Shown here: positions 1-64,000 of the stretch, in pieces
How the letters are laid out: each line of letters opens with the position of its first letter
How positions within the stretch are numbered: position 1 is the stretch's first letter
NCBI GenBank assembly: GCA_965112735.1
Contig: OZ218957.1
Span: 3,472,001 to 3,536,000 of the forward strand
DNA: 64,000 bases
Direction: 5' to 3'
Source of the DNA: Phaeosaccion multiseriatum
Lineage: Eukaryota > Protista > Ochrophyta, other classes
Position numbers and translations under genes: made by a program
Notes under the pieces: model-generated
The model's database searches: none
The model's input: the letters and a program-made list of their open reading frames with translations, nothing else
Told to the model about the DNA's origin: nothing

Positions 1-3000
1 GGGCAGCAGCAGGCACGGCACTTGGTGATACAGTGCAAGTCAGCGGTGATCTGCAAGCAGGTGGGCGGGGCGGCGCGGACCATGGTGGAGTGGATCGAGG
101 CCGCAGTGGGGAGCCGCGTACTTGCTCTGTCGCTGGAGCTGGTGCAGGACTGTTTCGGAAAGGTTTGGGTTGTGCACACGACTAAGTGCGTCATGCAGCC
201 CAAGGGGGTCATGCCGGGCGACACCACTCTCTATAGCCGCAGGGGTCTCCTGCAAGGAGGAGGAGGAGAAGGCGTTGGTGATACAAGGGGGCAGGAGGGG
301 AGACCGGCCTCCCCGCAGCAGATGAGGTTTCTGCGGTCGGCAGGGGCGGTACGTTCAGCAACGCCCTATTCCTTTCTCTGTCCTACTCCTCCTCATTTTC
401 CTCTCTCCTGGTCTCTCTCGCTTTCTCTCTTCTCTCTCCCTCTCTCCCTCCCATTTCCTCTTTCTCTCTCCCTCCCTCCCTTCCCCTCTCCCTCCCTCTT
501 CCTCTATCTCCCTCTCTTTTTTATCCTTCCCCCTTCCCTCTCCCTCTCCCTCTCTCCCCCTATTTCTCTCCCTCTCCCTCTGTCTCTGTTTTTCAACCTT
601 CCCTTACCTATTTCTTCCCTCCCTCCTTCCCTCCCTCCCTCCCTCCCTCCCTCCCTCCCTCCCTCCCTCCCTCCCTCCCTCCCTCCCTCCCTCCCTCCCT
701 CCCTCCCTCCCTCCCTCCCTCCCTCCCTCCCTCCCTCCCTCCCTCCCTCTCTCTCTCTAACTCCCTGCAGGTGACCCTCCCCAGCGACCTCAACGTCGCT
801 CGCTTCGGTCACAGTCTGGGCGAGAGCTCCGGGGCACACAAGAACAGGCGCGGACCTGTCCGTGAGGCCTATGCCGACCCCATGGAGGTGTGTGCAGTGT
901 GTGTGTGTGTGTGTGTGTGCTTTGCGGGGAGAGGACCCCTTTATCCCCCTCTTTCTTGTTCTACTTCTCCTCCTCCTCTTTCTCTTCCGCCTCTTCCTCC
1001 TCCTCCCCCCCCTCCCCCCCACTCCCTCCTTCCTCCCTTCCTCCTTCCCCTCCTCCTCCTCCTCCTCCTCCTCCTCCTCCTCCTCCTCCTCCTCCTCCTC
1101 CTCCTCCTCCTCCTCCTCCTCCTCCTCCTCCTCCTCCTCCTCCTCCTCCTCCTCCTCCTCCTCCTCCTCCTCCTCCTCCTCCTCCTCCTCCTCCTCCTCC
1201 TCCTCCTCCTCTCCTCCTCCTCCTCCTTCTCCTCCTCCTCCTCCTCCTCCTCCTCCTCCTCCTCCTCCTCCTCTTGACCTATCCTTCCTTCCTTCTTACA
1301 ACTCCAGGGAAACACACCCTAGCCCACTCCCATCTCCAACGAATGGCGACTAACCCAAACATACCACCAACAGGTGCCCGAGTTCCGAGCCGTGCGTACT
1401 GCCACCGCTGGAAGGACATTGGGTAGTAGCCAATTGGGGGCGGGGAGGGGAGCCTGCCGGGGTGACTTTTGCCATCATGGGGTGACGGACAGCTTGCATC
1501 AGCAGAGCCTCTTCGACGCGATGGAGGGTGGCACCAGGGGGGGCAGTCTCCAAGCCAGTTGTGACGACACTACCCGACACGGCAGTTGTGACAGTTACAA
1601 CACCAAGGGCGGCGAGCAGCAGCAGGGGCAGCCAGGGAAGAGAAAGGGGGAGGAGAAGGACGAGGGGATGGGAAAGGTGGGACGGGGGGACCTCATGGAG
1701 CAGCAGAGGGCGCGGACGAGGACGCAGAGGGGAATGCTCGAGGAAGAGGGGCTGATGGCACTTGATGGCCATGGCCATGGGCAAGGGGAAGGCGGAGTAT
1801 CACCAACTGCTGCGGCGGAGGACCGGCAGCGCCTTTCGGAGCTTTCGCAGGCGCTGGGGAGGGAAGGGGCGGGGGGAGAGGTGGCGGCGGCGAGAGCCGC
1901 TGTGGTAGAGAGAGAGAGGGAGGCGAGGGGAAGGCTTGTTGAGGCCGGGGGGGGGTGGGGGGGCGGCGCGGGACAGTTTAGGAAGAAGGACCGCAAGAAG
2001 GCCAAGCGCGAGCCGTGGGACTGTGGATCAGAGGAGAGGATGGAGGAGGGGGGGAGGATGGCAGCCAATGGTGGAGGTGGAGTTGGGTTCCAGGTGCCCA
2101 ACTCTTGGGTGGTGCGGGGTAAGCAGGAGCGGCACCTCGTAGAGAGGCTGCTCAAGGCGTACCGCAGGGGAGAGAGGGTGGAGATGGGCATGGGGATGGC
2201 AGTGGATGGAGAAGGTAACGGTGGCCATGGTGGCGATGGCAGTGGACGGGGCATATTGTACGCGCAGAGTAGGGAGGAGCTGGCGGACATGAACATCAGC
2301 ATCCAGGCCAACTACGCGGGTACGTACTACAGCCGCGTCGCCGTCTGTGAAGCGTGCTACAAGGTGTACAGAGTGGTGGAGGCGGCGCGGACAGAAGCCG
2401 TACTGCGTATGGGGAGGGTAGCGAGGGAGGGGGAGAGAGAGAGCACTGCCCATGGACATGTCCAGCAGTTGGTGATACAGGAGCAGGAGGAGGAGGGGGA
2501 GGAGGGGCAGGGAGATGAGCAGGGGGGGGCACCGGAGCCGCTCTTCCTTTCCCGAAGCGGCCAGCCGCAGCAGCAGTTGGTGATACAGCAGCGGGCCTCG
2601 AGGAAAGGCGCCAATCTGCCAGCTGGAGTTGGCGACACACTACGGGCGGTAGGACCAACTGCTGTACCAATCCCCGGAGGGGGGGCTGGTAATGCTCATG
2701 CCCTCACCAAGAACGAGCTTTCCGAGCTGAGGTGTGTGCGTGCCCCGTCCCCTGCCGTACGCATGGTCCTTACTGCGCTGCGAATCGTCCTTTACAAGGC
2801 GTCAGCATTTGCTGATACAGCAGTTGGTGATACAGCAGCAGAAGAAGGTGGTGGCGGAGGACGAGGCGTAGAAGGAGGGGGAGGAGGAGGAGGAGGAGGA
2901 GGAGGAGGTTTGAGGGGCTTCAGGAGCGATTGGGAGGCAACGCTGCGCTTCCTGGCCCAATCGGACAACTTGCTTGCTGACTTACTAGCCCTGCAGCCCA

Positions 3001-6000
3001 AGAGACTCAGTAGGCAGCAGCTCTTGGCGCTCGAGGGGTATGTGGGACACCCGGCCTTCGTGCCAGAGACCATTCATCCCATCAGCAGGTAGGAAGGAAG
3101 GAACAAGGAAGGAAGGAAGGAAGGAAGGAAGGAAGGAAGGAAGGAAGGAAGGAGGCCATCGAGGGGGAGAGGGCAGGGAGGCAAGAGGCTTGATGGGGGC
3201 CTGATACTCACGTGGCCCTGGTCCTGGCCAGACACTCCACTCCTGCCTGACCCTCTCTGCCAACCCTCCTCCCCATCCACTGCCATCCACTGCCATCCAC
3301 TGCGATCCACTGACATCCGCTGTCACCCACCCTCCTCCGCCCTCCTTAGGCCGGCTGCGAAGCTGTGTGCGTGGATCATCGGCGTGGTGAATGAGTGTCG
3401 CCTCGTGCACGGCTTGCACTATGACCAACATGACCACGCACAGCAGTTGGTGATACAGCAGCAGCAGCAGCAGTTGGTGGGGCAGTCTCCTTCTCGACAG
3501 AGTCTTCTCAGACCCACGACTGCCTCTGCTGTATCACCAACTGCTGTATCGCCAACTGCCGTGTCACCAACCGCCACTGCCCTTGTGTGTGCCTCTGCCG
3601 GGCGAGGAATGGTGCGCAAAAGAGTCAGGCCCTGCACGTCGTCGGCGACCGTCTCGAGGGGCAGAGGTAGAGGAAGAGGAGAAGGAAGAGGGGGAGGGGT
3701 TGTGAGAGGCTGTGTCAGGAGTGCGGCGGCCCGTTCCGCCTTTCTCTCCCAGTTCAGTTCAGTGGAAGCGCCTTCTCTGCCCTCGACCTCCCCCCTCCGA
3801 GCACGAGCAACATCAAGAGGAGGGGGGGCTTCTACAAAGGCGGTGCTATCGGCGGCACGGGTCCGACAAGAGAAGATCATGCTGAGACTCACAGATCCGG
3901 CAGCGGAGGCCCCGGATGTAGTGGACGCGACGAGTAGGGACTTTGTGTGTCGCGACGGGACCACGCTCATGCCGTTTGCGGTGCTTGGTACCTTTAGAGA
4001 TCATGCCAAGGAGCAGCAGCAGCAGGGGGGAGGAGGGGGAGGAGAAGGGGGAGGAGAAGGGGGAGGAGGAGGAGGAGGGGGAGGAGGAGGCGGAGGAGGA
4101 GACGGAGGAGAAGAGGGAGGAGGAGGAGGAGGAGGAGGAGGAGGAGGAGGAGGAGGAGGAGGAGGAGGAGGAGGAGGAGAAGGTCGGCCCTGCTGCAACC
4201 TTGTTGTGGTGAACGACTTCTTCGACACGTACGAGAAGTCGTATCTGCTCCTCAAGCCGCTCACAGTTGGCATGTCGGGCCTTCAGGTGTTGTTCTTCAA
4301 CACCCCCGGACAGGCGGGGACTCGCTGCTGCCCACCTGCACAGCGCACGCACCCACACGCCCTGAACAACGAATGGGTCGCCGACAGAATGGTGGGTGAG
4401 GGCCGGGTAGGGCAGTTGGTGATACAGGGAAGCGAGTTGGTGATACAGGACAGGGCTGTGTGTGGCCGCCGCCCTCCACTTCCCTCCCCTTCTTCGCCCC
4501 CCCATGACCCTCTTGCACTGCTTGCTTTTTGCTCTTCTTCTTGTCCTTGCTCTTCTTCCTCTTCTTGCTCTCCCTCTTCCCTTCCTCCCCCCTCTCCCGT
4601 CCCCTCCCCTCCCCTCCCCTCCCTTCAGCACGAGCTCCTGCTGCATGTCAACGCAAGGGGCGATCTCTCCCTCCAAAACCGGCCCTTCTTCGTCCTCGGC
4701 TTCGGCAACGGTGCCTCCATTGCATGTGCCTGGGCCGTCCGTCACGCCTCGCACCCTGTCTATCGCCACACCCTCCGAGGCCTGCTGAGCGTCAATGGAT
4801 TCGCATCCGTCGATTCACAGTTGGCGGCTGTTCTGCACAGCGCTGCAAAGGTCTTTGAGGCCGCTCCCAGAGACAGGTACTCCAAGTCAATGCGTGGGTG
4901 CGCGCGTGTGTATTAGATGTGTGTGTGCGTGCGTGTATGTGTGTGTGCGTATGTGCATGTGTGCGTGGGTGTGTGGCGGGTGAGTAGTGAGTGCATGCGT
5001 ACTTGCTTGACAAAGAAAGATAGACCCGCATCTTAGCCTCACCCCCCTCCCCTGCCGTCCACTGCCATCCCCTCCTTCCTCCCAGACCCGACCTCCCGGT
5101 GACTTACTGGAGCAAGTTCATCTTCAGCGAGCGTTACATTCGGGCCGTGGATCAGAGGCTCGCACTCAACATATACTCCGCCGTCGCCAACTTCATCAGC
5201 CCCGTGAGTTGAAGCTTCAGTTCATTCGACCCTTTCTCATGTTCAGCACCTCGAAAGGGACAGCTTGATGAGCCACACACGGACTCATGCGCACACCCGT
5301 ACTCACACGCACGCACGCACACCCACACATGCACACCCACCCACACAAGCACACGCAAGCGGAAAGAGGGATGCAGTCAGGGCCTTCTCTTAAATAGCCC
5401 CTCCTGCTCCTCCTCCTCCTGCTCCTCCTCCTCCTGCTCCTCCTCCTCCTCCTGCTCCTCCTCCTCCTCCTCCTCCTCCTCCTCCTCCTCCTCCTGCTCC
5501 TCCTCCTCCTCCTCCTCCTCCTCCTCCTCCTCCTCCTCCTCCTCCTCCTCCTCCTCCTCCTCCTCCTCCTCCTCCTCCTCCTCCTCCTCCTCCTCCTCCT
5601 CCTCCTCCTCCTCCCCTCCTCCTCAGACGGGCATGGCCGGAATCGCCAAAGGAGCTCTCCTTCACTCCGACCTCACCCCCGCCCTTCCTGAGCTCCCCGT
5701 TCCTCTTCTGTTGCTCCACGGTACCGACAACTCCCTCGTCAACGCCGCTAACGTCGACGCCTTCCTCAAAGGCCGTAAAGCTGTGCATGTCTGGTCTCAT
5801 CAGCTCAAACCGGCGGCCTGCAGTGGTTGGTCATTCGGCGGCCACAACTGCCTTGGCGAAGCGGGGCTGGCGAGCTTGGCAGAGAGCCTCTGTAGGCAGG
5901 GGGGGAAGGGTGCATTTGTGGTGTGGGCTAAGGGGGGGCACGAACTGAGGCAAGAGGCCAAACACGTTGTGTTAGACATGTTGCAGGCCGCCCTAGAGAA

Positions 6001-9000
6001 GGGGGCGGAGGGGGGGTGGCGGGGGGCAGGGGGGAGTGGGAGTAGGAGGGGGAGGGGGAGGACCAAGTCACAGATGGCGTTTTTGCCAGCGAAGAACAAC
6101 ACGAGCAGTCATGAGCGTAGTCCGCGTCCGGAGAGTGGGGGGCTGGAGCCAGGGCTAGGGGATGCACACGACCATGCCGGCCACGACGACCCACACGACG
6201 ACGCAGGTCAAGACGACTACCCACATGGTGGTGATCCAGAGAATCAACTCGGGGGCGACCGTCACGGGGAGGGCGGCGTGAGGACACGTGTCAGAATGGG
6301 TGTCAGGACGGGCCCTTTCACAGATGGCAGGTCCGATGGATCGGACTCACAGTTGGTGCTGGAGATTGACGTGGAGGGTGGCGGAGGAGGAGGGGCGGAG
6401 GGGGAGATGGCAGTGGATGGGCAAGGGGGAGGTGGGGAGCCGTACTCTCCCCAGAAGGAGCAGCAGCGCCGCCAGCAAGCAAGAGGGGCTGAAGTGGACG
6501 CCGAGGCCACTGCTTCTTGTCCTTCTGGTGCTCCTCCTCCTCATCCAAGCAGTTGTCGACAAACGGAAGTGCCCACAGTGCCTGCTCCTACTGCCCTGCG
6601 CACTATCGATGGAAGCATCGCTGCGTCGGAGCCGACCTGGCCATCCACTGCCATCTCTCCCTCTTCGTCTCTCTCCCCTGCCCATCCACTGCCATCTCGC
6701 CGACAACACGACCGTCACAGAAACCAACGGCATCGACCCTCCACTGCCATCCGGCCCTTGCCTTCGTCTTCGCCATCTGTGAGAGGGTCGTCCAGTCCGT
6801 CTAATCCTGACGCCTCGAAGGCTTCGACAGCGGCCTCTGCAAAGGTCAGACGGAGACCACACACCACTGAGCAAGGGAGGGGACGAGGCAGCAGCAGGGG
6901 TGGAGGGACGAGTACTCAGGCTCGCGATCAGCGGGAGAGAGAGGAAGCAGCGATGGCAGTAATGGAGCGTGGGGGAGGAGGAGGAGGAGGAGAGGAAAGC
7001 GAAAGGGAAGGCCCCCCTCTGGGGTTGGAACAGGTGCCCTGGGCGGACATGACCATCGACAAAGCCGTCGCCAACTTCGATGAGGCCATCAGGGAGCATC
7101 GTGAGCAGCGCAGAGGAGGGCCAAGTGCAGGAGTTGGTGGTAAGGCCGTTGGTGGTGCGGCGGTTGGTGGTACAGTAGAGCCAGGGGTCCTGTTGGTGCC
7201 CTCCAGCAGCCCATTGGTGCTTCAGGAGGGGGGCGAGACTGGCCCGCCCCTCAATGGTGATGATGCAGTAGTTGGTGATACAGCAGGAGGGCAGGCAGAG
7301 GCCGGGGTGGAGGAAAGATCTCCATCGGGCGGGATAGGGGGGGCAGGAGCGGAGACAGAGGCGGAGGCTGAGGCTACGGCTGTATCACCAACTGCTGAGG
7401 CTGTATCACCAGCGGCTGAGCCTGGGGTTGTATCACCAGCGGCTGATGCTAGGAGTGAAGCTGGCGGTCACGTTGGACCCGAGGAGGAGCTGTTGGTGAT
7501 ACAGGAGAGGGAGCAGGAGCTGCCAAGTGGGGGCACTCTCGCCGGGGCAGAGGAGGAGCTCGAGCCGAGTGGTAAGGAGCAGCGCGACGCCAAGCATTGG
7601 CTACCCCGAGCTACAGCAGTTGGTGGTACAGCTGCAGCTGATGCAGCAGATGCAGCAGTTGGTGATACACTGAGCGCACAAGCCGCCGCTCTGCAGCTTG
7701 AACTGAAACTGGCAGACATGCGGGCCTTGACACAAGCAGCCGCATTGACTCAAGCGAACGAAGACAGGGAGAGGCTCAGAGCGAGGGTGGAGGAGGAGCA
7801 GGGGCAGCGGAGGGAGGAGTACGAAGAGAAGGACGCCGAGGTGGTACAGGAGATGGTGATACAGCAGCAGCAGCAGGCGCACTTGGTGGCGATTCAGCAG
7901 CAGGAGCAGTTGGTGATACGGAGCAAGGTGGAGGCGGAGTGGAGTCGCATGCAGGGACAAGTGGAGGTGGAGGAGGAGCACGACAGGTTGCTGCACGAGG
8001 GGATGGTAGTGGATGGGGGGGGGAAGGCATCAGCATTCAAGGAGAAAGAGGAGGAGCCAGGGGGAGGGGGAGGAGGAGGAGGAGGGGAAGGGGCAGCAGT
8101 GACTCGGAGCATGCGACCGCAACACATGCCCGCCCTGCCCGCCTTGCCAGCGGCGGTGGCAGCAAATGGTGCATTGCTTGAGGCAGGGGCAGTGCTTGAC
8201 CACTTGACCACACAGGCAGAAGAGGCTAAGCGTAACGGCTTTGGGGCAAATGTCGAGGCCTTTGACATTAGCGAGAAGAAGCAGCTGCACGGAAGATTGC
8301 TACATGCCAAGCAAGTCAAAGAGAGAGAGGCCCTGAGTGTGGGGGACAGACTGCTGCTCATGAACAAGATGGCAGGGATGATACAGAGGGCTTGGAGAGG
8401 CAGGCAGGGGAGGAGAAGGGCCCAGGAGAAGAGGGAGGAAAGGAGAAGGATTCTCGCCGACAGGTGGGAGGAGAGAGGGGGTGCGGGGTGGGGTGGAGGA
8501 CAGGGAGAGGGGGAGGAGGAAGAGAGAGGGAGCGCATCGGTTCGGTCTGGCTATGAACTACTCCATCAGCACACACTCTACTTTGCCCTCTGACTCACTT
8601 TTATCGCCATCAACACACTCTCTAATTTGCCGCTGCGTCTTCCACGCACTGCCTTCCACCCACTGCCATCAACTGACTGCCATCCACCCACTGTCTCTAT
8701 CTCCATGAAAACAGCACTTACGCGGTTCGTGTGCAGCGCGTTGCCCGTGGATACATGGCCAGGAGAAGGCTCAAGGAGGAGCGACAGAGGCTCACTGACG
8801 AGTGGATCAGAGGTAAGAAGATCGATAGGTATCGTGTGTCGGCAGGAGAGAGAGGAGGGAGAAGGGGAAGGGAGAGAGGAGGGAGAGGGAGAGATTCAGG
8901 TCCTCAGGGTCACGTGCTGTCCCAACAGGAACCCACTTGAGAGTACTGTGCATGTATCACCAACTGCTGTGCATGTATCACCAAGTGCTCTTCCCTTCCC

Positions 9001-12000
9001 TCCATCCACTGCCATCCCCCCCCCTCTGCTAGGCGGTACTGCCTTGAAGATCCAGCGCACCTTCCGCGGGTATATGGGCCGGCGGGTGGCGCAGCAGAGG
9101 AGGAGGGCGGTTACAGCCGTCGTGCTGCAGAGGGTCTACAGAGGGCATCTCGGCAGGTGAGCTTTAGTTTCAGTGCATCAGACCTGACGAAAGAGGAGCT
9201 TCAGTTTTGGTGACCTGAGGAGTACGGAGTTTCAGTGTCGGTGTCACTTTGCGGAGCCCCTCTCTCCTGCCACGCGCTGTCCCTTCCCTTTCTTCTGTTG
9301 TATCATGTTCGTATCACCAACTGCCTCTTACGTTTGTGATGATGTATCGCATCGCCAACTGCTCAGGGTTGCCGCCAACCGTAAGCGCGACAAGCTCGGA
9401 GAGTTCGTGCGTGTGTGCTCCTCCGCAATGCGCGTTCAAGCCGCCTTCAGGGGAATGCTCGCCAGGTTAGAGTGCTCGTTATACGGAGAGAGAGAGAGTT
9501 GGGTGCTTCGGAACCCTGACCCTGACCCTGACCCTGACCCCGACCCTGACCCTGACCCTGACCCTGACCCTGACCCTGACCCTGACCCTGGCTCTGACCC
9601 TGACCCTGGCTCTGACCCGGACCCTGCTTGCCCTCCCCCCTTTCTCCCCCCCTCACTCTCCCTCCCCCCCTCCCCCCCTCCCTCCCTCCCTCCCTCCCTC
9701 CCTCCCTCCCTCCCTCCCTCCCTCCCTCCCTCCCTCCCTCCCTCCCTCCCTCTATTTACCCCATACCTCAGAGTGGTGTTCAAGCGAGCAAAGGTGAGCA
9801 ACTTGGCAGCGACAGAGATCCAACGCGTCCTTCGAGGCTACCACGGCCGCAAGCACGCCAACCGAAAGAGAGAGTGGGAGAGCACCCCTCAGGGGCCCGA
9901 GCGCATCAAGTTGGGTATCCGGCTCATTGAGGATACCCGAGCCAAGTTCGATCAGCAGGGGGGCGAGATTGATGCCCTGCATCGGGCTCAGGAGAGGGTG
10001 GAGGCCAGAGTTAGCGCCATTCACTCGGAGTTGCAGGGATCGCATAAGGAGCTCGGGGTACTGGAGCTGGAGCTCGAGGTGAGTTTGACTTTGAGTTCGT
10101 CGGGAAGGTGTCGGACTCCGAGGCGTGACGTTGATATCAATCATCACCTCTCTTCCCTCTCTGCAGTGGGTGGATGGCAATGGATGGCAGTCGACGGCAG
10201 TGGTCGATCCTCCTTGTCTTATCTCCTCTCTCTGCCACCATCTCATTGCGTCTCCGGTGCTTGCTTTTCATTCTCTCTGTCCCCCTCTCTCTCTCTCTCT
10301 GTGTGTGCGTGTGTGTGTGCAGCGTGTGGACACGCTCGAGCAAGAACTTCGGCAACTCACGCACGAGAGAGACCTTCTGCAGAAAGGCATTCTGTCTGGT
10401 GCCATCGGAATCAGCGACACCGCCACCCTGGAAGCAAAAAATGGAAAGAGTGGGAGTAAGAAGAGCGGAGAAAGAGGCAATCCCTCCTCCTCGTCGTCAT
10501 CGTCCGAGCTGCAGCAGCGCAAGGCGGAGGCGTATGCCCTGGAGATGAACATTCAAGTCAAGAGGGCTGAGAGGGAGAGACTCAAGCGCAGCCTGGAGAG
10601 CGAGTTCTCTCTGTCCTTCGCCGAGGTGCAGGGCAAGAGGCAGCAGCTGCGGCAGCTGCAGGTGAGCGTGTGTGTGCCTGTACGTGTGTGTGTGTGCGTG
10701 TGTGTGCGTGTGTGTGCGTGTGTGTGCGTGTGTGTGTATGTGAGTGCGTGCGCGCGTGTGTGTACTTTAGAGGGGCACGGAGGAGTCCGTCCTCTATCCC
10801 CTTTAAACCCCCTCCTTCCTTCCCTACCCCTCCTTCCTTCCCTACCCCCCCTCCCTTCCCTTCCCTCCCTCCCTCCCTCCCTCCCTCCCTCCCTCCCTCC
10901 CTCCCTCCCTCCCTCCCTCCCCCCCTCTCCCCAGGTATCCATCTGTGAATTGGAGTCCACCCGTACCCGCAAGACGCGTGAGTTCTCCCGCCTGCAGCGC
11001 AACCTCATGACGCTCCTTGCCGAGCAGAAGGAGGAGCTTGACGCCATTCGAGCCAAGGGAGTGGCGCTGGAGACAGCAACAAGCACATCTGCAGCGGCTG
11101 CAGCCGCCACAGGTGAGGGAGGGAGGGATGGAGGGAGGGAGGGAGGGAGAGAGGGATGGATGGATGGATGGATGGATGGATGGAGGGAGGGAGGGAGGGA
11201 GGGAGGGAGAAAGGGACGAAGGGAGGAAGGGGAGGGAGGGAGGGGAGGGGAGGGAAGGGAGGGGAGAGAGTTTGACTTACGCTAGGCCTGGCATGTCTAT
11301 CGCTCCCCCTCTTTCTTTCCCTCGCTGCCTTCCCGTCCATCCATCCCCTCCCCTCCCCTCTGCCCTCTGCATACACAATGGACGAAACTAACGCTCTGCC
11401 CCATCCGTCTACTGCCATCCCCTGCCATCCCCTGCCATCCCCTGCCATCCCCTGCCATCCCCTCTTCAGCATCGAGGGCCCGCGAGCACGAGTCCCGAGC
11501 GGGGGCAATGTACGCGCAGACCGAGGAGCTCCTAAAGTTCCAGTTTATGAGCATGAGGTGAGCTGTCAGCTTCAGTTGCATGGCCAGTTTCAATTCCAGT
11601 CCCACATTCAGTTTTGTAGACTTGAGTCAGATTCAAATCAACACAATACCAATCAGCCCTCCCTCCCTCTCCCCTTCCTCCCTCCCCCCCTCCCCTCTCA
11701 CCCCTCCCCCTCCCTCTCCCCTTCCCCCTTCCCCTCCCCCCCTTCCCTCTCCCCCTCCCTCGGGCCCCTCCCTCTCTCCCTCCCTTCCCTCCCTCCAGCC
11801 TGGGCTACTTCTCCTCTCTCAACATGATGAAGCAAATGCGCGACATCAACTCCGACACGACAAGTGCGGCCATCACGGGCACGGCCGATGCAGCAGCAGC
11901 GGCGGCAGCGGCGGCAGCGGCGGCAAGCGTCCCTAAGCTACTGGATCCGAAGGGTTTGGGCAGTCAGGTCAATGGAGTGCTTGCTGCTAGCGCGGAGAGG

Positions 12001-13353
12001 CACCCTCAGGCTGTGGTGGAGAGAAAGAGGGAGAGGGTGGGGCAGCTCAGAGAACAGGAGGTACGTCACACCTACGTAACACATCCATTCACTCACCCAC
12101 CCACTGACGCACTGGCACTCCCTGACTACCGCCACCCACCCACCCACCCACCCACTGACTTACTGCCACCCATTGACGTTGACGTACTCCATCCCATCCA
12201 CTGACTTACTGCAGGCGCTGGCGAAGGAGTCCCTCTTACACCCCACTCCCTCTGACCTTCGTGTGTGGGACACGGACGATGTGTGCCGCTGGCTCGACTC
12301 GCTCTCACTCTCCGAGTACGCCCCGGCCTTTAGGGAGGGCAAGGTGGATGGAGCCTTCATGCTCGAGCTGCGGGCAGAGGACTTTAGAGACACGTTAGGG
12401 ATGCATCATGCTCTTCATCTCAAGAAGCTGATCGTTAACTTGGAGAAGCTCAAGCCGCTGAGCGAGGACGAGATGAAGAAGAAGGCGGCGGTGCTGAGGG
12501 AGGACGGCGCCGATGACCAGAGGGAGGGCATCCCGGACAAGGACACGGTCTTCTCGCAGGTGGGTGGGAGGGGGAAGAGCTGCGTGGATGGGCGGGTGGT
12601 TGGTTGGTTGGTTGGTTGGGAAGGAGGGAGGGAGGGGTGGGGCGCGGGTTGGTTGGCTGACGAAGAGAAAAGGCCTTTGACTTTCTCGCCGTTGAGGATA
12701 CCCACCGCTAACACGCACCGCCCCTCCCTTCCATCGCCATCCCTTCCATCGCCATCCCTTCCATTGCCATCCCTTCCATTGCCATCCCTTCCATTGCCAT
12801 CCCTTCCATTGCCATCCCTTCCATTGCCATCCTTCCATTGCCATCCCTTCCATTGCCATCCCTTCCATCGCCATCCTTCCATTGCCATCCTTCCATCGCC
12901 ATCCCTTCCATTGCCATCCCTTCCATTGCCATCCCTTCCATTGCCATCCCTTCCATCGCCATCCCTTCCATTGCCATCCCTTCCATCGCCACCCCTTCCA
13001 TCGCCACCCCTTCCATTGCCATCCCTCCCTCCCTCCGGCCCCTCCAGGTGCGAAATGGGCGAGTCAAGCGCGTGCAAGAGAGCCTCGCTGCGGGCTTTGT
13101 TGTCGACTCCACTGACGAGAAGGGCAACACGCTGCTCCTCGTTGCCGTGCAGCAAAGTAACTTGCCTCTGGTGGAGATACTGCTGAGGCATGGGGCAGAT
13201 ATCAAGCACGCCAATGCTGCAGGCAACACCGCCCTCCACTACGCCATGGCCTACGACCTCACGGGCAGGATAGGCGAGTACCTCATTGGGCAGGGGGCGG
13301 ATGACAGCATGCACAACAAGCAGGGGATGAGCCCTTATGATGGCTTGGGCTGA
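1..13353 (+). CDS. Large multi-exon protein (5'-partial): dynein stalk-head/MTBD-like segment, alpha/beta-hydrolase fold, IQ motifs, coiled coil, SAM domain, C-terminal ankyrin repeats
   Basis: GT-AG exons keep one frame: <1-348, 771-887, 1374-3088, 3350-4391, 4629-4876, 5086-5203, 5627-8463, 8715-8812, 9033-9156, 9367-9465, 9772-10078, 10323-10661, 10935-11112, 11470-11557, 11799-12060, 12215-12559, 13048-13353. Motifs: ELSELRCVRAPSPAVRMVL..FVPETIHPISRPAAKLCAWI (dynein stalk-like); LGFGNGA, PLLLLHGTDNSLV, GGHEL (hydrolase fold); IQRAWRG, VQRVARG, IQRTFRG, LQRVYRG, VQAAFRG, IQRVLRG (IQ); WDTDDVCRWLDSLSLSEYAPAFREGKVDG (SAM); GNTLLLVA, GNTALHYA (ANK). Confidence 0.85.
12721..13025. repeat. 15-bp intronic minisatellite (CCATCCCTTCCATTG / CCATCCCTTCCATCG)
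   Basis: About 20 tandem units inside intron 12560-13047; source of the MAMEG/GRDGN pseudo-ORFs. Confidence 0.95.
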
Positions 13354-13672
13354 GCCGTGCGGTCGTCGCGTTTTGTCCCTTTTCTAAATTTTTTTTTTTT
13401 TTTTATCTTACTATACTTACCCAATTAATTACTTCGTAGTATAAAGTTGCGCTAAAGTGTACTTACGTAGGGTCACGTAGGGGCAGAGTGGGAGCCGAGC
13501 AACTCCTGTCATCTTCTGCCCACCCTCTCTCACAAACCCCGGGGTGATTGGGGTGATTGGCGTGATGGGGGTGATGATATTGACCTTGTACTGCTTCACA
13601 TGCATGTGCAGCAAGAGCTTTTGCTACGAGCCTTCCTTTGTGCTACTGCGCTAATTTGCTAATTTGTTACTC

Positions 13673-13773
13673 TTAGTACTTGAGGCCCCTGAGGACTCTG
13701 GACCAGGGGGAGTTGATTTCGGTGGTGGTTTGGTTGATGCTCACCACCTTCTCCCCAACCACTGGCCCATACC

Positions 13774-13810
<37 letters not shown>

Positions 13811-15359
13811 GAGAGAGAGAGAGAGAGAGAGGTGTGGGGGGGGGTAGAGGGAGGGATGGAGGGACGGAGAGGGAGAGGGGGAGGGGGAGAGAGAGCAGAG
13901 ATAGAGGCAGAGACAGAGACAGAGGGAGAGGGAGAGAGGGAGAGTGAGGGGGGGGGGGAGAGGGAGCAATGGAGTACTGAGCCATGTCAGTGACGAGCAA
14001 TGACGACGCCACGCAAAAACACACAGAGCGAGAGAGGGAGGGAGAATGAAAAAGAGATGGAGGGTAGACATACACAAGCGGACAGCAATGGAGGGCATTT
14101 TCACACGCACGCATACATACACACAACCACATATGCATACACAGCCAGCGACTGCCGAACCTGTTAGTGAGCGGCCCCTCTGTGGTGGAGGCCATGACGT
14201 CGTACTTTCTGTAACGCTCGAAGGACGCGTCAAGCTTCCCGAACTCCGTCCTGGCTATTGTTATTGGTTTCTTGTGCCCTTGATGCCCATGGTGATGCCC
14301 ATGGTGATGCCCTTGATGCTTGCGCTGTGCGCGGGGTTTGCCTCCCCCCTTGGCCTGCTCGTCGCTACTGCTAGGCCCCGGGGCGGCGGTGCCGGAGGGG
14401 GCATACACGCCATGTCTTATACCATCTCTGACGCTGTAGAGAAGATTATCGCGTCGTCCACAGGGAGAGAGATGGCGGGAATAGAGGGGAGTCAGAGAGA
14501 ACGGGAGAGAGGGAAGGAGAGATGGATAGAGAGGGAAGGACAGAGAGAGAGAGAGAGAGAGAGAGAGAAGGAGAGAGAGAGGGAGAGGGAGACAGAAGAA
14601 GGAGAGGGAGGGAAAGGAAAGGGGGAGAGTGAGTCAGACTCCTTGAGAGAGTTCCATCTGTTGGCAGGCCAGAGTTCCATAGGCAGCGCACACTGTCTCC
14701 CTCCCGGATGAGCTCCGGATGAGCTCTCACCTTTCCGGAAGCGGTATGCTTTCTCGTCTGCCGCTGCCCCCCACGTCTCCCGCAGTAGACTCCCGCCCTT
14801 TGTCGCCGCCCCCCCCACTACTACCTCGTGCCGAGCGTCGGGAAGCCCTGCTACCACATCTACTGCCGTCTACACTGCTCCTCCCGCTCCGCTGGGATGG
14901 GAGGGCCCATGAGTCCGGATCTGCCGCACTACAGCTCTGGCCGGTTTGTGGGTCGACGGACGCCCTTACTGCTGCAGTCATCATTAGCTCCCGCCCGCCG
15001 CCGAATCTCCGATCCCACTGGAAGCTGCCCACCTCGCCGGAAGTGAGCATGGCAGTGTGGTGCTGGGCCTTTGCCACCGCTTGTCGTGGGGTGGGCCAGT
15101 TTCTGTCTGGATGGCCAAAGCTGATGTCTGATCGGTGCGTCTCCACACCGCCAATGGAGCCAAGGGGCCTGTTGCTTTGGTTCGGCTTGTTTCGCTCCCT
15201 CGGCGTCTTGACATTGTAGTAGGCTCGATCATTGTCGCAGTACATGCCCCTACCTATACCGTCGCTCATCTGGTGCATGCTCCCCTTCATGCCCACCGCG
15301 GGCTCAAAGTCTAGGCTGGGCCGCCTCTCCCGGAACGCCTGCGGGATCGCTCGAGGCAT
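13673..15359 (-). CDS. Hypothetical protein, 3 exons
   Basis: Exons 15359-14731, 14433-14161, 13772-13673 joined by GT-AG introns give a continuous frame MPRAIPQAF...PLPESVRDGIRHGVYAPSG...LTNRYGPVVGEK...RGLKY*. No domain recognised. Confidence 0.65.
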
Positions 15360-15681
15360 GATCGCCCTCGCCCTCGTCTCGTACTTGCTTCTTCTATTGC
15401 CCCAGCTTAGGTATGCTTCTCAGCTTCACTTAAACAGACCTACCTCCACATGTGTCTTCAGCTTGCTTCTCGTCCACCTCAGCCTGCTTCTCGTGGCAGA
15501 GGGGGAGCAAATCAGAAAAGGGGGGGGGCCAAAAAAGAAAAAGGACTTCGAAACGCCGGTCTGGACAACTAAAACTCAAATGCCCATCACCAAATATCCA
15601 TACTCCCCCCTCTACATCATCACCAGTAGGAGCTCTCTCCATCACTTTCTCCATCGCTTGGAGGCCGTAAGACTCGCGAGG

Positions 15682-18600
15682 ATGAAGCTCGCGTGTGTTA
15701 CAGGGGCGCTGGCCGCCGCGGCGTTGACGGAGGTAAGGATTTTGGTGGTGCTGCACAGCCTGGCCTTGCCCGTGTGGCTCTAGCCACCTCAGCATCAGAG
15801 CAGGCAGGAGCAAAGCTTAGATGCATGAAGAGAAGAGAATCTGAGCTGCAGAGGAGAGGAGGAGCCACCGCGCGGCAAGCAAGCGGCTCTTCTTGCATGG
15901 AGGCGAGGCGCTCGTACGTGTGCCTTTGTGTGGAATACTCACAATCCTCTCTCTCCTACTTTTTCCTGTTTTCCAGACATGTACGGCCTTCGTCCCGTCT
16001 CAAAGTAGTGTGGGCTTGTCTGCGCTAGGCCAGAGGGACGATGGCCCGGCCTTCGCCCCCCGAGCACCGCCAACGGGGGGCTTCCACTTCAACCCGCCCT
16101 CCATGCGGCGCCAGCAGCAGGAGCGAAAGGATACGGGGGTGAAGCTTGCAGCAGCGGGGGGAGACGCGGACATGGACGAGCTGCGATTTCTCACGCCGGA
16201 GGTGTGTTGTGTTGTGTTTAGCAAGGTTTCTTCAGTCCTCCTCCCGCTATGGGGTGGGAAGGGGACGGCATGACACCAAATCAATCAAACAATTAATCAA
16301 CCCATCGCTTGCAGCAACAAATAGAACCGCTTATGCTGACGTGACGTGCTCACCCCTCCACCTCCCCCCCCTGCCTCCCCCTCCCTTCACCCCCCAGACC
16401 GCCGAGAGCGTGCGCTCTATGGTGGGCACCCCTGCCTACGTGTACTCTCTGCCCGAGCTCCGCAGCAACGCGAAGGAATGTCTGGCCTTCCCCAACGCCT
16501 ATGGCCTCACCGTGCGCTTCGCCATGAAGTCATGCCCCAACATCGCCATTCTGCAAGTGCTGCACAGGTAAGTATTGCTGCTGTATCACCAACTGCTGTT
16601 GCTGCTGCTTTTTGCCGCTGCTGGGACTTGCTTGGAGCGCTCTCTGGAAGTGCACGCAGTAGCCAACTGAGAAGTAAGGAAGGGAAGGAGCACCCCCTCC
16701 CCCTCTGCTGACTGACCTTGCCCCCTCCCCGCCCTCAGCATGGGCCTCCACATCGACGCGTCGAGCGGCTACGAGGTGCAGAGGGCCATACACGCAGGCA
16801 TCCCCGCGGAGAACATCTCCCTCAGGTGCGGTGCGCTGCCGTGCAGGGCATTCTTTTTTCTCTCTACAGTGATCTCTCTGGTTGTGTGTGTCTGTATGTC
16901 TCTCGCTACTCCCTATGCCTCTCTCTCTCTTCCTCTCCTTGGATACCTCTCCCTCTCTGCCCTCTCTGCACCACCCGATCGAACCCCCCCTAACACAAGC
17001 AAAGCACTTTCTGCCAAGCCCACGCCCAAGCGAGCAAGCGCAAATTGCCAATTTCCCACATCGCCCACCCGTTACCACGCCGTTTCACCCATGTTGACTC
17101 CCTCCCCCCCCCCATCCCCTCCTCCTCCTCCTCCTCCTCCTCCTCCTCCTCCTCCTCCTCCTCCTCCTCCTCCTCCTCCTCCTCCCCTGGCCTGCTGATT
17201 GCAGCACACAGGAGCTGCCCAGCGACTTCGCAGCCCTGATGAAGCTTGGGGTGAAGATCAACGCGTGCTCCATCAGTCAGGTTCAGAAGATCGCCGAGGC
17301 CTGCCCAGGGGTACGTGTTGGCGTGTGTGTGTGTGTGCGTGTGTATGTGTGTGTGTACGTGTGTGTGTGCGTGTGTGTGTGTGCGTGTGTGTGTGTGCGT
17401 GCATGCGTTCGTGTGTGCGTGTGCGAGAGCGCAGTCAAAGGTAGTCCAGTGGGGGGAGGAGGGCTCGTCCTCTGTAGTAGACTTGGGTGGGGGTGGGGCC
17501 CACTCACCACTCATGTCTTTCATCTCTGTCTATCCATCCCTTTAGGGGAGGAAGGAGCGCCCACTGACTTATTGCACACGAGTCCTTCGCTTTGCTCTCT
17601 CGTGCCCACTAATTGATTGATTGCGCACTGCTCGCTCATCGTTGTGCTCTCTCCCACCCCACTCAGTCTGAGGTTGGGATTCGCTTCAACCCCGGGCTGG
17701 GCTCGGGAGGAACCGGCAAGACCAACGTTGGTGAGTACGAGGAGAGAGAGAGTGTGTGTGAGGAGAGAGAGAGTAAGGAGAGAGAGTGTGTGTGAGGGGA
17801 GAAGGAGAGGGAGGCAGATTGGCCAGTATTGGTAAGAGAGAGAGAGAGGGAGGCAGATTGGCCAGCGTTGGTAAGGGCAAGGGGGAGGGGGGCGAGAGAC
17901 AAGATGGAGATGCAGACGTAACGTGTGCGTGTATGGGCTTGTGCGCTTCCTTCCTTCCAGAGCGCGTCTCTGAGGAGATGCTGTAGCCAAAGATTTTCTT
18001 TCCTTCCTTCTTTCTGTCTTTGTGTTTCTTTCGTGACCACCCCCTCACCCACCCGCAACCACCCTCCTCCATTGACTGCCATCCCACCCCTCTCCTCCTC
18101 CTCCTCCTCCTCCTCCTCCTCCTCCTCCTCCTCCTCCTCCTAAAGGGGGGCCTACTGCCTCGTTCGGCATCTGGTACGAGCTCTTGCCTCAGGTGAAGGA
18201 GCTGGTGGAGAAGGGGGACCTCAAGGTAGTGAGGGTGCACACGCACATCGGCTCGGGCAGCGACCCGGCCATCTGGCAGAAGGTGAGGAGAGAGAGAGAG
18301 AGAGAGAGAGACCCGCCACTCCTATGCCCATAGGCCTCTCACACATGCCCATATGCCTCTCTCCCTCATGCCCATATGCCTCTCACACATGCCCATAGGC
18401 CTCTCCCTCATGCCCATAGGCCTCTCACTCATGCCCATATGCCTCTCACACATGCCACCTGCACCGCGCCGCACTGCTCTACTCTGTGTGCCTGTGCCTG
18501 CCGATATTCCTCTCATATGTATCCCGCTGCCTGCCCATATTCCTCCTTCAGGTGTCCAACATGTCTCTGGACTTGTGCAAAGAGTTCCCCTCCGTGCACA

Positions 18601-20147
18601 CGCTCAACCTCGGCGGGGGTTACAAGGTAAGGGGGATGGCAGTGGATGGGCGGTTGACTGACTGACTGACTGACTGACTGACATGTTCTTTTGTTTATCC
18701 CTCCCTCCCTCCCTCCATCCATCCATCCATCCCTCCCTCTCCCCCTCCCCTCTGCTCCTCTCCCTCCCAAGGTTGGCCGCATGAAGTCTGAGTCCAGCAC
18801 GGACCTGCAAACAGTGGGGCAGCCCGTCATGACCAACTTCGAGGACTTCAAGAGGGACACCGGCAGGGAGCTCGCGCTCGAGATTGAGCCGGGCACTTTC
18901 ATGGTGGCCAACGTCGGCTCTCTTGTGTGCACCATCCAGGTACATGTACATGCATCAATGTGTGTGTGTGTGTGTGTGTTTGGGTGCCGTGCTGACTCCA
19001 TCTGATCTTCTCACACCACGCACGCACTCACACCCTGCACTGATGGACCCCCCTCCCTCCTACACATCCACAGGACAAAGTCACAACTGGCGAGCAGGGC
19101 CACACGTTCCTGAAGCTTGACGCAGGCATGACGGAGGTTCTGAGGCCCGCCCTCTACGGCGCCCTTGTGAGTAGTGGGGCGTGGGGGCGTGTGTGCGTGT
19201 GTGTGCGTGTGCGAGTGTGTGTGGGTCTCTCTCTGGCGCCCTCATGAGCAGTGGGGCGTGTTTGTTTGTTTGTGTGTGTGTGGGTGTGTGCGTGGGTGCG
19301 TGGTTGGGCGTGTGTGCGTGGGGAGAGGGGCGCTGTGCGCGTGTGAGGGCGTGAGTGTGGCAAGCTGGTTGGCAAGCTAGAAACAGGAACCTAACCCCCT
19401 CTTCTCCCCTGCCATCCACTGCCATCCCCTGTACACTACACTTGACACTTGCGGCAGCACCCCCTGGTGGTGGTGCCCTCCGTGCCCACGTCCTCAACGG
19501 AGAAGTGTGTGGTGGTGGGGCATTGCTGTGAGTCAGGAGATCTCCTCACGCCCAAGGCAGGCGCACCCGACGACATTGAAGAGCGCACTCTCACAGAGTC
19601 GCAGATAGGTGGGTGGGGTGTGTTCTAAGTCAATGGAAGATGGGTGGGTTCTAAGTCAATGGGAGGTGGGTGTGTACTAAGTCAATGGGTAGGTATGGAT
19701 GTGTAGGACACGCCTCGCTCCCGCCCTGTCACTGTGTATTTGGTTAAATGCATTTGATGGGCGCTTCAATCGAACAATGCCTCCCTCATGTCCCTCTCAC
19801 CCGCCCTTTCCCCGTCCTCAGGCGACTTGTTGGTGGTGGAGGGGTGTGGAGCGTACGTGTCATCCATGAGCACCAAGAACTACAACTCCTTCCCAGAGGC
19901 CCCGGAGCTTGCTCTCGACGGGGACGGGCAGCTGCATATCGTCAGGAAGAAGCAGGTGAGTGAGTGAGTGAGTGAGTGAGTGAGTGAGTGAGTGAGTAAG
20001 TGGGTGAGTGAGTGAGTGAGTGAGTGAGTGGGTGAGTGAGGGTCAGGCATCTCTGGTTGTGTGTGCTTCTCCTTCCTTTTGTATTTTTCTACTGTATGCT
20101 CTCAGCGCCGGCCGTCGTCACTCTTTCGTCTCTGCTGTATCACCAAC

Positions 20148-20181
<34 letters not shown>

Positions 20182-20254
20182 GCTCTCTCCAACACCCCAG
20201 GAGCTGCCTCAGATCTGGGAGAATGAGGTCAGACTGCCCGACAGCCTAGTTTGA
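15682..20254 (+). CDS. lysA: Diaminopimelate decarboxylase, plastid-targeted
   Basis: Exons 15682-15732, 15977-16201, 16398-16567, 16739-16825, 17205-17310, 17667-17730, 18146-18282, 18552-18626, 18772-18939, 19074-19166, 19458-19608, 19822-19955, 20201-20254. Fold-type III PLP motifs TPAYVY, RFAMKS (PLP Lys), [50 protein letters not shown]-terminus is a signal peptide followed by TAF-VP. Confidence 0.95.
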
Positions 20255-21024
20255 GTTTGAGTTTGAGTCGTGCAAGAGAAGCCTCATTGGCGATGATAGC
20301 TCCTTTTAGCTCCTTTCTGCTGCTGCCTTTTCCTTCCGCCAGACCGCACCAGTAGGAGCAGTCAGGCAGGCAGACAGACAGACAGATAGACAGAGACAGA
20401 CAGACATGCTGACAGACACAGTCGGTCCGACAGAGGCGTGCGGCAGGCCGACAGGCTATAAGGCAGGCACAGTCAGCCCAAAGCCCCCGCGCACTGAGGA
20501 TATGGCTCCTCGCCGCGCACGCACGCACACACACGCAATGGGGGTGGATGGGTCGTCACACTTCCCCTTCTGGGCAGTGGCGCTCCTCCCCAGCATACGT
20601 GAGCATACTTGATAGAAGTGCCCGGTAGGGCCGATAGGAGACCACACTGGCCTTGCCCTCCCTCCCTCCCATCCACTGCCACCCCTCTCCTTGTCTGGAG
20701 GTGTGCGGTGTGCTATGTCGTCGCGAAAGAGGGCCAAGTCGGCCGTTGCACTGCTCCTTTCGATGGCACTACATGGCCGGACTAGGGACACCGCCCTGCT
20801 GCTGTATCACCAACTGGTGGGCTGAAAGCACGCCTCTCGGGGCAAGAACAATGGGTGCTCTCCTTCCTGCTGCTGTATCACCAACTGGTGGGCTGAAAGC
20901 CGTCTTCTCAAACAATGGGTGCTCTCCTTCCTGCTGCTGCTGTTGCTCCTGCTGCTGCTCTGCTGAGGTAGCCGACGGCGCTACGGCGCATCACGCGTGA
21001 CCTGTCAGACAAATCTCTCTCTCC

Positions 21025-21065
<41 letters not shown>

Positions 21066-21192
21066 TCCCTCTCCCTCTGTGCGCGCGCGTGTGTGTGTGT
21101 GTGTGTGTGTGGCCCATATAGCAACACCCTGTCCGCCCTGCCAAACGAATGACACGCACAAGTGGTGATCACAAATGGCGATGACAGTGACA

Positions 21193-21833
21193 TCACTCGT
21201 CGTCCACGACTGTGCACACGGCCTGCCCCTTGGTGCTGTCTTGGACGTTCTCGAGCAGCTTGCTCAGAGCGCTCGCCTCCATTGAGACCGTGATGACAAC
21301 ACTTTAGAGGAGGGGCAGCGATGAGGCCATGAGGCGATGAAAAAAAGAGCCACCAAAGAGCCAAAGAGGGAAGGGAGTCACAGATGGACGGACGGACGGG
21401 CGGACAGGAGCTGTGAAGGGTGTTGAAGGGTGCGAAGGAGCGCTGACGAGTCATTTGAGAGGGAGGGGTAAAATGAATGTCATTTGCGCAGAGAGACAGT
21501 GACGTGAGAGAGAGAGAGAGAGAGAGAAGCCCCGCCCATCCACTGCCGTCGCACTGACATCCACTGCCATCCTACTGCCCACTGCCAGACTGACGCACTG
21601 ACCTGTCGGCAGTGAAGTACTCGTCCAGCCGTGTGCATTGACTTATGCTGTTGTACACGCCCCCCACCATGTTCATCGGGGCTGAGATTCGCAGAGTGGT
21701 CATCGGCAGGCGCACCTCCTCCTCCGCGTCCTTCAGCACCTGGGACGCCGCACCGCCGTACGCTGAGAGGGGGTTCAGAGGCAGGGTGAGGGTGCGGATG
21801 AGGGTGAGGGTGAGGGTGAGGGTGTTGGTGTGG

Positions 21834-21867
<34 letters not shown>

Positions 21868-21929
21868 GGGTGTGGGTGAGGGTGAGGGTGAGGGTGTGGG
21901 TGTGGGTGAGGGTGAGGGGGCGGGTGTGG

Positions 21930-21963
<34 letters not shown>

Positions 21964-21989
21964 GGGTGAGGGTGAGGGTGACGGTGACG

Positions 21990-22035
<46 letters not shown>

Positions 22036-23720
22036 GGGTGTGGGTGTGGGTGAGGGTGAGGGTGAGGGTGTGGGTGTGGGTGAGGGTGAGGGTGAGGGTG
22101 AGAGTGTGGGTGAGGGTGAGGGTGAGGGTGAGAGTCGGGGCAGAGGTTCGGTCAGAAGAGGTGCAAGGACAGAAAGGCGGATCGATCGTACCTCTGTATC
22201 CGGTGGGAGAGTCGCAGCCCCAGCAGCACAGGAATGGCCCAGTACGGAGGAGAATGACAGTGGATGGGGAGGAGGAGGAGGAGAAGGAAGGAAAGGGAGG
22301 AGAGGAAGGGGGGGGGGGGGGGGTGGAAGGATGGAGGGAGGGAGAGAGGGAAGGAGGAAGCATGAGAGATGCAAAAGCGGCGGAAGTCGGTCCTACGTCG
22401 GGAGAGGAAAGTGGGTAGGGTGGGGTAGTCGTTTCGGCGCATCAATCGCCACGGGACCCCACTCTACCCTTCGCGATGTGACGAGTGCGTTTTGTCCCTC
22501 TTTCTGTCTTCTCTCTCGCTCTCGCTTCTTCTCCCTCTCCCTCCCCCCCTCCCTCCTCTCCCCTCTCTTTGTCTCTTACCTTACGAGCCCCCCTGTTCCC
22601 AGCTTAATCCCTCCGGAGTAGCGCACCACCACCACCATGACCTCGCTGAGTCCTGCCCCCTCGATGGCTGCGAAGATGGGCTGCCCCGCGGTACCGCCTA
22701 GGAGGATGTTAAGGAAGGGGATGCATCACAGCAGACGCACCAGCAGCAGCTCAGGAGACGCCGAATGTGAGAGGGTTGGTGCTAGAGTAATGGTACACTT
22801 TCGGAAGACTGTCGATAATGAGAGGGTTGGTGCTAGAGTAGCGGTACACTGTCGGTACACTGTCGATACACTGTCGATCATGAGAGGGACTCTTGCCCCT
22901 TTGTGCTTGAGGTTCAGTGCTCTGTAAGTAAGTCAAGCCATGGGCTGCCATCGCAACCACACACGGCATGCACCGCACCTGGCTCTCCGTCGTCGTAGAA
23001 TCTGTGAGTTTCGTCGAGTCCTTTCCACGCCCAGCACCAGTGCCTGTGGGAGGGGTGAACAACAATAGAAACGTTCACAAGTCAATTGCTTGCTCCTGGT
23101 CTGGTCGGTATGTTGCAGAGAGGCTCTGTCCTTCCTAACCCGAACAGTGCAATAGAGGTATATCCGCCCTCACTAGAGGCTCTAACCCATATACTTCACT
23201 CCCCTCCTCCAAAACCTCTCTGGTATACCCTACTTCCCTACCTCGCTTTGGGGTGTTCCTTGACCACCTGCACACGTCCATGCACGTGTGCAGCAAGGCG
23301 CACGACAACAGATACACAGAGACCAGCAGGAGGGCACGGAGGACGGTTAGGAGGGTCCAGCAGCAGCACAGACAGACAGCGTTAGTGTCCCATCCTCCAC
23401 CCAATTACCTCAGCGAGAAAGCTGTCAGCTTCAGCGAAGGAAGCAGCGTGTGCGGCCTTCCCAATGAACTTGCTCTTCTTAATCGTCTCCTCCGTCTCCC
23501 ACACCTTCCCGCCTACCACTGTTGTGATGGCACCCTCTACCGCCTCGTCCTGCGATGCATCAGGGGAGGCCCTGCAGCTGCTAATAGATACAGCTCGAGT
23601 GCAGCGTAGGGGAGGCATCCAAGCCAGCGCACGGGAGGAGAGGTGGGTCACGCGCAACAGAAGCATAACGATCGCTGCAGAGTGGCGGGGCCGTAGAGTT
23701 TCTACATCCCTGCGCGCCAT
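21193..23720 (-). CDS. yigZ: IMPACT/YigZ (UPF0029) family protein with N-terminal targeting extension
   Basis: Exons 23720-23409, 23267-23242, 23043-22979, 22697-22580, 22193-22192 (2-nt microexon), 21762-21603, 21301-21193. Motifs [52 protein letters not shown]. The start may be the downstream Met of MLLLRVTH. Confidence 0.9.
21783..22135. repeat. Hexamer microsatellite (GTGAGG/GTGTGG)n in IMPACT intron
   Basis: About 350 bp tandem array; reads (CCTCAC)n on the transcribed strand, just upstream of the acceptor at 21763. Confidence 0.95.
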
Positions 23721-23828
23721 GCCAGAGGAAGTGTTTGAGTCTTTTCTACATGCACTTTGGGTACGAGCGTCGTCAAATCACAGAATTGACGATACAAGTG
23801 CAGGCGTGCTTACAAAACAAAGCGGATT

Positions 23829-25383
23829 ATGAACTGCTGGGTCTCCCTCATCGCCCTCCTGTGTCTGGTGTCGGTGCCTGCGCTGACTACCGCCTTTGCC
23901 ATCATCCCCAAGAGAATTTCCCTGGCCAACAAAAGGGTGGGAGTGTTACTCAAAGGGAAAGGGAGCTTAAACGATGCCATGGCAGACGCGCAGGGGTTGA
24001 AAAGGCCAAAGAAGGTCAGTGCGTGCCGGGAGGGAGGAGAGGCTTGACCTACCTGATACCTGGAGAGTAATAAGAATCTATTTTTTTCCTCTCCCTTTCT
24101 GGTTGCTCTGCTCTTGCTCTCAGGGAGCCAAGCAGGTGACATGGACACGACTGACCGGGGTGACTCTTCCAGAGAAGAATAAGATGAAGGCGTGGGAGCT
24201 GCCGATGGGAGATGAGAATATCAAGCTCGCCGCCATCAATCGCGAAGGCGTCTACCATGTCCTTGACGGTAAGGGCAGCCAGCAAGGGCAGCCAGTGGCA
24301 CCGCACCGCCAAGACAGTCGAGGAGGCGTTGACGCCAGTAAAGCGCTTGGTGCCCGCACCAGTTGCTCCAGGAGCTAGCTTCTTAACTCGCTGCGTGCAC
24401 CCCCTTTCCCATACTCTTGTCTTCCTGGCTTGTGTTGTGCCGTAATCCATAACCAGGCGCGTGCACCAAGTGCTCTTGGGACTTGTGGAGGGGAAAGGTG
24501 CTTCCCGAGAACGAGAACGAGGTGGAGCGCGTGGGCTGCCCTCTTTGCGGCACCACCTTCAACCTAGACTCCGGCGAGGTGGGAGGTGCGTGCGTGTGAG
24601 GGTGTGTGCTTGTGCCCCCCCCCCTTCACCGCTGGCCCCGCTGTCGTCCCCCGGCCTGCCGATTGACCCTCGCACGCACTCTAGCCCTCTCCTCGGACCT
24701 GCAACCTTCAGCTTCCTTCCTTTCTTCGCTGCCGCCGCTGCTGCTACTGCTGCTCGGCCCTGGTGCCTCTCCCACTGTTGACTGCTGACTGCTGCCGCTC
24801 TCACTGTTGACTGCAGGTGACATTTACAAACAGGAGAAGGGCATTACAGGAGGCTTCAACAATTGGGTGTCAGGCATCACACGCGCCTCGACACCCAAGA
24901 TGGCCACTGCAGTACGGACCTACGGTATCAAGGTGAGTGAGGGTGAGGTTCAGGAGTACAGGAGAAGGGGCATCAAGGGGGGGCGAGAGAGGGTGAGGTA
25001 TATGGGTGAGAGGGGGCGAAGTATATAAGAGTAGGAGAAGGAGCACCTCAGGGAGGGAGTGTAGGTTGAGGTGTTGGAGTATAGGGCTGCCCCGAAAGGA
25101 CGGAGAGGGATGATTTCTTTTCTCATGGATTACCCACTCACTTCTGAGTTCTCGAGAGAGTTTCGAGACGAGGAGGAAGAGCTGAGAGACAGAACTACGC
25201 CAAAAGGAAGCTCCCCTCTGATCTGACGCTGATGACCCTCCCTCTGTCTCTGCCCACCTGTCCCGTCCTGCCCCACGGCTGCTGCTCTTTTGCGCTCCAC
25301 GCACAACGCATAAGGTTGAGGGGGAGGACGTGTTTGTGTCCGGGTTGGTGGATCCGACATCATCGAAATCGAAATCGAGATGA
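23829..25383 (+). CDS. Plastid-targeted Rieske-fold (NirD/ferredoxin-like) protein with non-canonical ligands
   Basis: Exons 23829-24014, 24124-24268, 24457-24585, 24817-24932, 25315-25383. Signal peptide plus TAF-AI; NREGVYHVLDGACTKCSWDLWRG...VGCPLCGTTFNLDSGEV...AVRTYGIKVEGEDVFV matches the Rieske-domain pattern. Confidence 0.8.
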
Positions 25384-25720
25384 CGCCGCGGGAAAGCAGC
25401 GACCAAATAGAGACAGACCATCCCAACATGACAGCAGAGCTTGCCGGGTATGCTTGACACTTGCTGGACATGCTTGACACTTGGGGCATGCTTGACACTT
25501 GCTGGGCATGCTTGACAGAGCTTCGCAGAGCGTGAAGGGCGCCCCACGGACTCACTGCGTGTGCAAGAGCTTATTGCATTTGAACTTAGACTAGAAGACG
25601 ACCGACCACCTGGGGGCATCTCAAAATAGAAGAAAAGATCAGCACCCACAGCCCTCCCTTTGAGCCCATTCCCCCCAGTGCAGGAGCTGCTCGACCCTCC
25701 CCGCCCCCCGCCCCAAGATA

Positions 25721-25790
25721 GAAACTGACTCTAGTTGAAACTGAAACTGACTCTAGTTGAAACTGACTCTAGTTGAAACTGACACTAGTT
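25721..25790. repeat. Short tandem repeat (GAAACTGACTCTAGTT) x~4
   Basis: Seen directly; the last unit overlaps the stop codon of the 25785-26804 gene. Confidence 0.85.
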
Positions 25791-26804
25791 GTCGTCTTTG
25801 TCGTTCCGGCGGGCCTTCTCCTTCTCCTCCACGCGCTCCAGAGCCTGCGCATAGATAGGTGGTCAAGTGGCACGGCAGTGAAGGGGTGGGGGGGGGGGGA
25901 CGTCAGTGTAAGCTTAGCTGGAGGGGGAGGGGGAGGGGGGGGCGATTCTCCTCCATGCGACCTTCCAATACGGCAATAAGGGCCCGTCTCGCCAGCCAGG
26001 GGGGGTGGTGGCGTCCACAGGAAACGGCCAAAAAGAAAAGTTGGGCTCAGAATCATGGGAAAGGCCAAGATACATGCTCACTCTCTCACTCACCGCTAGC
26101 CTTTGATCTATTAACAAGTCGTCTCCTTCTCCCTTCGTCCGGAACACAATCTCCTGGAGACTCTGCCCCTGTCGGCTGTATTGGTAGCCGCTTTCGAGGA
26201 AGGCGGGGCAGGGTCTGGCAGGGGGGCAGGGCACAGCACAACACGCAACGAGGCGCCAAGAGACGTAAATGGCAGTGCATGACCGCGCATGGCAGGCCAA
26301 GGTCATGTCATAGTTCAGGAAGGAAATATCGCAAAGGGCACCGTGGTGCGCCATGGTAAATGATGATGCAGCACCTTCTTACCTGTAGGCCTTGATAGGC
26401 CACCACCTGAAGCCTGGGATGGCTCCCAGTCCCCCGATCACCTTTCCCCCTCCGTTGCAGCCCTTCTCCAGGTACTCCCCGCTACACTTGGGTGCAAACT
26501 TGCACGGCCCACAGGGCTGCTCGCTTGCTTCGGGCGCCGCAGGAGCTGCAGCTGCCTCTCCCTCCTCGCCACCAGCGCTATCGCTATCGCCGTCTTCGCC
26601 CACCGCTCTCCTCGATATTAACGCTCCGCGAGATGCAGCAGCCGTGTTTGCGAAGCTCCCTGCCCTGCATCCCCCCCCCAGAGTACCCAAATTCCTACAA
26701 CATGCACCACCGGAGAAAGGGGCTAACATAAACGCTGCGCATGGGTTACTCACGCCAGCAACAAGTACTACAGCAATAATCGCGGCACGCAAGGGCCCTC
26801 CCAT
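25785..26804 (-). CDS. Small plastid-targeted Cys-rich protein of unknown function
   Basis: Exons 26804-26383, 26214-26094, 25844-25785. Signal peptide plus AAF-ML; core CGPC..C..GCNGGGKVIGGLGAIPGFRWWPIKAYRPCPAFLESGYQYSRQGQSLQEIVF resembles an uncharacterised plant/algal chloroplast family (recalled, not searched). Confidence 0.8.
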
Positions 26805-27119
26805 TCTTCTTGGCTTAGTGAACGGTGATTAAGGCTGTAATGTCTTAATAATATGCTATTTTTTTTTGTTTGTCTGCCAACACAGAGCTCAGTTGGTAAT
26901 AGTAATGGCCCAGGCCCAAACAATTGGCGTTTTGCTCGACTATTTTTTTTTCCCACTTTCCCTCTTCCCCTTTCCTTCATTGTCTTTGTCTTCTCTTTGC
27001 CTTGTCTTCGCCCACACCGCCAAAAATCATGGAGCGGAGGCAGGACGCGCGCCAAAAGGGGGGTGGGGACAACCTTTGAAGTGCAGGAGCTTTCGTTTTA
27101 GAAGCACTGAGATACGACC

Positions 27120-27451
27120 ATGTCGGCAGCCTTCGCGACAGAGGGCGCCTCAGCGGCCGTAGAAGCCGCCGAGGGGAGTATTGAGACGCACCGTATTCTT
27201 GATTCGGAGGAGCAAGCGGCGGAGGTCGAGGCGAAGCGGATGTGGGAGGAGGCCCTCGTCGATGCATCCCGTACAGAGAGTGGTCCCCTTATCCAGGAGG
27301 AGAATGAGAAAGGAGCAGCCCCCTGCAGTGGTGGAAAGGGGGCACAGAAGCGCCCTGCCAAAAACAAGGTGCTTTCCTCTCGCTGGCAAGTGATGCACGA
27401 AGAGGGTTCGGCGCCTTTTTCAGACATGCGCCCGGCAGGGGGAGGAGCAGC

Positions 27452-27482
<31 letters not shown>

Positions 27483-27866
27483 GCAGGAGGGAGAGGGGGA
27501 GGGGGAGGGGGAGGAGGAGGAGGAGAGGGAGGAGGAGGAGGAGGAGGAGGAGGACGAGGAGGAGGAGGAGGAGGAGGAGGAGGAGGAGGAGGAGGAGGAG
27601 GAGGAGGAGGAGGAGGAGGAGGAGGAGGAGGAGGAGGAGGAGGAGGAGGAGGAGGAGGAGGAGGAGGAGGAGGAGGAGGAGGAGGAGGAGGAGGAGGAGG
27701 AGGAGCAGCAGCGGCAGCAGCAGCGGCAGTAGGTGGAGAGAAGGAGAGCGGTCCCGTCGTGCACTACCGGGGCGGCTCTCTTAGCTTCGTCAACCTCGGC
27801 AGTGCAGAGGGTATCTGCCCTCCAAGCGAGGGGGTAGAGCAGCTGCAGCACCACCATCACCAACAC

Positions 27867-27897
<31 letters not shown>

Positions 27898-30800
27898 CGC
27901 CGCGGCGGCGATCATCAACACGGCCCAGTGTGGAGCAAGAACAAGTATTCTTGCTGCAGCAGCACCACCACCCACAGCAAAGGCGCAACGAAGACAGCGG
28001 TGGCACCCACTCCCTCTTCGCCAACACTGTGCAAGGCAGGGCCTTCATTACAGAGGGGCCTGAGGGGGGCGGAGGAAGAGGAGGACAAGGAGAGCTCAGG
28101 GAGGCAGAGCAGGAGGACGGAGCAGAGGAGACCCAGGGGGACAAGACGCTGACTGTAACGCCAAGAGGAGGGAAGGGGTCAGGGGATGAGAGAAGTGGGC
28201 CCCACCTCGTCGCTTGCCTGCGGCCCGTCACAGCGGAGGACCTCGTGTACACGTCCTCCTTTCAGACCAAGACGCACCCGCTGTACAGCGTGCCGTCTGT
28301 GCCGGCGAGGGTGAGTGGCACCAAGAGCACACGGGAAGGAGCAGGGAAGGGGAGACCTGTTTGTGTCTGTGTGTTTGAGCCTCCCTCCTTCCCTCCCCCC
28401 CAGCCCAGCCCCATGCAATCTATGCTCCACCCGGCCTCCCCCCTCACCTCCCTCACCTCCCTCACCTCCCGTGCCTGAAGATCCACAGGAACGGGATGGT
28501 CAAGGTGTACCCCGGGGGCTTCAACACACACGCACGCACACACATGCACACACAAGACAGCAGCGGCTCCCTGCGCAGTCTACACAGCGTTAGCGCATCC
28601 AAGCTGGGGGGGGGGCAGGAGTATGTCAATGAGAGGGAGCATGTCAATGGAAGTGGTACCGGCACTGGCGCTGGCACTGGTGCTGGCACTGGCGATGCCC
28701 TCGTCTCGGAGCAGGTGGGCGTAACGGAGGCGCGCGGAGAGGCTGCGGGTTCGATTCGGCATGTGCGGTACACTAAAGTGCGCATGGGGTCCGTAGAGCC
28801 CGCAGAGCTTGTCGCGCCAGGAGGGTGCGGGGCGGAGGGGGGCGCGGGGGGAAGCAACAGGGGCAGTCGGGCGAACTTACTCTTCGACTGGGCACTTCCT
28901 CCCGACACAGGCGCGGAGGCAGGAGCAGGGGCGGGGGCCCAACTTGGAGCAGCAGAGGGACCCAATCAGAACCAGGAGCAGGGGCGGGGGTTGGGCCTTC
29001 ACCCCGCCCCTCTTGAAGGGCCCCTTCAAGGGGTCTGCGGTAGTCCTGACACCCGGCACACAGCAGCCTCTGTGCCCAGGTTGGGTCCCCCCCTGCCCAA
29101 CCTTCGCCTGGACGCTGAAGTGACATTGCCGTATCACCAACTGCCGTCAACGTCGTCCGCTGGAGCTGCCCCTGTATCACCAACGTGTGCCCCTCCTGAG
29201 GCGAGCCCCCCCCTCATGTCTCCAAACGACAACAACAGCAACACGCACAGCCACCCCAAGCACCAGGCCCAGGACTGGTCGGTGATCCACTGCCCCATCT
29301 TCGCTCCCCGGGGGGGCCGTTGGGACGGGGCTCGCGTCAAGCCTCCACGCTTCACGCCTGAGGCCCTCTCTCTGTGGACTCACTCTACGACTCGATCCGC
29401 GAGAGGTGAGAGCGCCGGAGGAGGGAGGGGGGAGGAGAGGGGAGAGAGGATGGCAGTGGATGGGGCCGGGTGGGTGCGGGGCGCAAAGAAGAGGCGCCGG
29501 AGTAGGGCTTTGGCGTTGGCCTGGCGTTTCACGAGGCCGGCCCTTGCCATCCCCTGCCATCCACTGCCATCCATCCCCCTCTCTCTCTTCTCTGTCTTCT
29601 TCTACTCCTCCTTCTCCCTCTCCTTGCCCTGCGTATCTCGTCCTGACACGTCCTCCTCCTCTTCCTCCTCCTCCTCCTCCTCCTCCTCCTCCTCCTCCTC
29701 CTCTTCTTCTTCCTCCTCCTCCTCCTCCTCCTCCTCCTCCTCCTCCTCCTCCTCCTCCTCCTCCTCCTCCTCCTCCTCCTCCTCCTCCTCCTCCTCCTCC
29801 TCCTCCTCCTCCTCCTCCTCCTCCTCCTCCTCCTCCTCCTCCTCCTCCTCCTCCTCCTCCTCCTCCTCCTCCTCCTCCTCCTCCTCCTCCTCCTCCTCCT
29901 CCTCCTCCTCCTCCTCCTCCTCCTCCTCCTCCTCCTCCTCCTCCTCCTCCTCCTCCTCCTCCTCCTCCTCCTCCTCCTCCTCCTCCTCCTCCTCCTCCTC
30001 CTCCTCCTCCTCCTCCTCCTCCTCCTCCTCCTCCTCCTCCTCCTCCTCCTCCTCCTCCTCCTCCTCCTCCTCCTCCTCCTCCTCCTCCTCCTCCTCCTCC
30101 TCCTCCTCCTCCTCCTCCTCCTCCTCCTCCTCCTCCTCCTCCTCCTCCTCCTCCTCCTCCTCCTCCTCCTCCTCCTCCTCCTCCTCCTCCTCCTCCTCCT
30201 CCTCCTCCTCCTCCTCCTCCTCCTCCTCCTCCTCCTCCTCCTCCTCCTCCTCCTCCTCCTCCTCCTCCTCCTCCTCCTCCTCCTCCTCCTCCTCCTCCTC
30301 CTCCTCCTCCTCCTCCTCCTCCTCCTCCTCCTCCTCCTCCTCCTCCTCCTCCTCCTCCTCCTCCTCCTCCTCCTCCTCCTCCTCCTCCTCCTCCTCCTCC
30401 TCCTCCTCCTCCTCCTCCTCCTCCTCCTCCTCCTCCTCCTCCTCCTCCTCCTCCTCCTCCTCCTCCTCCTCCTCCTCCTCCTCCTCCTCCTCCTCCTCCT
30501 CCTCCTCCTCCTCCTCCTCCTCCTCCTCCTCCTCCTCCTCCTCCTCCTCCTCCTCCTCCCCCTCCCCCTCCTCCTCCTCCTCCTCCCCCTCCCCCTCCTC
30601 CTCCCCCTCCCCCTCCTCCTTGTCCTCCACCACCACCACCACCACCACCACCACCACCTCCACCACCCCTGTACCCTCCAGCCATATCGAACGCAGTCTC
30701 CTCCAAGATTGGCCTTGGGAGCACCGCCACCACCACGGACACCAACAGGCATGATCATCACACGCATGAGGTTGGGCATCCTCAGATTGGGCATCCTCAG

Positions 30801-33800
30801 ATTGGGCATCCTCAGATTGCACATGTCAGTAAGGGGGCGGCTTCGTGCAACGCACTGCCCCTTGGAGAGGAGGAACAAGGGCAAGGGAAGCTTACGACGA
30901 CGGCTTCATTGACTTCATTGGCTTCCCTTCCTGCTCGTCTCAGCCTGCCCGAGGGGATACATATTCCTGATCTCCGCGCGCCGTCGCTCGACTCGTCAGG
31001 TGAGACAGCAGGGGAGTGGGAGGGCGGAGGGAGGAGAGGCGATGAGAGCAGCTCGAGGCCGCAGGGGAGTAGGAGGGCGGCTCACTCACGGTGCCTCACG
31101 CATCAGCGCTCTCTGTGCACATGGATGGGGCCTCCTTCCTTTGCTGTGTGCTTGTGTGTGCTTGTGCACTGCACCTTCTCCGACTCTGTAGGCAGCGGCC
31201 CGACCCCATTCCACGCATCCGCTTGTTCGGCCGTTCCTTCTCTACCTCTTCCTCTCTAGAGGTCCCCTCCTGTGCGGGCCCACACGCGCTGCTCCCTTCC
31301 TCTCTACCTCCCTCCCACCCACACACTCACTCTGCTCCCTCCGTCCCTTCCTTCCTTCCTTCCTTCCTCCCTCCCTCCCTCCCTCCCTTGCCCCCCTTCT
31401 TCTGCAGGGACCGTGAGTCGCAAGCCGTTCGCCTTGTGCCCGTCCATTCATCACCACCCGTCGTCGCCAAGAGGGGATCAGAGGGGAAGCTCCTCGCCCG
31501 TCACGGCTCTCTTAGCAACACCAGTTGGTGGTACATCAGCAGCACCAACAGTATGTCGACGAGGACAGGGAGGAGAAGGGGGAGGAGGAGGGCGAGAGGA
31601 GCAGGGAGGGGATAGACGGGAGGGAGAGAAGGGAGAGAACGGGGGTGGCGCGGAGGGGTCGCCACTGGAGACAGTCACAGATGGCGAGGTAGAAGGGAAG
31701 GGAGAAGGGTCATCACCATCCCCGCCCAGTGGGGGCCACACCGAAGCTTCTGCGGCTCTTCGGGCAGCACTAGCAGCAAAAGGAGTAGGAGCTGAAGGAC
31801 AGCAAGGCAGAGGAGCAGCAGAAGGAGCAGGATTACGAGTGGAAGCGGGAGAAGTGGGGGAAGGGAGAGGGAATGACGCATCGGAAAGGGCAAGTGGAAG
31901 TGTAGGACACGGAGGAGGAGGAGGAGGGGGAGGAGGAGGAGGAGGAGGAGGAGGAGGAGGAGGAGGAGGAGGAGGAGGAGGAGGAGGAGGAGGAGGAGGA
32001 GGAGGAGGAGGAAACGACAGCGGGGAGGGACACGCTTCCTCGCAAGCGCTAGGCCCAGAAGTGGAGATAACACCGCTGGGCCCACCGGGCATTGGATGGG
32101 GAGGGCTGCTGACAGAGGAACAGGAAAGTGCGCTACACTTGGCCTCTCTCCTGCCCGCAGCTGTATCACCAACTGCTGCTGCTGCTGGGGGCTCTCCGCT
32201 CCGACTCGACACCTTCGCAGAGGCTGCGCGTCCTTCGCTTACTCTTGCGGTAGTCAGACACTCGTAAGTGCTCCTCTCCCTCTCTCCCCTCCTCACCAAT
32301 ACCACTGAACAACCAATACGCTCGCCAACCCCGCCCTCCACAGAGAAATGCTGGCCTGCTCTGGAGAGGCGTCGCTGCTGCGGCTCAAGCAAAGGGCTCT
32401 GTGCTGCCGAGTGCCTACGGAGGCCTCCGTAGGGCACATCGTGAGGATTATCGGCAGCGGTTGGGGCTGGCCACTGCCCCCCCGGGAGAGGCAGAGGGAG
32501 CGGGAGAGGGAGAGGGATGGCAGTGGATGGAGCGGAGGAGGAGGAGAAGGAGGAGGAGGGGGCTTGGGAGCGGAGGCCCAGGGGGGGGGACGAGTGACGG
32601 ACTGGGTGCCGGGGGCGTGCCGGGGGGGTACCAGGGGGGTAGGCTCAGGCCATTCGCCCCGCCGCCACCGGAGAAGAGAGAAGGGCTCCTTTCTTTCCCC
32701 GGGTGAGCAGCGAGAGGAAGAGGAGGAGGAGGAGAGAGAGGAGAGGGCTGCCCTGCGGCGTTTCTCAGTCAAGGTGTTCAGCCCCGAGGGGGGTTTCGGC
32801 CCCGAGGGGGGCGGGGAGTGGGTAGAGCTGCAGACCACCGCGCAGTGGAGGGCTCTGGCTCAAATGGCGGCGACGAGGCAGACGACCAACACGCCAAGGG
32901 GTCACACTTGGCTTCGAGCAGCGGGGATTGACTTGTTCGTCACCATCGCGCTTGGGGCGGGGGGTCATCACACACCCACTGGCCAGCAGCAGCAGCAGCA
33001 GCAGTTGGTGATACGACAGGAGGACGGCGAGGAGGAGGAGGAGCTGGGGGGCCGTCTTTCAGGGGCGTTTTCTCGGCGGAGGAAGAGAAATGCGAAGCTC
33101 CTGCCCACTGAGCGGGTGCTATCGACACCGACCACCCTGCTGAGGCGAAAGGGGGGCAGGATGGCAGGAGATGGGGGGCGAGGGAGGGGACGAGAGGGGG
33201 GGGAGACGGTGGCACAGTTGGTGGTACAGCAGCAGGACGGCGCTGGCGCCAATCAACAGGAAGATGCACGGGCGGAAGGTGGGGCAGAGGCGTTCCCGGT
33301 GGGGGAGGAGGAGGCTCCTGCTATGTCACCAATTGCCCCCCCCCCTCCTTCGTTGGACCTTGTCGACGACGCGGATGGCTACAATGCCTATTCCAGCCCG
33401 CCTGCAAGCGCTCACCCCTCCAGCGACGACGACAAAAGGCAGGAGCAGAGCGAGCAGAGCAAGCAGAGGGGGCGGGGAGAGGGACGCTGCAGGACCGAGG
33501 GAAGGGAGGGGGGCAGTGGAAGCATAGGGGGCAGCACGCTGGGGGGGAGGGTGCGGCAGTCCCGTCACCATCGGCAGCGGCTGGGCCACTGAAGTCAATG
33601 AAGGAGGCAACCAAAGCGATGAGGGTCACGATGAAGTCAGTGCCGAAGGGAACAATGAGGACTTCTTCCACTGCCGCGATGATATTTCCCTGTCCGTCGG
33701 GTCGTGTTGCTCCTCTGCGGCTGCCGTCCTGCCCTCACTAAGGATGGGCATGGACAGCCCCGTTCCTAGGCAGTTGGTGGTACAGCAGCAGCACCCCGGG

Positions 33801-34274
33801 GGAGGAGGAGGAGGAGGAGATTACAAGTGTCGAATGCGTTTGAAACCGTCGCTGCTGTGCACTGGCGAGGCGACGAGGCACGCGCCAAAGAGCCGCCTGA
33901 GAGCCCCCCCGGGGAGAGGAGTGGGCGGCAGTGACTGTGAGAGCAGAGCCAAAGTGCGCATGTTTGCGCAGCGCATGGAGGCAAAACTCGGCGAGACAAG
34001 ACGGCTCAAGAGGTTGAGGAGGAGGGCGGGGCAGGGGGAGGGGCAGGGGGAGGGGCAGGCCAAGCACAAGGGGAAGGACAAGGGCAACGAGGGAGGGGGG
34101 GGAGGGGGCAAGGCCAGGCCGTCTGTCTCTGCTTCTTCTCAGCAGCAGCAGCAGCAGCAGCAGCAGCTGGTGGCGGTACAGCAGGAGGAGGGCAGAGCGG
34201 CACCGGACGATGACAACGGCGCGGATCATCGCGGTCGGGCGTTGTCGGCGATGAGCGCAGTGAGAGCACATTGA
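27120..34274 (+). CDS. Large low-complexity hypothetical protein (probable frameshift near 33540)
   Basis: Frame-consistent exons 27120-28310, 28481-29405, 30682-30999, 31408-32263, 32344 onward. The frame stops at 33592, but a +1 frame is open from 33528 to 34274. No domain recognised. Confidence 0.55.
29651..30560. repeat. Very long (CCT)n microsatellite, about 900 bp, intronic
   Basis: Near-perfect triplet run inside intron 29406-30681. Confidence 0.97.
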
Positions 34275-34426
34275 TTGGCTGAGATGAGATGATGAGCACA
34301 TTGACTGGCTGAGATAAGATGATGAATGAACCCAATATACATGCATGGCACATTTTTAGGCGTCCCCTTCCTTGTTTCCTTTTCAAGACTCCCCTCCTCT
34401 CCCATCAGGTGCCACCCCCTCAAGTG

Positions 34427-35245
34427 TTAAGGGGCGGCGGTCATTAGGCCCGGTCTGTACACGGGGTTTCCGGCGTGGCATGTCTTGACCAGCACAAGCG
34501 CCCGACGGGCACCGAGGGAGCGCTGCATCGCCATCTGTGAGAGGAGGGAGACGCAGCCCAGGCATTGAGGCAAAAGCGTAAGAGGCAATAAAGGCACAGC
34601 ACAGCACCGCAAGGCATACACAGAAGGGACACAGTAGGGACACAGAAGGGACACAGAAGGGACACGAGAGGCGGAGCGGAGGTGTGTGTGTGTTGAATGA
34701 ATGGTGCTGTTGAATGAGTGGTCCTCTTCTCCCTCCCAAACGCCCCACCCCACGCACCGTCGACCCCTTCCTACCGCCCCCAAACCCACTCCCCTCAGTC
34801 CCCTCACTCCCCTCAGTCCCCTCAGTCCCCTCACTCTCCTCAGTCCCCTCACTCTCCTCAGTCCCCTCACTCTCCTCAGTCCCCTCACTCCCCTCAGTCC
34901 CCTCACTCCCCTCACTCCCCTCACTCTCCTCACTCCCCTCACTCTCCTCACTCCCCTCACTCTCCTCACTCCCCTCACTCTCCTCAGTCCCCTCACTCTC
35001 CTCAGTCCCCTCAGTCCCCTCAGTCCCCTCAGTCCCCTCAGTCCCCTCACTCTCCTCACTCCCCTCACCCCCCCCACTCACCCCCAGCGAGGCCCTTAAC
35101 GCGTGAAGCTCACAGAATCCCACCCCCCACCCCGAACCGCGCGTGTGCGAGAATTGGGCCGACGTGAGGTACCCAATCAGGCGTGGCTGAAGGGGAAGGG
35201 ACTCGGAAGGCGAAGGGCGCCCCGCTCCCTCCTGCTGTATCACCA

Positions 35246-35285
<40 letters not shown>

Positions 35286-38027
35286 TTTCTTTGTGAGCTC
35301 TTTGCCCGGCCAGGGCCTGCCGAGCGCTTGTCCCTTGTAGAAGTGCGTGTAACTGCCAAGGTCGGGGAGGAAGAGCGCCGCCTTTGGGAGCGTTTGACAG
35401 ATGTCAATCAATCGCCGTGGAAGGGAGAAAGAGACGGAGGGAGAGGGTGAGACAAATGTGCATGTGCGTGTGTGTGTACTCGTGGGTGTGTGTGCGTGTG
35501 TGTATGTGCGTGTCCAAGCGTCATTAGCCCACTCACTCAATCACTCACCCCGGGGACGGCGACTCCCTTGGTCATTTCGACGCGCACGCAGAGAAGGGTG
35601 GGTAGCGCCATCTCTATCCGAGGCAGCGGATGGGGCAGAGGCATATGGGGCAGCGAGGGGGCGGGGATGGCACTGGATGGAGAGGGCTCGCCTTCTTCAA
35701 GAGGACTCATTGGTTGCGCATCATTCGAGGCTTCTGGAAGAAGAAGAAGAAGGGGGTGTGGTGTGGCAAAGGTGGCAAAGAAGGGGGTGAGTGAGGGGAG
35801 GAAAGATGAGGGAAGATGAGGTGAGGTGAAGAGGGCAGAGGAGAAGAGAGGAGAGGAGAGGAGAAAAGAGGAGCGGGAAGGAGAGGAGAAAAGAGGAGGG
35901 GAGAGGAGAGGAGAGGAGAGGGGAAAAGAGGAGAGGAGAAAAGAGGAGGGGAGAGGAGAGGAGAGGAGAGGGGAAAAGAGGAGAGGAGAAAAGAGGAGGG
36001 GAGAGGAGAGGAGAGGAGAGGGGAAAAGAGGAGAGGAGAAAAGAGGAGGGGAGAGGAGAGGAGAGGAGAGGGGAAAAGAGGAGAGGAGAAAAGAGGAGGG
36101 GAGAGGAGAGGAGAGGAGAGGGGAAAAGAGGAGAGGAGAAAAGAGGAGGGGAGAGGAGAGGAGAGGAGAGGGGAAAAGAGGAGAGGAGAAAAGAGGAGGG
36201 GAGAGGAGAGGAGAGGAGAGGGGAAAAGAGGAGAGGAGAGGAGAAAAGAGGAGGGGAGAGGAGAGGAGAGGAGAGGGGAAAAGAGGAGAGGAGAAAAGAG
36301 GAGCGGGAAGGAGAGGAGAGGAGAGGAGAGAGATGCGCACAGTACACACGCCACTCACCTTGAGCATCACCTTGAGCATCACCTTGAGCATCACCTTGAG
36401 CATCACCTTGAGCATCACCTTGAGCATCACCTTGAGCATCACCTTGAGCATCACCTTGAGCATCACCTTGAGCATCACCTTGAGCATCACCTTGAGCATC
36501 ACTCGGAGGAGGGACGAAGGCCTGTGCGTAGTGCCTGCAGTGAGTGACGTACACACACATGGAGAGAGGGGGGGGTGAAGAAAGAGATGGACACACATAG
36601 AGAGAGATGGAAACAGACACACAGAGAGAGAGAGAAAAGAGATGGAAACACATAGAGAGAGAGAGAGATGACGCAGAGAGAGAGATGGAAACACACACAC
36701 AGAGAGAGAGAGAAAAGAGATGGAAACACATAGAGAGAGAGAGAGAGATGACGCAGAGAGAGAGAGATGGAAACACACACGCACACACACAGAGAGAGAG
36801 AGTTGGGGTCGAAGGGGGACGGCCAGGGACAAAGCAGAGGTGACAGGGGGACGGCCAGGGACAAAGCAGAGGTTACAGAGGTGAGGGTTTCCAATGGTTG
36901 CGAGGGAGCAATGCCAGCCCATGATGGGATGGGCAGTGTTGACTGTGATGGGGTGGTGTGTGCGGCGTAGCAAGAGGGCGATCGATCACAGATAGATCAC
37001 CACATGCCTCACAGAAGGCAAACCATCACAGATAGATCACCACATGCCTAAGGAAACTCACACCCGTCCATGCCATGGTAGCAGACAGACCACCGCAACC
37101 TCCCTGCTCTTCACCGCTCCACACCGCTCCACACCGCTGTAGCTCCCCTGACATCGCTCACCATCCCCGAAGCACCGCAAAGTCCGCATGGTCCTCCTGC
37201 TGGCCCTCCTGCTGGCCCTCCTGCTGGCCCTCGTGGCTGGGGTCTGGTCCGGCAGAGGAGCTTTGTTGGTGTTGATGTTGACCTCTCCACAGCGTGTCAA
37301 ATCGAGGCCGGAAGGTGCTCCTCTCAGGCGCGTACTCCTCCCCGCCCCTGCGCGTGGTCACCTCCTTCTCACTGCTACTGGTGCTGCTGCCCTGTGTCGG
37401 CGTGCTTTTAGCCACTTTCCACCCGCGGTGCTGGGGCAGCTTGGCAAAGTAGGTACCCTCGGCTTGCTCCCTCACCTGACAGACATTGAGTCGCGCGTAT
37501 GGCAACAAAAGATAGGAGGAGAACAGCGGGAGCGCGAGCCCAACGTACGCGCACACACATGCACACACACACACACACACATACACGCACACACACACAC
37601 ACGGGCACATGAGGAGCCGAGAAGGAGAGAGAGAAGGAGAGGGCGCACATGGCGTGTCACAAACCGCTTCGACGGTGCGAAAGAACAAGAAGCAAACGAC
37701 GGTCCCATCCACTGCCATCCTCCCTCCCTCCCTCCCTCCCTCCCAGGCGCTTCCATCCCCCCCCTCCTCCCTCTATTCTGTCCTCGCTCGCCGCCGCTGT
37801 TGCTGCTGTGTCACCAACTGCTGCGCGGTAACCGGGGCCGAGGATGCAAAGGAGGGGCACCCGCCAGCCCCACACGGGCCCCATAAGGCAGTGAAACACT
37901 TACCCATTCCCAGTGGCGCTCGCCGCCTTGCGAGTCGGGAAAGTCCTCGGGGAAGTGCGCTCTGCCCAGCTCCAAGCTCAGGCACTGCTCGTCCTGCAGG
38001 GCTGTGGGGAAGGGGGGTAGATGTAGC

Positions 38028-38061
<34 letters not shown>

Positions 38062-38197
38062 TTAGAGAAGAGTAGCAGTAGTAGTAGTATTAGTAGTATT
38101 AAAATATTAGAAGTAGGAGAAGCAGTAGAAGTAAGTATAATAGAAGTAAAAGTAGAAGTAGTAGTAGTAGAAGTAGTAGTAGTAGTCGTAGTGGTAT

Positions 38198-38256
<59 letters not shown>

Positions 38257-40969
38257 GTAGTAGTCGTCGTAGGAGGAGGAATAGCAGTGGTATAAGTAGT
38301 AGTAGTAATGATAGGAGGAGGAATAGCAGTGATGTAAGTAGTAGCAGCAGCAGTAGTAGTAGGAGGAGGAAGAGGGGCGGATAAGTTCACTTCCCTACCA
38401 AGATGGGGGCTGCACATCCACTGCCATCCTCCCACCCACCTATGGCTCTGGCCCCGCCGAACACGAGGGCGGTCCAGAACGGCATGGCCCACCCCGGGGG
38501 AAGCACAATGTCCCACCCCGCGCCCAAGCCCCTGCCGCGCCTGAGCTCGTCCCCGGGGGGCGGGGCTGTCGAGATGAGAAGTAGAGGCACGCCCAGGGGG
38601 CGGTGCTGGAGACCCGAGGGGGCGGGCTTGCTCTCGTGCACGTCCTGCCGCATCCAGGTGCCGCTGCAGGGGGGGGATGGCAGTGGATGGGGGACGTTTA
38701 TGTAATATGATGGTGAAGCAGTCCATCAATGCTTAGCATCTTGTGACGCGAAGAGGGGGATAGGAGTGTGATGTGAAACATAGACAGAACAGAACTTGCT
38801 CACCTCACCCTCTCCTTCTTCTTGATTCCGTTGAGCACGTGGTCAGGCCGGACCTGTACGTCCCTTGTGGAGGCCGCTCGTGCCTTTTCATCCCAAAGCG
38901 GAGACACACCACAGCCACAGAGTCTCCCGCTGAAGCCTTGGGGAGGGCACCGCCACTCGCTCGAGCCTCCTCCCAAGGGGACCGGGCCGTCAGCCTCACT
39001 GCCACCTCCCCCTTCTCCTCCTCCTCCTCCTCCTCCTCCTCCTCCTCCTCCTCCTCCTCCTCCTCCTCCTTCTCCTCCTCCTTCTCCTCCTCCTCCTCCT
39101 TCTCCTCCTCCTCCGCCTCCTCCTCCTCCCCCTCCCCCTCCCCCTCCTCCCTCTACTGCTGCGTCGACTCCCGGCGTGTCGTCGTCCTCACCCTGATGGC
39201 GCTCCCTCGGGTCCAGTGCGGTGAGACCCAGCACTGTGCCCTGCGGCACCATCCTGCCCTGCCGCTGTATCACCAACTGCTGCTGCTGCTGTGGTCCTGT
39301 TAGACGCGACCACAGCTGCGCCCCGCTGTCCTCCCCTGCACTTGAAGCTACCCCCGGGGTGTTACGACTGTGAGTGCCAATGCCAGTGCCAGTGTGAGTG
39401 CCAGTGCCGTGGCTAGCCCCAGAGCCTCTCTGAGTGTAGGAAGTGTAGGGCTGTATGACTCTGCCGAGCACCTCCGTGGCCTTGGCGCCCCTCACCGACA
39501 GCCGTACAAGGCCCCCCGGGACAGGGTACTGCACCTTTACCTCACCACTGCTGCCGCCCATATGACTCTCGCCGCTGTTGCCTATATGACTGCTGTCACT
39601 GCCCCCAGCGCCCCCTATGCACCTCGCTTGGGCCTGCAGCACCGCAAGCACCTCGCTCACCGCCGCCGGATGCACCCACACCCACAACTGCCGTCGCCGC
39701 TGCGGCTCCTGTATCACCAACTCCTCCTCCTCCTCCCGCTCCTGCCCGGGCTGGGCTCCAGGGGGTGCCCACAGGAAGCTCGCAGGGGCGATGCACCCCC
39801 TGGGGAAGCGGCCGGGCTGGTACACGCACGCCTCTACTTGGCGGCTGCCTGCCAGCACGTCGGCCTGAAGAAGGCTGCCTGCACTTGCCAGTACGTACGT
39901 ACGCACGCACGCACGCACGCAAATCACACAACGAGGGAAGGCAAGAAGGTGTTTAACAGCAAGCAACCACCAGCAGCAGCAGCAACAAGGGCATGTATAG
40001 CAAGACTCAAGCGGATCAGAGAGGGCAGCCCGGGCAGGAGGAAGGAGGGACTCTGACCTGAACTGACGTATATACTGCACGGACCATCCTGCGCTATCCC
40101 CCCCCCCTCTTCATAATACTGGTCATCCTACCCCATACTCACTACTGATGGAAGTCATATGCACCAGAGACTAACCGTCAAGGGGGTCGATGACGGAGGC
40201 GAGCAGGGCGAGGACTTGCCCCTCCGGGCCGGACAGCTCCAGCGGCCTCATAAAGGTGACGTCCTGCACGGTGCAGTGCTGCCTCGCAGCGTCTATGTTG
40301 GCCTTGGCCCCTCTCTGGCTGCTGAGGGGCAGCTCGAAGCCCCACCTACTGCCCATGCGCATGCGTTTTGCATGCCACACGTGCGTCTCCAGCCAACGCG
40401 TCTTCGCACCCTTCTGGTCTTGCTGGATGTTGCTGACTTGCCTCCCCCGCTTTCTCTTTCCCGGCTGCTGCTGCTGCTGCTGCTGCGGCTGCGGCTGCGG
40501 CTGGCCGTCTGCCGCAGCTGCTGCTGCTACGGTGTGGGGACTGCGAGCTTGCAGCAAGAGGCGAGGCCTGCGTCTGTGCTTCCTGCAGCGCTGCTCGAAG
40601 GGGATCTTCGCGTTTTTCTCCTTGGCGGCTGCTTCTGCGGCAGTCAGGTTCTCCTTGAGGCGCTTGGCGGGCATCTTGCGCGACCTTTGATGGGAAACGA
40701 GGAGCGAGAGGAAAGGAAACACAGCATGCTCGGTTTGACTGACTGCTTGATGAATGTGACCGAAGTCATCACCATGGTACTGGTGCTCACTACCTGTGGG
40801 AGGTGGTCCTTCGCCGCAAGTGGCGAGGCAGGGCTTGCTTGCCCAGCCCCTCTCCATCCGACACTGCCGCCACGGCGGCGTCCAGAATCTGCAGCTCCGG
40901 CACGCGTGCAGAGACGTACTCTTCAACATCAATGGACTGGGGCGCCTGAGGCGGCACGATTTCGTTCAT
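34427..40969 (-). CDS. POP1: Ribonuclease P/MRP protein subunit POP1
   Basis: Exons 40969-40794, 40684-40176, 39878-38804, 38663-38440, ~38001-37904, 37475-37162, 36534-36359, 35733-35549, 35381-35082, ~34534-34427. Motifs [96 protein letters not shown]. Confidence 0.93.
34788..35067. repeat. 9-bp intronic minisatellite (CCCCTCAGT/CCCCTCACT/CTCCTCAGT)
   Basis: Tandem array in the last POP1 intron. Confidence 0.9.
36357..36502. repeat. 12-bp tandem repeat (CCTTGAGCATCA) x12 encoding (DAQG)n in POP1
   Basis: Perfect array at the 3' end of POP1 exon 36534-36359. Confidence 0.95.
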
Positions 40970-41116
40970 GGCGCCTGCTATCCACGAGGATAAGCAAGTG
41001 GAAGTGTTGGTGATGAATGATTCACAGTTGGAGCGTGTTTTTTTTTATCTCCATCCATCTGTTTATCTCGTCCAGTAGAATCTTCGACACTGAAACAGAT
41101 TAAAGGGCGAGTGAGG

Positions 41117-42326
41117 ATGGTTCGCCTGATGCTCGCCGCGCTCCTGGCGTCCATCCCTTCCATGGACGGCTTCCAATTCCTCCCTTCTTCCCGTGGCCTT
41201 TCTGTCGTCCCCCGGCCATTCCGTACGCCCTCGACTGCTTTACATGCGCTCAGCGCCACCCAAGTGGCTTTGGTTGTGGCCGGAGGTGTTCCTCTGGCTG
41301 CACTGTACACATTCTTTCGGGCAGACAGGCTGCTGACGGAAAAGGAGCGGCAGCAAGAGGTGTGGAGGCTGATGGAGGAGAAGACACGGCAGCAAGAGGA
41401 GGAAAAGCTTAAGGCGGCTGCTGACAAGTCCAGTGGCCTTCCTTCGCTGGTGTACTACGGGGATGCAGCGCTAATGACCCCGATTGTGGAGCAAGTGGCC
41501 GAGGAAGAAATCCTCACGCCCGCTTTCCAAGAGAAGCTCAGTATGTTGAAGGAGTGCCAGAGACACTATCGAGGACTCGGCATCGCAGGTGATGAACTGC
41601 CGTGCTATCGTGCTGTTGTCAGGCTGTAGGCTGGTGCTCCACCCCTTGCATGGGCCTTTCCTTCTGTATTGGGCCGTCGCTCGCCCCTCCTCCAACGCTC
41701 CCTCCCCTCCCATGCTTTGTTGTGGTGCTCTCCTTGCCCCCCCCGACGATGTCGGCAAGCAGCCCCCCAAGTCGGCTGGAGAGCAAGGGTGTTCTGCATG
41801 GGCAGCCTCGAGGGGCAAGAGTCTGCGGTGCCTGCCAAGGACAAGGACGCCTTTTCCTTTGGGTTTTGGATCAATCCGCAGCTCTCGTGGGAGGAGGACG
41901 AGCTTCCGTCCCAAGAGAAGGAGGGGGACTGTTTCTTCTGGGAGGGCTGCTTATCCGTGCCGGGGCAGAGGGGGTGGGTGAAGCGGCCGCGGGCAGTGCG
42001 CTTGTCAGGCTTCAACGAGAAGGGAGGTGAGTGGACTGGGAGGCTCTGGAGGAGGGGAATTTTGTCGACTTCCAGACTTTACAGAAGAGGGGAGGTTTCG
42101 GATGGAGTCTCTACAATGCTCACTGGCTTTAGAAACAAGCACGCGAACAATTGGGTGTTATGCCCTTGATAGTCCTGTACGCAGCTGAGGAGGGTGAGAG
42201 TGTGTTGTGGTGAGGCACAGACAAAAGCGAATCGGGCCATCCCTCATCTCCTTTGTTCTCTCTGTCTGTCTGTCTGTCTGTCTCTCTGTCTGTCTGTCTG
42301 TCTGTCTGTCTGGCTGGCTGGCTGGA

Positions 42327-42391
<65 letters not shown>

Positions 42392-43608
42392 TTCTGTCTG
42401 TCTGTCTGTTTGTCTGTCTGTGTGTCTTTTTGTCTCTCTCTCGATCTGTCTGTGTGTCTGTCTTTCTGTCTGTGTCTCTGTGTGTTTTGTCGTTCTGCCT
42501 GTCTCTCTGTGTGTATGTATGTCTGTCCGTCTGCCTGTCTGTCTGCCTGCCTGTTTCTCTCTCTCTCTCTGTCTGTGTGTCTGTCTTTCTGTCTCTGTCT
42601 CTCTCTCTGTGTGTGTATGTATGTATGTCTGTCCGTCTGCCTGTCTGTCTGCCTGCCCGTTTCTCTCTCTCTCTCTCTGTGTGTCTGTCTTTCTGTCTCT
42701 GTCTCTCTCTGTGTGTATGTCTGTCCGTCTGCCTGTCTGTCTGCCTGCCTGTTTCTCTCTCTTTCTCTCTCTCTCTGTCTGTGTGTCTGTCTTTCTGTCT
42801 CTGTCTCTCTCCGTCTGTATGTGGGTATGTATGTCCGTCTGCCTGTCTGTCTGCCTGCCTGTTTCTCTCTCTCTCTATCTCTCTCTCTCTCTGTCTTTCT
42901 GTCTCTGTCTCTCTCTGTGTGTATGTATGTCTGTCCGTCGGCCTGTCTGTCTGCCTGCCGGTTTCTCTCTCTCTCTCTCTCTCTCTCCCACTCCATGTAT
43001 ATGCCCCACCACCTCAAAGAGCGCGTGTCCGTGGCCCTTGACGGCCTTCTGGCGCGAGTGGCGCAGCACGAAGCAGACCATCTCGACGGAGTGCTCTTCC
43101 CGCAGAGGACCATCCAGGGTGCGTGGGGAGAGAGAGGCACATGGGGGGGCGGGTAGTTGGGTGGTGTGGGTAGAGGCATACGGGGGGTGGATGGGTGAGT
43201 AGAGAGGCGTATTGGGAGTGGGTGGGTGGGAAAAGAGGTGCAAGGGGGGGTTGGAGGCGGACCATTTTACAACTCGCGGCTCGTGGCTCACAGAGAGGGA
43301 ATGAGCGAGGAGCCCACCCCTGCCCCCTCCCCCCTCCATCGCCTTCTTGTCTTGCCTGCTGTCAAGTGAGTCAGAAGGAGCGTTCGGATTTCGTTTCGCG
43401 CGGGGCCTTCCTTTCTTCTCTTCTGGCAGTCATGCTCAGTCCGCTTCTTGTTTCACGGCCCCCCCCCCCCTCTCACACACACACACATACAGGGACCCTC
43501 CTGCCTCTGGCCTCCTTCCAGGGTGAGGGGCAGGACAAGTGGCCACCTGGTTGGCCCACAAAGGGGGCTCGAAGCACGCCTCCTGGCACTTTGGCGTACG
43601 AACTGTAG
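41117..43608 (+). CDS. def: Peptide deformylase, organelle (probably plastid) targeted
   Basis: Exons 41117-41588, 41763-42026, 43020-43118, 43493-43608. All three PDF motifs are present: GLGIAAPQVG, EGCLSVPG, QHEADHLDG. N-terminal signal peptide plus DGF-QF. Confidence 0.95.
42258..42988. repeat. (TCTG)n/(CT)n compound microsatellite with ~65-70-bp higher-order units
   Basis: Unit GTCTGTCCGTCTGCCTGTCTGTCTGCCTGCCTGTTTCTCTCTC recurs about 5 times in PDF intron 2. Confidence 0.85.
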
Positions 43609-44934
43609 TGAGACTCGGGACACGCTTGGTTGGTGTGAGGGCGTGTGGGGTGGATAGGCCCCCTTTCGGCGGAAAAGGGGGTGGGGCCCTGCCGGAGCTG
43701 TGCCGGGGTTACTAGTCGCGATTGGTCTTCAGAGAGGCTCAGAGAGAATGGCTATGGGAAAGGATACAGCAGCAGCAGCAGCAGCAGCAGCGGCAATTGG
43801 TGATACAGCAGCTGTACGAAGGGCGCGCCTCGGGCCTTGTCGAAGTGCGAGCAGATGGAGGCGATGCGCAGATGCGGAGACCTTGGGAAGTCATTTATTG
43901 ACTTGGTAGGAAGCACCGAGGGGAGGCGGCCCACGCCCTCCAGGAGAAGACCCGTCCGTCAAAACTCGCTCCGCATCCTCCAACCTCCAAGTCGTCGTCA
44001 AGCTCGGCCGCTCCGCATCCTCCAACCTTCAAGTCGTCGTCAAACTCGGCCGGTCTGCCCAGGAGACCGAATCTCTGCTGACGGCCTGGAGAATGCTGTC
44101 GAGTGCCGGCAGGCCTCCTTCTTTCCTTCTGGGGGGGCGGCGTCGATTGCTGAGTGGACTTTGACGGTGCTCTGCTCAGCTGCCTACCCCGCCTCTGTTG
44201 CACAGCCGCGAGCGAGTCCCATTCGCTGTGCTGAGGGCTTTGCACTTTGCACCTGCTGTCTCGCGGAGAGGAAACGGTAGCGACGCTCACAGACACGTGG
44301 CGTCATGTGACGCGAACCTGACTCGAACTGCATACGGCAGCTGCTTCGACGTGCTTGAGGCCGAGAAATGCTGTGACTTGTCGAATAATGCAAACAATGT
44401 TTAGAATTCAGAAACGGAGGGGAAGGGAAAAGGGTAAGTTTTTTCTACCACTGCCTGTGTTGTATGTGAAGCAACCCTGGCCAGATTACGCAAACTGCAC
44501 GTGCACCCTAAAGGCTGCGAAAGGCGCCACTTGCAGGACCCTCTCTCAGTCCCTGCATCGAATGCAATTCTGTCCAATGGGGTGGAGTACCAACGCGCGC
44601 TCTGCCAAATAGTAATACATGCTCTCAACTCCACCCGCCATAATCCCATAGTCCTGTGCATAAGAAGGACCTCGCTCGAGGAGAGGGAGGAACCTGTGAG
44701 GGCTGGACCACCACCATCTGTGAGGGCTGGACCACCACCATCTGTGAGGGCCAGGCCACCGCCAAGCGCCTTGCTTGTGCTCGAGGAGGGAAGCCCCGAC
44801 TGCTACTGAGTGCGTGAGGGATATTCATTGACATAAAAAAAAGAATCACGTAAGAAGTACTCGTGAGTGATCGGACGCCCAATCAATTCATTCCATTACA
44901 ATGTAGAGGTGGATTAAAGGACAGTTGAGCTAAA

Positions 44935-47208
44935 TCAAGCCAGAATTCCATCCTTTCCTGCCCTCCTCCACCAGCCACCGACCCGCATCACCACCCTCCC
45001 CGGGTTGTGTTCGTCTTCCCATGCTTCGATGCCCGGCCTCTCCTGCAAGTAGGCCAGCACGGCGGGCTTAAGAACGCTGATGCCGTCCTCACTGCCTTGG
45101 CCTCGGCCTGTGATGACTTGGATCTCAACCCCCGCCTTGGCCTCTGAGAGCACGTGACGAAGCGCTGCCTTGCTCGTTCCCCTGCTGAAGTGGTGCAAGT
45201 CCACCTCCTGCCCCCCTTTCTTCCAGTGATTCAAGACCCCTTGCGATAAGGCCTCTGCGTACACCCCGTCAGCAGCCTCCTCGTCACCACCCTCCTGCAA
45301 AGCATCAATGGTGGCACTGTAGCTGATTTCATTGGGAGGGAGTCCTTGTGCCTTCATCTCCCTCAGTAAACCCACTGCCTCCACGTGTTGTCCGGCCCTG
45401 GCGCATGCGTTAATGGTGGCACTGTAGCTGATTTCATTGGGAGCGAGTCCTTCTGCCTTCATCTCCCGCAGTAAACCCACTGCCTCCACGTGTTGTCCGG
45501 CCCTGGCGCATGCATTAATGGTGGCGTTGTAGCTGATTTGATCGGAAGCGAGTCCTTCTGCCCTCATCTCCCTCAGTAAACCCACTGCCTGTTGTCCGGC
45601 CCTGGCGCATGCGTTAATGGTGGCACTGTAGCTGATTTCATCGGGAGCGAGTCCTTCTGCCTTCATCTCCCGCAGTAAACCCATTGCCTCCACGTGTTGT
45701 TTGGCTCTGGCGCATGCGTTAATGGTGGCATTGTAGCTGATTTCATCGGGAGCGAGTCCTTCTGCCTTCATCTCCCTCAGAAAACCCACTGCCTGCACGT
45801 GTTGTCCGGCCCTGGCGCATGCGTTAATGGTGGCACTGTAGCTGATTTCATCGGGAGCGAGTCCTTCTGCCTTCATCTCCCGCAGTAAACCCATTGCCTC
45901 CACGTGTTGTTTGGCTCTGGCGCATGCGTTAATGGTGGCACTGTAGCTGATTTGATCGGGAGCGAGTCCTTCTGCCTTCATCTCCCGCAGTAAACCCATT
46001 GCCTCCACGTGTTGTCCGGCCCTGGCGCATGCGTTAATGGTGGCATTGTAGCTGATTTCATTGGGGGTGAGTCCTTCCGCCTTCATCTCCCTCAGGAAAC
46101 CCATTGCCTCCACGTGTTGGTTGGCTCTGGCGTATGCATTAATGGTGGCGTTGTAGCTGATTTCATTGGGAGGGAGTCCTTGTGCCTTCATCTCCCTCAG
46201 TAAACCCATTGCCTGCACGTGTTGGCCAGCCCTGGCGCATGCGTTAATGGTGGCACTGTAGCTGATTACATTGGGAGGGAGTCCTTCTGCCTTCATCTCC
46301 CTCAGAAAACCCACTGCCTCCACGTGTTGTCCGGCCCTGGCGCATGCGTTAATGGTGGCACTGTAGCTGATTTGATCGGAAGCGAGTCCTTCTGCCCTCA
46401 TTTCCCTCAGTAAACCCACCGCCTGCACGTGTTGTTTGGCTCTGGCGCATGCGTTAATGGTGGCATTGTAGCTGATTTCATTCGGAGCGAGTCCTTCTGC
46501 CTTCATCTCCCTCAGTAAACCCACTGCCTGCATGTGTTGTCCGGCCCTGGCGCATGCGTTAATGGTGGCACTGTAGCTGATTTCATCGGGAGCGAGTCCT
46601 TCTGCCTTCATCTCCCGCAGTAAACCCATTGCCTCCACGTGTTGTTTGGCTCTGGCGCATGCGTTAATGGTGGTACTGTAGCTGATTATATCGGGAGCGA
46701 GTCCTTCTGCCTTCATCTCCCTCAGTAAACGCATTGCCTGCACGTATTGTCCGGCCCTGGCGCATGCATTTATGGTGGCACTGTAGCTGATCACGTTTGG
46801 TCTGACGCCTTCCTCCTTCATCTCTACCAAGAGAGCCAAGGCACCCTTCCACCGCCCGCACTTACCAATCGCGGTAATGGCAGCACTCATACAGTACACA
46901 TCGGGCTTGAGGCCCTCTTGCCGTGCGCGCTCCAGAGTAGGGGCAACCCTCTTCCAGTCCTTGCTCCTCCCCAGATCTTGAATCTTCCTCATGAGCCGTA
47001 TTTGCCTCCACTTCTCACTCCCCCCAGTAGAGAAACAGGAACATTGCTGCTGCAGCTGCTTCTGCTGATGGAGAGTAGAGTCGGTGCGCCGTTCAGCATC
47101 GGTGCCGCCTGCTGCTGCGCCTCCTACTCCTCTCCTTTTCCTGCCAATGCAGGAGGAAAAGCAGGTTCTGGCCAACGCCCTCAACGATAACGCTCTCATC
47201 ATCAGCAT
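44935..47208 (-). CDS. Intronless P-class PPR protein (~16 repeats) with C-terminal SMR (small MutS-related) domain
   Basis: Single ORF. 35-aa repeats xISY[S/N]ATINACARAGQHVEAMGLLREMKAEGLAP[D/N]; C-terminal EVDLHH...VITGRGQGS...VLKPAV...NPGRVVM is SMR. First ATG at 47208 gives an Arg/Ser/Leu-rich N-terminus (MLMMRALSLRALARTCFSS) like a mitochondrial presequence. Confidence 0.95.
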   Translation of the reverse strand: MLMMRALSLRALARTCFSSCIGRKRRGVGGAAAGGTDAERRTDSTLHQQKQLQQQCSCFSTGGSEKWRQIRLMRKIQDLGRSKDWKRVAPTLERARQEGLKPDVYCMSAAITAIGKCGRWKGALALLVEMKEEGVRPNVISYSATINACARAGQYVQAMRLLREMKAEGLAPDIISYSTTINACARAKQHVEAMGLLREMKAEGLAPDEISYSATINACARAGQHMQAVGLLREMKAEGLAPNEISYNATINACARAKQHVQAVGLLREMRAEGLASDQISYSATINACARAGQHVEAVGFLREMKAEGLPPNVISYSATINACARAGQHVQAMGLLREMKAQGLPPNEISYNATINAYARANQHVEAMGFLREMKAEGLTPNEISYNATINACARAGQHVEAMGLLREMKAEGLAPDQISYSATINACARAKQHVEAMGLLREMKAEGLAPDEISYSATINACARAGQHVQAVGFLREMKAEGLAPDEISYNATINACARAKQHVEAMGLLREMKAEGLAPDEISYSATINACARAGQQAVGLLREMRAEGLASDQISYNATINACARAGQHVEAVGLLREMKAEGLAPNEISYSATINACARAGQHVEAVGLLREMKAQGLPPNEISYSATIDALQEGGDEEAADGVYAEALSQGVLNHWKKGGQEVDLHHFSRGTSKAALRHVLSEAKAGVEIQVITGRGQGSEDGISVLKPAVLAYLQERPGIEAWEDEHNPGRVVMRVGGWWRRAGKDGILA

Positions 47209-47883
47209 TGCATTTGTTTTTGGGAAGATACAAGGGAAGGAGAAGGGAAAGGGGAGAGAGAAAAAATCTAGCATATATTGACTTAAGAGGAATCACCTGA
47301 GAAACTGAAACTGAAAGTGTGTGTGTGAGACGAGAGTGTCATTGTGGGTGGGACGCGTGCTCGCGTGCACGATTGGAGAACCAAGAGTAGACCCCGAACG
47401 GCGGAGGCCGCCGAAGCGACTGCCGCCGAACAAGGGAGAACTCGCGCCAGGACCAACCTGCCCCGGAGAGAAGGGAGTAAGTCCGGGTGGAGTACCAACA
47501 GGCCGTCTTTTTCTTACAAAATAGTAAAATGTAAGAAAATACGAAAATATTGTACAAGTACTAGAAATAGAAAATAGAGAATGTCAGGAAGTGTATTGTT
47601 TTGTTCTCTGGCTGGCCCTGTGGGCACTTGGCTGAACAATTAATTTACATTTTAATATTTTTTCCGTCGAAAGCATGCGCCGCATTCCCTCACAGAGAGC
47701 AGAGCACGAGGCAGGCAGGAAGTCGCTTCTGTCTGCGAGCCTCTGCTGGCCTCTGCTGGCCTCTTTTGGACGGGAGGGACTCGAGTCAGCGTACAAGTGT
47801 ACCACTTTTTTTGTCGTCGCTAACTCGAGTCTGGCTTTGCCGCCGTACTAGCAGAGAGGAGAGAGGAGAGGGTGTAGGACTAT

Positions 47884-50800
47884 CTAGCGAGCGCGGACAG
47901 CGCCCGAGGCGGCGCTTCCGTCCTGCCCCGCAAGCTTTTTGAGCGCCTCAGCGAGGTTAAAGCCCGTGAGACCCTGTCAACAGAGCGAGGCAGAGAGAGA
48001 CAGAGAGAGAAAGAGCGCCCGAGAGCGGCGAGGGAATTTTGTGAGCGCGTGATCACAGTCGAGAAGGAGGAGGCATCCACCTGACTGCTTGACTTGACAA
48101 CTTGTGTGTGTACTTGTGTGTACTACATGGCCTGTGCACTTGCCTCCACGGTGGGGCCGAGCTGCGCGAGCATGGTGCTCATGTCCGCTGTAAGCTTGGA
48201 GCCCGTCGCACCGTCGCTAGCGGATGGCAGCAGATGGCAAGGGGGAGGGGGGGTAGGGTGGTAGTGAGACAACAGGAGGGCCTTGCTTGCTTGCGTCAGC
48301 GACAGGGTGGGGAGGATGCTCGGGTCACGCGACCACCACCCCGAGCCCTCACTCCCATCGACGCAGTTTCAGTTAGACCTAAATGCCCCCACGCCACGTA
48401 CCTCGACACGAAGACCATCTTTTCTGTCTTGGCGAGAGGAGCAGCGATGGCTTCCGCTAGGGCGGGGAGCTTTTCCACAATCTCTGACATCATCGCGGCC
48501 TGACCGAACGATTGGAACGCGTCGGCCCGCATTTGGAGCACCTGGGTGTCGGGTGTCGTGGTGTCAAACCGTGTCAGGACTGGCTGATGGAGGGGGGGAG
48601 AGGCGGGTCCGGTCCACAAAGTAATGCAAGGCCACAGATTAGTCTAGAGATGGCACCCCACGCGCTTACCTTTGCCTCTGCCTCTCCCTTCTTGACGAGC
48701 ACCTCGGCCTCTGCGGTGCCCACCAATCGAACCCGATCCGCCTCCGCCTCCGCCTTCACGCGCACGCCCTGTGCCTGAGGTGTGAGCAAGCAAGGGCAGG
48801 CATATGGGTAGGCGAACCGGCGGACCGGCAGGCAGGCAGGTAGGTTTGCAATCATCAGGGGCGGCGACTACACAAGGAAAGGGACGAATCCCTGCCCTGG
48901 CCCCCCTAGGGAAAGGAAGAAGGCGTGGTCGCCAACCCAGGACTTTTGGGCTCACCAACCCGTGCCCTCGTCCCGTGGTCTCACCAGATTCTCGTCCTGG
49001 AGCAGGCTGGCCTTGGAGCTTCCCTCCATCTCTGTCTGCTGCCTCAGCGCCTCCTGCTTCTGGTACTCCAGCAGGCCCTCTGCGCGAATCGCCTGCAGGG
49101 GGAGTGCGCAAAAATGTGTCAAGCAAGATGGCTGGGCCCCCATGCACCGAGGTAGCAGTACGTTGATGGCAATTCCATCAACTCCTGTGACCTACATGAC
49201 TTACTTTACCCACCAACTGCCTTGCTTCTGCATGCACACACGACTTACCTCCTGCTTGGTCTTCTCCATCACAAGCTTTTGGTCTTGCTGCGCCATGGCG
49301 ATTTCTCCCGCCACTTTTGCCTCCGCGTTGGCCCTGTCCCAAGCAAGCAAGTCGTAACCGCACGTCAGCATGCGTGGGACGTAAGGAATACATTCATCCT
49401 CGGCACCCCGTGGCATCCCCCTCACGGCAGACCCCGCACGCACGCACCCACACTGCATCCACTCTGCACCCAACAAGCGTTACCCACACCATACCTGTTG
49501 ACATCCGCGAGGTTGGCGGCAGTCCTGAGGTCGAGGTCTCTGTTGGCGTCGACCTCCCTCTGCTTCTGCAGCATGGCCTGCACATGTGACTCGGCGTCGT
49601 TCTCCGCGGCCACGATGGCGCTCTCCGCGTCATACTGCGACGTTTGCTTGCGGGCCTCGGCTTCGTTGCGGGACCTGCCTTCTGCGGCTTCTCGGCGGAC
49701 GAGGGAGGTTTGCGTCACGCCCAAGTCGTCCATGTACTGCGGGTGGAGGAGAGAGAGGAGGGGGAGGAGGAAGGGGGAAGAGAGAAGAGAAAGGGAGAGA
49801 GAGTAAGAGAGGGAGCGAGAGAGGGAGGAGGTCAGGGGAGGGAGGCTGCTGATGGGCGGGAATCGACAGCACCCCCTCCCTCTCTCTGTCCACCATGGGC
49901 AATGAGGCGAACTAGTCGCTTCTTGTCGTCGCCCGGAACGCGGTCCTGCTGTCGCTGATGGAGAGAGACACACATGGCTGAGCACTCACCCCGCCCTTGT
50001 CTCCGATGGAGGTGACTGTGTAGGACACGAGCACGAAGCCCATGGCCTTGATGTCGTTGAACACGTGTTCGCGCACTCGGTCAGCGAAGGCGGCACGGTC
50101 CTGCCCGGGAGGGTGGGAGGAAGGGAGTTTGGTTATGTATTGTGCCAGGACAGCTGCTATCAGCAGCGTCTCTCACCTTATAGAGCTCTTCCACCGTGAG
50201 CGTGCCGAGGATTTGTCGCTGATGCCCCTCTAGCGTGCTGCGAAGACACGTCTTGATGGTGTCTTTCTGCTTGCCGAGGAAGTGTTGGCAGGCCAGAGAC
50301 AGCGCGTTCTCGTTGAGCTGCCGGCGCCCATTCGACCCTTGCCCCTGACCCTCTGGGCCAGCATCCAAGTAAGCATCTACCTTGACCTGACATATGCTGC
50401 GAGACGAGAAGCAACAAGCGAGACGCACAGGCCAGCGGCCAGAGAGAGGCACGGAGCACAAGAGAGAGGGGAGAGGTGAGCGAGCGGCTCTCGGCGGAGC
50501 AAGGGAGGACAGGACAGAGAGGCACCAACAGGCAGAGGGCTGAACTCTCCGAGAGAGGGAGAAGCAAGATTGTAGATGCAAAGGGCCGGAGCGAGCGAAA
50601 GAGAGAGAGAGAGTGAGGGAGAGGGAGAGAGAGAGGGAGAGAGAAGGGGGAATCATGACTGTAGAGATGCAAAGGGCGGGCCGTCGCTCGCTCGCTCGAC
50701 CACCAGGCGCGACGCACCTCTTGGTGCTGAGCTTGACGCCCCTCACGGTCTCAGCGTCCGAGGATATGACCTCGAGGGTGAGCATCTCTAAGTCGAGCGT

Positions 50801-51336
50801 CTCCACCCGCTCAATGCCCAAGCATCTCCACGAGGCCTTTCCAATCACCTTGTTGATGTTGAGCAGCAGGAAAACAACAAGAAAGGGGAAAGAAAAGGCG
50901 GGAAGCGAGCGAGGAGGAGCGGGGGAGAGTGTGACACAAAAGAAGGAGGAGCAGCAGCATTAGGAGCAGGAGGAGGCGGCGGAGGGGGAGGAGGGGGAGG
51001 AAGAGGGCAAAGAGGAGGCAAGCAGCCAAGAACGACGAAGGGGAGAATTGCTTGTTGCTTGTTGCTTGACTTCAAGCAGCAAGAAAGCAACAAGGGATGT
51101 GGATGGAGTGACGGCACGGCGAAGTGAAGGGAAGTGGCAGCTGTACGGCGACTGTGACGAGAGATGCGCAAAGGGGAGATGTATCTCCGACATTCTGTTC
51201 CCTGCCTCGTTGTTCCCCCTTTTCCTTCTCTCTTATTATTCTTGCTTCTTGTACGTGGACTGCTTACCATGCGAGAGCCGCTCGGTCCGGAGATGACCTT
51301 GACTTTACTCGGCGGGGATATGATGCAGTTTCCCAT
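47884..51336 (-). CDS. FLOT: Flotillin (SPFH/Band 7 family)
   Basis: Exons 51336-51268, 50848-50718, 50396-50177, 50100-49990, 49736-49495, 49333-49249, 49092-48985, 48774-48670, 48541-48402, ~48216-48144, 47973-47884. Motifs MGNC (myristoylation/palmitoylation-like), [34 protein letters not shown], AEAEA repeats, KLPALAEAIAAPL, TVEGLTGFNL. Confidence 0.93.
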
Positions 51337-51670
51337 GATGTGTGTGCGTTGTTTGTCTGTTCTTGATCCTGCTGGTCCCTCTTGTCTAAAAGTGGTTGTG
51401 GGGGGGTCATCATCCGCTGAAGGATACTCGTAAAAGTAAAAAAACCGTACAGTGGCGCCCAGGAACGTTCCCCAAGAAGATATAGGGTATAAATGACGGC
51501 CTTTGCAGACCCCGCCTCTGCCAGAAGCCAGAGGAACGCTCTGCGGACCTTGCCAAGGTCTTTTTATAAGACTCCGGAGCGCTCCTCCCCTGGCCCGCCC
51601 CTCGCTCCGTGCCTTTGTTGTATCTTGTGTGGAGGCGACTTGATATCTTTCTGGCACGAGCCGAGGCATC

Positions 51671-52848
51671 ATGGCACTTCCCTCCCATGAGGAGGACGAG
51701 GCGCTCCCTATTGCGGTGGGGGTGCCTTTGGTCGTGGGCCAAAGCGTTGCTGCCGTGCAGCAGCAAGAACACGAGCAGCAGTATCATCATCATCATCATC
51801 CTCCTCCTCCTCCTGCTGCCCCAGTCATGCCCGGGGCAGACACATCGCTGGAGGGGCATTTCCGCTACGATGCATCAGGAAGAGGAGCAGAAGAAGTTCT
51901 TATCGGAGGCCAAACTTGTCAGCCTGCTGCTGCTCCACCCCAACAAGCCCACCACTCACATGTGCTGTTGGCACCTGGGCACGAGAATTACTCAGCACTG
52001 TCCCACGAAGGAGGGGCAACCGGCGCCACGGATGGGGGGTTGGGGGGCTACATTGCCTCCACGGGCTTCACCGTAAGGGACAGGGGACTCCTGACAACCA
52101 CGGGGGGAGAAGCGTTTGTGCCTACTACGCGGAGCGCACCAAGGCTCGGGGGTGGCTTCGTCATGCCGCACGCAGTGGGGTGGAACACAAGGAGCTGGGG
52201 AGGGAGCAGCGTCTCCATGGAAACAGCCGGGGCTACCCCCTCACCGCCGCAGAAGGAGCAGCAGGGAGCCGAAGAGGGGGAAGTCGATGCCAGTTGGGGC
52301 GGCACCTTGCTCCTCGTGGGGGGTAAGACGAGCGATGCTGGGAAGGGCGAATGCCTTCATTATTATTACTAACCTACGAGGGCTTTTGCTTCTCTTGTGG
52401 CCTCGCTTCGCTTACCTCATCCCAACCCCCTGCCTCGTCATTGCAGGCGTGTGTGCGTCCGAGAGCGGCAGCAGCAAGGTTGTGGGGGGCATCGCTGCGT
52501 GGACGATTGAAGAAGGGGCAGGGGGGGCCAAGGACGAAAAGCACCACCATCAAGAACAAGGCGGCAGCAGCGGGCCTTTGACTCGGGCGGTGCCTGACAG
52601 GGCCGTGCAGCGCATGGCAAGCGCTCACGGAGGGGCCATCACCTCCCTGAGCTGCCCCAGTCACTGTGACGCGTCTTCCCTCACACTCACACAGGTCAGG
52701 GAGGGGGGCACTCGTCATGCGCTGGGGACTTGGGCCTTGGGTCTTGGAATGGTTTGTTGTTGGTGGTGGTGGTGGTGGTGGTGTTGTTTGGTGACCGAGT
52801 GGTGATAAGTTGCTAGCACGCTGCTGTGCTCCTTTCTGTCCATGGCTG

Positions 52849-52888
<40 letters not shown>

Positions 52889-55800
52889 CCCTCTTGCTGG
52901 GCACTCCCCTCACCCGCCCGTTACCCCTCACCTCTCGGTCTGCCCTCCAGGCTGCCCCTGCTCTGCTGACGGCCAGCAAGGACCGCAAGCTGCGTCTGTG
53001 GAGCGCATCCAGGGACAAAGCTCTGCTCGAGCCGGGCCAGGAGCTTGAAGGTCAGAGGGGAGAGGGGAGAGGGGGGAGGGGAGAGGGGAGAGGGGAGAGG
53101 GGGGAGGGAAGAGGGGAGAAGGGAGAGGGGGGAGGGAAGAGGGGAGAAGGGCGAGGGAAGAGGGAAGAGGGGAGAAGGGAGAGGGAAGAGGGGAGAGGGG
53201 GGAGGGAAGAGGGGAGAAGGGCGAGGGAAGAGGGGAGAGGGGGGGGGGAAGAGGGGGGAGGGGAGAAGGGCGAGGGAAGAGGGGAGAGGGGGGAGGGAAG
53301 AGGGGAGAAGGGCGAGGGAAGAGGGGAGAGGGGGGAGGGGGGAGGGGAGAGGGGAGAGGGGGGAGGTCTGAGAGATGGGGGGAGAGGTCAGAAGGGAGAG
53401 TCAGAGGAATGAGGGAAGAGGGAAGAGGGCGGAGGGGAGAGGTCAAAGGGAAGAGGGAAGAGGGAAGAGCGCGGAGGGGAGAGGTCAAAGGGAAGAGGAA
53501 AGAGGGATGGGGGAAGAGGAATGAGGTCAGATGTCAGAAGTTGGAGGGGACAGGGTAGAGGTCAGAGGTCACCAGAGGTTGGAGGGAAGGGAGAAGAGGG
53601 GAGAGAGAAGAGGGCAACCAGGGGGAAGAGGGAAGGGGGAGATTGCAGAGGTCAGAGGGAAGAGGGGGAGGGGAGAGGAGAGAGAGGAGAGGGCAACCAG
53701 AGGGAAGAGGGAAGAGGGGGAGGAGAGAGGGGAGAGAGGAGAGGTCAGACGGGAGAGGGGAGAAGGGAGGTTAGAAGGTCAGAGAGTAAGAGGGAAGAGG
53801 TCGAAGGTCGGAGGTCGGAGGTCAGAGATCAGAGGGCAGAGGGAAGAGTGTAGAGGGAAAAGGACAGAGGACAGAGGTCAGGAACGGGGTGGGCTGCGGC
53901 CTGGCTTGTGCTATGGGTTGGAGTGTGGGTGGGGTGCGGTTGTGGACTTGCTGCGAAGCCCACCGCCAGAAGCAGTGGTGCGCGTGCGAACAAATGTAGC
54001 GTCCGTTGATTGCAATCCCCCACACCCTCCAGGGCACACGGACTGGGTGGACTGCGCCGCGTTGGGCCCAGCGGGCGACTGGGCGGCCTCCGGAGGACGG
54101 GACTCGACCGTGCGGTTGTGGGCACCCACGCCCCGCAACCACACCGACACGCAGAAGCAGAAGCAGAAGCAGATGGGGCCCGCCAAGGGGGCTGCATCAG
54201 ACGAACCGTCCGGCGGTGATGCCCTTCCTCCTTGGGGCTGCGTGGCGAGGATTGACGCGGCACACGGGGGCACGGAGTTTGTCGCTTGCTGCTGCGCCCT
54301 CTCCTCTGCAGGGGCCTCGGACAGACTCGTGACGGGGGGCAGCGACTGGAGTCTGAGGCTCTGGGACATTGCCGCACACCGAGAGGTAAGGCGGAGGGGC
54401 AGGGGTCGGAGAGGGTTGTTGGGGTCGCACTATGCGCGGCTGCTGACACGTCGACTCGGTGTCCCTCTCTCCCTCCCTCCAATGCCGTGCTGCTGCTACT
54501 GTGCTTTGAAGATGGCTCGTCTGGGCATGCGGGGCCATAGCAGAGCGGTGCGAGTCGTCACTGCCAGTGAGGACGGGAGCCTCATTGCCAGCGGCGCAGA
54601 CGACGGTGAGCTTGAGGAGATGTGAGAAGGAATGTCACTGCACTGTCACTGACTGAACTGCCCATCCCCTCTCACTGACTTACTCCTGCACCAGGGCGGG
54701 TACTGGTGTGGAGCCTCAACGCGAGGAGCCCTGTGGCCCGCCTCGAAGCACTGCACAGGTGGGAGTGAGTGAGTGAATGACCAACTCTCTCAGCGTGTAG
54801 TAAGGTAAGCGAGCCTTCTAACCCTTGGCTGTGCGCCATCTCATCTCACTCTTGCGCAACAGGGGCGTGTCAGTGCTTGCGCTGGCCTGGGATCGGAGGA
54901 GCGGCGCGCAGCAGATGCCCACCTGGCTCGCCACGTAAGTTGCTCGCCTTGCTTGCCTTCCTTTGTTGCCGTGCTGGTCTTGCTTGTCCTGCTAGTCCTG
55001 CAAGACTAGTCTCGTCTGACGGGAGACTCCTTTTGCTCTGGGTTGGCATCCACTGCCATCCTTCCCTTCTCTCCCTGGTCACTCACGGACAGCGGCGGGA
55101 ACGACGGGTACCTCCGCGTAACGGACACGCGTACGTGGAAAGTCCTCACCACGCTCGTCAACCCCCTCTCAGACCCCCCCCTGCACGGCACCAGTCGGAG
55201 GTGCGAGGGGGAGTCGGAGGGAGAGACGATGACCCGGGCCGTTGTGGCCTGCGCCAGTAGCAGGGGGGGCGGGCTGCTGGCTGCGGCGGCTTCGGATCGG
55301 ACCATTCGGATTTGGGACACTTCGTCGGGGGCGTGGGGAGGGGGTGCGTTGTTGCAAGTGTCCAGGGCGGTCACGCCCAAGTGCCTGGCCCTCGTGAGCT
55401 TGGAGGAGGGGACAGGGGGCGGGCACGGAGGAGGAGGAGCAGCAGCAGGAGGAGGAGGAGGAGGAGGAGGAGGAGGAGGAGGAGGAGAGAATGGATGAGG
55501 CTGGATATCATCAAGCAGGAGTGAGGAGCAGGTATGTACCGTTTGTGACAGAGTGAGTAAGTGAGTGGGTGAGTGAGTGGGGGAGTGACTGGGTGACTGG
55601 GAGATCGAGCGAGCGAGTGGGTGAGTGAGTGGGAGGTTGAGCGAGCGAGTGAGTGAGGGGGTGGGTGAGTGAGTGATTGGGAGATCGAGCGAGCGATGGG
55701 TGAGTGAGTGAGTGAGTGAGTGGGTGAGTGCGTGAGTGAGTGCGTGAGTGAGTGAGTGAGTGAGTGGGTGGGTGCGTGAGTGAGTGAGTGAGTGAGTGAG

Positions 55801-56044
55801 TGAGTGAGTGGATGGGTGAGTGAGTGGGTGAGTGGGTGAGTGCATGAGTGAGTGAGTGAGTGGATGAGTGAGTGAGTGAGTGAGTGAATGAATGAGTGGG
55901 TGGGTGACTAGGAGATCGAGCAAGCGAGTGGGTGGGTGCGTGGGCGAGTGAGTGAGAGAGCGAGTGAGTGAGGGAATGAGTATTCAAGTGAGTGGGTGAG
56001 TGAGTGAGTGAGTGAGGGAATGAGTGGGTGAGTGACTGGGAGAT

Positions 56045-56076
<32 letters not shown>

Positions 56077-56504
56077 TGGGTGAGTGACTGGGAGATCGAG
56101 CGAGCGAGTGAGTGAGGGAATGAGTGTTCAAGTGAGTGAGTGAATGAGTGCGTGCGTGTGTGTTTGTCAGCACACCTATCCGTGCGCTCGCTGACAGAGC
56201 GTACTGTTGCCTTCGCTTCTCTCCACACAGTACACAACCACAGTCGTACGAAGCTCAGCGCTTCATGTCCCCCTGTTTTGCCGTCGGTATGCTTCGCCCT
56301 AACTCTCTCCTTCTCTCTTCCTCCCACCCTCGCTCCCTATCCCACCTCTCACTCGCTCGCTCGCTACCTGCTGACCCCCTGTATCTCTCTCTCTCTCTCT
56401 CTCAGGCACGACGACGCCCCCCCCCCTCTCTCTCTCAGTCGACAGCCAAACTCGTCAATAATGAAGACGGTCGGACCGCCCCGGCCGCCTCGAGGAGGGC
56501 ATGA
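51671..56504 (+). CDS. WD40-repeat protein (3' end uncertain)
   Basis: Exons 51671-52322, 52447-52694, 52951-53050, 54033-54385, 54512-54605, 54695-54758, ~54863-54933, 55093 onward. WD units: AHGGAITSL..TASKDRKLRLW, GHTDWV..SGGRDSTVRLW, TGGSDWSLRLWD, GHSRAV..SGADDGRVLVW, ASDRTIRIWD. It ends at 55498, or at 56504 through a donor at 55394. Confidence 0.8.
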
Positions 56505-57196
56505 CACGGACGGAGCAGCCGAGCAGCAGGGCAGCGGAGGGAAGGGAGTGTGCGTGTGCAGACCTTCCTGGCGCACTGCGTCGGAGCGAGTGATGACCAT
56601 TGGTGACGGTTGGTGCTTAGTGCTGCTCGCCTAGTGGCGCTGGGGTATCGGTATCGCCGTCTTTCCCCCTTTTCGGATTGGCTGCGTGCCAGTGGGGAAG
56701 AGGGCAAGGCATTAGAGGATGGATGGCTGGGGCGGCCGCCCTTTGTTGCCTTGCTTGCTCGCCTGTAACCTGCGACCTGCTGGAGTGTCGACCCCCGACA
56801 AGCTTCCAGCTGCGCGGAGCGACCTATGAAAGCCGACCTCGATGGTGCGAAAGGTGTGGATTCGCCACCCACCGATGTTGTTCGGCTTCGGGCCGGCGTC
56901 AAGCGGCGCGGCCAGCTTTCAGTTTCCAATTTTATTTTGTGGGACTAGCTGGCGTGCCCTCTGAGCTCAACACATGGCTAGAGGCACAAGCGAGCAGAAA
57001 TCTCTAATGAATTAAGTCTTACTTTCGTATATATCGAATCACACAAACGCGAGTGGGTACTGTAAGTGAGTGAGCGAGTGATTCAGCCCAGAAGCATGGG
57101 CGCGTGTCTGCCTCGCGGATGTACAATGTAAGGTTGTGGTAGAGCGAGCGAGCTACTCCTCTCGCTCTGCCTGCAGACACAAGAGAGTCAATGCAA

Positions 57197-57795
57197 TCGG
57201 CCCTGCCTGTGCATGCCATGGTTTCTCTGGCTCCTGGCTTCTTGGCCGTACTGTAGGCCACCTCTGGCTTCTGGATTCGGGCGGCAGACCAGCAGCGCTG
57301 GCTTCTAGTCGCAGGCGAGAGCCTCTGGCTTCTTGGGCTGGGAAAAGAAGATGAAAACAGGGGCACGCGCCCACCCACCCCGCAACGGAGTTCGTCGCTC
57401 GAGCACTGAAAGCCTCGACTCTCCTCCCACTGAGCATCAAGTTGCTTGTCAGAGGCTAGAATATCAACAGACTTTAGGGTAAAAAAGTGCTCACGAAGCC
57501 GTCATTTCTGGGTGGCCTCGCTCCGGAAGCAAGCCCTTCATCACAGGCCGGGGGGCCTTCTTAGGCCAGTATCCGGAGCCGGCTGGAGCAAGAAAGCAAC
57601 GCTCGCAGCCAATTGCTCACTTTCTGAACCACGCAAGCGTGCGTGCGCACTCATGTGCTCACTCGCTTCACCAGTTGTCACGCACGCACTCACACATGCA
57701 CGGACACAAACACACGGCTCAGTTTCGCGAGTCCGCCCGCCCCTGGCTTCTGGCTATCAGGGGCCAGCCAGAGAAACACTCATAGCCAGGGCCGA
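57197..57795. mobile_element. Non-autonomous TIR element (MITE-like), TCGGCCC family, CTGGCTT-subterminal type
   Basis: Left end TCGGCCCTGCCTGTG (57197) matches the reverse complement of right end CATAGCCAGGGCCGA (57781-57795) at 13/15. Second inverted block GTTTCTCTGGCT (57221) / AGCCAGAGAAAC (57766). CTGGCTT-like repeats lie near both ends. Confidence 0.7.
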
Positions 57796-58485
57796 ATCGT
57801 CCAACAACAACAGGTATGACACAATACATGCAACATATGCATAGCAACGGGAGGAGCAGGAGCGGCACCAGATGAGGATCGGCTCCAGACTGGCCTAGAA
57901 GCCTATGCTCTAGGCCCTAGGCCGAGCGGCCGTTGGCCGCTATAGGCCGGCCATTTTTTCTCCCTAGGCCGGCGGTTCTAGGCCTAGCTAGGCCTCCACC
58001 AGGGTCGAAGGGAGGGAGGGAGGGAGGGGGGCAGGCGGGGAGGGAGGGAGGGAGGGAGGGAGGGAGGGAGGGAGGGAGGGAGGGATAGAAAGCGGGAGAA
58101 AGGGAGGGAGGGAGGGAGGGAGGGAGGGAGGGAGGGAGGGAGGGAGGGAGGGAGGGAGGGAGGGAGGGAGGGAGGGAGGGAGGGAGGGAGGGAGGGAGGG
58201 AGGGAGGGAGGGAGGGAGGGAGGGAGGGAGGGAGGGAGGGAGGGAGGGAGGGAGGGAGGGAGGGAGGGAGGGAGGGAGGGAGGGAGGGAGGGAGGGAGGG
58301 AGGGAGGGAGGGAGGGAGGGAGGGAGGGAGGGAGGGAGGGAGGGAGGGAGGGAGGGAGGGAGGGAGAGAGAGAGAGAGGGAGGGATGGATGGATGGAGGG
58401 AGGGAGGGAGGGAGGGAGGGACGGAGGGAGGGAGGGAGGGAGGGAGGGAGGGAGGGAGGGAGGGAGGGAGGGAGGGAGGGAGGGA

Positions 58486-58740
58486 TCGGCCCTGGACAAG
58501 GTTATCTGATTACTGATTACGGCCGGCGCAGCCGGCCTGATTACTGATTACAGCCGGCGCCAGCCGGCCTGATTACTGATTATGGCGCCAGCCGGGCCTG
58601 AGTACTGATTATGGCCGGCGCCAGCCGGGTCTGATTACTGATTATGACCGGCACCCGCCGGCCTGATTACTGATTATTGGCGCCAGCCGGCCTGATTACT
58701 GATTATGGCCGGCGCACACTGTAACCTTGTCCAGGGCCGA
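58486..58740. mobile_element. 255-bp MITE with perfect 19-bp TIRs and internal 29-33-bp tandem array, inserted in (GGGA)n
   Basis: TCGGCCCTGGACAAGGTTA (58486-58504) / TAACCTTGTCCAGGGCCGA (58722-58740); GA on both flanks; 7 units of CTGATTACTGATTA each followed by a GC-rich linker. Confidence 0.88.
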
Positions 58741-59940
58741 GAGGGAGGGAGGGAGGGAGGGAGGGAGGGAGGGAGGGACGGACAGAGGGGTAGAGGGATG
58801 GGAGGAGGTAGGGAGGGATGTAAAATGACAAGCGCTGTCGCCAACAGATAGTGTAAAACGACATGCGCTGTCGCCTACAGATAGGATAGAACTAGACACA
58901 CGGACAAGGTAACAGCAACCCCAAAGCCAGCCTAGCAGCCAGCCTTGACTCTATTAACTTATCGCATGCTAGTCCTAAACGACCACCTACGCACATAGGA
59001 TATAGTGAGAGCGACGCCACTCGTTCTCACCGTATCTGCCTGGGCCTGGGCCATTGACTTACGAATCGACTTTCCACAGGGAGGAATAGCGGGATAGAGG
59101 GAGAGAGGGGGGGATGGAGGGATAGAAAGAGGGAGAAAGGGAGGGGCGGAGGGAGGGAGGGAGGGAGGGAGCGAGGGAGGAGGGAGGGAGGGATAGAAAG
59201 CGGGAGAAAGGGAGGGAGGGAGGGAGGGAGGGAGGGAGGGAGGGAGGGAGGGAGGGAGGGAGGGAGGGAGGGAGGGAGGGAGGGAGGGAGGGAGGGAGGG
59301 AGGGAGGGAGGGAGGGAGGGAGGGAGGGAGGGAGGGAGGGAGGGAGGGAGGGAGGGAGGGAGGGAGGGAGGGAGGGAGGGAGGGAGGGAGGGAGGGAGGG
59401 AGGGAGGGAGGGAGGGAGGGAGGGAGGGAGGGAGGGAGGGAGGGAGGGAGGGAGGGAGGGAGGGAGGGAGGGAGGGAGGGAGGGAGGGAGGGAGGGAGGG
59501 AGGGAGGGAGGGAGGGAGGGAGGGAGGGAGGGAGGGAGGGAGGGAGGGAGGGAGGGAGGGAGGGAGGGAGGGAGGGAGGGAGGGAGGGAGGGAGGGAGGG
59601 AGGGAGGGAGGGAGGGAGGGAGGGAGGGAGGGAGGGAGGGAGGGAGGGAGGGAGGGAGGGAGGGAGGGAGGGAGGGAGGGAGGGAGGGAGGGAGGGAGGG
59701 AGGGAGGGAGGGAGGGAGGGAGGGAGGGAGGGAGGGAGGGAGGGAGGGAGGGAGGGAGGGAGGGAGGGAGGGAGGGAGGGAGGGAGGGAGGGAGGGAGGG
59801 AGGGAGGGAGGGAGGGAGGGAGGGAGGGAGGGAGGGAGGGAGGGAGGGAGGGAGGGAGAGAGGGAGGGAGGGAGGGAGGGAGGGAGGGAGGGAGGGAGGG
59901 AGGGAGGGAGGGAGGGAGCGAGGGAGGGAGGGAGAGAGGG

Positions 59941-60700
59941 AGGGCAGTGGCGACCCTTCCCGGAACAGCTCTCAGCAACCACCCAGTGGTCTGCTGCTCA
60001 CTCCAACCCTCCTAGAGGTGACGTAGAAGATATGTAGATGTGAAGTGATGATGTATTCATAGACGCGCTACTGTCCTACACCACCCCTTCACTTATTTCT
60101 TGTCCTGACACTTATCCTAGTGCCTTGCCTGTCCCTTTGCCTTTGTTCCTTCCCTTGCCCTGTCTCGCCTACTTGCCACACCACGGCCTCATCACTGAAT
60201 CCCTCCCACTGTCCCGAATCTGACCAAAATAGACGTCCTCGATATCCAATGTCGATGTCCTGCCCATACACTAACAGGAGGGAGGGAGGGAGGGAGGGAG
60301 GGAAGGAGGGAGGGAGGGAGGGAGGGAGGGAGGGAGGGAGGGAGGGAGTGATAGCCTCCGAGCCAGGGCAGTGGCGACCCTTCTCGGAACAGCTCTCAGC
60401 AACCACCCAGTGGTCTGGTACAAGTGACGTAGAAGATATGTAGATGTGAAGTGATGATGTATTGATAGACGCGCTCTGTCCTACACAACCCCTTCACTTA
60501 TTTCTTGTCCTGACACTTATCCTAGTACCTTGCCTGTCCCTTTGCCTTTGTTCCTTCCCTTGCCCTGTCTCGCCTACTTGCCGCACCACGGCCTCATCAC
60601 TGAATCCCTCCCACTGTCCCGAATCTGACCAAAATAGACGTCCTCGATATCCAATGTCGATGTCCTGCCCATACACTAACAGGAGGGAGGGAGGGAGGGA
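59941..60700. repeat. Tandem duplication of a ~340-bp unique segment plus (GGGA)n (period ~424 bp)
   Basis: AGGGCAGTGGCGACCCTT...CCCATACACTAACAGG starts at both 59941 and 60365, near-identical. Confidence 0.92.
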
Positions 60701-61046
60701 CGGACAGAGGGGTAGAGGGACCAAGTCTACTCCTCACTTCCAATCCAATACATTTGCTTAAAACTGGTGACTACTCTTTGCACCCTGGGCACTCCCACCG
60801 TCCGCCTAGTTGGCTGCTGGCGTCTGCCCTAGGCCGCGCGGGCCTCCGGCCCGCCTAGGCCGCCTAGGCGGCGGCATATAAATAGGCCGAGGGTCTACGG
60901 CCCTCGCTAGGCCGGGCATTTTTCCCAAATAGGCCTACAACCCCTGTAGGCCGGCCCGCTAGGCGTGCATGGGGCCGAATTAAGGGTGTTTTGAATTGAA
61001 ACTCACAAAAAAAACTTTAGAAAGGGTGGAAATTGCCCGAGAATGC

Positions 61047-61130
61047 GGCCGAATGTCCGAGTTGGTCTAAGGAGCTAGTTTCAGGTACTAGTCTACTAAG
61101 TAGGCGTGGGTTCAAATCCCACTTCGGTCA
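61047..61130 (+). tRNA. trnL-CAG: tRNA-Leu (CAG), intronless, long variable arm
   Basis: Acceptor GGCCGAA/TTCGGTC plus discriminator A; D-arm TCC..GGTCTAA..GGA; anticodon stem CTAGT/ACTAG with loop TT-CAG-GT; variable arm CTAC-TAA-GTAG; T-arm GTGGG-TTCAAAT-CCCAC. Confidence 0.95.
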
Positions 61131-61137
61131 ATTTGAA

Positions 61138-61142
61138 TTTTT
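61138..61142 (+). terminator. RNA polymerase III oligo-T terminator of tRNA-Leu
   Basis: T5 run 8 nt downstream of the discriminator base. Confidence 0.7.
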
Positions 61143-61301
61143 GTTCGTGCGCCCTTTTTTTGCCCTTATGTAATGCTTACGTAGCGATTTTTTTTTTTTC
61201 CCTTCCCCCCCTCAGGCCCTCAGGGCGCAGCGGCCGACACCCTCAAAGGTGCTCACACCTGACTGGGGCCCACCTCCCCCCTCCTCCTCACCATGACACT
61301 C

Positions 61302-61380
<79 letters not shown>

Positions 61381-61851
61381 TCGGCCCCATGCACGCCCAG
61401 CGGTTTTGCTCTAGGCCGCTAGGCCGCTAGGCCGATCTAGGCCCCCGTCCGCTCTAGGCCGCTCACTTTTCAGTCCTAGGCGGCCTATATAGCCCGCCTC
61501 TAGGCAGCCTGCCTCCCAGTGACCGTGGGCGCGTGCGTGGTGCCGCCTAGCTAGCCAGTGGGTAGCAGCAGCTAGGTCTGCACTCCTCGTAGGGCCAGCG
61601 AGGCGTAAGAGACAACACGAACGAAGTCTACTCCTCACCTCCAATCCCATGCAATGGAACTGACTACTCTTTGCACTCTGGGCACTCCCACCGACCGTTG
61701 GCTGGCGTCTGCCCTAGGCCGCGCGGGCCTCCGCCCCGCTTAGGCCGCCTAGGCGGCGGCATAAAGATATGCCGAGGGCCTACGGCCCTCGCTAGGCCGG
61801 GCAGTTTTCCCAAATAGGCCTAGGCCGCTAGCTAGGCGTGCACGGGGCCGA
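61381..61851. mobile_element. 471-bp MITE, TCGGCCC family, CTAGGCC-subterminal type, inserted in (AC)n
   Basis: TCGGCCCCATGCACGCCCAGC vs reverse complement of GCTAGGCGTGCACGGGGCCGA match at 19/21; AC(ACAC) on both flanks; dense CTAGGCC repeats in both arms. Confidence 0.85.
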
Positions 61852-62299
61852 ACACACTTTCAGTTTCAGTTTCTAAGGTGATCCTATTAATCGCTCCATT
61901 TCTTGAGCCTGTAAGCCTAGGCCTAGAGACGAAATTCGGCCGGCCTAGGGGGGCGCAGGCCCCCGGCCTAGGCCTATTTTTGGCGCAGCCCCCCCCCCCC
62001 CCCGGCCTACTATCTCTCTGAGCTTCTTCTGGGCCCGACCCTGCCTGACCTGGCTCAGCGGCTCTAGCTGCACCAGGGGGGGGGAAAGGAGCCAAATAGA
62101 CAAACAATATAATGTCTCATGTTAAGTGCGGCCCTCCCTTAGCCTATTAGCTATCCCAATGGGGAAAAGTTAGTCCTAGATGGTCCCCAGCCGCCGCAGA
62201 TCCTTGCCTTAGCTATGATCCGATGGTGAACAAGCAGGTCTGATATATTTTTTTAGGGGACGTAAGTTGTAGACTTGACAGGTCCGCAGTAGTCAGGCT

Positions 62300-64000
62300 G
62301 GTCAGTCCCCGCAAGTAGGAGAAGGTTGCTGGTCCACAGAGGTTGGATCCCTTCTCGTGCACGGGCACCGGCACAACGACAATTTCAAAAGTCGTGTCAG
62401 TGTGCTCACCGCTGCCAGCAGGTCGATGCTTCTAGAGCCGTGATGAGGCTCTCCCTTTTCGTCTCGCACAGAGTAAAACCTTAGCCGCTTTAAGGGGAGG
62501 TTCTCCCCGGGCGACTCGGGCACGATAAATGCGCCAACAGACCAGTGCCAGGCCCTCATTGCGATGACAAAGACAAAGAGCTTCACTGGCCATAGGAGGG
62601 TGCGCGTCTTGAACGTTCCTTTGTCCATCATGCGGGGCTCCCCTTCTTTGTCTCCATATTCCTTGAAATGTAGAGTCTCGAAAAGGTACGAAGGTGCGGA
62701 GGCCGGCAGAGGTTGTCTATGAGATGCCCTGTGTACCTATCCCCCTTTTGCAATGTGTTGCTCCGGGACCACGGCTCCGTGTGACAGTGATGTGTCCCCT
62801 GAGCCTCAAGGAGCCGAAAAGAAGCAACGACGCAAGGGCCAAGAAGATGAGGGGCTGTGTGTGAGGGGGATGGGCGGGGTAACACTGCACATTCAAGAAA
62901 GCTGCGGTACTCTCACCTGATTCTGCCATGTCCTCGGTCTCAGGCATGTCAGACGCCTTGCTGGGCTTTGCAGTGACCGCAAAGGCGGCACTGCAGATAC
63001 AAGGAAAAGAGCGGCCGCAGGTGCTTGCTTCAGTGTCTTCAAACCTCCGCTGGCGGCTTCCTTGATACGCGAATCGTCTCTCCTTACGAAAGCCCCGGCG
63101 TCATCTACTGCTTGGTCGTTGATGCTGTCCAAGAGAAGCCCGAGTCATCCCCAAATTCCGTCCGCACGAGGTCTCTTCCTTCTTCTTGAAAAGGGATGCC
63201 TTCTCTTGTGTTGTGTCATACCGACGGTTCGACCTTCTTCCTCCTCCTCCTGCTGCTGCTGCTGCTTTTCTTCGTCTCGCTCGTCTTCGTCGTCGCCATC
63301 GCTCTGACACTCTCTTCCCACTGCTGCTGGCTTCCCTGACCGGCTGAAAAAAATCTGTGCATCTTGGGACCCTGATGAGCACTGGATATGAGCTGGTCAT
63401 CTCCACCGTCGCCGGGCGTCACGCTCGAAGCCCCTTTATTCATGACAAGCTCACAGCATTTGGCCTGAGGACCCTCATGTGCAAAGCCCATCACATTTTC
63501 CTCCAATGATGACAGCTCCCGCTCAAACACTCCCTCAGCCATGCGCGCAGGTGATGAAGTCTTCGAGGCCCACAGAGTGTCCCAGTAGAGAGACTTGCAG
63601 GTCGTAGAGGTCTCGTTCCTTCTCTGTTGATAACAAGAATTGCTTGCAAGGAAGCGGGTGCAAAGTCTTGAAGCCAAATATGGCAGGCTCTCTTCTCCAA
63701 CACCAACACGACGTGGTGATCATTCCCCCCGACGTCGTCATCATGGCATGGCAAGTCTTCCCCAGGTATGCCTGTACCAGCCATGACTTGCGTGAAAAGA
63801 TGAAAGATCCCATCTATCCTCTCACAGTCCGACGACGGCCGATGGCACTCGATGGCTATTTTCGTTTCATCCCACGTACTGCCAATGCCGAGGCTCTGGC
63901 TGCAGAACCACGCGAAGAATGGAGGATTCAATCGAATCCGAGGTGAACATGGATCTTGTCCCACTTTTGATGCAGCTTATGCTCCAGACGGGGGCTTTGA
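62300..64000 (-). pseudogene. Decayed intron-poor coding-like sequence of unknown origin
   Basis: Microsatellite-poor stretch with protein-like segments that alternate between frames (e.g. DDEDERDEEKQQQQQEEEEE, DSINDQAVDDAGAFVRRDD) and are broken by many TGA stops. No family recognised. Confidence 0.3.

Follow-up and report, generated by a model that had tools for sequence, protein, structure and literature searches.

Exons of one or two nucleotides are about as small as the spliceosome can physically define, and to our knowledge only a handful of them have been proven, all of a single nucleotide and all in land plants. In the plant genes APC11 and VPS55, 1-nt exons have been experimentally demonstrated to be constitutively spliced (PMC4674806, PMC8831610). 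Recursive zero-nucleotide splice sites, for their part, are AG/GT ratchet points at which the regenerated junction is the next donor (reviewed in PMC13149111; here and below, a slash marks a splice boundary). We took as our subject the 64,000-nt stretch of algal DNA presented above (the window), which has the composition of GC-rich eukaryotic DNA. A gene of the YigZ family that lies in it has a gap of 817 nt between its fourth and fifth exons, and inside the gap is a dinucleotide, AG, with an acceptor AG directly before it and a donor GT directly after it. Being flanked in this way, and being required both for the reading frame and for conserved residues, it would fall among the ultra-short microexons (<3 nt), and the AG exon would belong to a rare yet known kind of exon. 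It is not a zero-nucleotide recursive site, as two bases separate the AG from the GT, within a gap of 817 nt. The reading that we prefer, and to which we give a probability of about 72%, is that the gap is made up of a 386-nt and a 429-nt intron, both ordinary GT-AG, with a constitutive 2-nt AG exon between them.

Structure and identity of the YigZ-family gene

The genome assembly that was screened comprises 67 Mb in 22 contigs. The gene lies on the minus strand of the window, from 23666 to 21193, and has six exons, or seven counting the AG microexon (Table 1). Exon boundaries were fixed by anchors and the exons were joined in a local translation; outside the gap, every junction has canonical GT-AG ends and keeps the phase. 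For external searches the gene was taken one exon at a time. Exon 2 is itself very short, as many exons of this genome seem to be. The microsatellite that occupies 21790-22140, within intron B, is of the (CACCCT)n type, about 350 nt long and almost free of G.

Table 1. Features of the YigZ-family gene in the window (minus strand; positions are those of the window).
Feature	Length (nt)	Positions	Strand	Description
Exon 1	258	23409..23666	-	ATG, presequence and start of the YigZ domain (…FLAE); donor GAG/gtaatt; 40-50% identity to brown-algal orthologs
Exon 2	26	23242..23267	-	VVKEHPKA + AG
Exon 3	65	22979..23043	-	begins with (R), then 21 further residues
Exon 4	118	22580..22697	-	GGTAGQPIF… + AG; PF01205, 45.8 bits; donor AAG/gtaagaga
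Intron A (putative)	386	22194..22579	-	GA-rich 5' part, CT-rich tract, ACTGTCAT at 22261-22254, 3' end …ccaccggatacag
Proposed microexon AG	2	22192..22193	-	third base of the Arg codon (AGA) and first base of the Ala codon (GCG)
Intron B (putative)	429	21763..22191	-	donor gtacgatc; (CACCCT)n-type microsatellite at ~22140-21790; 3' end ccccctctcag
Exon 5	160	21603..21762	-	CG + 20 residues…DEYFTAD + AG; 46-52% identity to orthologs
Exon 6	109	21193..21301	-	T + 10 residues…CTVVDDE; TGA stop at 21195-21193; 37% identity to orthologs

Taken by itself, exon 4 scored above the curated cut-off of 27 bits for PF01205 (UPF0029/IMPACT_N) in a Pfam profile search, and it also matched the NCBIfam YigZ models. 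Against TIGR00257 (YigZ), exon 4 as the sole query from this gene gave 46 bits, and the full-length orthologs P0008 and P0025 gave 132-144 bits, under the cut-off of 168. The closest full-length relatives come from brown algae (Pylaiella, Ectocarpus spp. and a EukProt entry) and from Chrysoparadoxa australica. In exon-by-exon order and in its motif, the gene agrees with bacterial YigZ and with the brown-algal orthologs; unlike bacterial YigZ, it is nuclear and eukaryotic, is split into six or seven exons and carries a presequence at its N-terminus. No RWD domain was found at the N-terminus, where exon 1 has no Pfam match and reads as a presequence followed by the start of YigZ, and the gene differs in this from eukaryotic IMPACT, which combines an RWD and the ancient domain. 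To judge from its sequence, it is a gene of the bacterial-type YigZ branch carrying an N-terminal presequence. The original prediction had called it IMPACT, a label that is right for the family (PF01205) but loose, since this is the YigZ branch and the RWD-type IMPACT of the same genome sits on another contig. That paralog (G000:C2:4524667-4527846, L002, minus strand) has LGPDRFKHINN in place of LVRAYG, has introns different from those of the YigZ gene and includes a 29-nt exon (GCATTCACCTGGGCCCTGATCGGTTCAAG).

It had been recognised from the outset that a 2-nt assembly error at the boundary of one of the large exons would overturn the proposal, and the gap is indeed full of simple repeats, which are hard to assemble. 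Yet the Logan contigs of X19 and X21, two public runs of this organism (word depths of about 63-78 and about 500), showed 0 differences and 0 gaps against the window over 21180-21774, 22144-22254 and 22363-23700, the simple repeats between these stretches being skipped, and one contig of 1181 nt was colinear from 22144 to 23286. These contigs were built from the reads of the runs, and their sample is possibly that of the assembly. As they agree with the window base for base at all three boundaries, at high depth and with no gaps or other letters, an assembly error is excluded for practical purposes, and the probability that we leave to it is negligible.

Frame, motif and splice sites in the 817-nt gap

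Exons 1 to 4 add up to 467 nt (phase 2). Exon 4 ends GGG CTC GTA AG (GGGCTCGTAAG/gtaagaga) and exon 5 opens at 21762 with CG TAC GGC (ccccctctcag/CGTACGGC), so that joining the two directly shifts the frame; the local translation then reads GGLVSVRRCG... and gives a 307-aa product with a nonsense tail. Between them is found ccaccggatacag/AG/gtacgatc, that is, gatacAG/AG/GTacga at 22196-22188. When the two central bases (22193-22192) are added, the translation reads GGLVRAYGG and yields a 245-aa protein that is colinear with the brown-algal orthologs and ends as they do. Four of the six bases of the Arg-Ala codons are already present at the edges of exons 4 and 5 (AG...CG), and the AG would complete the G-x-K-x-G-x-x-G-L-x-R-A-Y-G-G motif of the YigZ/IMPACT family, which is near-invariant. 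The exon ends, the mid-gap site and the frameshift had all been correctly described in the original prediction, as we saw on re-reading the sequence. It had also dismissed the other nearby donor of exon 4, CTC/gtaagg, and here again our results agree: this donor leaves phase 0 and scores 0.2 bits, against 4.4-13.8 bits for the 23 real donors (our matrices were built on no more than 23 donors and 23 acceptors, in four genes of this genome).

Comparison with the family leaves little latitude as to what should stand at this place. Mapped on eight relatives, exons 4 and 5 are in every case separated by precisely two residues, R and A; the spans of the two exons are 151-187 and 191-242 in P0008, 98-135 and from 138 onwards in P0025, 3-40 and 43-94 in P0013, and 67-104 and from 107 onwards in the bacterial protein P0158. 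In a census of the motif, the 268 family proteins that were fetched held 253 occurrences of the G-x-K-x-G-x-x-G anchor, and at the fixed positions after it were found L (251), V, A, I or C at the variable position (236), R (244), A (247) and Y (247), the L-x-R-A-Y spacing being preserved in about 97% of the 253 occurrences. We then enumerated every segment of 1-60 nt in the gap that is bounded by AG...GT or AG...GC and keeps the frame open with either donor. This gave 77 candidates, among which only the 2-nt AG produces GLVRAYG, the other 76 inserting or deleting residues. On paper there are therefore 76 other combinations by which the frame might be restored through a different small exon or a GC donor, at the cost or gain of a few residues (an 11-nt exon would give GLVRVEWAYG, and a 1-nt G would give GLAYG), and the strongest acceptor of the gap is indeed another AG, at 22394-22393. 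All of these combinations, however, break the L-x-R-A-Y spacing, and most would have to use a GC donor within a purine-rich repeat, or else a poor acceptor, so we see hardly any chance that one of them is the true solution. Boundaries of the U12 or AT-AC type were also considered, and they are incompatible with the sequence.

The splice sites of the proposed exon are of unequal quality. AGAGGT is the sole AG-NN-GT within the gap, and no AG dinucleotide occurs from its end (22190) to the terminal AG of the exon 5 acceptor. The donor, GAG/GTACGA, scores 5.4 bits, which makes it the best of the 13 GTs in the gap and places it in the range of the real donors. At 1.8 bits the acceptor is weak: it falls in the bottom third of genuine acceptors, whose scores run from -2.7 to 17.6, and ranks third among the 30 AGs of the gap; the two stronger ones, at 22392 (9.8 bits; the AG at 22394-22393 already mentioned) and at 22468 (4.0 bits), do not yield a conserved product.

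As the two loci described here were chosen by readers seeking such rescues, our chance figures may be too favourable, both those for the YigZ gap, obtained from 2000 dinucleotide-preserving shuffles, in which AG[AG]GGT appeared in 13% and [CT]AG[AG]GGT[AG], which includes the YAG/GTR context, in 1.7%, and those for the second locus. The 13%, in which the splice context is ignored, lends some credit to the view that the gene is dead, with a single intron and a 2-bp AG slippage deletion (GTAAG[AG]GTAAGAG or CAG[AG]CG), the AGAGGT being coincidental. Slippage is plausible in the AG-repeat context of both boundaries, no transcript of the gene is known, and YigZ, for which we know of no demonstrated essentiality, is probably dispensable. 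Against a dead gene stands the fact that the indel must have fallen exactly on the splice junction, at about 4 of roughly 735 coding positions. Moreover, exons 5 and 6 are intact, with their frame, their stop codon and an ortholog-like identity that is comparable to that of exon 1; the gap is about twice as long as a normal intron; and the coincidence, of 1.7% once the context is included, would have been repeated at 2% in a MutS-family gene. We thus consider it unlikely that the gene is dead.

A second locus in a MutS-family gene

The second locus lies on contig C1, in a gene that matches MutS_V (G000:C1:2143312-2144088; L022 726-1502). A 25-nt exon, ...CCCAATTGCGGTGGCAAG/gtaagagaga, is followed by a gap of 752 nt, after which the next exon begins TACCTTC..., and the sole AG-NN-GT of this gap is again AGAGGT (aaactacag/AG/gtaaagac, with the AG at C1:2143760-2143761); the chance of such a site in this gap is 2% with the splice context. 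With the AG, the product reads TGPNCGGKSTF, in which the Walker A motif and its serine are intact, and without it a stop is met. The two genes are alike in that a lone AGAGGT stands in a gap of some 750-800 nt and in that the AG restores an invariant motif; they differ in the gene and in the motif concerned, and their introns are not homologous beyond low-complexity tracts, the only similarity that we found between the gaps. The 9-mer ACAG/AG/GTA is identical in both, as is the 11-mer of the upstream donor, AAG/GTAAGAGA. The latter occurs 145 times in the genome; in the window, the 9-mer occurs once, and so does the donor as the 10-mer AGGTAAGAGA. Two independent genes that need the same dinucleotide, each having one well-formed site, are hard to explain as two pseudogenes.

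The lengths of the gaps point in the same direction. At 817 and 752 nt, each exceeds all 24 mapped ordinary introns (141-678 nt), whereas the half-gaps at both loci, of 327-429 nt, have a typical intron length. This bears on a further alternative, in which the gap would be a single GT...TC intron whose 3' end is cut, in a non-canonical manner, two bases early (ctctc/AGCGTAC). Such a cut gives exactly GTAAG+AGCGTAC and works at the MutS-family locus too (atccccc/AGTACC), and, the mRNA being identical, a transcript alone could not separate the two mechanisms. It would nevertheless leave unexplained the double length of both gaps, and also the presence in each gap of one well-formed YAG/AG/GTR (joint chance ~3e-4). 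We know of no mechanism by which the spliceosome ligates upstream of a perfect YAG, and we regard this alternative as very improbable.

One might go further than two ordinary introns around an AG exon at each locus, and speculate that there is a whole class of 2-nt AG exons in this genome, born of paired intron gains at AAGAG, with AAG/GTAAGAGA as the donor and ACAG/AG/GTA as the core. We hold this to be rather doubtful. A genome-wide search for the pattern ACTGYCAT...YAGAGGTR returned 30 sites (the control gave 4), and the majority of the 30 resemble ordinary exon ends; no third 2-nt exon could be established among them, and AGGTAAG is found ~400 nt upstream only at the YigZ and MutS loci. 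Should such a class exist, it would point to site-specific intron gain and to a spliceosome for which exons under the steric limit are routine, and would make of this alga a natural system for the study of stepwise (recursive-like) splicing and of the birth of introns.

Further features were noted at these and other loci. In a transhydrogenase gene (G000:C4:2303700-2311500, L036, minus strand), all of the 16 mapped junctions (16/16) join in frame at canonical sites, and no point was seen at which a microexon is needed; one of its introns is of the GC-AG type (TGGCAG/gcgagt). The 12-mer CCACTGCCATCC, with at most one mismatch, is present 49 times in the window, where 0.74 are expected, partly in 10-bp tandem arrays (sites are found, for example, at 3277-3318, 11409-11460, 12761-13024, 21561-21572 and 22254-22261), and also in introns of the MutS-family (L022) and transhydrogenase (L036) loci. 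In the sense orientation it precedes the 3' splice site by 17-70 nt in 8 of the 26 introns mapped, among them those before both proposed 2-nt exons; it may be a motif of intron 3' ends or a dispersed microsatellite.

Proposed intron gain, splicing and likeness to known systems

In Chrysoparadoxa (L004) and in Ectocarpus sp. 6 (L005) the motif lies inside one uninterrupted exon, and it is likewise uninterrupted in fragments predicted from further brown-algal DNA contigs. Two other intron positions, after ...LAE/LGR and after ...GEP, are common to the gene and to Ectocarpus. With no intron at the motif in Ectocarpus and Chrysoparadoxa, both introns that flank the AG are specific to the lineage. 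Conservation of CAG-AG-GT in the orthologous introns had been proposed as a check; it is not seen, as the orthologs have no intron at all in this place. To the extent that sequences can tell, this fits a young gain, and a function of the site is still possible. The ancestral exon probably read ...GTAAGAGCG..., and in this lineage each of its two neighbouring AG/ positions may have received an intron. An origin as an introner or copied cassette was rejected, the unique parts of the gap having no second copy in the genome and the CT-rich tract alone matching elsewhere.

If the gap is spliced as two introns, the mRNA would read GTA AG/AG/CG TAC, or V-R-A-Y (GTAAGAGCGTAC), and the join lacking the AG would read GTAAGCGTAC, as expected for skipping or for a dead gene. 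On an exon of 2 nt, the 3' and 5' splice sites could not both be occupied at the same time, since U1, binding from -3 to +6, reaches into the acceptor AG; exon definition is thus impossible and the introns would have to be removed sequentially, by intron definition. Their removal would be like that at a recursive splice site, but with two bases left behind. It is likely that either order would work, since AAGAG/GTACGA would remain as a usable donor were intron A out first, and acag/AGCG as a usable acceptor were intron B out first.

We also searched for transcripts. The run search brought up 18 entries of RNA or probable RNA, whose word shares were 0.06-0.08; 17 were metatranscriptomic libraries, seawater being the main source. 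When the metatranscriptomes X1 and X2 were aligned to the window nothing was placed, the shared words being those of the (CACCCT)n microsatellite. JGI metagenome contigs were scanned for exact matches to the 3'-terminal 31 nt of exon 4 and to the 5'-terminal 33 nt of exon 5, and none was found; searches for transcript-derived proteins, made with the ortholog P0008, with exon 5 and with the open frame of exon 4, retrieved those of brown algae and other relatives only, none from this organism. In these searches no RNA run, metagenome contig or transcript-derived protein contained the gene, and use of the exon is inferred from the DNA. The proposal of a 2-nt AG exon spelling V-R-A-Y-G stands as far as the DNA goes, in that AG is the sole canonical GT-AG solution that restores the motif without an indel, and the exon is probably used. 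The further suggestion that skipping of the exon would act as an on/off switch found no support, as nothing points to regulated skipping.

Gene finders will mis-annotate such genes or discard them as frameshifted pseudogenes, and annotation of this genome thus needs a step that is aware of microexons. If the two introns and their AG exon are real, they would offer a clear example of two intron gains separated by two bases, and the occurrence of a 2-nt exon in a stramenopile alga, with at least one further instance in another gene of its genome, would show that exons of this kind have originated independently and recently.

Among the described systems, the 1-nt exons of plant APC11 and VPS55 come closest. 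The proposed AG exon would share with them a length of less than 3 nt, a position between two ordinary GT-AG introns, a role in keeping the frame and the property of being missed by annotation and by aligners; as with these plant exons, some relatives hold the same bases within one uninterrupted exon. It differs in being 2 nt long, in belonging to a stramenopile alga and in being known here from DNA alone, where the plant exons have RT-PCR or RNA-seq proof, and also in that it is not conserved across the orthologs examined and is apparently young. With recursive sites it has in common an acceptor and a donor that are nearly superposed and flanking introns that would be removed stepwise; unlike at those sites, the two bases between AG and GT are proposed to stay in the mRNA, and the introns measure about 400 nt rather than tens of kilobases.
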